NCBI GenBank assembly: GCA_026983735.1
Contig: JALSTN010000186.1
Coordinates: forward strand, 1-49,306
From: Saprospiraceae bacterium
GTDB taxonomy: Bacteria > Bacteroidota > Bacteroidia > Chitinophagales > Saprospiraceae
Direction of reading: 5' to 3'
Length of the DNA: 49,306 nt
Shown: piece by piece, positions 1 through 49,306 of the stretch
Position numbering within the stretch: position 1 is the first letter of the stretch
Layout of the letters: every line of letters begins with the position of its first letter
The notes under the pieces: generated by a model
The model's database searches: none
Told to the model about the DNA's origin: nothing
What the model saw: only the letters and a program-made list of their open reading frames with translations
Program-made: the position numbers and the translations under genes

Positions 1-152
1 GCGCATAAGCATTGGACGTTAATGACTCTAAACTGAGCACTCAACAGAAATGCTTCTTGCAAAATTCTGTTGTTAAATCGCACAATCTACGCAAATTGTT
101 CTGCCTTGTTATAAATTTGTAAGACTTAGGAGGATGTTAAGTGTATCAAGCT

Positions 153-767
153 CTATGGATTAATCAACTCGTAATACTGCTCATTCAGCTCCTGTATGAA
201 AGCGCGCAATGGCTCAATCCCATCTTTCTTCTTGGAGGAAGTTACAAATATCTGAGGAAGTTCTTCCCAATGTTCCATCATTGATTTTTTGAATGCCTCT
301 ATGTTTTTGGTCCTTGCACTCGCTTTTGTTTTATCCAATTTGGTAAAAACTAATACAAAAGGGACTTGATACACACCTAATTGATCGACAAACTCCAGGT
401 CAATTTTCTGAGGTGGAATCGACGCATCTATCAATACAAATACAGCTTGCAAGGGCTTGCGAAATCGCATATAGTCCTCGATCATTCGCTCCCACTGCTT
501 GCGTTTTGTCTTGGATATCTTGGCATATCCATAGCCGGGGAGGTCTACCAAATGCCACATATTGTTGATTTTAAAGATGTTAATCATTTGGGTCTTCCCC
601 GGTGTAGAAGATACTTTTGCCAGTTTGCTATAGCCTGTCAACGCATTAATTAAAGAGGACTTGCCAACATTGGAGCGACCGACAAAGGCATACTCCGGAT
701 TCGCCGTCTGCGGACAACTGCTCTCTTTGGGATAACTTCCTATGTAATCTGCTGTTTTAATTATCAT
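153..767 (-). CDS. engB: Ribosome-biogenesis GTPase EngB/YihA/YsxC
   Basis: 204-aa ORF. Contains the P-loop GRSNVGKSSLINAL, G3 DLPGYGYA and G4 TKLDK in the order and spacing typical of EngB. Confidence 0.9.
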   Translation of the reverse strand: MIIKTADYIGSYPKESSCPQTANPEYAFVGRSNVGKSSLINALTGYSKLAKVSSTPGKTQMINIFKINNMWHLVDLPGYGYAKISKTKRKQWERMIEDYMRFRKPLQAVFVLIDASIPPQKIDLEFVDQLGVYQVPFVLVFTKLDKTKASARTKNIEAFKKSMMEHWEELPQIFVTSSKKKDGIEPLRAFIQELNEQYYELINP

Positions 768-1017
768 TATATATTACATTTTTTGGCAAAGTATTTGTGG
801 TTTATTGAAGTAGGGAGTGGGGGTATGAAATGGTAATCTATGGATTATCCATTTAGTCAGAGGTGTAAATTTATCCTGCCTTTCAACCATTTCATACTCC
901 ATCTTCCTCTAAATCCCATTAAGAGACAATAAAATGTTCTGTCAACATCATTCTATTAAATACAACATCGCTAACGACTTTCAAATGGAAGCCAATACTT
1001 TAAACTATAGATACAAT

Positions 1018-1656
1018 ATGAAAAAAATTCTGTTCATTATTTTGATAAGTATTCCCTTTTGCAATGCGAATTATGCCCAACTCACTTACGGGCTCAATGC
1101 CGGAATCCAATCCGGATATTATCTCGACAAATACTTTTACATCGATAGTTATGAAAAGGGAAAAGAGTTACTTCTCAAAGTGGAAAAAGGAAAATATGGT
1201 CTCCATTTTGGTGTTTTCACGCGTCTTCAAATGGGACCTCTATTCCTACAGCCTCAAGCACAATTCAATTCGGATAATATCGCATATACTCTACGCGACT
1301 TAAACGATTCGCAAGCACCAAAACGTCTATTTAGAGAGCGTTTTTACTCCGTTACATTGCCGTTAAAAATAGGACTTAAGCGCAGCATATTTACCTTCCA
1401 CTCCGGTCCCGTGGCCAATTACCAACTAATTAGTATTTCCGATTTATGGAATCAAAAAGGTTTCTCCAAGCAAATTAACAAATTAGCGTGGAGTTGGACA
1501 TTGGGTATGGGAATAGACCTATGGATTGCCCGACTTGATTTTAGCATCGAGCAAGGTCTAGGACGCTATGGAGATCACATCCAGATTCAAGGCTCTCCTT
1601 TTAACTTCAGCAAAAATCCGGGAAGATTTGTCACATCGATGTATATTGCCCTTTAG
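1018..1656 (+). CDS. Outer-membrane beta-barrel protein (PorT-like / OMP_b-brl_2 porin family)
   Basis: The internal ATG at 1018 gives MKKILFIILISIPFCNANYAQ, a signal peptide. It is followed by alternating aromatic/hydrophobic beta-strand patterning. The track ORF start at 934 adds 28 residues that do not look like a signal peptide. Confidence 0.6.
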   Translation: MKKILFIILISIPFCNANYAQLTYGLNAGIQSGYYLDKYFYIDSYEKGKELLLKVEKGKYGLHFGVFTRLQMGPLFLQPQAQFNSDNIAYTLRDLNDSQAPKRLFRERFYSVTLPLKIGLKRSIFTFHSGPVANYQLISISDLWNQKGFSKQINKLAWSWTLGMGIDLWIARLDFSIEQGLGRYGDHIQIQGSPFNFSKNPGRFVTSMYIAL

Positions 1657-1659
1657 AGA

Positions 1660-4600
1660 CTATACATTTTCTATTAAAGCGGTATGGCTTAATTTTCTGA
1701 AATCCACTTCACTGACCGCTGAGACTCCATTCTCCTGCATAAATACGCCATAGAGGATGTCCACCTCTGCCATCGTCAATTTGTTGTGTGTAACGATGAT
1801 AAATTGCGAATACTTTGAAAACTCACTAATGATATTATTAAACTTAAGAATATTAGCGTCGTCCAGGGGTGCATCGACTTCATCAAATATACAAAAGGGA
1901 GCAGGTTTTAACAAGTAAAGGGAAAATAGCAATGCAATAGCTGTCAAGGTCTTCTCCCCACCGGACAATTGACTGAGTGTCTTAGGGCGTTTACCTTTGG
2001 GCTTTGCGACAATTTCTATGTCGGAATTGAGCGGATGTTCCGGGTCCAATAAAATTAAGTCACAGTCATCATCTTCTGTAAAAAGACTTCTAAAGACAGA
2101 GCGAAAATATTCCTTAACTTGTCCAAAGGCTTCGAGAAATAGCAGTGTGGCTTTTTTCTCTATTTCATCAATGGTCGTCTCTAGCGAATCTTTGGCATCA
2201 AGGATATCTTGTCTTTGGCTGACAATGGTGTCGTACCTCGACTTCATCTCATCAAAGGCATGCATAGCTAAGGGGTTTACCTCCCCGAAATTATCTAATC
2301 TTCTCTTTAACTTTTCGACCTTGTCCATGAGTTCTTCTACCTCCATCTCCGTCTCTACATCTGTCTTCATTAAGTAGTCGATGGAGAGACCAAATTCGAT
2401 ATTAATCCGCTCTCCTATAGAGGTGAGTTGGAGTCGAAGGGAATTGTATTGTTCCTTGTATTCAGATAGAGATATCTGAAGCTTGTGAACATGAGAGCGC
2501 AGTTCCTTTACTTCTTGCTCTTGAGCTGTTATGGCGTTTCGCACTTCGTAAAACTTAGACTCTCTATCTCTAAGAAGTGTTTGACCGGAGCGCTTTTCCT
2601 GGTATTTATCCGTTAGCTCAATCTCCAATTCAGATAGCCTTCGCTCAACTTTATCTAGTTCCAGTTTGTTTTTCTCTCTTTGTGATTTTTGATCTTTTTC
2701 AGAATGCTTCAGCGCCTCAATTCGCTCCTCGAAGTATTTGCGTTCCTTTGACAAATACTCCAATTTATTTTTCTCTTTAAAATAAATGATATTGCGCTCA
2801 TTAAACAGGGCTGAAACCTGACTTAGTTGTTCATTCCATGTTTGTACCTCCCCACCTTGTGAACGAATTTCCTTATCCAGAATTGAAATCTTCTTCTTGA
2901 CTTCCGCCAAATCAACAACTCTTGATGCTTCTTCCGAAATGAGTTGATTCGTGCGCTCTGTAAACTCATCAATTTGTATTGCATTCCTTTGAATTTCCTT
3001 CTCTAGATGGTCTAATTGTGTAGAATACTGAATAGATTTTCGACTTTCTTCTGAAAAATCTGTACGGAGTGCTTTTAGTTTGTCAGGATCTTGTACATTC
3101 TGCAAGGCCTTCAATTCCTCTTTTGCTTTGGATAATTTCCCTTCAAGTGTTTCGGCTTTGTTTTTGAACTTTTTGAGTTCTTTTTCTAATTTCTCAAGTT
3201 GTTTTTTACGCCCTATTTTCTTTCCTGAAAAAAGTCCGACAGATCCACCGGTCAGATTAAAACGAGCTCTAATCATTCCATGGTCGGGCTGAATCAATAC
3301 GATACGCTCATCCTCCAATAACACATCCACCGGTTCCTCCTCGACAAAGAACACACCATTGAGCAATAGATTGAAAAGCGGTTTATATCTCACCTCCGTA
3401 TCAATCAAGTCCAACGCACGAGTCCATCCGATTTGAGCTTTTGGTTCAGGTACTACGGGGAGCTCGGACAATATAAAAAAACGTGCAGTCCCTTTTTGGG
3501 CACCTGATAAAAGATGTACTGCTTCTACTGCCTGTCGAACATTATCCACAATATAGGTATTCAAGTAGGGCTCGAGATATTGTTCGACTGCCATTCGATA
3601 GCGCTCGGGCACATCGATCACATCCGTCAATAATGGAGCCGGTATGCTCCAATTTTTACTGAGGTACTTGATAGACTCCGGAAATCCCTCGAGCTGGTCC
3701 ACCATACTTTTCAGTAGATTGTACTCATGCCTCCTCGCATCAATTTCTCTACCTACTTGAGAGATTGTTTCACTGAGCTGAACAATCCTCTCACGTAAGG
3801 AGGCTTCCTTTTCTTTGCGCTGTTCTTCCTCTGTCTCCAGCTTTTTAATCAGCTGCTCTAATCTATTGACCTCTTTCTTCGATGCTTTTGAAACACGGGA
3901 TAGTTCATCCAGTCTATTGGATTTTTTCTCCACTTCGACCTGAAGCTTTTCAATATTCATACGAAGTGTATCAATCCTGTTCGTGTGAATCGCTTGCTGC
4001 TTTTCAATTTCATATTTGAGCGTATCTAGCTTTTGTTTTTCGGCAAGACGAGCATCCAATGCGGTTTGGGCGGATTCAAATTGTGCTGTACGATGCTCCA
4101 GTGCAGATTTGGCCTTCTCCATTTCAACCTTTGCCTCCTTTTCCTGTATTTGAGCATCAGTAATGGATTGGTCAAACCCCTGAAGTTTTCCATTCAATTC
4201 CTCCGTCTGTTCAGCCAAATTAGCCAGCGATTGCTCCAATCTTTTCGAATTCTGTTTAATAAAGTCCGCTCTTTGTTTCAACATGGACTTCTCTGCTTCT
4301 AACTTGCGTACTTCCTCCGTTAAAACATTGAGTTTACGCTGGGCTTCAGAGACCTCTTGTTCATTGTTTAATGTCGTGCGTTTTCGCTCTTCCAATGCGG
4401 CTTCAGCCTTAGCCAAAGAGGACTCTTGCGAAGACAGCTCAATCTGTGTTTGAGCTATAATCTCTTTGATCCGGTTGTATTCCTCTTTATGGACCTTAGT
4501 TTGAATTAAAGCCAATTGGATGCTTAAGTCCTTGTACTGTTCTTTGAGACGGACATGCTTGCGTGCCCTCTTCGCTTGCTTTTCAAGCATCTTCAGGTTA

Positions 4601-5199
4601 TTCTCGATCTCAAAAAGTAAATCCTCTACCCTTTCGAGATCCTCTGAAGTACTTTTGAGTTTTAGCAGTGTTTCCCGTTTGCGTTTTTTATATTTGCTGA
4701 CGCCGGCAGCCTGTTCGAACATTCTTCGACGTGCACGATCCTTGTCCGAAAGGATATCATCCACCATCCCCAGTTCAATAATAGCATAGGAATTGGAACC
4801 TATACCCGTATCTACGAACAGATTAGTAATATCTTTGAGTCGGCATTTTGTATCGTTGAGACGATACTCGCTCTCCCCACTTTTATACAGCAACCTAGAG
4901 ATGCTAACCGTCTTAAATTCAGAAGGCAGAATTCCTTTATCATTCTCGAATTCGATGGTTACTTGAGCCAACTTTGCCCCTTTTCTCTTTTTCGTACCAT
5001 TGAAAAGCACATCTCCCATGCTTTGGAGTCTCAACTCCTTGCCTTTTTGTTCCCCTAACACCCATCGAATGGCATCCACTATATTGGATTTTCCCGAACC
5101 ATTGGGGCCCACTACTCCGATAACTTGTTCATTAAAATTAAGCACGGTGTCGTCAGCAAAGCTTTTAAAGCCCTTCACTCTTAACGTTTTCAATCTCAT
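1660..5199 (-). CDS. smc: Chromosome partition protein Smc
   Basis: 1179 aa. N-terminal Walker A GPNGSGKSN, two very long Glu/Lys/Leu-rich coiled-coil arms flanking a hinge, C-terminal signature LSGGEK and Walker B FCIFDEVDAPLD. Confidence 0.95.
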   Translation of the reverse strand: MRLKTLRVKGFKSFADDTVLNFNEQVIGVVGPNGSGKSNIVDAIRWVLGEQKGKELRLQSMGDVLFNGTKKRKGAKLAQVTIEFENDKGILPSEFKTVSISRLLYKSGESEYRLNDTKCRLKDITNLFVDTGIGSNSYAIIELGMVDDILSDKDRARRRMFEQAAGVSKYKKRKRETLLKLKSTSEDLERVEDLLFEIENNLKMLEKQAKRARKHVRLKEQYKDLSIQLALIQTKVHKEEYNRIKEIIAQTQIELSSQESSLAKAEAALEERKRTTLNNEQEVSEAQRKLNVLTEEVRKLEAEKSMLKQRADFIKQNSKRLEQSLANLAEQTEELNGKLQGFDQSITDAQIQEKEAKVEMEKAKSALEHRTAQFESAQTALDARLAEKQKLDTLKYEIEKQQAIHTNRIDTLRMNIEKLQVEVEKKSNRLDELSRVSKASKKEVNRLEQLIKKLETEEEQRKEKEASLRERIVQLSETISQVGREIDARRHEYNLLKSMVDQLEGFPESIKYLSKNWSIPAPLLTDVIDVPERYRMAVEQYLEPYLNTYIVDNVRQAVEAVHLLSGAQKGTARFFILSELPVVPEPKAQIGWTRALDLIDTEVRYKPLFNLLLNGVFFVEEEPVDVLLEDERIVLIQPDHGMIRARFNLTGGSVGLFSGKKIGRKKQLEKLEKELKKFKNKAETLEGKLSKAKEELKALQNVQDPDKLKALRTDFSEESRKSIQYSTQLDHLEKEIQRNAIQIDEFTERTNQLISEEASRVVDLAEVKKKISILDKEIRSQGGEVQTWNEQLSQVSALFNERNIIYFKEKNKLEYLSKERKYFEERIEALKHSEKDQKSQREKNKLELDKVERRLSELEIELTDKYQEKRSGQTLLRDRESKFYEVRNAITAQEQEVKELRSHVHKLQISLSEYKEQYNSLRLQLTSIGERINIEFGLSIDYLMKTDVETEMEVEELMDKVEKLKRRLDNFGEVNPLAMHAFDEMKSRYDTIVSQRQDILDAKDSLETTIDEIEKKATLLFLEAFGQVKEYFRSVFRSLFTEDDDCDLILLDPEHPLNSDIEIVAKPKGKRPKTLSQLSGGEKTLTAIALLFSLYLLKPAPFCIFDEVDAPLDDANILKFNNIISEFSKYSQFIIVTHNKLTMAEVDILYGVFMQENGVSAVSEVDFRKLSHTALIENV

Positions 5200-5203
5200 G
5201 GGG

Positions 5204-5211
5204 CAAAGATA
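5204..5211 (-). promoter_or_regulatory. Bacteroidota sigma-A -7 box (TATCTTTG) 4 nt upstream of the smc ATG
   Basis: The minus strand reads TATCTTTGCCCCATG. This is an exact match to the TAnnTTTG consensus. Confidence 0.4.
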
Positions 5212-5288
5212 GAATTATACATAGAGAATCCACATATATATAGGATAAAAATCACCTGACAGGCGATGTCAATGGATCAAAAGTAGGG

Positions 5289-6305
5289 TTATTTAGATTC
5301 TTTTGTTTTATTGGGTCTGGGGATTCTTTTAAACTTATTGGGACGACCGAGAATATCGAGATCATGTCTACGATGTAGGGCTTCCTCTGTCATTGGAGGT
5401 TTGTCTAGGTCATAATTAAACACTTTCGGTACAAAAAGAAGATGCCCGAGCACCAATTTATAAGCAGAATAAGAGCCATCTGTCACCCATTTAGTACCGC
5501 CCGCCGGATTACGCCCCATGGGAATGAGATGATCAAATATTATGGCATGAAAGGTAGTGTCATAGCGCATTGTTACATATCCATCCGAGGAATACCGCAA
5601 TGGAAAACGATATAAATGCCTATCTGAAACACCGGATTCTCCGTCAAAAACAGGCGCACCAAATCGAATAGACTTATCCGGAGATATTCTAAGTACTTCT
5701 ATTATCTTTTGCTTTTCATACATATCGGGACGTTGTAAGCCTAAGATCAAATACGAAGCCCCTTTCTGCCCAACATCCACAGGGATAAGTGTATAATAAA
5801 GGGCAGCAGGCCAGTTTTTCTCGGTTCGAAGTTCATAATTCATCTCCTGATTTACTTCATTATCGGAGGTAAATTTAATGACGGTGTCTTTCATTTGAAG
5901 GCATCCGAAATACTCGATGTGATCATGCATTCTCAATTGCCAGGTAAACAATCGAAGCGGATAAAGTGTATCAACCAATATCGACACATACTCCCCTAAA
6001 GAATCAAAAGGGTAATCAAATGTCCCCTGCCCTCGCAATACTCGAATAAGCGCCGTATCCAACTGCCGCTTATAAATCAAACGTGTTCTATAACTGCTGC
6101 CCCTATTCATCGAGTCGGCTAAACTGACCAGATAATGCTCTTGATCTAATAGTGTATTCTTAGGATGAATTTGTGCAAGCAATATACTACCGGAGCCTAC
6201 TCCTAATAGAATAAAAAATACAATGGAAAATCGAATTCCATCCCTTATATAAGGCCTTCTACTACCAAATCTAATCAATTTATAGAGAAAATGTAAAAAA
6301 AACAT
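5289..6305 (-). CDS. Hypothetical membrane-anchored protein
   Basis: 338-aa ORF with one N-terminal hydrophobic segment (FSIVFFILLGVGSGSILLA) and a polybasic C-terminal tail (RPNKFKRIPRPNKTKESK). I recognised no family motif. Confidence 0.5.
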   Translation of the reverse strand: MFFLHFLYKLIRFGSRRPYIRDGIRFSIVFFILLGVGSGSILLAQIHPKNTLLDQEHYLVSLADSMNRGSSYRTRLIYKRQLDTALIRVLRGQGTFDYPFDSLGEYVSILVDTLYPLRLFTWQLRMHDHIEYFGCLQMKDTVIKFTSDNEVNQEMNYELRTEKNWPAALYYTLIPVDVGQKGASYLILGLQRPDMYEKQKIIEVLRISPDKSIRFGAPVFDGESGVSDRHLYRFPLRYSSDGYVTMRYDTTFHAIIFDHLIPMGRNPAGGTKWVTDGSYSAYKLVLGHLLFVPKVFNYDLDKPPMTEEALHRRHDLDILGRPNKFKRIPRPNKTKESK

Positions 6306-6537
6306 TATAAATCCTTTTCAGATTATCAAAAAATGCTTATCATTGCGGTGAAACGAAAGACTAACCAATCATTTGGCTTGTCCAATGTGTCGTTCTACAA
6401 CAACTCAATCACCGATTCTTACAACTATATAACTTATGCGATTATTGTAATCAGACATAAATCATTCAAGATTGGGGTAGTTCTTATAGAGCGTTTATTT
6501 AGCTAATAAATGTATCTCAAAAAAGGGCTTTGAAGAA

Positions 6538-6817
6538 ATGAAACGTACATAAATTTTATTGATTATAAATTCACACAGAGTTTAGTTTAAAAAAATTCAT
6601 GTGAGAGCGCAGCGGTTACATAGCTGCAGAAAATCTATAATACATTTATTTTCAATTTATTAGAAATTTTTAAAGATATGAAACGAGCATGAATTTTATT
6701 AATCATAAATTCACACAGAATTTAGTTTAAAAAAATTCATGTGAGAGCGCAGCGGTTACATAGCTGCAGAAAATTTATAATACATTTATTTTCAATTTAT
6801 TAGAAATTTTTAAAGAT
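6538..6817. repeat. Tandem direct repeat, 2 x 140 bp (about 95% identical), ending exactly at the ATG of the downstream OmpA-family gene
   Basis: Unit 1 is 6538-6677 and unit 2 is 6678-6817. Each unit begins ATGAAAC, and the gene itself begins ATGAAAT at 6818. I count 7 mismatches between the units. Confidence 0.95.
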
Positions 6818-7648
6818 ATGAAATGGCTTATACTTTTTTTATGGTTGATACTGGGAATCGTTTATTATACCGGTAAATCCAATTTCAACAAGCAGTGCTG
6901 TCCAGGGATTAACCAAACCGGATCGACAGAAGAAAAAATGGATTCAACACAAGGTGTAGGTCAACCTCAACGTGACCCATTATTGTTTCAATACAATAGT
7001 GATAAAGCGGATACAACGGATCGTTTTTCTGCATATAGAGCCAGCGTGATCTCCTCTTTAAAAAAGGGGGAAAACCTTGTAATTACAGGATATTATAGTG
7101 AAAATGAAACGAATAATACTCCCTATGACAATCTAGGAATTGCCAGGGCAGAGGCGATTAAGGCTCTTTTCATTCAACAATCCGGAATTGCCCCTGCAAG
7201 AGTGCTTACAAAAGGAGAAATCAAAGAGGATGCTATTCAGCAAAGTGGTCTATTCAAGAGCCATATGTTTAGCACTACACCCGGCGATACCAATAAAAAC
7301 AACGTCGTAACACTAAAGGATCGCACGCTGATTTATTTTGAGTATGGAACAGACAAAACCATTGAAGATGAAGATATATTGAGTTATCTGGACAAAGTCG
7401 CAAAATCTGTTTCTACCACCGGTCAAAAGATTTATTTAACCGGGCATACAGACAGTCAGTCGGGACGAGGATACAACTATAGGCTTGGTCTCAAAAGAGC
7501 TCAAAAGATCGCAGACTACCTCAAGTCCAAAGGCGTCTCCAGTCAACAAATAGTAGTAAGGTCCAAGGGGGAAGATGCACCTATTGCGCCTAACAGTTCA
7601 GAAAAGGGACGACAAAAGAACAGACGTGTAGAGTTAGAAATCAAATAA
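6818..7648 (+). CDS. OmpA/MotB-family peptidoglycan-binding protein with an N-terminal membrane anchor
   Basis: The C-terminal OmpA-like domain reads LTGHTDSQSGRGYNYRLGLKRAQKIADYL...NRRVELEI. An upstream, more degenerate OmpA-like segment reads ITGYYSENE...NLGIARAEAIKALF. The N-terminal TM is WLILFLWLILGIVYY. Confidence 0.85.
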   Translation: MKWLILFLWLILGIVYYTGKSNFNKQCCPGINQTGSTEEKMDSTQGVGQPQRDPLLFQYNSDKADTTDRFSAYRASVISSLKKGENLVITGYYSENETNNTPYDNLGIARAEAIKALFIQQSGIAPARVLTKGEIKEDAIQQSGLFKSHMFSTTPGDTNKNNVVTLKDRTLIYFEYGTDKTIEDEDILSYLDKVAKSVSTTGQKIYLTGHTDSQSGRGYNYRLGLKRAQKIADYLKSKGVSSQQIVVRSKGEDAPIAPNSSEKGRQKNRRVELEIK

Positions 7649-7673
7649 ATAATTCACTTTAAAAACAATTAAT

Positions 7674-8654
7674 ATGGTATGGTTAAATCTCTGTGACCTC
7701 GGTACATTTCCATGGCTCTTGCTATGGTGGTTATTACCCTTCTTATTAGGTCTATTGCTCGGATGGGTGCTTTGGGCAAAGTACAAAGCATTACTAGAAG
7801 ATTGTCAAAACACTTTAAGGCGGTGTCAAGAAGATTACAGCACCTTACAATCCAAGTTGGATGAATGCCAAAAGGCAAGGGAAGAGCTTATCTCTGACAA
7901 TGATTCATTGCGTTTTCGAATTTCCACACTTGAAGCAGACTGCTCCAAACTACGCGAAGAGCTAACTGCCGCCTCCTCCCCTTCTTCCTCTGCATCATCG
8001 ACTGCGTTAAACTTTCAATCAGATGGTGGCAATATTCATTCGGAAGCTAACGCCCTCTATACTGCCATTTCTGATGACAACCTAGAAGTTGTAGAGGGTA
8101 TAGGTCCTGCTATGCATCGACTTCTAAATGAAAATGGCATTCATACCTGGAAAGATTTAGCTAATCATTCCGTCGAAAGCATTCAAGCCATGCTTGATAA
8201 ACACGGTGGCAAATACCGTATTATTGATCCTTCCACCTGGGTAATTCAAGCCTCCATGGCCAGAGACGGCCAATGGGACAAACTCATAGAATTCCAAAAA
8301 TCACTTAGTGGTTCTACGGTAAGTGATACTACTCAGACAGATGCCAAAGTAGAAAAAATACTGATAAAAATGGGCTTGCTGAAGAGTTTCAAGCAGGATG
8401 ATCTCAAAGCTGTCGAAGGTATAGGACCTAAAATCGAAGCACTGCTGAAGGAGGCCGGTGTAAAAACTTGGCACGATTTAGCACAAGCTTCTGTCGACCA
8501 TCTTCGCAAAATCTTAAGCGATGCTGGGCCCAGGTTCAAATTAGCTGACCCCGAAACTTGGCCTCAACAAGCCGATTTGGCAGACAAAGGAGAGTGGAAA
8601 GCTTTACAAGAGCTCCAAGACTTCCTTGACAGAGGTAAAGAACCCGGCAAATAG
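7674..8654 (+). CDS. Membrane-anchored coiled-coil protein with two C-terminal helix-hairpin-helix (H3TH, COG3743-like) repeats
   Basis: TM segment (FPWLLLWWLLPFLLGLLLGWVLW), a Cys-containing heptad coiled coil, a Ser-rich linker, then two ~78-aa repeats. The repeats begin LEVVEGIGPAMHRLLNENGIHTWKDLA and LKAVEGIGPKIEALLKEAGVKTWHDLA. Confidence 0.6.
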   Translation: MVWLNLCDLGTFPWLLLWWLLPFLLGLLLGWVLWAKYKALLEDCQNTLRRCQEDYSTLQSKLDECQKAREELISDNDSLRFRISTLEADCSKLREELTAASSPSSSASSTALNFQSDGGNIHSEANALYTAISDDNLEVVEGIGPAMHRLLNENGIHTWKDLANHSVESIQAMLDKHGGKYRIIDPSTWVIQASMARDGQWDKLIEFQKSLSGSTVSDTTQTDAKVEKILIKMGLLKSFKQDDLKAVEGIGPKIEALLKEAGVKTWHDLAQASVDHLRKILSDAGPRFKLADPETWPQQADLADKGEWKALQELQDFLDRGKEPGK

Positions 8655-8664
8655 TTTTTAGATT

Positions 8665-8711
8665 GTGAACAGATATACAGGTTGTTTCCCTTATATCTGT
8701 TCACTTTTCTT
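8665..8711 (+). terminator. Rho-independent terminator after the OmpA / coiled-coil gene pair
   Basis: Perfect 13-bp stem: GTGAACAGATATA (8665-8677) pairs with TATATCTGTTCAC (8692-8704). It is followed by TTTTCTTGTTT. Confidence 0.8.
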
Positions 8712-9184
8712 GTTTCAACTCTTCTGTAAACCACCAAATCCAATCCCCTTGATTCATCTGCCATTCTCTGTTTAAACAGGGATTTGGATACAGAATCATT
8801 TGAAATGTATCTTGGACTTGTAGTGCCAACCTAAGAATCCCCTAATACAATTCGTCCCCTACTAGGACATGGATTTTAATACGCCCCACTGGTGTTGTTT
8901 ATCTCGAGGTCATCCTTATCTTATACAGAAGGTTGTTTCTATTGCACATGAAAGGCTTCGCTACTGATGTATTAAAAAATTACACCCCAAGCTACTGGAT
9001 TTCTCCTATCTCAACGCCCTCCTACTATATATAAGACCTAACTATGATTAGAAGTAACCCGTACGACCTGAACGGATAGAAATATTATGAACTCACATGT
9101 TTAATGCCGTGAACGTAAATATTTCGTATATAAGATTAATCAGCATTGATCAAACTATTCTATTATTTAGGCGTTGGATAACAT

Positions 9185-10984
9185 ATGAGAAATTTAGCTT
9201 ATCTCAACAAGTATTTCATAAAATATAAATGGCGCGTACTGCTGGGAATACTGTTTGTAAGTGCCTCCAACTATTTTAGGATTCTGCAGCCCCAAGTAGT
9301 AAGGGATGCGCTCAACCTTGTTGTCCGGACTCTGAAGGACTACAAAGCAGCCTCTCCTACCCTACAACCGGAATTATATGATCAGCTCATCGTCCAATTA
9401 ACACGATTTGGAGGATTGGTTCTCTTTTATGCGCTTCTCATGGGACTATTTATGTATTTTATGCGTCAAACGCTTATTGTGATGAGTCGTTTGATCGAAT
9501 ACGATATGCGCAAGGAGTTATTTCAGCATTATCTAGAACTAGACCAAGGTTTTTACCTCAAAAATAGAGTAGGTGATCTTATGGCCCGAATAAGCGATGA
9601 TATTACTAAAGTAAGAATGTATCTGGGTCCGGGCATCATGTATATGATAAACTTAACCTCCCTCTCCATTCTAATAATATACTCGATGATAAAAGTTAGC
9701 CCTGCCCTAACTTGGTATGCCTTATTCCCTCTTCCCATTTTATCTATTTCCATCTATGTTATAAGTTCCATTATCCAACGAAAAAGTACTGCTATTCAAA
9801 AGCAGCTAGGTATTCTTACGAGTACCGCTCAAGAGACCTTTTCCGGAATTCGTGTCTTAAAGGTTTTTGTTAAAGAAAACGATTTTAAGCGTTCTTTTAA
9901 TCGAGAGGCCAACCGGCTTTTTGACAAAAATCTGAGTATGACAAAGGTGCGTGCACTTTTTTTTCCATTAATTATTTTTTTAATTGGGATGAGCAATTTG
10001 CTTACGATTTACAAAGGAGGACAACTCCTCAACACAAATAAAATAACTGCGGGCAACCTAGCTGAATTTGTCATCTATATCAATATGCTCACATGGCCTT
10101 TTACTGCTATCGGATGGATAGCCTCTATCATTCAAGAAGCTTCTGCCTCACAAAAGAGAATTTTAGAAATACTAAGTACAAAAGCAACTATCCGATCGGA
10201 AGGAGATATAAAATCTCCCATCTCAGGAGATATTCGTTTTGAGAACGTTTATCTCAGATATGAAAAGGAAGGAAAAGGAGTCCTCTCCGGTATAGATTTG
10301 CACATTAAACCGGGGCAAAGAGTCGCTATCGTAGGGAAAACAGGGAGTGGGAAAAGCACCATTGCCGAGTTATTATTGCGGGTGATAGATCCCACAGAAG
10401 GAGTCCTATCGTATGATGGAATAAATGCCAGGATGTATGATCTTCACTTTTTGCGCAGTCACATAGGTTATGTCCCGCAAGACATATTTTTATTTTCTGA
10501 CACGGTAGCGAATAATATTGGTTTTGCAACAGATGATGCCACCATGGACGAGATCATTGAAGCTGCTAAAAATGCAAATATCCATGAAGAAATAATCAAT
10601 TTCCCGCAAGGTTATGACACGCTTGTCGGAGAACGAGGAGTCTCCCTTTCGGGTGGTCAGAAGCAGCGTTTGGCAATCGCTCGAGCCTTGATAAAGAGGC
10701 CAACAATTCTTTTACTTGATGATGCTCTATCGGCGGTTGACCCTACGACTCGATCTGCTATTTACTCTAGCATACAATCAAATGCTCAAAAACAGCAAGG
10801 AACTACTTTGATTACGATTACCCACAATTTCATACATCTTGATGACCTTGACAACATCTATGTCTTGGAAGGGGGCAAAATTACCCAAACAGGCACCGCT
10901 CAACAGCTTCTTGAAAATCAGAAGGGTTACTTCTACAAAGTCTATCAACATCAGAGAGAAAAGGACAAGAATCTTGAAGAATGA
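9185..10984 (+). CDS. ABC exporter, fused permease-ATPase (MsbA/MdlB-like)
   Basis: 599 aa. The N-terminal half has six hydrophobic segments. The C-terminal NBD has Walker A GKTGSGKST, signature LSGGQKQR and Walker B ILLLDDALSAVD. Confidence 0.9.
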   Translation: MRNLAYLNKYFIKYKWRVLLGILFVSASNYFRILQPQVVRDALNLVVRTLKDYKAASPTLQPELYDQLIVQLTRFGGLVLFYALLMGLFMYFMRQTLIVMSRLIEYDMRKELFQHYLELDQGFYLKNRVGDLMARISDDITKVRMYLGPGIMYMINLTSLSILIIYSMIKVSPALTWYALFPLPILSISIYVISSIIQRKSTAIQKQLGILTSTAQETFSGIRVLKVFVKENDFKRSFNREANRLFDKNLSMTKVRALFFPLIIFLIGMSNLLTIYKGGQLLNTNKITAGNLAEFVIYINMLTWPFTAIGWIASIIQEASASQKRILEILSTKATIRSEGDIKSPISGDIRFENVYLRYEKEGKGVLSGIDLHIKPGQRVAIVGKTGSGKSTIAELLLRVIDPTEGVLSYDGINARMYDLHFLRSHIGYVPQDIFLFSDTVANNIGFATDDATMDEIIEAAKNANIHEEIINFPQGYDTLVGERGVSLSGGQKQRLAIARALIKRPTILLLDDALSAVDPTTRSAIYSSIQSNAQKQQGTTLITITHNFIHLDDLDNIYVLEGGKITQTGTAQQLLENQKGYFYKVYQHQREKDKNLEE

Positions 10985-11388
10985 GATAAGGGGCACTTAA
11001 TCTCCCTTCTTAGACAATTGAATCCCATTACTAACATTTACTTATCTCTCTTAAATTTTATTTTTCTAAAATACACCCCTGAACATGGAGTAGAATTCGT
11101 AGCGAGGGAGTCTTCGGCAATAAAAGCAGCGGAAGCGTAGTAGAATGAAATGCTTCATTTTGAAGTCAAATACGCCGCAGCAGAAGATAATCCGAGCGTT
11201 TATTGAAAGCAATATTTTGAAATTTAAGCAGTTCTAAAATAATTAAATTCTTTTGAAGGAAAAACTTACTCGAAATTAATTTGTAGACAATGGTTTTAAA
11301 TATACAATGTCAATAATATATTCGTAGTTCAATTAAGTGGCAAATACATGAATTGGGTACTACTAAAAGGTTTAGGAAGTTAGTGATG

Positions 11389-11423
11389 GTGTGTTAGGTT
11401 GAGGCCGTAGACCTAAAACACAC
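11389..11423 (-). terminator. Hairpin downstream of the large T9SS cargo gene (no U-tract)
   Basis: GTGTGTTAGGT (11389-11399) pairs with ACCTAAAACACAC (11411-11423), with a 2-nt bulge. It lies 37 nt beyond the stop codon. No T-run follows on either strand. Confidence 0.3.
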
Positions 11424-11459
11424 ATCGTTGAAGATATACTGCATTCACATAGACACTTC

Positions 11460-14400
11460 TTATCTCACCAAGGTAACGTCCCCGTAATAATCTCTAATAA
11501 CACCCGACTTAAACCGGACTTTAGTGGTATAGACATAAACCCCTGGCTGCATATTTTTACCCTGAAATCTCCCGTCCCAACCGAGCTCGATTCTATTAGG
11601 GAGAATAGATGCGGTATGAAAAATCCATTCTCCCCATCTATCATAGATATTGAGTTCAAGGATTTCCTCCACTCTCTTACTTCCAAAAACAGTAAAACCA
11701 TCGTTTAAACCATCTCCATTTGGGGTAAAGACATTGGGGATAAACACCTTTGCACCATCGATTACTTTAATGGTAACTGCCCGTGTAATCTGACATCCAT
11801 TATCATCTGTAAAGGTGACGGTGTAAGTCGTTGTCGAGGTTGGAGAAGCTTCCGTTTGTCTACAAGCCGGACAAATGAGGTCAAAAGAAGGTTGCCAGCT
11901 AAACCGTCCCCCACCTTGTCCAAAGGCGCTGCTATAAAGGAGCACTTCATCGCCCTTGAATATCGTGGTATCGGGTCGAATAGAAAGTATGAGACTATCT
12001 GCTCCGGCAATCTCTATGGTATCCCTCCAGGCACAGCCTAAACTGTCTATAATTACCATGAAATAGGTGCCCGGACTCAAACTGTCGTACGGCGGCGAAA
12101 GGGATTGATGTTCCGAATCTTCTAAGTCAAACTCCAGTTGTAAAGCAGAATTAAATACAATCTGTCCATCCTCTAAACCCGGACAAGATGCATCGACACT
12201 CTCTATGGAGTATAAAGGAGGTCGAGCCCCGACAATTTCATACCGAAACAATCGACTACATCCAATAGAATCTATAAGCTCGATTTGATGAATTCCCTTG
12301 GCGCATTTACGCTCAATATCATCCTGGAGGCCATCCCATAAAATGGTAATAGGTCCTTTTCCTCCTTGGGGTAAAAGATAAACCAAGGTTGAATCTACCT
12401 CCGGACAAGGTGCATCGTATCGTATATCCAATGTCAGGGGGTTTGTCTCAAATAAATCCACGAGGAGAATAGAATCACATTGATTTGAATTGGAAAAACG
12501 CATCTGATAGGTACCTGTTTTTTTCTCCCAATTATCAAAGATAAAAGCACTGTCTCCAGGACAAATATAAATCTGCGTATCCTGGATACTTCCTGAGGTA
12601 AGCCAAATATGAAGCCTTGCAATACTGTCACATCCATGTTGATCCGGTAGATGAAAGGAGTATATACCGGGACGGGAGATCATGCTGTCATGGACGACTA
12701 AAGTATCCCCTGCACAGAGCGGAAGGCTATCCGTAGAAGTTTCACGGGGAAATGTATAGACACTTATGGTATCCCGATTGATGCATCCTTCCTCGGTTCT
12801 TGCTTCCAGGGTAATAAGAGTAGTAGAGTCAATTCTAGCGTATACTTGTGCGCAGGTGTCACAATCGAAGATACCTTTGGGTCTCCATTGAAATTCATCA
12901 AAACTATCCGCTTGTAGAAATAGGATTTCCCCGGAACAAACAGTGCTATCTCTTCCTATATCCAGTATAGGCGGAGGCAAAATGGTAATCAGGATTGAAT
13001 CCCGACTTTTTCTCCCACATTCATCCGTCACTTCTAGCCAGTATAACCCCGGTTGATTCACCCAGAGCATACTGTCTGTGGACCCATCTTGCCAATAGTA
13101 TTGTTTGTACTTGTTGTCGGGAAGAATGGGTATAGAATCAAGGGTACAAGCTGAAATATCCGGTCCAAGGTTTAAGCGATTATAGGTGTCCGGACGAAAG
13201 ACACTATCGATATTATTGAGATAATCACACTCTATGAATGGCGTATAAGGAAAGTTCTCCAATCGGAACGGAGCCTTGAGGGGGCCGGGTGCATTGGCCA
13301 CAAAATAAAGGCTATTTACAGTAGTATCTGATATATTTAGGATGAAATCAATACAGCTGTCCACTTCTATTCTACGGGCAACGACAGCGGTAAGTAGACG
13401 AGGTGACGGTTGGGTTAAAGGATTCTCTGAATACACACTAATGGGTGTATTGGGATTTATTGGTTTATCACCTGCATTGCAAACTCGGATAAATACGCGA
13501 TTCAAGCTATCCGAGCACTTGAAAATTAAGGTATCAATCCAGATATCTATAGCGGGTAATTGGTCATATGCATAAGGCATCAGATAATTATTGAGTAGTA
13601 CACTGTCCGCCACGATATGATGCTCTTGCTGGTGGATAGGGACCGTTCCGTCATCATTGATATTGACATTGTAAAAAAGTTCCTGATTCCAAATGCTCCT
13701 TGTCAATGGCCATGGAGCTCCTGCAGAACCATAAGCTCGAAGCTGCTTCCCACAACCACAAAGTATTTCTGCTTCACCGTCTTTATCGATATCAGCGATA
13801 ACCGGATATTCGACAAAAGTACCTGAAGTGCAGGGCGTCTTAAAAAGTACCTTTCCGCTCAATGCATCGATGATATTCAGATGGGTCTCATCTCGGTAAA
13901 CGATTTCATACCGCCCATCCTGATTAAAATCAAACGCCGTACTTCCTGTCAATCCCGATTTGTCCGTCGTTGGCATAGATAAAATAACTTTCCAATTGCC
14001 CCCTTCCCAATCCAAGACTTGGTAGAGCAACGGGCTGTTGAGCAGAACTTCGACCTGTCCGTCTCCATCCAGGTCTCGCAAGATAGGCAGACCCATAAAT
14101 CTGGCATTGAAGGGCACTGTCCTTTTTAATGTATAATCCGAAGTCAATCTAACGGGAGTCTGCCCATCCCAAACTGTTAAGCGTATCACTGAGTCCTGAA
14201 AGGAGGTAGAGCTGTAAAGGATATCCAAATCCCCATCTCTATCAAAATCGCAAACTGATGTAAATCCATCTGTGCCATTGGGCAATTGGACTTCCCTTTT
14301 TATACGTTGATGGATAGGAATTCTATTATCAAAAGTAACACTATACACTTCATTCCCTATCACTAATTCCATCCCCTGACAATCGGGGCAAAACCCATCC

Positions 14401-15230
14401 GGTAATATGTCTGCGACCACAGGAAAATAGACATCATGAAAAGAATCCCAGTTATGGATACGCCCAAAATTGGCGGAGGTATCCCCTTTAGCCATCAGAT
14501 GACCATCCAATCCATTGAAGATGTAATTGGAGACGATGACTTCGGCATTGCCATCATGATTCATATCTGCAAAAGAAACGGGAGAAGACGTCCCTAAAGG
14601 ATGCGCTGTAGTATACAAGGAAGAATCAGAGATCCATTTTAATTGGACCTTTCCCGCTGACCATTCATAGCAGTAAACTTGTCCTCCATTTCTACTATTG
14701 GAGAGGGATGAACTCAGAAAGACCATCTCACTCTTCCCGTCCTTGTCCAGATCTGCCAAAGCGATAGTGGGGTTGGTATAATTAATTATTGGAGCATCGT
14801 TCATCCTGTATTTAGTTGCTCCATTTTGAGCATTATAAATAACAAATCCACTATCCAATAAGTTGAACACATCATGGTTGAAAGGTCCCTTTTTCCCTAT
14901 AATATCGGGCCAACCATCCCCATCAATATCACCTGTAACAGGAAGGCTGTATTCATGCCATAAAGTATCCACAGACTCCCATTCGAGCTTCACCAATACC
15001 GGTGTATCAGGAAAAGGACGGATACAATCCAATGGGCAAACCTTAAAGTATTGATGATCGCAGACTTTTGTACAGCCACAATCGGGATCGTAACAATCAA
15101 TCAATCCATCCCCATCATCATCAATACCATTGGCGCATATCTCTATAAGAAGTATCGGCCCACTCATCAGCCATACATTCAGTAGGATCAAAAAACAAAC
15201 AACAAACAATTTATACAGATGCTCCTTCAT
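11460..15230 (-). CDS. Large secreted FG-GAP/VCBS beta-propeller protein with a T9SS type B (gliding-motility-associated, CHU_C) C-terminal domain
   Basis: Signal peptide, then an N-terminal CANGIDDDGDGLIDCYDPDCGC motif. Seven DxDxDG-type repeats follow (DIDGDGWPD, DLDKDGKSE, DMNHDGNAE, DFDRDGDLD, DLDGDGQVE, DFNQDGRYE, DIDKDGEAE), then Cys-rich Ig-like modules. The C-terminus reads VFIPNVFTPNGDGLNDGF...IYDRWGEWIF...WDGRFQGKNMQPGVYVY. The ATG is at 15230; the track start at 15236 is a TTG. Confidence 0.85.
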   Translation of the reverse strand: MKEHLYKLFVVCFLILLNVWLMSGPILLIEICANGIDDDGDGLIDCYDPDCGCTKVCDHQYFKVCPLDCIRPFPDTPVLVKLEWESVDTLWHEYSLPVTGDIDGDGWPDIIGKKGPFNHDVFNLLDSGFVIYNAQNGATKYRMNDAPIINYTNPTIALADLDKDGKSEMVFLSSSLSNSRNGGQVYCYEWSAGKVQLKWISDSSLYTTAHPLGTSSPVSFADMNHDGNAEVIVSNYIFNGLDGHLMAKGDTSANFGRIHNWDSFHDVYFPVVADILPDGFCPDCQGMELVIGNEVYSVTFDNRIPIHQRIKREVQLPNGTDGFTSVCDFDRDGDLDILYSSTSFQDSVIRLTVWDGQTPVRLTSDYTLKRTVPFNARFMGLPILRDLDGDGQVEVLLNSPLLYQVLDWEGGNWKVILSMPTTDKSGLTGSTAFDFNQDGRYEIVYRDETHLNIIDALSGKVLFKTPCTSGTFVEYPVIADIDKDGEAEILCGCGKQLRAYGSAGAPWPLTRSIWNQELFYNVNINDDGTVPIHQQEHHIVADSVLLNNYLMPYAYDQLPAIDIWIDTLIFKCSDSLNRVFIRVCNAGDKPINPNTPISVYSENPLTQPSPRLLTAVVARRIEVDSCIDFILNISDTTVNSLYFVANAPGPLKAPFRLENFPYTPFIECDYLNNIDSVFRPDTYNRLNLGPDISACTLDSIPILPDNKYKQYYWQDGSTDSMLWVNQPGLYWLEVTDECGRKSRDSILITILPPPILDIGRDSTVCSGEILFLQADSFDEFQWRPKGIFDCDTCAQVYARIDSTTLITLEARTEEGCINRDTISVYTFPRETSTDSLPLCAGDTLVVHDSMISRPGIYSFHLPDQHGCDSIARLHIWLTSGSIQDTQIYICPGDSAFIFDNWEKKTGTYQMRFSNSNQCDSILLVDLFETNPLTLDIRYDAPCPEVDSTLVYLLPQGGKGPITILWDGLQDDIERKCAKGIHQIELIDSIGCSRLFRYEIVGARPPLYSIESVDASCPGLEDGQIVFNSALQLEFDLEDSEHQSLSPPYDSLSPGTYFMVIIDSLGCAWRDTIEIAGADSLILSIRPDTTIFKGDEVLLYSSAFGQGGGRFSWQPSFDLICPACRQTEASPTSTTTYTVTFTDDNGCQITRAVTIKVIDGAKVFIPNVFTPNGDGLNDGFTVFGSKRVEEILELNIYDRWGEWIFHTASILPNRIELGWDGRFQGKNMQPGVYVYTTKVRFKSGVIRDYYGDVTLVR

Positions 15231-15507
15231 AGACAAAATACCATTTAACCCAAGAGATGCATTAGAAGAAAGCTAGCTAACTAACTCCTTAACCCCCCCT
15301 TGTCTTTCATTCAAAAACACATAATGTCTTAGGCCCCCCAAAGCTACATTAATTTTACCTATCATCCCATATTTAGTTATAAGAAATTGGGCTTACATGC
15401 TCAGTGGATTATCCAAATTAAAATGAGGTATGAAGCATTCCTTGATGGAAAATCGTCTTTTTTTATTGTACTTTTAAAGAACTGCTATGTAAGTGGATAA
15501 AAAACAT

Positions 15508-15515
15508 TACTTTTG
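15508..15515 (+). promoter_or_regulatory. -7 box TACTTTTG upstream of the ftsB-like / sucD pair
   Basis: Exact TAnnTTTG match, 37 nt upstream of the ATG at 15553. Confidence 0.5.
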
Positions 15516-15552
15516 CATGGATATTCGACAACAAATTAAATTTTTTTAGAAT

Positions 15553-15843
15553 ATGTCCACTGTATTAAACGTATTAAAAAAATATATAAAGCCAGGGAAT
15601 AAGTACCTTTGGGTAATTGTGGCCTTTATCCTTTGGATGGCATTTTTTGATTCTCATCGCATATCCATTCAATGGGCTTTGTCCCGAAAGGTGCATACAC
15701 TTGAGAACCAAGTGCAAGATTATCAGCAAAAGATTGTTCAAGCCAAAAAGGATGCGATTGATCTGGAAGTAAATAAGGAAAAATACGCTCGGGAGAAGTA
15801 TTATATGCACACCCCCGGAGAAGATGTATTTATCATGAAATAG
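15553..15843 (+). CDS. Septum formation initiator family protein (FtsB/DivIC-like)
   Basis: 96 aa. One TM (LWVIVAFILWMAFF), a short coiled coil, and a C-terminal EKYAREKYYMHTPGEDVF motif typical of the family. Confidence 0.7.
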   Translation: MSTVLNVLKKYIKPGNKYLWVIVAFILWMAFFDSHRISIQWALSRKVHTLENQVQDYQQKIVQAKKDAIDLEVNKEKYAREKYYMHTPGEDVFIMK

Positions 15844-15885
15844 ACCTAATAACATAAACGCTTAACGCATTAAAAACATAAAAAC

Positions 15886-16773
15886 ATGTCTGTACTATTA
15901 AATAACGATACGAGGGTAATCGTCCAGGGTTTTACTGGTAAAGAAGGTAGTTTTCATGCACAAAAAATGATAGAATACGGCACGAATGTCGTCGGAGGAG
16001 TAACGCCGGGGAAAGGTGGCCAAACTCACTTGGGGCTTCCTGTTTTTAACACGGTTGATGAAGCGGTGCAGTCAACCCGAGCCAATGCATCCGTCATATT
16101 TGTTCCTCCTGCTTTTTCTTCTGATGCCATTATGGAGGCAACGGATGCAGGCTTGGATTTTATTGTTTGTATCACAGAGGGAATTCCCGTTCAAGATATG
16201 ATCAAGGCCAAAGCATATGTAAATGAGCACAATGCTGTGCTTATAGGGCCCAACTGTCCGGGGATTATTACTCCCGGAGAAGGAAAAATCGGTATCATGC
16301 CGGGTTTTATACACAAGAAAGGAAATATCGGCATTGTCTCTAGATCCGGAACACTTACTTATGAAGCTGTAGACCAGGTCACCAAAGTAGGATTAGGGCA
16401 ATCTACCTGCATCGGAATCGGTGGTGACCCTATTCCCGGCACTACAACCCAACAGGCCGTCGAGTATTTCATGAAGGATCCTGAGACTAAGGGAATCATT
16501 GTAATTGGAGAAATCGGTGGAAATATGGAAGCTGATGCGGCCTATTATATTAAAGAGCATGGTACCAAACCTGTAGTGGCTTACATTGCAGGTATTACTG
16601 CACCTAAAGGTAGGACAATGGGGCATGCAGGAGCCATCATCGGTGGAAAAGCCGATACAGCTGAGGAGAAGATGAAAATCATGCGTTCTTGTGGCATTGA
16701 AGTGGTCACTAATCCCGCTGAAATAGGAGAAGTAACTTATAGGTTAATGAAGGAAAACAATCTGCTAGGGTAA
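15886..16773 (+). CDS. sucD: Succinate--CoA ligase (ADP-forming) subunit alpha
   Basis: [23 protein letters not shown] and the phosphohistidine loop GHAGAII. There is no sucC next to it. Confidence 0.95.
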
Positions 16774-16937
16774 GGTCATTGGAGATATAGGCATAATCTA
16801 CTCTAACAGGTTTTAAGGGCGTTCATCTATTGTCACCTTTTTCATGTCCAACATGGCTTAACCGACACTGTAAGTTACACAACCGGAGACAGTTAAATAT
16901 CATTCACTGTTTTTAACCAACTGCCATAAAGTATATA

Positions 16938-17543
16938 TCATTTTTTTTTGGCCTGTAAGATCATAAAGCATTCTTTGCCTAAACGCGGTTTAATAGAGTC
17001 CTTAGAGGGTGCTAACTCCAATAGATTAAAAAAGGGGGTGAAAAGTGTTTTATATTCCTCAATTGTACCACCAAATGGTGGGCCATCGAATTCAAATTCA
17101 GTCATAAATAATAGTCCCGCGAGTATTCCTCCGGGCTGTAAAAGCATTTGACACTTTGAAGCGTACTTTGCTCTTAAGTCTTTTGGTAGTGAACTGAAAA
17201 AGGTTTGTTCTAGTATGAAATCAAAGGGTCCCTCCAACTGGAAATAATCAGTAACCAAAAGATGCTCCCTAGGAAAATCCCGTACTCGCATTTTAAAGCC
17301 CTCCATAGCAGAAGAGGACCAATCGCAAACCCACACATTGTTATACCCCATCCGATGTAAGGCTTCCGCTTCCCACCCGTTACCCGCACCAGGGATAAGT
17401 ATCTTAGCTGTTTTGGAGATATTTTTAAGCGCAAAATTCATCAAAGCAGGAGAGGCATACCCAATGTCCCAAGGAGTATCCCTAACTTTATAACGTTCAT
17501 CCCAGCGCTCCGGATTGAAGTCACTTCGCTGTTTCATTTGCAT
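16938..17543 (-). CDS. SAM-dependent methyltransferase, TPMT-like
   Basis: WDERY...TPWDI at the N-terminus, SAM motif I ILIPGAGNGWEA, and a PPFGG segment as in thiopurine/thiol methyltransferases. Confidence 0.7.
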   Translation of the reverse strand: MQMKQRSDFNPERWDERYKVRDTPWDIGYASPALMNFALKNISKTAKILIPGAGNGWEAEALHRMGYNNVWVCDWSSSAMEGFKMRVRDFPREHLLVTDYFQLEGPFDFILEQTFFSSLPKDLRAKYASKCQMLLQPGGILAGLLFMTEFEFDGPPFGGTIEEYKTLFTPFFNLLELAPSKDSIKPRLGKECFMILQAKKK

Positions 17544-17552
17544 ATCTTTTTA

Positions 17553-17560
17553 CAAAAGTA
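17553..17560 (-). promoter_or_regulatory. -7 box TACTTTTG upstream of the methyltransferase gene
   Basis: The minus strand reads TACTTTTGTAAAAAGATATG. The spacer to the ATG is 9 nt. Confidence 0.45.
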
Positions 17561-17605
17561 TTAGCTGACACAAAAAAATTTATGCGCATATTTACTCCTA
17601 ACGCT

Positions 17606-18709
17606 CTACATATTTTGAGTTAATTTTCTTACGAGTTTAAAATGGCTGAAGAACACCTTGGCCACAACACGGATGACAGTATAAGTCGGAATAGCCAACA
17701 ACATACCAAACAGTCCACCTATCTGAGCACCAACTAAAAACACGAGGAATATTTCAAGTGGATGAGCCTTAATTCTAGAAGAAAAAATCACAGGTTGTAA
17801 AACAAAATTATCTAATAATTGTGCCAACATAAATATTATTGCTACAGTCCCGAGTCTAGATAAGATGGCTAAGCCAGATGCGCTGTCGATACTATTCGTT
17901 AAGGTGACAAATATTCCAAAAAGCGCACCGAGTAGTGATCCAACATAGGGAATAATGTTCATAATACCTGCAAAAAATGCAATGAATAAGGCATTTGGTA
18001 TGCCGGCTAGGCTAAGCGCTAAAAATATAAAGCTAACCATCGATATCATCCTAAGCAGTTCCCCACCAAAATACCGTGTTAATAGGCGCGTAGCTTCTTT
18101 TACCGCTTGTTCGACCTGCGCTTCATAAGATTGTGGTACAACCATCTTAAGCCCGGACATGAACAAGCCCTGTTCTCTTAAGAAAAAAAAGGCTATAAAG
18201 AAGATAGAAAACAATCCGACCAAAGCATCTTTGAGACCAAAAAGAAAAGACCCCAATACCGCTGTTATCTTAGAGGGGTCTATCCACGATAATAAGAAAT
18301 TCTGAACATTATCCTGTGTATTCAGATCCCCGACATTCAAGAGGCCTTTGGATTCTAACCATATTTTCAATTGCTCTAATGGCTCTGCCAACAATTTCCC
18401 AAATGCATTGTAGTCCACATTCGATAGGATATCTACTTGATGAATGACGAGGGGAATAAAGAGAATCGCATATAATACAATCCCGACAACAAACAAGAGT
18501 AATACCAGCAATGCTCCGATAGATCGTCCACCTTTAAAACGACCTAAAGGGGTCTTCATTACCAATACATTCATCAAAGGCTGTCCGAGCAGGGACAAAA
18601 TCCAAGCTCCAATAATATAAGCGACAACGGTCCTGAAGTAATACAACAAAAGTAAGAGGATGACCCCTCCTATAACCAGCGCCCAATTTCTTGTATTATT
18701 CTTGATCAT
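17606..18709 (-). CDS. AI-2E family transporter (PerM/UPF0118)
   Basis: 367 aa, about 8 hydrophobic segments, with the length and topology typical of the family. Confidence 0.75.
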   Translation of the reverse strand: MIKNNTRNWALVIGGVILLLLLYYFRTVVAYIIGAWILSLLGQPLMNVLVMKTPLGRFKGGRSIGALLVLLLFVVGIVLYAILFIPLVIHQVDILSNVDYNAFGKLLAEPLEQLKIWLESKGLLNVGDLNTQDNVQNFLLSWIDPSKITAVLGSFLFGLKDALVGLFSIFFIAFFFLREQGLFMSGLKMVVPQSYEAQVEQAVKEATRLLTRYFGGELLRMISMVSFIFLALSLAGIPNALFIAFFAGIMNIIPYVGSLLGALFGIFVTLTNSIDSASGLAILSRLGTVAIIFMLAQLLDNFVLQPVIFSSRIKAHPLEIFLVFLVGAQIGGLFGMLLAIPTYTVIRVVAKVFFSHFKLVRKLTQNM

Positions 18710-18713
18710 ACCT

Positions 18714-18721
18714 CAAAGATA
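18714..18721 (-). promoter_or_regulatory. -7 box TATCTTTG 4 nt upstream of the AI-2E transporter ATG
   Basis: The minus strand reads TATCTTTGAGGTATG. Confidence 0.4.
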
Positions 18722-18818
18722 CAACATTGAGAGGAACAAACTTACATTCCGGCATTTGGATGCAAGCTAGATCGAAAAGTAAGCATTGTATCAACGCGTA
18801 AGACCACGGCCCAAAGGA

Positions 18819-20756
18819 CTACAAATACTCGTCAAGTTGGATTCTTTTGTATTTAAAAAAGTCTGAATCGATATACATTTTCTGCCAGATCGCATATCCT
18901 AAAATTACCCACAAAAAGTTGTAATGCCATCTCATTCTAGGATGAGGGGGTGCATCCAGAATATTGCGGATGTAGGAATAATTAAAGATACCTTGTTCCT
19001 TTACAAACTGCTCCGAGAGAACAGCTTCTGATACTTGTTTCAAGTCCTTTTTAAATTGGATATAGGGGTTTACTGTGAAGCCCCACTTTTTCTTCTTAAT
19101 AATTCGAGAAGGTAAATGAGGTTCCATGGCTTTTCTGAAGAGGTATTTCGTCTTGCCGTGTTTCATCTTCAGGTGCAATGGTATAGAAGAAGCAAAGCGG
19201 ACCAAATCCAAATCAAGAAAGGGAACACGTTCTTCGACTCCATTGGCCATAGACATGCGGTCCTCTACCAAAAGATAATCATTGACCATCTTAGTATTCA
19301 TTTCCACAGCCATAATTTGATCGAGCCCTTCTAGCTCACCATACCGCTCAAAAAGCGGGGAAAATTCCTCTTGGACGACACGGTGTAATTGATTGTCCCG
19401 AATAAATGATTTTGTATAGATTTTTGAGAACATTCCTTCATCCATTTCCCACACATTGCGCAATATCAAATAGTAGCGCTGAATATCACCAATGGAAAGT
19501 AGCATCTGAGCACCTCTGCGATATTCGTCCCAACGCAATGGACCATAGTTGGATTGGACTTTAAATAAGATCTTTGAAAGACCTTGCATAACTTTAAACA
19601 TCGGGGCAGGCATATGTTTATGCCAAGTATTAAATGGGTAGATGAGTCGATGGATATCGTATCCTGCGAATAGTTCATCTCCTCCTAACCCACCTAAGAC
19701 GACTTTGACGTCTTTGCGCACATACTTTGACATGTTAAATCCCTGCAGTAGGTTAATCTTCGGTTGTTCGGCATGCCAAAGGACCTCCGGGAAACCCTTT
19801 AAAGGATCAAAACTTAAAGCCGTTCTATTGTGTTTTGTATGAAAAGCATCCGCTACGAGTTGGGCATCATCAAATTCATCTGTAGGTTCATTGAAGCCCA
19901 TGGTAAAGGTATTGATTTCGCCAACTTGCAATGCAGCCATTTTTTGCACGATTGCAGAAGAGTCCAAGCCTCCGGAGAGATAAACTCCGATGGGAACATC
20001 ACTTACTAATTGTCGCTGTACAGCTTGGCGAATGTAAAAATGAATCCCTTCAATAGCTTCTTTTTCCGTTATTTCATAATTAATGACAGGGATATGTTCA
20101 AAGTACCGTCCATACTTCACCTTCCCATGGCTGTACAACATCCAAGTACCCGGAGGAAGTTTCTTGATTCCTTCAAAGAGGGTTTCATCTGTCTGTGTAT
20201 ATCGCAGATTAACCTGGATATGCAGGGCGCGATAATTGGGTTTTCTAGGCACTTTAGGATGAAGTAGAATTGCTTTTTGTTCAGAAGCGAAACAAAAAAA
20301 ATCTTCCCCTTGATAGTAATATAAGGGTTTTATACCAAAATGATCCCTCGCGAAGAAAACATCCCCTGATGCAAGATCAAAAATGGCGAACGCAAAAATC
20401 CCATTTAATTTATCAAGCACAGCTTCTCCCCAAAGTTCATATCCGTATAATAGGACTTCGGTATCGGAATGGGTACGGAATAAACAACCTTGGAGTTGAA
20501 GTTCCTCTCGTAGCTGTTTGTAATTATAAATTTCTCCATTAAATACGATAGTATATCTATTGTTTGGAGTAGACATAGGTTGGTCACCGCCTTCCACATC
20601 AATTATGGAGAGCCTTCTATGTCCTAGCGTTGTTCCCCCTTCAGAAAAGATATGAAAGCCATCCGGTCCTCGATGAGCCAATATATCTAGCATTTGCTCC
20701 ATCAAATCCTTTTGAGGAGCACCGGAATGTTCGAGTATTCCCGCTATACCACACAT
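18819..20756 (-). CDS. Asparagine synthase (glutamine-hydrolysing) family amidotransferase
   Basis: N-terminal Ntn glutaminase MCGIAGI and the PP-loop motif VYLSGGLDSSAIV. 645 aa. It is the last gene of a glycan-type operon. Confidence 0.85.
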   Translation of the reverse strand: MCGIAGILEHSGAPQKDLMEQMLDILAHRGPDGFHIFSEGGTTLGHRRLSIIDVEGGDQPMSTPNNRYTIVFNGEIYNYKQLREELQLQGCLFRTHSDTEVLLYGYELWGEAVLDKLNGIFAFAIFDLASGDVFFARDHFGIKPLYYYQGEDFFCFASEQKAILLHPKVPRKPNYRALHIQVNLRYTQTDETLFEGIKKLPPGTWMLYSHGKVKYGRYFEHIPVINYEITEKEAIEGIHFYIRQAVQRQLVSDVPIGVYLSGGLDSSAIVQKMAALQVGEINTFTMGFNEPTDEFDDAQLVADAFHTKHNRTALSFDPLKGFPEVLWHAEQPKINLLQGFNMSKYVRKDVKVVLGGLGGDELFAGYDIHRLIYPFNTWHKHMPAPMFKVMQGLSKILFKVQSNYGPLRWDEYRRGAQMLLSIGDIQRYYLILRNVWEMDEGMFSKIYTKSFIRDNQLHRVVQEEFSPLFERYGELEGLDQIMAVEMNTKMVNDYLLVEDRMSMANGVEERVPFLDLDLVRFASSIPLHLKMKHGKTKYLFRKAMEPHLPSRIIKKKKWGFTVNPYIQFKKDLKQVSEAVLSEQFVKEQGIFNYSYIRNILDAPPHPRMRWHYNFLWVILGYAIWQKMYIDSDFFKYKRIQLDEYL

Positions 20757-20759
20757 AGG

Positions 20760-21764
20760 CTACAGTCTATTTAATTTTTGTAATGTTTTCATTTTAAGTC
20801 GATACATATTAATAATGCCTATCGGATTCAAATAAGCACTCCAACGTTGAGCAAAGGCTTTAAAATCAGTTTTTCCTGTCATATGGTACAGTATTTCCAT
20901 CTGTCCAATAACGAGATTCATATACCCAATCGTACATGGGTCTTCATTGGGATAGCCAGGCATATCACATCTATTGAATCTTAGCCATTTACCGGTGTCA
21001 TACCAATGAATAGTTTTTAACAATCCCGATATCCCCTCTTCAAACAATTCAAGAGCCAACGCATTATTGTCCTTATCGTAAGCGGGGGGGACGGCTCTGA
21101 TATAATCGAACAATCCAAACAGAGAAAAGATGTGTCCATCCAAAACACGTGTTGGCCATTGTGCGACATATTCTTCATAGAATACGGTACCCATCTCACG
21201 ATCAACGGATACGCCACCGTCTTTAATATCCTTTGAAAAGGGAATTAAGGCATTGGAAGCAAGGGAGAAGTATTTTTCGTCTCCACTCTTTTGCCAAGCC
21301 CTTAGCAGCACAGATATAGCACGACTTTGGCTGAAGGCAGATTTCCAAGGTTTGGATACTTGGTATTCGGGTTTAGGTACATCTGTTAACCAGTAGGCCC
21401 CTAATTCAACAGAATAATTGGCATTATCGACAAACCAGTCAGCGATACGCATAAAATGTTCTCCGGCTTCAGCTTCTCCTCTTATATAGTCGTGCCAACG
21501 AGCCAGAGCATATTGCCCTATACTTATCGGATAGTAATGTAAGGAAGCATTTTCAACATCGATATAAGTGGTATTAAGTGGAATTCCTCGATCATCAAAG
21601 GAGTGCAAAAGTCTATTTAAAGATTTGAATTCCGAACGAAACAAGATATAATACTCCTTGAGGTCTGTCCCATAAGGTCCGGTGACCACAGGGGTCTTTT
21701 TTCGCAACATACGCAGATCATTGCGCAATTTGCCCGCCATGAAAATTAGTTTTTTCAGATGCAT
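20760..21764 (-). CDS. D-glucuronyl C5-epimerase C-terminal-domain-like protein
   Basis: The segment PWKSAFSQSRAISVLLRAWQKSGDEKYFSLASNAL...GGV...FYEEY...RVLDGHIFSLFGLFDY follows the pattern I recall for animal heparan-sulfate C5-epimerase (W.SAMAQGQAIS.L.RAY...WYEEY...VLNGF.YSL.GLYD). Confidence 0.6.
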   Translation of the reverse strand: MHLKKLIFMAGKLRNDLRMLRKKTPVVTGPYGTDLKEYYILFRSEFKSLNRLLHSFDDRGIPLNTTYIDVENASLHYYPISIGQYALARWHDYIRGEAEAGEHFMRIADWFVDNANYSVELGAYWLTDVPKPEYQVSKPWKSAFSQSRAISVLLRAWQKSGDEKYFSLASNALIPFSKDIKDGGVSVDREMGTVFYEEYVAQWPTRVLDGHIFSLFGLFDYIRAVPPAYDKDNNALALELFEEGISGLLKTIHWYDTGKWLRFNRCDMPGYPNEDPCTIGYMNLVIGQMEILYHMTGKTDFKAFAQRWSAYLNPIGIINMYRLKMKTLQKLNRL

Positions 21765-23044
21765 GCGTCCAATATTTGAGAGAGTTGCTTCGCCAATGCC
21801 TTTCTGCTGTATTTTTGAATTTCCAAAGCGTCTGAAGCATGTTTTTTGCCTTTACGCCAATTCTGCAATTGCCTCAATAAAATATCTAATGGGTCACTAT
21901 CGTGATCTATCATAATACCTGCTTTACATGAATTGATAATTGCAGCAGCTTCACCGGAAGATGCGCCGATCCCTAAGATAAAATTTCCTGTAGCCAAGTA
22001 TTCAAAAAGTTTACCTGTCAAGATGCCTTCCCCATGCTCTTTGGGTAAAACGAGCAGTAACATATCTGCCTTACAAATGACCTTCACTACTTCAGAGTGT
22101 GGGACATACCCTTTCCACTGAATCATTGGGGCAAGGCTAAGTCTGTTTACCGTATCATGAACCACTGCATCCTGCTTACCATACATTTCCACCACCAATT
22201 GGGATTGGTATTCAGGGGGTAATCTAGATAATGCTTTAAAAAAATTAATAGGATTTTGAGTATATGCCATAAATCCGGCATATACAATGGTAAATTTACT
22301 ATTAGGACTATCTTCGAAGCAGTTCTTAAAATCAAGATCATCGTAGCCATTGGGTAGAACGATAGATTTCGATTCAGGCGCTTGAAGAAGTCTAAGTACA
22401 CCTTTACTGACACCGATTATTTTATTCGCTTTCTGCAGGACACCTTGCTCCAATGCCAGATTTTTCATATTTGCCCAATGAGATCTCTTAATCCCGGCAT
22501 CCCAAAAGGCTTTGGTCCAAGGGTCGCGAAAATCAGCCACCCAAGGAATCCCACTTTCTTCTGCAAGTGTGCGGGCTATAAGCTGAAGTGAGTGAGGTGG
22601 AGAGGTGGAAAAGATAATATCCGGAGTATCCTCTTGGATGATATTTCGCCCTGCAGATATCGCGGACTTCACCCAGCCTATTCTAGCATCAGGTATAAAT
22701 AAATTCATCCTAATCCATCTCGCTATACGCCCAAGCATACCCATTTTTTTATTATTAAGCACAAAGGTATCGATCCCTTTCCCCTTTTGACCCATAATAC
22801 GTTTGTATATTTGGAAGTATGAAATGGCAGGTGCAGTGACCACACGAACACCTTCCGGAATTTCTTCTGCCAGATGTTTATCCAGGACAGGATATTCGCC
22901 ATTAAGAACAGTCAACACAGTGACTTTCCACCCTAAGCGATACAAGTACTTAACAAATTTCAAAGGCCGTTGTACTCCCGGGCCACCGGAAGGGGGCCAA
23001 TAATAGGTAATCACCAGAACATGCCTATCGGCTACAAGTTTCAA
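21755..23044 (-). CDS. Glycosyltransferase, GT-B fold (GT4-like)
   Basis: The N-terminus VLVITYYWPPSGGPGVQR is typical of GT4-family N-domains. The C-terminal half contains a LTGKLFEYLATG (E-x7-E-like) region. Confidence 0.75.
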   Translation of the reverse strand: MKLVADRHVLVITYYWPPSGGPGVQRPLKFVKYLYRLGWKVTVLTVLNGEYPVLDKHLAEEIPEGVRVVTAPAISYFQIYKRIMGQKGKGIDTFVLNNKKMGMLGRIARWIRMNLFIPDARIGWVKSAISAGRNIIQEDTPDIIFSTSPPHSLQLIARTLAEESGIPWVADFRDPWTKAFWDAGIKRSHWANMKNLALEQGVLQKANKIIGVSKGVLRLLQAPESKSIVLPNGYDDLDFKNCFEDSPNSKFTIVYAGFMAYTQNPINFFKALSRLPPEYQSQLVVEMYGKQDAVVHDTVNRLSLAPMIQWKGYVPHSEVVKVICKADMLLLVLPKEHGEGILTGKLFEYLATGNFILGIGASSGEAAAIINSCKAGIMIDHDSDPLDILLRQLQNWRKGKKHASDALEIQKYSRKALAKQLSQILDACI

Positions 23045-25470
23045 GACGGTAAAAATTTAAAACGTGTTCTTATTCCCGGAATCATCAAGAGGAGTAGCAA
23101 TAAAAATCCAATAAGAACTACCAGGGACAACCACTTAGAAATCCCTTGAGCTTTCAACACAGAATCAGGTTCAAACTTAAGGGCCAAGGCATGTCTGCCT
23201 TCCGGGACAAGTATTCCACGCAATGCATAATTCACTCTATACAATGGAACTTGTTTTCCATCGATATAAGCTTTCCACCCTTTGTCGTACCATATCTCAG
23301 AAAATACTACAAATTGGTTAAGCGAAGAATTAAAATCGTAGCCCAAACGCTCCGGGGAATAAGAAAGTAACTTAACAAATCCATTTGCGGCAAAATTGGT
23401 ATTATGGTGAAGCCCCTCTGCCATAGAGGCATCCATGATCGCCTCTTCCTTAGGGTCAAAGGTCTTGAGTGCTGCAATTTCTTCATCGGGACCTGGAACA
23501 GTAATGATGCGTTTAATCATCCACGCATTGCCCAATGCACGCGGATTAAAATGAGCTTTACCTGATTTGTCTATCAGATATCGCATATTGAGCATATTGA
23601 GCACTTTTTCATTGCCCAGAGCGATATGGTGATCGATCAAATCCTGGTAGCGCTGTAATTTAGCCGCGGAATACCCTCCTATCGTTTTGTGAAAATAAGA
23701 GGAATGAGACGAATTAAATGGATCTCTTGATAAATCATGTACTCTGTAATACAATGTTTTATCCTTTAAGATCTCCTTATCCACATTGCGCATTGTGAAA
23801 TTATTTTTATATCTGGATGCCGGGACAAACTTGTCCGTTCCAAAATAGCGTTTCGCCTCCATCCCCAAGTCTATAAAAGTCAATAATCCCACTATTATTA
23901 AAAGGTGCGTCTTAGTGATTTTACTTTTTATAAATGTCCAAACTGCAGCCGCGGATAATCCTACAAATACAAAAGACTTCAATGCATCTTTCATTAGTAG
24001 GGACTTTCGCTCCTCTAAAACTGCATCTAACATAGCCCCTTGAAATCTTCCATCTCCAGCGCCTTGAAAGGATAAAATATAGGGACCTGCCAACGCTAAA
24101 ATAAGCGCTATACCTCCTAGTATTCCGAACGTCACTTTCAACCATTTCATAACATCCCCCTTATCATACCTGCCGGAGTAAATTCCCTCTAGTGTAATCA
24201 AACTCAAGACAGGCATCAAAAAGGCAGTTACAGAAAGTACCGAGTTCGGTGTACGAAAATTATTAAACAGTGGTAAATAATCAAATAGTAAGTGATTGAA
24301 CCATTCAAGATTCTTCCCCATGGCCAACAAGAAAGTAAGCAATACACTTATTCCTATCCACCATTTTATCTTTCCTTTTTCTAAAAACAATCCCAAAATG
24401 AAGAAAAACCAGATTACTGCACCAAAGTAAGCCGGACCACTCGTAAATGGTAAGCTCCCCCAATACAACGGGGCGGTTTTCAACCGCTGCCCTCCATTTT
24501 TACGCATAAATGTATTGAGTGGACCGTCTTTTTTAATAGGCTCTGCAGATCCTCCTCCGACGATACCCGGAATATAGGAGGAAATATTATCCAGCCAGCC
24601 ATTAGACCATTGCATCGCATAGTCCCAAGACAATCCCTTCACCCCACTACTGCTACCCTCATTTTGTGATTTGCGGAGTATAGGCTGACCACGCATAGTA
24701 TCTTTATTGTAATCATAGAGCGTCCAAATATTATCCACATTGGCTCCTAAGGCAATGATAAGAGCTACAATTAGAACAAGAGAACTCTTAATAAAAGTTG
24801 CGATACGATTATTCTGAAAGGCATCTTTAAGGGCAAGTAAAACATATATTAGACCCGATAGGCCTATGTAGTATAACATCTGCGGATGGTTAGAAAACAA
24901 GGCTAAAGATATACCCAACATAAATAGTAACCCCCCTATTAAATACTTGCCCTTATAGGCCGTAATCCACCCGGCCAAAATAAACCCAATGTAACTCAAG
25001 ACATTTAATTTATTGGAATGTCCGGCATCCCATAGTATAAAATTATTCGTACTCAAAGCGGCGGCAATGGCACCTATAATTGCGATCCATGACGAAAATC
25101 CAAGCACAATAAAGAGTATATACATCGAGAGCATCATGACAAAAAAGTATCCTATCGGCCGCGAAATACCCAATCGCAGCACATTTCGGATATACTTAAG
25201 CATATTCCCCTCCCGATCCATGCTAATCGCATAAGCTGGCATTCCACTAAACATCGAATTGGTCCAAAGGGGCTGATGTCCGGTTTCCTTTTTATAGTCT
25301 TTTAACTCCTTGGAGGCAGCTATAAAAGAGACGATATCCCCTTGGGTAGTCACTTTGCCTTCGAGCTGTGGATAGAAAAAAAATAGGTTTACCACGAAAA
25401 ATATTAAGATGGCAACAATATGAGGTAAAAAAGCCCGTAAAGAAGCCGAATTTACTGTTGTTTTTGTCAT
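23041..25470 (-). CDS. YfhO-family polytopic membrane protein (GT-C-like)
   Basis: 809 aa. The N-terminal FFYPQLEGK...QGDIV...KELKDYKKETGHQPLWTNSMFSGMPAY resembles Bacteroidota YfhO-family N-termini. It has at least 12 hydrophobic segments, a soluble C-terminal domain and a final TM. Confidence 0.65.
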   Translation of the reverse strand: MTKTTVNSASLRAFLPHIVAILIFFVVNLFFFYPQLEGKVTTQGDIVSFIAASKELKDYKKETGHQPLWTNSMFSGMPAYAISMDREGNMLKYIRNVLRLGISRPIGYFFVMMLSMYILFIVLGFSSWIAIIGAIAAALSTNNFILWDAGHSNKLNVLSYIGFILAGWITAYKGKYLIGGLLFMLGISLALFSNHPQMLYYIGLSGLIYVLLALKDAFQNNRIATFIKSSLVLIVALIIALGANVDNIWTLYDYNKDTMRGQPILRKSQNEGSSSGVKGLSWDYAMQWSNGWLDNISSYIPGIVGGGSAEPIKKDGPLNTFMRKNGGQRLKTAPLYWGSLPFTSGPAYFGAVIWFFFILGLFLEKGKIKWWIGISVLLTFLLAMGKNLEWFNHLLFDYLPLFNNFRTPNSVLSVTAFLMPVLSLITLEGIYSGRYDKGDVMKWLKVTFGILGGIALILALAGPYILSFQGAGDGRFQGAMLDAVLEERKSLLMKDALKSFVFVGLSAAAVWTFIKSKITKTHLLIIVGLLTFIDLGMEAKRYFGTDKFVPASRYKNNFTMRNVDKEILKDKTLYYRVHDLSRDPFNSSHSSYFHKTIGGYSAAKLQRYQDLIDHHIALGNEKVLNMLNMRYLIDKSGKAHFNPRALGNAWMIKRIITVPGPDEEIAALKTFDPKEEAIMDASMAEGLHHNTNFAANGFVKLLSYSPERLGYDFNSSLNQFVVFSEIWYDKGWKAYIDGKQVPLYRVNYALRGILVPEGRHALALKFEPDSVLKAQGISKWLSLVVLIGFLLLLLLMIPGIRTRFKFLPS

Positions 25471-25487
25471 GGATTAAGAGTTTTTTA

Positions 25488-25495
25488 CAAAAATA
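25488..25495 (-). promoter_or_regulatory. -7 box TATTTTTG upstream of the YfhO-like operon
   Basis: The minus strand reads TATTTTTGTAAAAAACTCTTAATCCATG. The spacer to the ATG is 17 nt. Confidence 0.5.
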
Positions 25496-25537
25496 CGAAT
25501 ATTTTGTAATAGTCAATTGTCAATGAACTAAGAGAAG

Positions 25538-25609
25538 TAGCCCCGCCAGGACTCGAACCTGGATCTAGAGTTTAGGAAACTCCTATTCTATCCCTTGAAC
25601 TACAGGGCC
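25538..25609 (-). tRNA. tRNA-Arg (anticodon CCT)
   Basis: Folded by hand. Acceptor GGCCCTG/CGGGGCT, D-arm GTTC-AAGGGATA-GAAT, anticodon arm GGAGT-TTCCTAA-ACTCT, T-arm CCAGG-TTCGAGT-CCTGG. 72 nt, and no CCA is encoded. Confidence 0.9.
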
Positions 25610-25622
25610 GGTTAGTGGAGCA

Positions 25623-25630
25623 CAAAAGTA
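25623..25630 (-). promoter_or_regulatory. -7 box TACTTTTG 13 nt upstream of the tRNA-Arg 5' end
   Basis: The minus strand reads TACTTTTGTGCTCCACTAACC followed by the tRNA. Confidence 0.5.
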
Positions 25631-25686
25631 GTAAAAAAAGACAATCAAGGACTATCCTTTCTTTAAAAGAATAAGTGAAGAATCAT

Positions 25687-26046
25687 TTATGAAGACGAAT
25701 TATTCTTATACTTGGCTATGAGTTCATCTATTCTGGACAGTTCATCCAGGGTCTCATCCAAGAATAAACGAAGTTGGGGAATTCTCCGCACTTTATTGCG
25801 AATACGCTTGGCTAGATTTTGTTTTAGTTTCCATAGATTTTCTTTAATTTGTTCTAATGCTAGTTCCTTGTCCTCTACATTAAAAATACTCACATAAATA
25901 GACGCTAGACTAAGATCAGGTGTCAATTCGACTTGTGTAACAGTAACCAGTGCACTACCATAAATATAATACCCCTCTTCTCTCAACACATCACTAAAAT
26001 GACGTTTAATCAGCTCTGAAACTTGCATTTGTCGTTTGGAGGCCAT
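25687..26046 (-). CDS. rbfA: Ribosome-binding factor A
   Basis: From the internal ATG: MASKRQMQVSELIKRHFSDVL...VTVTQVELTPDLSLASIYVS, a typical RbfA KH-like core. The 28-aa upstream extension in the track looks spurious. Confidence 0.85.
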   Translation of the reverse strand: MASKRQMQVSELIKRHFSDVLREEGYYIYGSALVTVTQVELTPDLSLASIYVSIFNVEDKELALEQIKENLWKLKQNLAKRIRNKVRRIPQLRLFLDETLDELSRIDELIAKYKNNSSS

Positions 26047-26159
26047 AGGTAGACTTTTAGATACTTTTCTATCAACTAGAACGCTTAAAGAATATAATAT
26101 TTTATTCAGAATTAAACAAAAAACAATCAAATAACGCTTTGGTTTAGGAATCCTTGTTC

Positions 26160-26167
26160 TATTTTTG
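26160..26167 (+). promoter_or_regulatory. -7 box TATTTTTG upstream of recG
   Basis: Exact TAnnTTTG. It lies inside the track ORF (TTG at 26154), which argues for a downstream start such as the in-frame TTG at 26190. Confidence 0.4.
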
Positions 26168-26189
26168 TCCTTTTCTAATACTTAAGACT

Positions 26190-28295
26190 TTGTCAGAAAG
26201 TGCAAACATACTGGATACTTCCATCGAATACCTTAAGGGCGTCGGACCCGTGAAGGGGGAGCTTCTACGAAAAGAACTGAATATTCATACTTTTCGTGAT
26301 CTTTTACTCGATTTTCCCTTCCGATATATCGATAGGACACGAATTCTCCCTATTCGAGAGATTCAAAAGGACAGCTTGGTTCAGGTGAAGGGAAAACTAA
26401 TTGATCTAAGTGTTATTAAAGCGGGGAAGAGAGCACGATTGGAAGGGCTTTTGAGAGGAGCGTCAGGAAAGATCAAGTTGGTGTGGTTTCAGCGAATTAA
26501 ATGGATTGAGCGAGCACTTAATTTAGGACAAGAATATATCGTTTACGGCCGAGCCAATAGATATGGTTCAGGTTTTTCAATAGTACACCCGGAGATGGAG
26601 CCATCTGCAGGGCAATCGGTTGCCCTCGCTTTACAACCTGTCTATCACAGCACTGATAAACTCAACACAAAGGGGTTAGATGCAAAAGGACGTCGCCAAT
26701 TAATTTCCAATTTATTAGAGAAACTATCGTCGATTAAAATAAAGGATAATCTACCGAATTACCTCCTTGAACGCCTCCAACTTCCAACGAGAAATGAGGC
26801 CCTTTACAATATACATTTCCCCAAGAGTGAACAAGCGCTCAAAGCGGCTCAAAACCGTTTGAAATTTGAAGAATTCTTCTTCCTTCAACTCCAACTTCTC
26901 TATAAAAAAACAAGTCGCAAGCAACTCATCAAAGGATATGACTTCCCGACGGTGGGTCAACTATTTCATACCTTCTACAAGGAAGTTTTACCCTTTACGT
27001 TAACTGGAGCACAACAACGTGTTATCCGTGAGATTCGCAATGATCTTAAGAGTGGTGTCCAAATGAACAGACTGCTTCAAGGGGATGTAGGGAGTGGAAA
27101 GACAATCGTCGCTCTAATGTCAATGCTTATTGCTTTGGACAATGGATTTCAAGCTTGTCTAATGGCGCCTACTGAAATTCTCGCACAGCAGCATTTTAGT
27201 AACTTGTCGTCTAATCTCCAATCATTGCCTATCCGTATTGAACTACTCACAGGAAGTGTCAAAGGTAAACGGAGGAAAGCCATTCTGGAAGGTCTACAAC
27301 AAGGTAAAATTGACATTCTTATCGGGACACATGCACTATTAGAACCAACTGTTGTATTTTCAAACTTAGGATTGGCTATAACAGATGAACAGCATCGTTT
27401 CGGTGTCGCCCAAAGAGCTAAGCTATGGGCAAAAAGTAAGCCCTACCCTCCCCATATTCTCGTAATGACCGCAACTCCCATTCCGCGAACCCTTTCAATG
27501 ACCTTATATGGGGACTTAGATGTATCCATCATTGACGAACTTCCACCCGGGAGAAAGCCCGTGAAGACCATTCGAAAAAGTGATACGCATCGTCCGGAGG
27601 TAATGGAGTTCCTTCGTCATCAAATTCACCAAGGTCGTCAAGCATACATAGTATATCCTCTTATCGAAGAATCTGAAAAACTTGACTTAAAAAACCTTTA
27701 TGATGGTTATGAACAGATCCTACAATATTTTCCATTGCCAAAGTATCAAGTGAGTGTCGTACACGGAAGAATGAAGCCGGAGGCGAAAGAATCAGAAATG
27801 AAGCGTTTTAAAGAAGGGATAACTCAAGTTATGGTAGCTACGACCGTAATAGAAGTAGGGGTTGATGTTCCCAATGCTTCAATTATGGTCATTGAAAATG
27901 CAGAGCGATTTGGATTATCCCAACTACATCAACTTAGAGGAAGAGTGGGAAGAGGCGCTGAACAATCCTTTTGCATCTTGATGTCTAGTTATAAATTAAG
28001 TCGGGAAGGACGTATTAGATTAGACACTATGTGTAGAACGAATAATGGATTTGAAATCGCTGAAGTAGACCTTAAACTAAGGGGCCCCGGACAACTTGAA
28101 GGTACACGACAATCCGGAGTGCTTTCTTTCAAAATCGCCAACATCGTACAAGACACACAAATTCTCCAATCTGCTAGAAAGATAGTAACTCAAATTCTCG
28201 GTAAAGATCCCGGCCTTGCCCATCCGGCAAACAGTGTATTGAAAAAGTATATTGAGGGTCAAAAGCGGAAGAGCAACTGGAGCTTAATTAGCTAA
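26190..28295 (+). CDS. recG: ATP-dependent DNA helicase RecG
   Basis: Wedge-domain region, Walker A DVGSGKT, DEQHRFGV, and motif VI QLHQLRGRVGRG. The start is uncertain: 26154 and 26190 are both TTG, and there is no in-frame ATG nearby. Confidence 0.9.
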   Translation: MSESANILDTSIEYLKGVGPVKGELLRKELNIHTFRDLLLDFPFRYIDRTRILPIREIQKDSLVQVKGKLIDLSVIKAGKRARLEGLLRGASGKIKLVWFQRIKWIERALNLGQEYIVYGRANRYGSGFSIVHPEMEPSAGQSVALALQPVYHSTDKLNTKGLDAKGRRQLISNLLEKLSSIKIKDNLPNYLLERLQLPTRNEALYNIHFPKSEQALKAAQNRLKFEEFFFLQLQLLYKKTSRKQLIKGYDFPTVGQLFHTFYKEVLPFTLTGAQQRVIREIRNDLKSGVQMNRLLQGDVGSGKTIVALMSMLIALDNGFQACLMAPTEILAQQHFSNLSSNLQSLPIRIELLTGSVKGKRRKAILEGLQQGKIDILIGTHALLEPTVVFSNLGLAITDEQHRFGVAQRAKLWAKSKPYPPHILVMTATPIPRTLSMTLYGDLDVSIIDELPPGRKPVKTIRKSDTHRPEVMEFLRHQIHQGRQAYIVYPLIEESEKLDLKNLYDGYEQILQYFPLPKYQVSVVHGRMKPEAKESEMKRFKEGITQVMVATTVIEVGVDVPNASIMVIENAERFGLSQLHQLRGRVGRGAEQSFCILMSSYKLSREGRIRLDTMCRTNNGFEIAEVDLKLRGPGQLEGTRQSGVLSFKIANIVQDTQILQSARKIVTQILGKDPGLAHPANSVLKKYIEGQKRKSNWSLIS

Positions 28296-28480
28296 ATTCT
28301 CCTCTGGGAATCATTACAAAGAAAATATCGGGGTCGCCACCCTACTCACAGCCCTATTCTACCCCTATAAGTACCATTGAATTCATATACGATAAAACTT
28401 AAAAAACATCGTTTCAAGAGCCAGGCTATCTTCTATAATGGGTTATGTAGCAATAGTGATTAACCAATTTGGACTGGATG

Positions 28481-28687
28481 CTATTGCGAAGAATTGTCTC
28501 CCCGGATTATTCTTTTAAGATTAATATCTTCCGGCTTGACCTTAGCCTCCTTTTTAGCCTCTTCAGTAAGCTGCCGGCCGGCAGCTGTCTTGTTTAAAAA
28601 ATACCATATCCCATATCCTATCCCTCCGACAATGATTAAAGTGATTAATAACCGTGAAAAAGAAGTCAGTCGTTTGGCCATTAGCAT
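28481..28687 (-). CDS. Small single-pass membrane protein (66-68 aa)
   Basis: One TM (LLITLIIVGGIGYGIWYF) followed by a Lys/Glu-rich tail. It has its own consensus -7 box 21 nt upstream. An antisense ORF of similar length also exists. Confidence 0.5.
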   Translation of the reverse strand: MLMAKRLTSFSRLLITLIIVGGIGYGIWYFLNKTAAGRQLTEEAKKEAKVKPEDINLKRIIRGDNSSQ

Positions 28688-28707
28688 ATGTTTACTTGAG
28701 CAATATG

Positions 28708-28715
28708 CAAAAGTA
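28708..28715 (-). promoter_or_regulatory. -7 box TACTTTTG upstream of the small membrane-protein ORF
   Basis: The minus strand reads TACTTTTGCATATTGCTCAAGTAAACATATG. Confidence 0.45.
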
Positions 28716-29097
28716 TGAATAATAATCCAATAGTCTATACATTATCCCTAAATCATGCTCAGACCATTTAGTTATTAGGCGCACTTAATACAGATATGTA
28801 AAATGAACTTATTCTTTTATAATTATTCTTTGTGATGATTTTCTTAAGGAAAGGTATTACATGAATCCTCTGTATACACCAAATCGCTATTATCTCTTAC
28901 ACTAATTACTTCCTCATCGAGAATGGATGTTCATCCGTTGCTAAGGACAACCGTTCATCTGACTGATGATAAATCATACAATAGCTATCGTCTTAGGATT
29001 CTTTACAATTCCTACTCAAACATGCCGGATCATAAACCTCAGTAGGAATAAGTTCAAGTAAGACGTTCAACTATAAAAGAAGAAGGAATATAAAAAA

Positions 29098-29130
29098 TTC
29101 AACTACATTTGCAGCTTAAATGTAGTTGAA
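29098..29130. promoter_or_regulatory. Perfect 13-bp inverted repeat overlapping a -7 box immediately upstream of ubiE
   Basis: TTCAACTACATTT (29098-29110), a 7-nt spacer, then AAATGTAGTTGAA (29118-29130). TACATTTG at 29104-29111 matches TAnnTTTG. The ATG is at 29135. Confidence 0.5.
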
Positions 29131-29134
29131 ATCC

Positions 29135-29857
29135 ATGACAGTAAAACCCTATGAAGCGGATGGGAGCAAAAAGCAGCAAGTCAAACAAATGTTTGACCGC
29201 ATCTCTCATCAATATGACAGATTAAACCACTTGCTTTCTGCAGGAATTGATGTACGATGGCGCAAAAAAACAATACGAGAGATTGAAGGTGTTCATCCTA
29301 AGCAACTATTGGATGTAGCGACAGGGACGGGTGACTTTGCTATGATGCTTCAAGAGCGATGGCCTGAGAGTAACATTACGGGGTTAGATTTATCTCCCGG
29401 CATGTTGGATATTGCTAAACAAAAAATTGAACGCGCCGGATTGCAACAGCGTATCAAATTAGTAGAAGGAGATTCAGAGAATTTACCTATGGAAGACAAT
29501 TTTTTTGATGCGGTTACCGTTGGATTTGGAGTGCGCAATTTTGAGAATCTTGAAAAAGGGATAGCTGAGATGTTTAGGGTTCTTCGTCCTCATGGGCGAT
29601 TGGCGATTTTGGAATTCACAAAACCACGTACTCCCTTAATTAAGCCGCTTTTTCAATTGTATTTTAAGCATATACTTCCTAGAATTGGAGGAGCTATATC
29701 AGGTGATTCAGCAGCTTATAGGTATTTATTTGATTCGGTACAAGCCTTTCCTGAATATGAGGAATTGACCTCTATTATGAAAAAAATTGGATTCCGGAAA
29801 ACGTATTACAAACCCTTAACTTTTGGAATATGCTGTATTTACATTGGAGAAAAATAA
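29135..29857 (+). CDS. ubiE: Demethylmenaquinone / ubiquinone C-methyltransferase
   Basis: VKQMFDRISHQYDRLNHLLSAGIDVRWRK, the SAM motif LDVATGTGD, and FGVRN. Confidence 0.9.
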   Translation: MTVKPYEADGSKKQQVKQMFDRISHQYDRLNHLLSAGIDVRWRKKTIREIEGVHPKQLLDVATGTGDFAMMLQERWPESNITGLDLSPGMLDIAKQKIERAGLQQRIKLVEGDSENLPMEDNFFDAVTVGFGVRNFENLEKGIAEMFRVLRPHGRLAILEFTKPRTPLIKPLFQLYFKHILPRIGGAISGDSAAYRYLFDSVQAFPEYEELTSIMKKIGFRKTYYKPLTFGICCIYIGEK

Positions 29858-30552
29858 GTCTTATTAGCAGCTTAGTAGCTTTATTGGCGTTTTCTCCAAC
29901 TCTTCATGCTCAACACAGCTCGGATAATATTAATTATTTTGCCTTTAGCAAACGTCCTTATTATTTTGGTTTGCGGATTGCCTCGATTTATTCCGATTTC
30001 CAAATAAACCCCTCCAAGAATTTTATTGGCGGAGATTACACCACAATTAAATCCATCACCGGATCGGGAGCAGGTGCAAGCGTGGTATTCAATCTTAAAG
30101 TGGGCAAATTCTTCGACTTAAGGTTATTGCCTACAGTCTCTTACCAGAGCAGAGATTTTATATTCACTTCACCTTCTCAAGGAGAAACTACAGATAGAAT
30201 TGAATCTATTTTTTTGGAAATGCCTATCCTAGTACGTTATAAATCAAAAGCGTACAAGGACAAGAAAGCATTTCTAGTCGGAGGAGTAAAATACGCATAT
30301 GATGTTCAGAGTAACAGCAAATTAGACCAAAAGCGATTTAATGATATTTTGCGAACGTCCCCTCATGACTTTTCTCTTGAAATAGGTGCTGGTATCCAGT
30401 TCTTTTTCCCCTACTTCATATTCTCTCCTGAAATCAAATTCTCACAAGGTATCGACAATATGCTCATATACAATAAGAACCTACCCCGAGCAAAAGTTAT
30501 TGAGAGTATTCTTTCCCGATCCATTAGTATATCCGTACACTTCGAAGGGTAA
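29830..30552 (+). CDS. porT: PorT/SprT-family outer-membrane beta-barrel protein (T9SS-associated)
   Basis: Signal peptide ending LHAQ and a beta-barrel strand pattern. It sits immediately downstream of ubiE, overlapping it by 28 nt, which is the ubiE-porT synteny known in Bacteroidota. Confidence 0.65.
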   Translation: MLYLHWRKISLISSLVALLAFSPTLHAQHSSDNINYFAFSKRPYYFGLRIASIYSDFQINPSKNFIGGDYTTIKSITGSGAGASVVFNLKVGKFFDLRLLPTVSYQSRDFIFTSPSQGETTDRIESIFLEMPILVRYKSKAYKDKKAFLVGGVKYAYDVQSNSKLDQKRFNDILRTSPHDFSLEIGAGIQFFFPYFIFSPEIKFSQGIDNMLIYNKNLPRAKVIESILSRSISISVHFEG

Positions 30553-30557
30553 GAATA

Positions 30558-31166
30558 TTATTTATTTTTATTTTTTACCGCCTCCCAAGTCTCGAAGAGT
30601 TTTTTTTGCTCAGGACGTTCTAAAGGCATTTCCGTAAGAGGAGTGCAAGGGGCCCAATGTTGTCTTAAATCCTCCGGCAATCCTTGATACAATTCTGTTC
30701 CACGTGTTTTCCAGGCTAACATCTTATCATCTACTTTTCTAATAATTTTACCGGGATTACCGACTACTAGACTTCGCTCAGGGATGATTTGACGTGCTTT
30801 GACCAAGGTTAATGCTCCTATAATAGATCCTGCCCCAACAGACGCTTCATCCATCACAACAGCATTCATCCCCACAAGGACATTTTCCCCGATATGAGCT
30901 CCATGTATAATCGCGCCATGGCCTATATGGGCTCCTTCGTCCAGATGAACCTCCACGCCCGGGAACATATGGACAATTACATTTTCCTGTACATTGGCGC
31001 CATCATGAATAACAATCCCACCCCAATCTCCTCTCAAGACGGCACCCGGTCCTATATAAACATCTCTACCTATAATGACATTGCCACGAATCGTAGCAGA
31101 AGGATGCACGAATGCACTTGGATGAACCACCGGGATAAAACCTTTAAAAGCGTAGAACATAAACAT
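30558..31166 (-). CDS. Gamma-carbonic-anhydrase-like / PaaY-type hexapeptide-repeat protein
   Basis: Left-handed beta-helix hexapeptide repeats (VHPSATIRGNVIIG, VYIGPGAVLRGD, and so on) with His residues spaced as in the gamma-CA/PaaY family. Confidence 0.8.
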   Translation of the reverse strand: MFMFYAFKGFIPVVHPSAFVHPSATIRGNVIIGRDVYIGPGAVLRGDWGGIVIHDGANVQENVIVHMFPGVEVHLDEGAHIGHGAIIHGAHIGENVLVGMNAVVMDEASVGAGSIIGALTLVKARQIIPERSLVVGNPGKIIRKVDDKMLAWKTRGTELYQGLPEDLRQHWAPCTPLTEMPLERPEQKKLFETWEAVKNKNK

Positions 31167-31299
31167 AGCTTTAACTCCCCGTAGTATGTGATCACATCAC
31201 TAACGGACAAGGAGAGGATTGATAAACATTTTGCAAAATTGCAGTATTTCTTGAACATTAGACAAAAAAATAGTCTTTTTATATTAAAGATGCAATAAT

Positions 31300-31971
31300 A
31301 TGAGTAGGTTTACTTCGCAATTTCACAAGTTCTTTACAGCCTTAGAAAAAAACAATAATAGAGAATGGTTTCATAAGAACAAGACACTCTTTAAGGATGA
31401 GGTGGAAGCTCCATTTCACCATTTCATAGGGGAGTTAATGCATTATCTAGAAAATAAGGGAGAAACATTCAACAAGACTTCTACAAAAGACTATGTGTAT
31501 CGCATCTATCGAGATGTGAGATTTAGTAAAGACAAGAGCCCTTACAAAGTCCAAATGTCTGCGATTTTATCTCCGGAAGGACGTAAATCTGATGTCCCAT
31601 TGGGATTATATCTGGAAGCCAATCACGACAAGTTTCATATATATGAAGGATTATTTCGTCCCTCGAAATCCATATTATACAATGTCAGAAACGCAATTGC
31701 CCAAAATATTGAGCAATTTGAAGAGATCTTAAATCACCCTAAGCTTACTGCTACTTTTAGTCCCTTATTAGGTGATAAAAATAAACGATTACCCAAAGAA
31801 TTTCAAGAAGCAGCTCTAAGAACCCCTTTACTGTATTTTAAATCATATTATATTCGGGCGGAACTGTCTTCTGATCTCCTGTTAATGGACAATCTTCCTG
31901 AAATAGTGTGGCAGTACCACAAAATTGCAAAGCCTTTTACAGCGTTTTTGAACAAAGCTTTATCGGATTAG
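31300..31971 (+). CDS. DUF2461 (TIGR02453) family protein
   Basis: The N-terminal FFTALEKNNNREWFHKNKTLFKDEV and the later YRIYRDVRFSKDKSPYK are characteristic of this family. Confidence 0.7.
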   Translation: MSRFTSQFHKFFTALEKNNNREWFHKNKTLFKDEVEAPFHHFIGELMHYLENKGETFNKTSTKDYVYRIYRDVRFSKDKSPYKVQMSAILSPEGRKSDVPLGLYLEANHDKFHIYEGLFRPSKSILYNVRNAIAQNIEQFEEILNHPKLTATFSPLLGDKNKRLPKEFQEAALRTPLLYFKSYYIRAELSSDLLLMDNLPEIVWQYHKIAKPFTAFLNKALSD

Positions 31972-33170
31972 ACCCGTTCGATTACAGTAGCGTATCCCTG
32001 TCCTACACCAATGCACATAGTAACTAAAGCATAACGCTTCTGCTGTTCATGCAATTCTATTGCCGCGGTCAAAAGCAATCGCGCACCTGTCATCCCCAGG
32101 GGATGGCCCAATGCAATTGCACCGCCATTGGGGTTGATTCTGGGATCAGAAGGGGATAATTCAAATTCGTTAAGACAGGCCAATACTTGAGCTGAAAAAG
32201 CTTCATTAATCTCTATTATATCCATGTCCTTTAGTTCGAGACCTGCCCGCTTTAATGCGATGGATGAGGCCGGAACAGGACCGATGCCCATTATTTTAGG
32301 TTCTACTCCAGCCACACCGGAAGAAATGATCTTAGCCAAGGGATTTAGACCGTATCGATCTACTGCCTTCTTGGAGGCTATCATCAATGCCGCTGCCCCA
32401 TCGTTCAACCCCGAAGCATTTCCCGCTGTAACCGAACCACCTTCTTTCTTAAATGCAGGCCGCAAAGTAGCGAGTACTTCTTTCGTCGTATTGGGTTTGA
32501 CAAACTCATCTTCAGAAAAAACGATAGGAGGCTTCTTACGTTGAGGGATCTCAATGCCAACAATCTCTTTACTCCAACGTCCGGAGGCTTGAGCTTTACC
32601 GGCTTTTTGTTGAGAGTAAAAAGCAAATTCATCCTGTGCTTCTCGAGAAATATTATATTTGCTAACCAAATTCTCCGCTGTCTCCCCCATCGCATGTGTC
32701 CCGTATAAGGCTTTCATCTTGGGGTTTACAAATCTCCAACCAAAACTAGAATCATAGAGTCTAGCATCATTTCCAAAGGGTTTGGCAGATTTAGACATCA
32801 CATATGGACCTCTCGTCATATGCTCCACTCCGCCACTTATAAATACCTCCCCATCCCCTGCTTTAATAGCCCGATGCGCATGAATCGCTGCAGACATACC
32901 CGAGGCACACAACCTATTTACAGTTTCCCCGGGAACAGTCCATGGTAATCCGGCCAAAAGAGATGCCATCCTCGCAATATTTCTATTGTCCTCTCCAGCT
33001 TGATTAGCACATCCCAGCACTACGTCATCTACATCCTTTGGAGGGATTAAAGGATTCCTCTTTAAAAGCGCACGAATAACATGTGCCGCAAGATCATCGG
33101 TACGAATGGGTGACAGTGCACCTCTAAACTTTCCTATCGGAGTACGCACTCCATCTACTATGTATGTCAT
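31968..33170 (-). CDS. Acetyl-CoA C-acyltransferase (thiolase)
   Basis: From the ATG at 33170: MTYIVDGVRTPIGKFRG. Active-site NRLCASGM, then NPNGGAIALGHPLGMTGARL and CIGVGQG. A -7 box 20 nt upstream supports this start over 33308. Confidence 0.9.
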   Translation of the reverse strand: MTYIVDGVRTPIGKFRGALSPIRTDDLAAHVIRALLKRNPLIPPKDVDDVVLGCANQAGEDNRNIARMASLLAGLPWTVPGETVNRLCASGMSAAIHAHRAIKAGDGEVFISGGVEHMTRGPYVMSKSAKPFGNDARLYDSSFGWRFVNPKMKALYGTHAMGETAENLVSKYNISREAQDEFAFYSQQKAGKAQASGRWSKEIVGIEIPQRKKPPIVFSEDEFVKPNTTKEVLATLRPAFKKEGGSVTAGNASGLNDGAAALMIASKKAVDRYGLNPLAKIISSGVAGVEPKIMGIGPVPASSIALKRAGLELKDMDIIEINEAFSAQVLACLNEFELSPSDPRINPNGGAIALGHPLGMTGARLLLTAAIELHEQQKRYALVTMCIGVGQGYATVIERV

Positions 33171-33190
33171 TGAAATTTGTTTTCGAAGAG

Positions 33191-33198
33191 CAAAGATA
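33191..33198 (-). promoter_or_regulatory. -7 box TATCTTTG upstream of the thiolase gene
   Basis: The minus strand reads TATCTTTGCTCTTCGAAAACAAATTTCAATG. Confidence 0.5.
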
Positions 33199-33448
33199 AT
33201 AGGAAGCTTGGAGTAATGGTATTTTGGTATGAAATAGTTGGATGCCGAAATAGATTTAAGCACTGAAAAAATCCACGGTTTATTGGCTGCAAAGACAAAG
33301 GAATACAACTAGTTCTCTAATTCGATTATCGCAATATATAAAATAATATTCCAAATAATATCACTAGTATAACAGTGTTTGGTTCGAAGTGAATAATAAC
33401 TTGGCATTCAGGGAGAGATAAATATCATACCCTTATACAAGAAAATTT

Positions 33449-33468
33449 TATGGAGAATGTTCTCCATA
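33449..33468. promoter_or_regulatory. 20-bp perfect palindrome in the divergent thiolase / tamB-like intergenic region
   Basis: TATGGAGAA-TG-TTCTCCATA: 9-bp arms with a 2-nt centre. Confidence 0.3.
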
Positions 33469-33693
33469 GATTCGTTCATCATAAACATAATCAGATTGAT
33501 GTGAGTCTTACAATAAATAATCTAATGTAAAAATTAGGTTAAACATGATTTAAAATGTGTTTTTTGGACTATATTTTGCGTTATTAGCTAAGTATCAAAA
33601 AGTCCAAATCTTATATGTAAATCAGATTGGGAATCACGTAAGTTTAGCCAATAATATTGAGTTCATCAAAGATGATTATCTTCGCAATAGTCA

Positions 33694-36600
33694 ATGAAAG
33701 ACAAGGAGAATAAAAATATCAACCTAAATCCCAAAACCAACGCTTCTAAGAGACGTTGGTTTTGGCGAATATTTCTTGGACTTGTACTTGTCCTTATCGC
33801 AGGAGGCATGGTTTTATCCTCTGCTCTAAATCATCAATGGGGAGTAAGACAAATAGAACAACGCCTTTCAAATTCTTTTCATACCGAGGTAAGACTTGAT
33901 ACTTTTCATTTTAGTATATGGAGTGGCCTTTCTATAGATGGACTTTTAATGATGGATTATCGTCGGGACACAATGCTATATGCCGGTCAGATTCAGGTAA
34001 ATTATAACAACTTAATCAAGACCATTTTTACGCGCAAATTGGCATTTGATAAAGCCTTTCTAAGGAATACCAGAATAAAGCTAGTAACTTATCCCGGTGA
34101 AGAATCCAATAACTGGGTCAAAACCCTCAATCAAACAACATCTTTCAAAACTGAGATCAAAAATACTAAAGAAGAGCCATCAAAAAAGGAACCTTTTTTT
34201 GATATGACGTTTGACATACATTATATTCAAGTAGAAGATTTTTCACTCTTGCACATCCATTCGAACAAACACTTTGAGAATCAGTATGAAATACCCTGGT
34301 TAGAAGCGACTATATTAGATGATGATTTCAAGGAAAAAACATTTCATATCGGAAAGGTCAATATAGAATCACCTGCTGTATGGTTAAAAAAATACCCAAA
34401 TGTGGATTCTACTCTTGGACGATCATCCCCTATGGAAGAAACTACTACGATTTCATACCAAACAGAAGATTCAACCCAAATTGACGAAGTGGGAATGGCT
34501 TCCAAAAAAGCAGCTTTTCTGGTCGTCTTAGACCAACTTGACCTTCATTCAGGGGAACTCTTTTATAACAACTATAGCCAGCAATCTCCTTATGATCAAA
34601 TGGACGGCCCTTTTATCGACTGGAATAATATAGAAATCAATAACATACATTTATCGGGAAGGAGGATAAACTTCACTAATGCAACTAGCAATGGACAAAT
34701 AGACCATTTGAGCTTTGAAGAGAAATCAGGATTCACCTTAAATGAAATGTGTGTGGATGCATTTTCTACTTCACATGATTCTATAAGTATCGAAGATTGT
34801 AACATTTTCACTCAAAAAGGTAAAATTTCAGGTGATTTCAGAATGGATTATGAAGGTGCAGAATCTTTTCAGTATTTTGTAGATGATGTTTACCTTTACG
34901 GAGACATCTCAGAAGCACAAATTCCGCTTCAGGATATACTCTATTTTGCTCCTGCGTTATACAAAACCCATTATTTTGCGGCACACAGTACAAAATCGCT
35001 TTTGTTTAGGGGCAAAATTCTAGGTCCGGTTAATGCGCTTAAAGGCAGGGCCATATCTGCTTCTATACCCGGCGACTTGTCATTTAAGGGGCAGATCTCC
35101 ACACGTGATTTGACCCACAAAGGAGAGCGATTTTTTTCCTTAAAGGCCAAGCCACTGCTGACGAGCACCAATACATTAGTTGATATATTACAGATAAAGC
35201 AATCCATCTCTAGATTTAACAGACTTGGCAATATAGCTTTTACAGGACAGTTCGATGGATTTATACAAGACTTTGTTACTTTTGGAACTCTTGAGTCTGA
35301 TTTAGGTATAGCAGAGATGGATATGCGCCTCAATTTAAGACCGGGTATTAAGGCGGCCAAATATGCCGGCCATATGGCGCTGCAAGATTTTCAACTTGGA
35401 AAATTCCTTGAATCTAAAGACCTCGGCTCTGTCACAGTAAATGCAGCTGTAACAGATGGAATTGGGATGACCATCCAACATGCTAAGGCCAATTTAGATG
35501 CCCATGTATTGTCCTTGGAGTACAAGGGATATCAATATCAGAACGGAGTGTTCAATGGGATACTCAACAAATCTCTAGTAGATGGATCTTTTACCATCTC
35601 CGATGACAATATAGACCTTGAATTCAAAGGGCTGATCAGGGATTTAGACGTCAAACCAAAACTTAATTTTACTACAAAAATTAAAACACTTAAGCTCAAA
35701 CCTCTTCATCTAAACAAAGAAAATATACAAATGCAAGGAGATCTTCGAGTCAACCTCGAGGGGACGAACATCGACAACTCTTCCGGAAGTATTTCGCTAC
35801 ATCATTTTAAGATTCAAAGGGATACGGATATGTATCAACTAAACACTGTTGAGGCTTTTCAAAAGATCTATGCGGGAGGAATAAAAACTTTGAAGTTGGA
35901 GTCTGATTTGGTAGATGCTCAGTTCAACGGCAATTACAAACTCAGTGCACTTCATAAGGATATCTTGAATCTATTCTATAGAAAACATAAGCAATTGTAT
36001 CAATCCCTTAAATTGCCGCAATATACTTCTGATACGATTTCCAGATTTTATACTTATTTAATTCATGCCAAAAACTTAGATCCCATTCTTCCTATCTTAA
36101 CACGAAAGGATTTAAAGTGCACCTCTTTCCATGCAAATGGCATTTTCGATGAGAGTTTGGATTCCTTAGAATTTTCTTTCAATACACCTCGTTTTTCCCT
36201 TCAGAACATAGCATTTAATGATCTATCTATTCATGGTAAAGAGGGAGAGAAAGAGGGTTTTTGGGAGGTGCGTATGGATAAAGTAAAAAAATCAAATCTA
36301 AAGAATTATTTAACGTCTGTTCGGGCGAGCTTTGGGCTTTTGCAAGACACCCTTTATTCAGAGTTAGAGATTGGAGATTCTTCACGATTCATAGATACAC
36401 TTCATTTGTTGACCATTTCATATCCTGAAGAAAAAGGAATGGTAAATTATATCCAGGAATCATCAAATATTTCTCTAGGTGGAGAAAAATGGTCCATAGA
36501 CCCGCTTAATTATATATTTGTCAATAAAGAGCAGGTTGATGTTAGGAATTTCAATGCGCATTCCAACAAAGGAAAAACCCTTTCAATCGAGAGCTATGAG

Positions 36601-38583
36601 CGCACGGGTATCACATTAGAATTAGACAAGTTGCCCATGAGTGCTATAGATAGTCTCATCCATATTCCCAATTTGGAATTCACAGGAGAGGTCAATTTTT
36701 ATACGAATATTAAGGATATCTTCCATCTTAAGAATATATCAGGTGGGTTTTCGAGTGTAGATCTGGGTTTGAGACCGGTCCAACTAGGTGTTACTCATAT
36801 GAGTTTTCTCATGAAAGATATTAAGTCCCCTATTTCCATAGACCTAAGATCGATTAAAGGCTCACAAATTCTCAATGCTAGTGGGCACTTGCGATTTGAT
36901 TCGTTGGACGTGGGTTCAAATGAAAAAAAAGTAGGATATGTGTTTAAAGCAGATGGAACAAATTTACCTTTGAAAGCCATAAAAATAATCATACCAAATG
37001 GAATTTCAGATATTGCCGGACAAGTATCTAGTAATGTTACGCTAACTGGAATCGGCAAGAAGAAAGATCTCAGGGGCATGGCCTATGTCGAACAAGGGCG
37101 TGCAAAAATTGACTATACCGGTGTAACGTATTACATGGATAAACAAACAGTTCGATTTGATAAAAATTATATTGACTTTACAGGAGTAATTCTGTCCGAT
37201 ACCCTTGGACGTAAGGGGGTCGTAACGGGAGGTATGAGCCACGAATATTTATCCGATCCCAGTATGAATGTTACGATTCAAGCAAATAAAATATTAGGCT
37301 TATCGACCACAAAATATGATAATCCAAGTTATTATGGAACGGCTATCGGGGAAGTACTAGTCGCATTTAAAGGGCCTTTAAAAGATTTGACAATAGATAT
37401 CCAAGGAGTAGCTGAAAATGGGACCAATCTCTTTATCCCGACCGGTTATTCTTCTGAGGAAGGGAAATATAGGAATACGTTTATCTATTTTAAGTCTAAA
37501 GAAAAAGAAAATAAGAAGAAGGAAGAAAATAATGCATTCCAGCTTACCGTCAACCTTGACATTGAGATTAAGGAAGAGGCAGAGGTTTCCATTATCTTTG
37601 ATGAAAGCGCAGGCGATATCCTTAAAGGAGCAGGGACAGGCAAGATTCACATGAGCATTCTACCTGGAGGTCAGATTTCAATGATAGGCGATTATGAGGT
37701 AGTTAAAGGTAATTACCTTTTTACACTCTTCAATGTAGTCAATAAGCCATTTGTCGTGCAGCCCGGTGGCAAAGTTAGATGGAACGGTGATCCTTTAAAT
37801 GCACAACTTGATATCACGGCGGTCTATGAACATCTACAGGCACCATTAGCCCCACTTATTGCAGATTACCTGGAAAACGGTCCTGACGAGATTAAGACGA
37901 TCGCACAGCGCCCACATGAAGTCACACTTGAAATGCACATTACAGGTGCTCTCTTCCACCCTGAGATTTCCTTCAATATTGTTATTCCCAACCTCACCGG
38001 GCCATTACGAAGTTATACCATAGCCAGGCTCAATGACGTCAACCAAAATCCAGCAGCTCTTAATCAACAGGTTTTTGGGCTTATCGTATTTAATAGTTTC
38101 TTTCCTCCTTCCGGAATTGGACAAAATGCAGGATCTATCAATTATACCGCTAGCTTAAATGAATTTTTTTCAAGGCAATTGTCTAGTTTATTGACCGGGG
38201 TGCTCCAACAAGTAGTAAGTGATGTCGGGTTTGTTTCTAATGTACAATTAAATGTCGGATACAAACAAGTCCAAAGATACATCGGCCCCATTAGCCAAGC
38301 AGGTGGTGGAGAGTACAACCTGGAAACAAGCCTTGACCTTATTGATGCTGTACGATTGAGGTACAAAGGAATTTATGCAAACTCATCAATAACAAATGAA
38401 TCCTCATATTTAGATAGCGAGTTTGATATTGAATTTATCAAAACAGGAGTAGATGGATTGCGTTTTAAAGTTATTTTTGCTCAAGACCACTTCATCAATA
38501 ACACCCCAAGATCTAAAGTGGGTATTGGGGCTAGTTACAAGACAGATTTTGATACACTTACATGGCGCAACTTAATCTATTAG
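33694..38583 (+). CDS. TamB-like translocation and assembly module protein (DUF490 C-terminus)
   Basis: 1629 aa. Single N-terminal TM anchor (FWRIFLGLVLVLIAGGMVLSSAL), a very long beta-rich body, and a C-terminal region (GKVRWNGDPLNAQLDITAVY...) resembling DUF490. There is no adjacent tamA/bamA-like gene. Confidence 0.7.
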   Translation: MKDKENKNINLNPKTNASKRRWFWRIFLGLVLVLIAGGMVLSSALNHQWGVRQIEQRLSNSFHTEVRLDTFHFSIWSGLSIDGLLMMDYRRDTMLYAGQIQVNYNNLIKTIFTRKLAFDKAFLRNTRIKLVTYPGEESNNWVKTLNQTTSFKTEIKNTKEEPSKKEPFFDMTFDIHYIQVEDFSLLHIHSNKHFENQYEIPWLEATILDDDFKEKTFHIGKVNIESPAVWLKKYPNVDSTLGRSSPMEETTTISYQTEDSTQIDEVGMASKKAAFLVVLDQLDLHSGELFYNNYSQQSPYDQMDGPFIDWNNIEINNIHLSGRRINFTNATSNGQIDHLSFEEKSGFTLNEMCVDAFSTSHDSISIEDCNIFTQKGKISGDFRMDYEGAESFQYFVDDVYLYGDISEAQIPLQDILYFAPALYKTHYFAAHSTKSLLFRGKILGPVNALKGRAISASIPGDLSFKGQISTRDLTHKGERFFSLKAKPLLTSTNTLVDILQIKQSISRFNRLGNIAFTGQFDGFIQDFVTFGTLESDLGIAEMDMRLNLRPGIKAAKYAGHMALQDFQLGKFLESKDLGSVTVNAAVTDGIGMTIQHAKANLDAHVLSLEYKGYQYQNGVFNGILNKSLVDGSFTISDDNIDLEFKGLIRDLDVKPKLNFTTKIKTLKLKPLHLNKENIQMQGDLRVNLEGTNIDNSSGSISLHHFKIQRDTDMYQLNTVEAFQKIYAGGIKTLKLESDLVDAQFNGNYKLSALHKDILNLFYRKHKQLYQSLKLPQYTSDTISRFYTYLIHAKNLDPILPILTRKDLKCTSFHANGIFDESLDSLEFSFNTPRFSLQNIAFNDLSIHGKEGEKEGFWEVRMDKVKKSNLKNYLTSVRASFGLLQDTLYSELEIGDSSRFIDTLHLLTISYPEEKGMVNYIQESSNISLGGEKWSIDPLNYIFVNKEQVDVRNFNAHSNKGKTLSIESYERTGITLELDKLPMSAIDSLIHIPNLEFTGEVNFYTNIKDIFHLKNISGGFSSVDLGLRPVQLGVTHMSFLMKDIKSPISIDLRSIKGSQILNASGHLRFDSLDVGSNEKKVGYVFKADGTNLPLKAIKIIIPNGISDIAGQVSSNVTLTGIGKKKDLRGMAYVEQGRAKIDYTGVTYYMDKQTVRFDKNYIDFTGVILSDTLGRKGVVTGGMSHEYLSDPSMNVTIQANKILGLSTTKYDNPSYYGTAIGEVLVAFKGPLKDLTIDIQGVAENGTNLFIPTGYSSEEGKYRNTFIYFKSKEKENKKKEENNAFQLTVNLDIEIKEEAEVSIIFDESAGDILKGAGTGKIHMSILPGGQISMIGDYEVVKGNYLFTLFNVVNKPFVVQPGGKVRWNGDPLNAQLDITAVYEHLQAPLAPLIADYLENGPDEIKTIAQRPHEVTLEMHITGALFHPEISFNIVIPNLTGPLRSYTIARLNDVNQNPAALNQQVFGLIVFNSFFPPSGIGQNAGSINYTASLNEFFSRQLSSLLTGVLQQVVSDVGFVSNVQLNVGYKQVQRYIGPISQAGGGEYNLETSLDLIDAVRLRYKGIYANSSITNESSYLDSEFDIEFIKTGVDGLRFKVIFAQDHFINNTPRSKVGIGASYKTDFDTLTWRNLIY

Positions 38584-38618
38584 ATTAAGTTGATTTGAGG
38601 TCTTTAGAGCACTATTGT

Positions 38619-40565
38619 TTAGATATCTACATTGGCGTAGGTCGCGTTATCTTCTATAAATTTTCTTCTTGGCGCCACTTCATCTCCCATCAACTTAGAA
38701 AACATCAAATCAGCTGCTACAGCATCTTCAATAGTCACTTGTTTGAGAATACGATGTTCCGGATTCATAGTAGTCTCCCAAAGCTGTTCTGCATTCATTT
38801 CCCCCAATCCTTTATAACGTTGAACTTTGACCGTTGCTTCATTGGCCTTGCCTGCTATTTCCGAAATGGCACTTCGCATTTCATCATCATTCCAACAGTA
38901 GCGCGCCTGCTTTCCCTTCTTCACCTGGTATAAGGGGGGTTGGGCTATATAAATATAGCCATCCTCTATGAGCTTATGCATGTATCTAAAGAAAAATGTA
39001 AGAATCAATGTTGTAATATGAGATCCATCTACATCCGCATCCGTCATAATAATAACCTTGTGATATCGCAGATTATCAATACTTAAGACCCTTTCTCCTT
39101 CCTCTTCGACAATCCGAACTCCTAAAGCTGTAAACATATTTTTGATCTCCTCATTTTCATATATTTTATGTTCCATTGCCTTCTCGACATTGAGTATTTT
39201 ACCACGAAGAGGCAATATGGCTTGAAAATGACGATCTCTACCCTGCTTGGCTGTCCCACCGGCGGAGTCTCCCTCTACTAAATAAATCTCGCAGATAGAA
39301 GCATCCTTTGAAGCACAATCACTGAGCTTACCCGGAAGCCCTGAACCTGTGAGTACGTTTTTTCTTTGCACTAGTTCTCTAGCCTTGCGCGCAGCGTGAC
39401 GTGCTGTAGCTGCCAAAATTACTTTGTCAATGATCCGCTTGACATCTTTGGGGTTTTCTTCAAGATAATGCTTAAGTGTATCCCCAACGATTCTGGACAC
39501 CACACCTGTAACTTCACTATTGCCCAATTCTCCTTTCGTCTGCCCTTTAAACTGTGGTTCCGGCACCTTAACGGCGACAACACTCGTCAATCCTTCTCTA
39601 AAATCCTCTCCGGAAACCTTGAACTTCAACTTCTTAAAGAAACCCCGTTCCTCTGCATATTTTTGGAATTCTCGATTTACTGCCCGTCTGAATCCATTAA
39701 CATGCGTCCCCCCTTCTCTCGTGTTGATATTATTGACGAAAGAGTATATATGCTCTTGAAAAGAGGTGTTGTATTGCATGGCCACTTCAACCTCTACGTT
39801 TTCCTCCTTGCCTACCACATGAATGGGACGCTCTATAATAGGCGTACGCCCTTCATCCAAATGCTCAACAAATTCCCGTAATCCACCTTCAGAATAAAAC
39901 TCTTCATATTTGGAATTTCCATTTTCGTCCTTCGTGCGTTCATCCGTCAGAGACAACCGAAGACCTTTATTGAGATAAGAGAGCTCCTTAAGTCTAGCTG
40001 CTAAGATCTCATACTTAAATTCTATCGTTTCAAATATACCTGTATCGGGATGGAATGTAATCTGTGTCCCCGTCCTATCCGTTTGACCAATTTCGATAAC
40101 CTTAGAAGTAGGGACACCCTTGGAATATTCCTGAACAAATACCTTTCCTTCTCGATGCACCTCTGCCTTGAGATAGTCCGAAAGCGCATTAACACAAGAG
40201 ACCCCTACACCGTGTAATCCACCGGAAACCTTATAAGAGTCTTTATCGAATTTTCCACCGGCGTGCAGAACCGTCATTACAACTTCCAAGGCAGACTTTT
40301 GGAGTTTCTCATGCATCCCTGTTGGGATACCTCTACCATCATCCCCGATTGTAATACTATTATCTTCATGGACAATCATATGGACTTTTTTGGCATGCCC
40401 GGCTAGATGTTCATCTATTGAATTGTCAATCACCTCCCAGACCAAATGATGCAGTCCCTTGACATCTGTACTTCCGATATACATTCCCGGGCGCAATCTG
40501 ACCGCTTCAAGTCCTTCCAATGCCTGAATACTACCTGCGTCGTATTGTTGTTTTTTCTGAGTCAT
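38619..40565 (-). CDS. gyrB: DNA gyrase subunit B
   Basis: YDAGSIQALEGLEAVRLRPGMYIG, GGLHGVGVSCVNALS, Toprim EGDSAGG, PLRGKILNVE, and a C-terminal YKGLGEMN. Confidence 0.97.
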   Translation of the reverse strand: MTQKKQQYDAGSIQALEGLEAVRLRPGMYIGSTDVKGLHHLVWEVIDNSIDEHLAGHAKKVHMIVHEDNSITIGDDGRGIPTGMHEKLQKSALEVVMTVLHAGGKFDKDSYKVSGGLHGVGVSCVNALSDYLKAEVHREGKVFVQEYSKGVPTSKVIEIGQTDRTGTQITFHPDTGIFETIEFKYEILAARLKELSYLNKGLRLSLTDERTKDENGNSKYEEFYSEGGLREFVEHLDEGRTPIIERPIHVVGKEENVEVEVAMQYNTSFQEHIYSFVNNINTREGGTHVNGFRRAVNREFQKYAEERGFFKKLKFKVSGEDFREGLTSVVAVKVPEPQFKGQTKGELGNSEVTGVVSRIVGDTLKHYLEENPKDVKRIIDKVILAATARHAARKARELVQRKNVLTGSGLPGKLSDCASKDASICEIYLVEGDSAGGTAKQGRDRHFQAILPLRGKILNVEKAMEHKIYENEEIKNMFTALGVRIVEEEGERVLSIDNLRYHKVIIMTDADVDGSHITTLILTFFFRYMHKLIEDGYIYIAQPPLYQVKKGKQARYCWNDDEMRSAISEIAGKANEATVKVQRYKGLGEMNAEQLWETTMNPEHRILKQVTIEDAVAADLMFSKLMGDEVAPRRKFIEDNATYANVDI

Positions 40566-40701
40566 GAATACGTATTTCTTGTATGAAATGGCAACATCTA
40601 TGTTTTGATATTACTCTTTGAATTTAATGGTTTTATAATATAGAATTAGTATAAAGGGATCCTCCATTCACCCCGTTTTGCTCACTCCATTTATGAGCAC
40701 A

Positions 40702-40709
40702 CAAAGATA
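40702..40709 (-). promoter_or_regulatory. Possible -7 box TATCTTTG for gyrB (about 137-nt leader)
   Basis: Exact TAnnTTTG on the gene strand within the gyrB/SDR divergent intergenic region. A chance occurrence cannot be excluded. Confidence 0.3.
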
Positions 40710-41013
40710 CAAATATATTATGAAATATTGTTAAGTTTTTAGCGAATGGTTGTATAACCCAAAACTTATATTGGTTCAATTCTTCAATGCCTCCGAAATT
40801 GCAGATTGTAAATGCATCTCCCCGTTTTTACGATTTGATTTTCTTCCAAGGTTTTAGGTAGATAGATATTGGTTTAGAATATTCATTGTCCATATAAATA
40901 AAAAAAGATGCTCTCATTAATATTATGGCCTATTGACCGTAATGGGTATCATTGTAATCAATAAAATAAGTGTATATTTACAACTCCAATTGTCTTAAAT
41001 ATCCATTCTTCTA

Positions 41014-41871
41014 ATGAATAAAAAAATGCCTCAGAGGTCTTGGGTAGTCATCACCGGTTGTTCATCCGGGATAGGACTTTCCTGTGTAAAAAAATTTCTC
41101 GGTGAAGGGTATAGTGTGCTTGGAACATATCGCAATTTAGAAAAATCAAATTCCTTAATTGCCTCCCTTGGAGATAATTTTATAGCCATTCAGCTAGACA
41201 TTTCCCGTGAAGACTCAATTATGCAGGCTTCCAAGGAAATAGAGCAAATCATCACAAGTTCCAAAGGGTATTTAGCATGCTTGATTAACAATGCGGGGAT
41301 TGCGGTGGGCGGCCCTTTAAAATATATCGATATCAGAGCGTTGAAAAGACAATTTGAGGTCAATGTCTTCGGACTAATGCATTTTACACAAATGCTTCTT
41401 CCCCTCATGGGTGGGAAGCATGAGAACAGAAAAAAACGAATTTTTAACATGAGTTCAGTATCAGGGAAATTTTCCAATCCCTTTTTAGGGCCCTATGCAG
41501 GTTCTAAATTTGCCTTGGAAGCCTTAAGTGATGCTTTGAGGTTGGAACTAAAACTATTCGATATTGGAGTTACCCTCATTGAACCCGGACCGATATCCAC
41601 ACCTATTTGGGATAAATCCATTTCTGTTATCGACCAATACGCTCACACAGAATATGCCCCTTACATAGATCAAGTCAATCAAATGATTAATACATTGAAA
41701 AAGGAAGCCCTTTCAGCTGAACATGTAGCTAACCTGATCTATAAAAGTTGGAAAAAATCCAAACCTGACATTCGAATTCTAATCGTAAAACATCCGTGGC
41801 TTCTGAATCTGTTTCTGCGTATTGTCCCAGACCGATTAAAGGATTGGATTAATCTAAGCAGACTAAAGTAA
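41014..41871 (+). CDS. Short-chain dehydrogenase/reductase (SDR) family oxidoreductase
   Basis: Rossmann motif ITGCSSGIG, NNAG, and catalytic S...YAGSK. Confidence 0.85.
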   Translation: MNKKMPQRSWVVITGCSSGIGLSCVKKFLGEGYSVLGTYRNLEKSNSLIASLGDNFIAIQLDISREDSIMQASKEIEQIITSSKGYLACLINNAGIAVGGPLKYIDIRALKRQFEVNVFGLMHFTQMLLPLMGGKHENRKKRIFNMSSVSGKFSNPFLGPYAGSKFALEALSDALRLELKLFDIGVTLIEPGPISTPIWDKSISVIDQYAHTEYAPYIDQVNQMINTLKKEALSAEHVANLIYKSWKKSKPDIRILIVKHPWLLNLFLRIVPDRLKDWINLSRLK

Positions 41872-41916
41872 TGAATAACAACCACATGTATCAATAAATA
41901 CTGTGCATTCAAACAA

Positions 41917-41954
41917 AAAAAGCTTCCTCTACTACAATTGCAGAGGAAGCTTTT
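41917..41954. terminator. Bidirectional rho-independent terminator between the SDR gene (+) and rplS (-)
   Basis: AAAAGCTTCCTCT (41917-41930), an 11-nt loop, then AGAGGAAGCTTTT (41942-41954). It is flanked by an A-run on the left and a T-run on the right. Confidence 0.8.
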
Positions 41955-41974
41955 GAATCTAATACTTAGTATAT

Positions 41975-42334
41975 TTATTTCTTAATGAATTTCCTCTCTT
42001 TAATCTTTGCTTTTTTACCTACGAGACCACGTAAATAGTACAGCTTTGCACGTCTTACCTTTCCATGCTTTAGCACTTTAACTTCAACTACATTAGGACA
42101 ACTGAAAGGAAAAATTCGCTCTACACCAACATTCCCGCTAATTTTTCTAACTGTGAAAGCTTTTCGCTTCCCTTCTCCTTCAATTTTTATTACGTCCCCT
42201 CGGAATTTCTGAATACGCTCTTTACTTCCCTCGACAATCTTATAACTTACTTCGACATTGTCTCCTGCCTTAAAAGATGGGATTCTACTATCGTCAAGAA
42301 GCTCATTTTCAACATATCTGATTAAATTATCCAT
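41975..42334 (-). CDS. rplS: 50S ribosomal protein L19
   Basis: 119 aa. The segment PSFKAGDNVEVSYKIVEGSKERIQKFRGDVI...RKISGNVGVERIFP is typical of L19. Confidence 0.95.
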   Translation of the reverse strand: MDNLIRYVENELLDDSRIPSFKAGDNVEVSYKIVEGSKERIQKFRGDVIKIEGEGKRKAFTVRKISGNVGVERIFPFSCPNVVEVKVLKHGKVRRAKLYYLRGLVGKKAKIKERKFIKK

Positions 42335-42367
42335 TGGAATCTTTTTTAACTATTTACAAAAGAGACG

Positions 42368-42375
42368 CAAAGGTA
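42368..42375 (-). promoter_or_regulatory. -7 box TACCTTTG upstream of rplS
   Basis: Exact TAnnTTTG on the minus strand, 33 nt upstream of the ATG. Confidence 0.5.
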
Positions 42376-42999
42376 ATACTTTTTGATTCAACAGGTATAT
42401 ATTATTGCTTAAATTATTCATATTTTTTTGTCATACGCTATATCCAAATTTGATTGATTCATTAAACAAATAATATAGAATAGATTTCCCGGTAACTAGC
42501 AAATTGTCATCCAAAACACACATTAGAATTTGCAATAAGGCTCCATTAATTTGCCAAACAGAGATGCGAACAAAGACAATCAGTATAATCACTTGATTCT
42601 GATGACCAAATGTGATTGAGTAGAATAATAGTTTTGGGTTATTTTAAGGCTCTGATTTTGGATTTCCGGGGTAATGAAGATAAAAACTACTGTGAGACAA
42701 CCCACCTGAAATTATATTTGGAAAAGATTGGCCCAAAATATTCCTGTCCAAGTACGAACGAGCTCTTAACACAAGAATTCTTACCTATAAATTGAGTGTC
42801 AATAAATGCAGGCCTCCACTCCTAAAATATAAATCATCCATAGGATAAGAGATAACCCCTATTCTAAACCTTATCTTTCTCTCTATTCTAAGTCTTATGA
42901 TATAAGGAAATGTTAAAATTTTCAAATTCCTATTGCAATTCTTATAAATCAGCTTACCTTTAAGCTTTGATATCTAAAACTCGCAAAACTCAACCTATC

Positions 43000-44685
43000 A
43001 TGAAAAAAATTTTTACTTTACTTGTTATCATGTCTATTGCTCTAGGCATACAAGCTCAGGATTCCAGAGTGGTGCTTATTGAGCAGTTTACACAAGCCTC
43101 CTGCCCGCCTTGTGCTCCGGCAAATGTTAGAATCCAAAATATACTAAAAAACTACCCCGAGACGGAAGTAGTAATACTTCGTTATCAGGCCTCTTTCCCG
43201 GGATTTGACCCCATGTATAACCATAACAAAAAAGATGTAAACAACAAGCAGAGCTATTACAGTATTCGCTCTGTGCCCGGCTCTGTAATTGATGGACAGA
43301 TGGGCCCGGATCATCCCAATACTATCATTAATACTACCAACTTAAATGCCCGCAAAAGAGTTGCTCCAGGATGCAGAATTGAATGCACTCCCTCAACATC
43401 AAAGGATGGAAAGCAAATTATGGTACATGCAAAGATAACCGCACTTAAGGATTTTGTCGGAAATGAAGCAGCTACTATAGCCATTATAGAAAAACACATT
43501 CACTTTGACAAACCACCTGGAGGGAATGGCGAAAAGGATTTCTTTAATGTAATGAAAAAGCTATTGCCTACGGCCAATGGTCAGCCACTACCTAAATTAA
43601 AGAAAGGAGAGGCTTATGAATTTGATGTTGAGTGGGAACTTCAAAATATATACAGCATTCCTCAAGTAGCCATGATCGCTTTTGTTCAGCAGAGAACTTC
43701 TAAGGAGGTATACCAGGCCCTTCATATTCCCCAAATCATACAGTCCCCGTATGCTAATGATGCGACCATCGGATGGATCTCCATAGACAATGGACCTGAA
43801 GATAATACGACCTGCAATACTTATGCATCCCCCCAAATCGAATTAATAAGCTTAGGCAATAAACCAATGACTACTGCCACAATAGAATATTCTGTCAATG
43901 GTAGTACCCCTCAACAATTCACCTGGAAGGGAAATCTGGGATTCTACGAAAGTGAAGTTGTCCAACTTAATGAAATTTCTTTTGGACTTACTGAAGATAA
44001 TACTATGAAGGCTAAAATCATATCAGTAAATGAAGAAAATGATGAAAATGCATCTAATAACACATATGAGGATTTATTTGATCTTGCGCCGATAACTTCC
44101 AACAAAATGATCGTTGACCTAAGATCGATGACGCGCCCCAATAGAATGTCATTTTCTATTATGAATTCATTAAAAGAAGAGGTTTACTCTGCAGGTCCCT
44201 TTAAGAGTTCTGAGAAATCCATTAAGAAGGAAATCGATCTTAAACCAAATGAGTGTTATGAAATAATCATTAATAATACCGCCCCCGGAAGTTCAAATGG
44301 ACGAGTTACCGTGAAAGATGATGCAGGCCAAGTAATCTATGCTACTCGACATATTCCTTATGGGTTGAACAGAACACACTTTACTACTAATCCTACCATC
44401 AGTGCAAAAGATGTCACAGGCAACTCTAATTTGAGTTGGAATATTTCACCTAATCCGGCGGGCTATTCGACCACTTTATCCGTAACTACGGATACAAGAC
44501 TAAGCGCCTCAATCTCCGTCCAATCACTAATGGGACAAGAATTACGATCATTTGACGTCCTCTTAACAAAAGGAGATAATTCTATCCATCTTCCGCTTGA
44601 AAATTTATCAAATGGAGTGTACTTTATCACATTGCGTTATAACGACACAATCCCGATAACAAAAAAATTAATTGTTCGACACTGA
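43000..44685 (+). CDS. Secreted Omp28-related / thioredoxin-fold-like protein with a T9SS type A C-terminal sorting domain
   Basis: Signal peptide MKKIFTLLVIMSIALGIQAQ, then VVLIEQFTQASCPPCAP near the mature N-terminus. The C-terminal ~80 aa (SPNPAGYSTTLSV...LSNGVYFITL...KKLIV) match the type A Por secretion tail pattern. Confidence 0.7.
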   Translation: MKKIFTLLVIMSIALGIQAQDSRVVLIEQFTQASCPPCAPANVRIQNILKNYPETEVVILRYQASFPGFDPMYNHNKKDVNNKQSYYSIRSVPGSVIDGQMGPDHPNTIINTTNLNARKRVAPGCRIECTPSTSKDGKQIMVHAKITALKDFVGNEAATIAIIEKHIHFDKPPGGNGEKDFFNVMKKLLPTANGQPLPKLKKGEAYEFDVEWELQNIYSIPQVAMIAFVQQRTSKEVYQALHIPQIIQSPYANDATIGWISIDNGPEDNTTCNTYASPQIELISLGNKPMTTATIEYSVNGSTPQQFTWKGNLGFYESEVVQLNEISFGLTEDNTMKAKIISVNEENDENASNNTYEDLFDLAPITSNKMIVDLRSMTRPNRMSFSIMNSLKEEVYSAGPFKSSEKSIKKEIDLKPNECYEIIINNTAPGSSNGRVTVKDDAGQVIYATRHIPYGLNRTHFTTNPTISAKDVTGNSNLSWNISPNPAGYSTTLSVTTDTRLSASISVQSLMGQELRSFDVLLTKGDNSIHLPLENLSNGVYFITLRYNDTIPITKKLIVRH

Positions 44686-44705
44686 TTTTTTGGATGATCT
44701 AATAT

Positions 44706-44741
44706 AAAAAAAGCCCATGCTGTAAAGTGTGGGCTTTTTTT
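44706..44741 (+). terminator. Rho-independent terminator after the T9SS type A cargo gene
   Basis: AAAAAAGCCCATGCT-GTAA-AGTGTGGGCTTTTTTT: a GC-cored stem followed by a 7-T run. Confidence 0.85.
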
Positions 44742-45004
44742 ATAACCTGACATTTGCGAGGCAATCGTTTTAACTTTAACTTGTCAATCACCATTTATTC
44801 GTACTAATTAATGTACTTTACCCAAAGGTGCTTTGCCCCCCGAATCATCATCGAAATAAATTGAGTAATACACTGTCCATTTGGAATCCTGGCGTTTTGA
44901 ATCTCCCCCCTTTTCTTACAACTTGCGATTATTCGCACTATAGTAATGTTTTAGGATGTAAAGTGTATATGAGGGAGGCATGAACAATTATTACAGCCCA
45001 ACGT

Positions 45005-45029
45005 TTTAAGTGAACTTAAATAATTATTT
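45005..45029. promoter_or_regulatory. Candidate DtxR/MntR-type operator: two adjacent, slightly overlapping palindromes 15-39 nt upstream of the repressor gene ATG
   Basis: TTTAAGTgaACTTAAA (45005-45020, 7-bp arms) and AAATAATTATTT (45018-45029, a perfect palindrome). Confidence 0.3.
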
Positions 45030-45043
45030 AGACAAACATAACT

Positions 45044-45709
45044 ATGTCGACAGTTTCATTAGAAAATTACCTGAAGACCATTTATCATCTTTCAGATGGA
45101 GGGCGATCAATCGTCTCAACACAAGAAGTTTCAAAAGCACTCGATTACTCTAATCCCGCCATCACAGACATGGCGAAGAAAATGAAAGAGAAGGGACTCC
45201 TTGAATACACTAAATATAAAGGTATGAGATTGTCCCCCCGAGGGACAAAGGAAGCGCTTAGAATTATTAGAATTCATCGACTATGGGAGACTTTCTTAAT
45301 GGAAGTTTTGGGATACGACTGGCAAGAAGTGCATGAAGAGGCAGAACTATTGGAACATAGCACATCGGATAAATTAGCAGAAAAACTGGCCATCTATCTT
45401 GACTACCCTGAAAGAGATCCTCATGGAGCTCCGATTCCCGGGATCGATGGCCAATGGCCAGCCCCTAGCTTCGATTTGCTTAGGTTTGACCATGTTGTCA
45501 AACCTGGTATATATACCATTCAGCGAGTATCTGACAATAACCCTGAGTTCCTTCAAATTATCACACAATTGGGCCTTGCGCTCTTTACTGAGATAGAACT
45601 CGTCGAGCATTGCTCTTTTGATGAAAGTAAAAGAATCTTAATTCGGGGAAAAGAGACATTTTTAAGCAATAAGATTAGTCAAAGAATATTTATAAGCGAA
45701 GCCAAATAG
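45044..45709 (+). CDS. DtxR/MntR-family metal-dependent transcriptional repressor with a C-terminal FeoA/SH3-like domain
   Basis: ENYLKTIY wHTH N-terminus, IRIHRLWETFL, VHEEAELLEH and DPHGAPIP. The ligand positions H78, E82, H97, E101, E104 and H105 are all present. Confidence 0.85.
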   Translation: MSTVSLENYLKTIYHLSDGGRSIVSTQEVSKALDYSNPAITDMAKKMKEKGLLEYTKYKGMRLSPRGTKEALRIIRIHRLWETFLMEVLGYDWQEVHEEAELLEHSTSDKLAEKLAIYLDYPERDPHGAPIPGIDGQWPAPSFDLLRFDHVVKPGIYTIQRVSDNNPEFLQIITQLGLALFTEIELVEHCSFDESKRILIRGKETFLSNKISQRIFISEAK

Positions 45710-45710
45710 T

Positions 45711-46736
45711 ATGCATTATTTATGGACTTTTATCCTCTTTATCCTATTCCTTATTATGATTATAGTAGTGGGGCGTAACTGGAATAATAAGCGTAAAGCT
45801 TCCAAATTAAAACACCTATCAGATGATATATTAAAATACTTTTTTGATTGTGAATACAGAGCAGCCCCTTGCCGCTTAGATGGTTTATATGGTCACCTCC
45901 ATCTTCCTCCTCAAAAAATTGCAAATGGAATAGGACATCTTATCGAAAAAGCATTCATTCGACCTAATCGAGACAATAGTTTCATCCTCACAGAATCCGG
46001 AAGAAAACAGGCATTAAAAATCATACGAAAACATCGTCTTATCGAAAGATATTTGGCCGATGAGACCGGAACCTTACCTGAGCAATGGCATACCAAAGCA
46101 GATAGATTTGAACATTTCATATCAGATAACGAAATAGAAAATATTGTACGACGAACAGGTCATCCTGTCTTTGACCCGCATGGTGATCCCATTCCAACTG
46201 AGAGTGGAGAAATTCCAGCTAGCGTCAAGGAGTTTTCCTTACTTGATTTAGAAGAAGGACAGCGCGCCATTATTAATCATATAGAGGATGAACCTACTTC
46301 TATATTCATTGAAGTAACTAAAATGGGGCTTCACCCTGGATTAAATATCTTTTTAAAGAAAAAGACATCATCCAAGTTCGTAATAACAAGTCATTTAGGT
46401 GAATCCACCTTGACACCGATTCAAGCTGGAGCGCTTAATATTAAAAAGGAAATTAGAAAAAAAAATTCGTCTAAAATAACGCTTCACACACTGAATCAAA
46501 TCCCAATCGGACAAACCATGATCATCTATGGAATCTCCAATGATCTCAGGGGAAGACAACGACGCAGGCTACTAGACTTAGGATTTGTGCCTGGCAATTC
46601 AGTTACACCTACCTTATCTAATGCGTCCAAGGGTACTCGAGCCTATGAAATTCTCAATACTTTGATCGCATTAAGAGCAGAACAATCTACTAAAATAATT
46701 GTAACTCCCAATCAACATACCTTAGAGGAAGAATGA
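45711..46736 (+). CDS. Membrane-anchored DtxR-like protein fused to two FeoA domains
   Basis: N-terminal TM WTFILFILFLIMIIVVG. DtxR-like core: IRKHRLIERYL, WHTKADRFEH, DPHGDPIP. FeoA-like segment 1 runs about aa 173-245 and segment 2 about aa 257-332, the latter with RGRQRRRLLDLGFVPG. It starts 1 nt after the upstream stop, and its own stop overlaps the feoB ATG (ATGA). Confidence 0.7.
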   Translation: MHYLWTFILFILFLIMIIVVGRNWNNKRKASKLKHLSDDILKYFFDCEYRAAPCRLDGLYGHLHLPPQKIANGIGHLIEKAFIRPNRDNSFILTESGRKQALKIIRKHRLIERYLADETGTLPEQWHTKADRFEHFISDNEIENIVRRTGHPVFDPHGDPIPTESGEIPASVKEFSLLDLEEGQRAIINHIEDEPTSIFIEVTKMGLHPGLNIFLKKKTSSKFVITSHLGESTLTPIQAGALNIKKEIRKKNSSKITLHTLNQIPIGQTMIIYGISNDLRGRQRRRLLDLGFVPGNSVTPTLSNASKGTRAYEILNTLIALRAEQSTKIIVTPNQHTLEEE

Positions 46737-48943
46737 ATAGTAAAGAAACCATAGCGTGCAATACCTGCCCGGTGCATCATTCCGGCAATCTAATTCAACT
46801 CGGAATTCAGATGGGAGACTTCGACTACATCGTCGCACTTGCCGGTAATCCGAATACCGGGAAAAGCACTGTTTTCAACAGACTTACAGGACTTAAACAA
46901 CATACCGGAAACTGGCCGGGAAAAACTGTGGGCAGGGCGGAAGGTGGTTTCGTTTATCATGCTCAAAAATTCAAACTAATTGATTTACCGGGAACATACT
47001 CTTTACTTTCCACAAGTGAAGATGAAGAAATTGCGCGAGATTTTATACTATTTGGTAAACCGGATGTCACGGTCATTGTGGTAGATGCCACCAGATTGGA
47101 GCGCAACTTAAACCTAACGCTTCAAATCCTAGAGATTACTCCCAGAGCTGTTCTTTGTGTTAATCTTATCGACGAAGCACGTCGACAAGGCATTGAAGTC
47201 GATACGCGGGCTCTTGCCAGAAAATTAGGGATACCTGTGGTGGCCTGTGCTGCTCGTTCAGGCGAAGGCTTCCCTGAATTACTAGATCGTATACATGAAG
47301 TGGCATCCGGGCAATACCCCACTCGCCCAAAACCACTTTGGACTCCCCCAAAAGAACTTAAAAAGTCTTTAAAACAACTCGAAGCGGCACTTACTCGAAC
47401 ATTCCCAAACTTAAATAATGTACGATGGGTTGCTTTGAGACTCTTAGAAGGGGACCCCTCAATTACTCGATCTGTGAAAGATGGATCCATTCAAAACTTA
47501 ATAGAACAAGAGTCTTCATCATCCTCTTTTCTCGTCGGACAAGAGGTGATTGATTTAAGTAGGAAACTTAGATGGGACATCGGAATTTTTACTCACGATA
47601 TCATACTTGAGGCCATCTACCGTAGAGCTAAAAAAATCGCTTCAGAAGTTGAAATTAGAAAGGGGGAGGATTCACCTACCTCTTGGGACCAACAATTGGA
47701 TAGGATCGTTACTCATCCTCTTTGGGGAAGCTTGATTATGATAGGATTGCTTGCTTTAGTGTTTTGGCTTACTATAGTCGGAGCAAATTATCCTTCCCAG
47801 TGGTTGTCAGACCTCTTGGTCGGAAAGATTCATCCTTGGTTGAAAAGTGCCTTGAGTGACATAGGGGCGCCTTGGTGGCTAACCGGCGTAATAGTTGATG
47901 GGGCTTGGTTAGCAGGTGCTTGGGTTGTGAGTGTAATGCTCCCTCCAATGGCCATCTTCTTCCCATTATTTACTCTATTGGAGGACTTTGGCTATCTCCC
48001 AAGAGTATCCTTTAATATGGATCATTTATTTCGAAAAGTGGGAGCACATGGCAAGCAAGCGCTCACGATGGCTATGGGTTTTGGATGCAATGCTGCAGGT
48101 GTTGTCGCAACTCGAATTATAGACAGCCCAAGAGAACGCTTAGTAGCCATTATCACGAATAACTTTTCACTCTGCAATGGGCGATGGCCAACGCAAATTA
48201 TCATCGCATCTATATTTATTGGTGCATTAGCACCAAAGGGGTGGTCCACTGTATCAACTGCTCTTGCTGTTGTAGGTGTAGCGTTATTAGGCATCTTTTT
48301 CAGTTTTATCGTTTCGTGGGTATTGAGCAAATCTCTTTTGCGCGGGGAAGTCTCTTCCTACGCGTTAGAACTCCCCCCTTACCGACCACCTAACTTTTGG
48401 CAAACGCTATATACCTCTATTATTGACAGAACACTTATTGTCCTTTGGAGAGCAGTTGTATTTGCCATTCCCGCCGGTATTGTGATTTGGGCAGTAAGTA
48501 ATATCCATTGGCAACATGAGCCTTTAGCTCTTCATATTGTACACTTCCTTAATCCAGCGGCTTTAATCTTTGGTTTAAACGGGGTAATTTTTTTAGCCTT
48601 CATAATTGCCATACCTGCTAACGAACTTGTCCTACCTGTCGTATTAATGTTAACTGCACTCCTATTGGGTTTAAATACCGGGCAACAACAAGGGGTATTA
48701 TTTGAACCTGACTCCCAACAAATCATCAGCGATATTCTTCATTCAGGCGGTTGGACATTGCTCACAGCGATCAATCTTATGCTCTTTAGTCTGCTGCACA
48801 ATCCATGCTCCACTACTATTTATACCATTTACAAAGAGACAAAAAGCATCAAATGGACATCTGTCGCTACATTCCTTCCAATATTGATGGGACTAACCAT
48901 TACTTTCATCGTCACTAAATTCTGGAACCTTTTTATCCAATAG
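46733..48943 (+). CDS. feoB: Ferrous iron transporter FeoB
   Basis: G-domain motifs GNPNTGKST and DLPGTYSL, followed by a polytopic membrane domain. 736 aa from the ATG at 46733. An alternative ATG at 46811 would give a canonical N-terminus. Confidence 0.95.
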   Translation: MNSKETIACNTCPVHHSGNLIQLGIQMGDFDYIVALAGNPNTGKSTVFNRLTGLKQHTGNWPGKTVGRAEGGFVYHAQKFKLIDLPGTYSLLSTSEDEEIARDFILFGKPDVTVIVVDATRLERNLNLTLQILEITPRAVLCVNLIDEARRQGIEVDTRALARKLGIPVVACAARSGEGFPELLDRIHEVASGQYPTRPKPLWTPPKELKKSLKQLEAALTRTFPNLNNVRWVALRLLEGDPSITRSVKDGSIQNLIEQESSSSSFLVGQEVIDLSRKLRWDIGIFTHDIILEAIYRRAKKIASEVEIRKGEDSPTSWDQQLDRIVTHPLWGSLIMIGLLALVFWLTIVGANYPSQWLSDLLVGKIHPWLKSALSDIGAPWWLTGVIVDGAWLAGAWVVSVMLPPMAIFFPLFTLLEDFGYLPRVSFNMDHLFRKVGAHGKQALTMAMGFGCNAAGVVATRIIDSPRERLVAIITNNFSLCNGRWPTQIIIASIFIGALAPKGWSTVSTALAVVGVALLGIFFSFIVSWVLSKSLLRGEVSSYALELPPYRPPNFWQTLYTSIIDRTLIVLWRAVVFAIPAGIVIWAVSNIHWQHEPLALHIVHFLNPAALIFGLNGVIFLAFIIAIPANELVLPVVLMLTALLLGLNTGQQQGVLFEPDSQQIISDILHSGGWTLLTAINLMLFSLLHNPCSTTIYTIYKETKSIKWTSVATFLPILMGLTITFIVTKFWNLFIQ

Positions 48944-49306
48944 AAACTACAAACAACTCTGAAGCTATGTGATCGGCAAAAAACTTACCTTTACGTGTAA
49001 GACACCATGATATACCATTATATATCACTAATCCGGATTCCACAAATGATTCAATCCCCTCCTCAAAATGTCGTCTATAAACTGCACCAAACTCATTCAA
49101 ATCCCCTCGGTTTACCCCAACATCCAATCTTAATTTCGTCATTACCATTTCATTAAAGCGGTCTAAAAGGGATAGATGTTCTTCCTCAAAATAGGGCAAT
49201 CCCGCATGAATCTTTCGAATATAAATAGGATTGTTACTCACATTCCACCTTCGCAAATTCTCCCCATTATAAGAATGCGCGCCCGGACCAATCCCCAAAT
49301 AAGGCG
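48933..49306 (-). CDS. hemW: HemN/HemW-family radical-SAM protein, C-terminal part (truncated by the window edge)
   Basis: The frame stays open to the window end. It reads ...PYLGIGPGAHSY...RRWNVSNNPIYI, followed by a HemN_C-like tail. The track start at 49298 is an internal TTG. Confidence 0.65.
   Translation of the reverse strand, partial: PYLGIGPGAHSYNGENLRRWNVSNNPIYIRKIHAGLPYFEEEHLSLLDRFNEMVMTKLRLDVGVNRGDLNEFGAVYRRHFEEGIESFVESGLVIYNGISWCLTRKGKFFADHIASELFVVSIG

Follow-up and report, generated by a model that had tools for sequence, protein, structure and literature searches.

Does a protein built like a DtxR-family metal repressor still act as a repressor when it is predicted to be held at the membrane and carries a FeoA domain for the transporter encoded next to it? 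The question is raised by an ORF that runs into a feoB gene in the 49,306-nt stretch of Saprospiraceae DNA analysed here (the window). An earlier note had described the product as a membrane-tethered DtxR-like sensor with two FeoA domains, possibly acting on FeoB and not on DNA. The locus has the following features.

45005..45020, no strand: candidate DtxR-family operator, palindrome TTTAAGTGAACTTAAA, lying 24 nt ahead of the operon's first gene (motif search)
45044..45709, + strand: soluble canonical DtxR/MntR-type paralogue, 221 aa, with wHTH, dimerisation/metal domain and SH3 domain (Pfam, NCBIfam)
45711..46736, + strand: the gene studied, encoding a putatively anchored DtxR-like protein with twin FeoA/SH3 domains, 341 aa (ORF call)
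45717..45773, + strand: predicted transmembrane anchor, aa 3-21, N-out/C-in (hydrophobicity, flanking charge, AlphaFold, conservation)
45774..45818, + strand: basic juxtamembrane linker, aa 22-36, a predicted helix running on into wHTH helix alpha1 (AlphaFold)
45819..45992, + strand: diverged DtxR-type wHTH, aa 37-94, including ligand D39 and the conserved Cys pair C47/C54 (hhalign, fold)
45993..46199, + strand: dimerisation/metal-binding domain, aa 95-163, with H108, E112, H127, D131, E134, H135 and D155-P-H157-G-D-P (Pfam, conservation)
46236..46448, + strand: first SH3/FeoA-like domain, aa 176-246, with invariant H190-I-E-D-E-P (Pfam FeoA 25.2 bits, alignment)
46488..46706, + strand: second, genuine FeoA domain, aa 260-332, with the motif G-x-Q-R-R-R-L-x-D-L-G-x-V-P-G (Pfam, profile search)
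46733..48943, + strand: feoB, 736 aa, without a FeoA domain, its start overlapping the preceding stop (ATGA) (Pfam and TIGR00437)
46733..46831, + strand: FeoB N-terminal extension, aa 1-33, preceding the G1 motif, with C9-x-x-C12-P-x-H15-H16 (motif conservation)

The operon and its gene junctions

The length of the ORF and the ATGA at 46733-46736, which its stop codon shares with the feoB start, had both been given in the earlier note and were correct on re-checking. The feoB product matches Pfam FeoB_N, FeoB_Cyto, Gate (twice) and FeoB_C, and scores 389.8 bits against TIGR00437, above the cut-off. In all 74 informative related loci feoB, likewise without a FeoA domain, lies directly 3' on the same strand, and the two genes overlap in 49 of the 74, with a median gap of -4 nt. 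Translational coupling to feoB, as had been proposed, is in line with the overlap here and with these conserved tight junctions, and appears to be the rule in most genomes.

The partner FeoB has a conserved extension of its own. A C-x-x-C-P-x-H...N-L-x-K-L-G motif is kept in 64/74 partner FeoBs, and the extension gives a weak zf-C2H2-like Pfam match (E 0.005) that is below the cut-off. The CxxCPxH part is nearly universal across the loci, and the C47/C54 pair in the wHTH of the anchored protein is clade-restricted. A metal or Fe-S site shared by the two motifs was considered and is unsupported, each being present without the other in many loci.

The soluble paralogue (45044-45709) and the operator (45005-45020) were both missing from the earlier note. 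The paralogue matches Fe_dep_repress (5e-16), Fe_dep_repr_C (2e-29) and FeoA (2e-6) in Pfam; its best NCBIfam match is MntR, below the equivalog cut-off. A scan of this protein for a hydrophobic segment found none. Its TAG stop (45707-45709) lies 1 nt ahead of the ATG of the anchored-protein gene. About 32 of the 74 related loci have such a paralogue no more than about 1.5 kb upstream, co-directional or, as in Proteiniphilum, divergently transcribed. The operator motif (TTA[AG]G-N4-8-C[TC]TAA, at most 1 mismatch; background 0.05 per 200 nt) is found upstream of 21 of the 23 related operons that begin with the soluble paralogue, and of 13 of the 44 that do not. Judged by these matches, a separate canonical repressor with a conserved candidate operator can cover transcription of the operon.

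Anchor, metal core and FeoA domains

The protein begins, as had been claimed, with a strongly hydrophobic stretch that is predicted to span the membrane. Residues 3-21 (YLWTFILFILFLIMIIVVG) have a mean Kyte-Doolittle value (KD19) of 2.79 and an unweighted Hessa sum of -4.6 kcal/mol, whereas the best segment in the rest of the protein has +10. No K/R residue precedes the helix and 6 stand in the 15 residues after it; since the basic residues stand only on the C-terminal flank, an N-out/C-in topology is implied. AlphaFold models the segment as helical with pLDDT above 90. A hydrophobic N-terminal helix is also present in 118/120 of the closest homologues and at 56/62 evaluable genomic loci, which cover at least 7 phyla (Bacteroidota, Ignavibacteriota, Calditrichota, Gemmatimonadota, Acidobacteriota, Chloroflexota and Verrucomicrobiota). 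None of 20 soluble paralogues has one (maximum KD19 1.49). The membrane localisation suggested earlier is thus supported, at the level of sequence, by a predicted anchor that is conserved across phyla. The anchored form appears to be widespread. A phmmer search with the N-terminal 100 aa against 1.84 billion representatives gave 7 matches, a count that does not estimate family size because the N-terminus is too divergent.

AlphaFold places a single helix over aa 2-49 in this protein. In a typical member of the family (P0086), the model has a transmembrane helix at 4-21, a break at a conserved FWPxxG motif, and a helix at 28-56 that runs into alpha1. In such models a confidently predicted helical stretch adds some 17 or more residues to the N-terminal end of alpha1. 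DtxR residues 3-6 have to uncoil or they would clash with DNA (PMC7762939).

It is very improbable that the protein is an ordinary soluble regulator whose N-terminal helix stems from a start codon annotated too far upstream or is a signal peptide that is cleaved off. Two of the 120 homologues (P0003 and P0019) are indeed called without the helix, and it is genuinely absent from a few lineages, namely Porphyromonas, Prevotella and Tannerella (PMC4805248 S1 Fig) and some Verrucomicrobiota (loci L036 and L043). However, the sole in-frame downstream ATG before residue 204 falls within the helix, AlphaFold models the helix confidently, and the helix, the FWPxxG motif and the basic stretch are kept together at the protein level in at least 7 phyla. 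The signal-peptide version is opposed by an n-region without positive charge, by the lack of an AxA-type cleavage site in this region, and by charges that lie C-terminal of the helix. Both versions were rejected on the position of the in-frame ATG, the conservation and the charge distribution.

The cytoplasmic part has the DtxR fold in the model of the 341-aa protein (pLDDT 91.3, pTM 0.83). Foldseek returns a TM of 0.88 to the Mn-dependent repressor 5zr6, and also finds SloR, IdeR, ScaR and MtsR. The wHTH is the diverged part. PF01325 (Fe_dep_repress) gave no match to the isolated wHTH segment even at E<=10, and no match in any of the 120 close homologues. A comparison by hhalign with the wHTH of the soluble paralogues gives 96.8% at E 2e-10 with 12% identity, and profile comparison aligns the domain with solved DtxR-family structures from helix 1 on. 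The domain is thus homologous to the DtxR N-domain, though too diverged for Pfam. Its description as a full DtxR-type wHTH stands for homology and fold, but not for recognition by PF01325.

The wHTH carries a net charge of about -3, where the soluble paralogue has +3. At the wing position that corresponds to DtxR R60, 6% of anchored proteins have K/R, versus 70% of soluble paralogues. Within the same genomes, column identity is 0.23 for the recognition helix of the anchored protein (paralogue 0.45) and 0.29 for its wing (paralogue 0.45), whereas the dimerisation domains are nearly equal (0.54 and 0.56). A 116-sequence set of the anchored family has S at DtxR position 37 in 83%, and K/R at positions 40 (72%), 43 (59%) and 47 (67%). 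A description of the wHTH as clearly degenerate, drawn from 19 cross-phylum paralogue pairs, was softened since this larger set retains the S and the K/R residues. The Cys pair C47/C54 sits at the end of alpha1 and before alpha2, outside the wing.

The metal-binding domain is well conserved. Fe_dep_repr_C (PF02742) matches aa 94-163 at 3e-24 (85.1 bits, cut-off 27), in agreement with the DtxR core assigned earlier, and the ligands H108, E112, H127, D131, E134 and H135, followed by DPHGDP at 155-160, are as had been listed. The ligand columns are invariant in 116-118 homologues except for position 131 (D 87%, C 7%, E 6%). Further invariant ligand positions are D39 (DtxR M10), D155, H157, H190, E192, D193 and E194. 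All primary and ancillary ligand positions of DtxR (M10, H79, E83, H98, C102, E105, H106 and the SH3 carboxylate) are occupied. The metal-binding core is under strong constraint, and its ligands (D39, D131, E134 and H135 with H108, E112, H127, D155, H157 and D193) form a hard-ligand, Mn-type set.

Two tandem FeoA/SH3-like segments had been reported, and both pass the 23-bit cut-off of the Pfam FeoA model (PF04023): the first at aa 176-225 (25.2 bits) and the second at aa 260-333 (44.4 bits, 1.7e-11). AlphaFold likewise places two beta-barrel regions at the C-terminal end. The first, however, is the ordinary third (SH3) domain of DtxR, and only the second is an extra FeoA. The first can be aligned to the SH3 domain of ScaR, of IdeR and of DtxR, and the model shows beta-strands over 185-246; its D193 falls on the ScaR residue that we take to be ligand D160. 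A profile of the second finds solved FeoA structures at 2e-12 to 8e-4, the best being the FeoA domain of B. fragilis FeoAB (7r7b, 2e-12). No other FeoA was found in the 49-kb window, nor within 5 kb on either side at the 73 related loci that matched. The C-terminal domain is therefore the only FeoA in this operon, beside a FeoB that has none of its own, although a stand-alone feoA may lie elsewhere in the genome, beyond the 49 kb covered. In a survey each Feo operon has feoA or a FeoA domain (PMC8749426), and FeoA stabilises GTP-bound FeoB (PMC8980893).

Likeness to known systems

The earlier note knew of no characterised example of this architecture, but one had been characterised in 2016: PgMntR (PG1044) of Porphyromonas gingivalis, a twin-FeoA DtxR protein in the feoB2 operon (Zhang et al., PMC4805248). 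It has the wHTH, dimerisation/metal domain, SH3/FeoA and second FeoA in the same order, and its operon partner is likewise a FeoB without FeoA (feoB2/PG1043, a Mn2+ transporter). The ligands pair as D39/D19, H108/H85, E112/E89, H127/H104, D131/C108, E134/E111, H135/H112, D155/D132, H157/H134, H190/H166, D193/D169 and E194/E170 (here/PgMntR), at an offset of 20-24 residues taken from the published residue numbers and domain limits and not from the PgMntR sequence itself. PgMntR differs in being about 20 residues shorter at the N-terminus, without the hydrophobic helix, and it was purified as a soluble dimer. It also has Cys where D131 stands here and lacks the DCEY...C pair.

Each PgMntR monomer takes up 3 Mn or 2 Fe, with Kd of 1e-8 to 1e-11 M (PMC4805248). 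EMSA showed somewhat specific binding to its own promoter, for which 700-1000 nM protein was needed; the binding is metal-independent, enhanced by Mn2+, and abolished by deleting the second FeoA domain (PMC4805248). The S1 Fig of that study aligns anchored homologues (e.g. Cytophaga, Thermophagus, Ignavibacterium, Roseiflexus), but its text has no mention of a transmembrane segment, discusses the protein only in terms of repression and never raises the idea that the second FeoA could be the FeoA of FeoB (PMC4805248). What is already known, then, is a soluble DtxR with two FeoA domains beside feoB; what is new here is the membrane-anchored form. No description of a membrane-anchored DtxR/MntR or DtxR-FeoA protein was found in the literature, of which coverage was incomplete, so this absence is not proof.

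Canonical DtxR, IdeR, ScaR, SloR and MtsR share the three-domain fold (Foldseek TM 0.74-0.89; profile E down to 1e-35) and the primary and ancillary ligand positions, including the SH3-domain carboxylate. They differ in being soluble, in having a net basic wHTH with a basic wing that PF01325 recognises, and in lacking both a second FeoA and an obligatory linkage to feoB. FeoC of Gammaproteobacteria is a small wHTH protein that sits on the FeoB N-domain, is encoded downstream of feoB and has a Cys-rich Fe-S wing. The present wHTH had been called FeoC-like, which holds as a functional analogy only, for what the diverged wHTH might do: FeoC, bound to the N-domain, modulates FeoB post-translationally. 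The FeoC Pfam model (PF09012) gave no match to aa 30-97 at E<=10, the gene here is upstream of feoB, and the Cys-rich wing is absent. Homology to FeoC was ruled out by the Pfam result and the hhalign homology to the DtxR N-domain.

Regulators of the ToxR/CadC type also hold a DNA-binding-type domain at the membrane by a single transmembrane helix. Theirs is a free N-terminal DNA-binding domain with a periplasmic sensor after the helix, whereas the present helix stands at the extreme N-terminus, with just 2-3 predicted periplasmic residues before it and no periplasmic domain, and sensing would be cytoplasmic. The C-terminal domain is, by its 44-bit score, a bona fide FeoA encoded directly upstream of feoB and apparently coupled to it. 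FeoA-FeoB fusions of Bacteroidota and Firmicutes are a precedent for FeoA joined to another Feo-related polypeptide (PMC8980893); in the present case FeoA is fused to an anchored metal sensor, and is neither fused to FeoB nor stand-alone.

Possible roles of the anchored protein

The explanation preferred here, to which we give about an even chance, is that the protein, anchored in the membrane, serves FeoB both as its FeoA subunit and as a metal sensor and acts on the transporter post-translationally; transcription would be left to the soluble paralogue. Since the DtxR-like protein carries the only FeoA available in cis to the adjacent FeoB, a direct link between metal sensing and the transporter is probable. 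The single N-terminal helix is predicted to tether the cytoplasmic DtxR-fold dimerisation/metal module to the membrane, and the second FeoA may bind the FeoB G-domain in the way known from other Feo systems. A rise in cytoplasmic Mn2+ or Fe2+ would lead to metal binding that rigidifies the wHTH, dimerisation and SH3 core, as in DtxR. The rigidified core may alter how the tethered FeoA, and possibly also the diverged wHTH, engages FeoB, and uptake would be turned down post-translationally as a result. Transcription of the operon would be controlled mainly by the soluble DtxR/MntR paralogue through the palindrome at 45005-45020.

It is less likely, though it deserves to be taken seriously, that the protein is an anchored counterpart of PgMntR, that is, a membrane-tethered yet DNA-binding, metal-dependent repressor that autoregulates its operon through the DtxR-box. 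The only effect of tethering would then be to bring regulator, nascent operon and transporter together, and the FeoA domains would serve the structure of the regulator or, in a bifunctional protein, also FeoB. PgMntR, which shares the ligand set, binds its own promoter in vitro with enhancement by Mn2+ (PMC4805248); therefore, a loss of DNA binding in the anchored protein cannot be assumed. The wHTH fold is intact by profile, Foldseek and hhalign, the S and K/R residues are retained at DtxR contact positions 37, 40, 43 and 47, and the database family name is that of a DtxR-family transcriptional regulator. The 13 of 44 operons that keep the operator motif without an adjacent soluble paralogue suggest that the anchored protein could be the binder there. 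On the other hand, a second repressor is redundant beside the canonical soluble paralogue in the same operon, and the DNA binding of PgMntR is weak, metal-independent and reliant on a basic second FeoA. The wHTH is net acidic and without the basic wing residue, conservation of its recognition helix reaches about half the level found for the paralogue in the same genomes, and PF01325 fails on all 120 close homologues. The N-terminal extension of alpha1 also appears, in the model, to point toward the position of the DNA in DtxR complexes. Nor does autoregulation account for the placement of the operon's only FeoA on the anchored protein. The suggestion that the protein may not be a DNA-binding repressor is thus favoured by the acidic, diverged wHTH, but is weakened by the EMSA result for PgMntR and by the retained contact residues.

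It is improbable that the protein acts, anchored where metal leaves FeoB on the cytoplasmic side, as an acceptor or chaperone that takes up emerging Mn2+ or Fe2+ at high-affinity sites and hands it on or buffers it, with FeoA merely docking the module to FeoB. The invariant multi-site ligand set, the predicted membrane location next to FeoB and the several metals bound by each PgMntR monomer would suit such a role, but sites as tight as those of PgMntR are ill suited to hand-off. To our knowledge, a DtxR-fold chaperone has no precedent. A variant, covered by the same low estimate, is that the anchored protein heterodimerises with the soluble paralogue and holds it at the membrane, which would couple transcription to the state of the transporter. 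Conservation of the dimerisation domain is similar in the two paralogues, but a heterodimer is wholly conjectural, and no soluble paralogue is adjacent at about half of the loci.

The anchored sensor and FeoA subunit preferred above bears on the annotation of the family. Thousands of database entries named 'DtxR family transcriptional regulator' are likely to be systematically mis-annotated. Feo surveys deliberately discard DtxR-FeoA fusions, as did Sestok et al. 2022, who dropped DtxR-fused FeoA proteins as not Feo-related (PMC8980893). The sole biochemical study of the subfamily, on PgMntR, saw only a repressor.

Feo is the most widespread bacterial Fe2+ uptake system, and both the control of FeoB activity and the role of FeoA are long-standing open questions. 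That FeoA is naturally fused, in a widely conserved protein, to an entire metal-sensing module predicted to be anchored next to the transporter points to a concrete, testable answer, in which FeoA is a metal-responsive switch. Tentatively, and at somewhat short of an even chance, a DtxR-family metalloregulator may have been exapted to a transporter subunit, so that an anchored sensor fused to FeoA gates FeoB Fe2+/Mn2+ importers in hundreds of species of at least 7 phyla. If this is true, Feo would be subject to product feedback at the protein level with FeoA as the regulatory switch of FeoB, and the soluble paralogue in the same operon would retain the ancestral DNA-binding job.

Operon organization and the N-terminal anchor

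The gene for the DtxR-like protein with the predicted membrane anchor (hereafter the anchored protein) is flanked by a soluble paralogue and feoB:

45044-45709, + strand: soluble paralogue gene, 221 aa, three-domain DtxR/MntR-type regulator by Pfam
45711-46736, + strand: anchored DtxR-like protein gene, 341 aa, ORF call
46733-48943, + strand: feoB, 736 aa, with Pfam FeoB_N, FeoB_Cyto, two Gate domains and FeoB_C

The soluble paralogue matches Fe_dep_repress (5e-16), Fe_dep_repr_C (2e-29) and FeoA/SH3 (2e-6), and its top NCBIfam match is MntR. Since the upstream gene encodes a canonical regulator, the operon order is soluble DtxR/MntR, anchored DtxR-like protein with two FeoA domains, and feoB. 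A 1-nt gap separates the TAG of the soluble paralogue from the ATG of the anchored gene. The TGA of the anchored gene overlaps the feoB ATG by 4 nt (ATGA at 46733-46736), as an earlier note on this sequence had stated. The ORF and residues described there also stand, but the canonical upstream DtxR/MntR gene of 221 aa had been overlooked. A terminator-like hairpin (44703-44744; 15-nt arms, then a T-run) closes an upstream gene of 572 aa (42967-44685) and marks where the promoter region of the metal operon begins. The homologue of the 572-aa gene in a 96%-identical relative contains a Por_Secre_tail (T9SS C-terminal sorting) domain, which assigns the window to Bacteroidota.

The mean Kyte-Doolittle value of residues 3-21 of the anchored protein (YLWTFILFILFLIMIIVVG) is 2.79 and their unweighted Hessa sum is -4.6 kcal/mol, compared with +10 for the best segment elsewhere in the protein. 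There are no K/R residues before this helix and six within the 15 residues after it, which implies a predicted N-out/C-in signal anchor and not a signal peptide. A GTDB scan with one genome per species gave at least 598 matches, of which the best 80 loci were examined; they come from Bacteroidota, Ignavibacteriota, Calditrichota, Gemmatimonadota, Acidobacteriota, Chloroflexota and Verrucomicrobiota, and in most cases a conserved FWPxxG motif and a run of basic residues come after the helix. The earlier note had reported a strongly hydrophobic N-terminal helix and named two ways in which it could prove spurious, namely absence from orthologues and a start codon downstream. The helix is kept in 118 of the 120 best database homologues (the other two look N-terminally truncated) and in 56/62 of these best 80 loci with an evaluable N-terminus, and the sole downstream in-frame ATG before residue 204 sits within the helix. 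Therefore, an annotation or signal-peptide artefact is very improbable. None of 20 soluble paralogues has a comparable hydrophobic segment.

DtxR core, metal ligands and relation to PgMntR

Pfam places Fe_dep_repr_C at aa 94-163 (3e-24) and FeoA twice (25.2 bits in the aa 170-255 segment and 44.4 bits at aa 256-341; cut-off 23), so the HMM searches proposed earlier support both assignments. The N-terminal DNA-binding model PF01325 matches neither the whole protein nor the isolated aa 30-97 at E<=10, and none of the 120 closest homologues has it among its precomputed domains. The wHTH alone aligns with that of the soluble paralogues (hhalign 96.8%, E 2e-10, 12% identity), and this profile comparison identifies it as a genuine, though strongly diverged, homologue of theirs. 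The "full DtxR-type wHTH" of the earlier note thus holds by hhalign and by fold, but not by PF01325. Its comparison with FeoC is an analogy of function only, since the domain is homologous to the wHTH of the soluble paralogues.

A profile of 27 homologues aligns to solved DtxR-family structures from wHTH helix 1 through the SH3 domain, with 5zr4 (1e-35) followed by DR2539, ScaR, IdeR and DtxR. At its C-terminal domain the profile matches solved FeoA proteins, the best being the FeoA domain of B. fragilis FeoAB (7r7b, 2e-12). AlphaFold2 with 118 sequences gave a pLDDT of 91.3 and a pTM of 0.83, and Foldseek of the model retrieved Mn- and Fe-dependent repressors (top 5zr6, target TM-score 0.88). 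By profile alignment and model, the cytoplasmic region has the DtxR fold in full.

The residues named earlier are all present (H108, E112, H127, D131, E134, H135 and DPHGDP at 155-160). Invariant ligand columns in 116-118 homologues, with DtxR equivalents, are D39 (M10), H108 (H79), E112 (E83), H127 (H98), E134 (E105) and H135 (H106); D155, H157 and the SH3 motif H190-I-E-D-E-P are likewise invariant. Position 131 (DtxR C102) varies among homologues: D 87%, C 7%, E 6%. In the profile alignment D193 pairs with a ScaR residue that we take to be ligand D160. Judged by sequence, the oxygen-rich ligand set resembles that of Mn-type sensors, with Fe2+ also possible.

The wHTH also contains a Cys pair, D-C-E-Y-x4-C (45849-45872, aa 47-54), from the end of helix alpha1 to before alpha2. 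The pair is at least 90% conserved in 118 Bacteroidota-type homologues; PgMntR and many members in Acidobacteriota and Chloroflexota lack it. No co-variation was seen with the FeoB CxxC motif described below, and the pair may have a redox role or form an additional metal site.

The closest characterised protein is PgMntR (PG1044 of Porphyromonas gingivalis), whose gene shares an operon with that of the Mn2+ transporter FeoB2 (Zhang et al., PMC4805248). Recombinant PgMntR is a soluble dimer in which each monomer binds 3 Mn or 2 Fe; it binds its own promoter at 700-1000 nM, even in EDTA, and deletion of the second FeoA domain abolishes Mn and DNA binding (PMC4805248). Its published ligand residues map onto the anchored protein with a constant offset of 23-24 (20 at the N-terminus), which places it in the same subfamily minus the anchor, the ~20 N-terminal residues by which it is shorter. 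Therefore, the claim that no characterised example exists was wrong for the core architecture; for the anchored form it holds as far as we found. The supplementary alignment of PMC4805248 contains hydrophobic N-termini in Cytophaga, Thermophagus, Formosa, Ignavibacterium, Melioribacter, Roseiflexus and Anaerolinea homologues, and no transmembrane segment is mentioned anywhere in the paper. In their survey of FeoAB fusions, Sestok et al. expressly excluded FeoA proteins fused to DtxR (PMC8980893), and we found no description of a membrane-anchored DtxR/MntR in the literature searched. What is new is the membrane-anchored form; the twin-FeoA DtxR subfamily next to feoB was already known.

Coupling to feoB and the FeoA domain

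The survey of the architecture upstream of feoB, also proposed earlier, found feoB directly downstream on the same strand in 74 of the best 80 loci (of at least 598). The six others are truncated at contig ends (L070, L075, L079) or ordinary actinobacterial DtxR genes (L077, L078, L080). The two genes overlap in 49/74 junctions, 29 of them by 4 nt, and the gap is at most 20 nt in 66/74 (median -4), with the start codon taken as that nearest the upstream stop, a rule which favours small gaps.

With an HMM built on the second FeoA domain, matches were obtained in the window and 73 loci, each with exactly one FeoA within 5 kb either side. It is the C-terminus of the anchored protein in all except L069 (Actinomycetospora chlora, an actinobacterial locus), and Pfam finds no FeoA domain in the window FeoB. 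According to a published survey, no bacterial Feo operon lacks both feoA and a FeoB-borne FeoA domain (PMC8749426), and FeoA-NFeoB contacts stabilise GTP-bound FeoB (PMC8980893). The simplest reading of the sequences is that the C-terminal domain serves as the FeoA of the adjoining FeoB. In L069 (5001-5993) the DtxR-like gene product has no transmembrane helix, and its gene precedes a free-standing 102-aa FeoA ORF and then feoB, an order that looks like the unfused arrangement from which the fusion could have arisen.

In the window FeoB, an extension of ~30 N-terminal residues precedes the G1 motif (46733-46831, aa 1-33), with C9, C12, H15 and H16 at 46757-46780. The pattern C-x-x-C-P-x-H(H/N)...N-L-x-K-L-G is conserved in 64/74 FeoBs downstream of an anchored DtxR-FeoA gene. 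The extension lies outside Pfam FeoB_N, has a weak zf-C2H2-like match under the cut-off (E 0.005), and could be a metal site or docking element. FeoB itself is split in a Flavobacteriales locus (L083, 5001-7217, neighbourhood of the typical family member P0086) into a 260-aa soluble G-domain plus helical domain and a 476-aa membrane part starting 3 nt later. This arrangement is present in many assemblies, and a membrane-anchored FeoA partner could help keep the soluble NFeoB at the membrane. The 96%-identical relative (L081, 5023-6480; GCA_054023015.1, draft) has its feoB orthologue called as 147 aa plus 317 aa, probably a frameshift or assembly error and not biology. In Proteiniphilum (L082, 4201-11053) the anchored gene and feoB lie beside ferric reductase, XusB and TonB-dependent receptor genes, which speaks against an exclusively manganese role of the family.

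Candidate operator, DNA binding and possible function

Two palindromes lie upstream of the soluble paralogue:

45005-45020: candidate operator TTTAAGTGAACTTAAA, 24 nt upstream of the soluble paralogue ATG
45017-45030: another perfect palindrome, TAAATAATTATTTA, AT-rich and 14 nt before the ATG at 45044

The first has perfect arms (TTTAAG-TGAA-CTTAAA). The motif TTA[AG]G-N4-8-C[TC]TAA with up to 1 mismatch (background 0.05 per 200 nt) occurs upstream of 21/23 related operons which start with a soluble paralogue and also of 13/44 which do not. Bacteroidota and Ignavibacteriota have TTAAG half-sites, and those of Acidobacteriota, Chloroflexota and Gemmatimonadota read TTAGG, as in the classical DtxR/IdeR box. 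A 125-bp intergenic region in Proteiniphilum L082 separates the soluble paralogue from the divergently transcribed anchored gene and feoB. The conserved DtxR-box motif suggests that these operons are under DtxR-family transcriptional control. The palindrome at 45005-45020 is probably the operator, and the canonical soluble paralogue is its natural candidate binder; where none adjoins, the anchored protein may bind. The second palindrome overlaps the end of the first and may be an operator extension or chance in AT-rich DNA.

Evidence on DNA binding by the anchored protein is mixed, and a tethered, still DNA-binding and possibly bifunctional repressor is a tentative alternative. Across 116 sequences, the residues retained in the recognition helix are S at DtxR position 37 (83%) and K/R at 40 (72%), 43 (59%) and 47 (67%). 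PgMntR shifts its own promoter in EMSA (PMC4805248), and this in vitro DNA binding by the nearest characterised relative weighs against a post-translational role. However, when the anchored protein and the soluble paralogue of the same operons were compared (window and 19 loci), the recognition helix (column identity 0.23 vs 0.45) and wing (0.29 vs 0.45) were less conserved in the anchored protein, while the dimerisation domains were equally conserved (0.54 and 0.56). Its wHTH is net acidic (about -3 vs +3), and the wing position of DtxR R60 is K/R in 6% vs 70%. Confident helix also extends alpha1 N-terminally in both AlphaFold models, at aa 2-49 in the window protein and, after a break at FWPxxG, at 28-56 in P0086; DtxR residues 3-6 must uncoil or else clash with DNA (PMC7762939).

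The observation in the earlier note is confirmed with these amendments. Its interpretation is supported in part: the analysis establishes an anchor, a constrained cytoplasmic DtxR metal core, the sole FeoA of the operon and conserved feoB coupling, and adds a separate canonical repressor with its candidate operator; the FeoC likeness and the lack of a characterised core example are not retained. There is about an even chance that the anchored protein is at once a FeoA subunit held at the membrane and a metal sensor. Its FeoA domain would dock on the FeoB G-domain, and metal bound to the DtxR core would alter this engagement and so throttle uptake post-translationally, while the soluble paralogue would repress transcription. 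A role as metal acceptor, or as a device sequestering the soluble paralogue, seems improbable. The anchored family is large, spread over many phyla and probably mis-annotated, and it is directly relevant to what FeoA does and to how Feo is controlled after translation.
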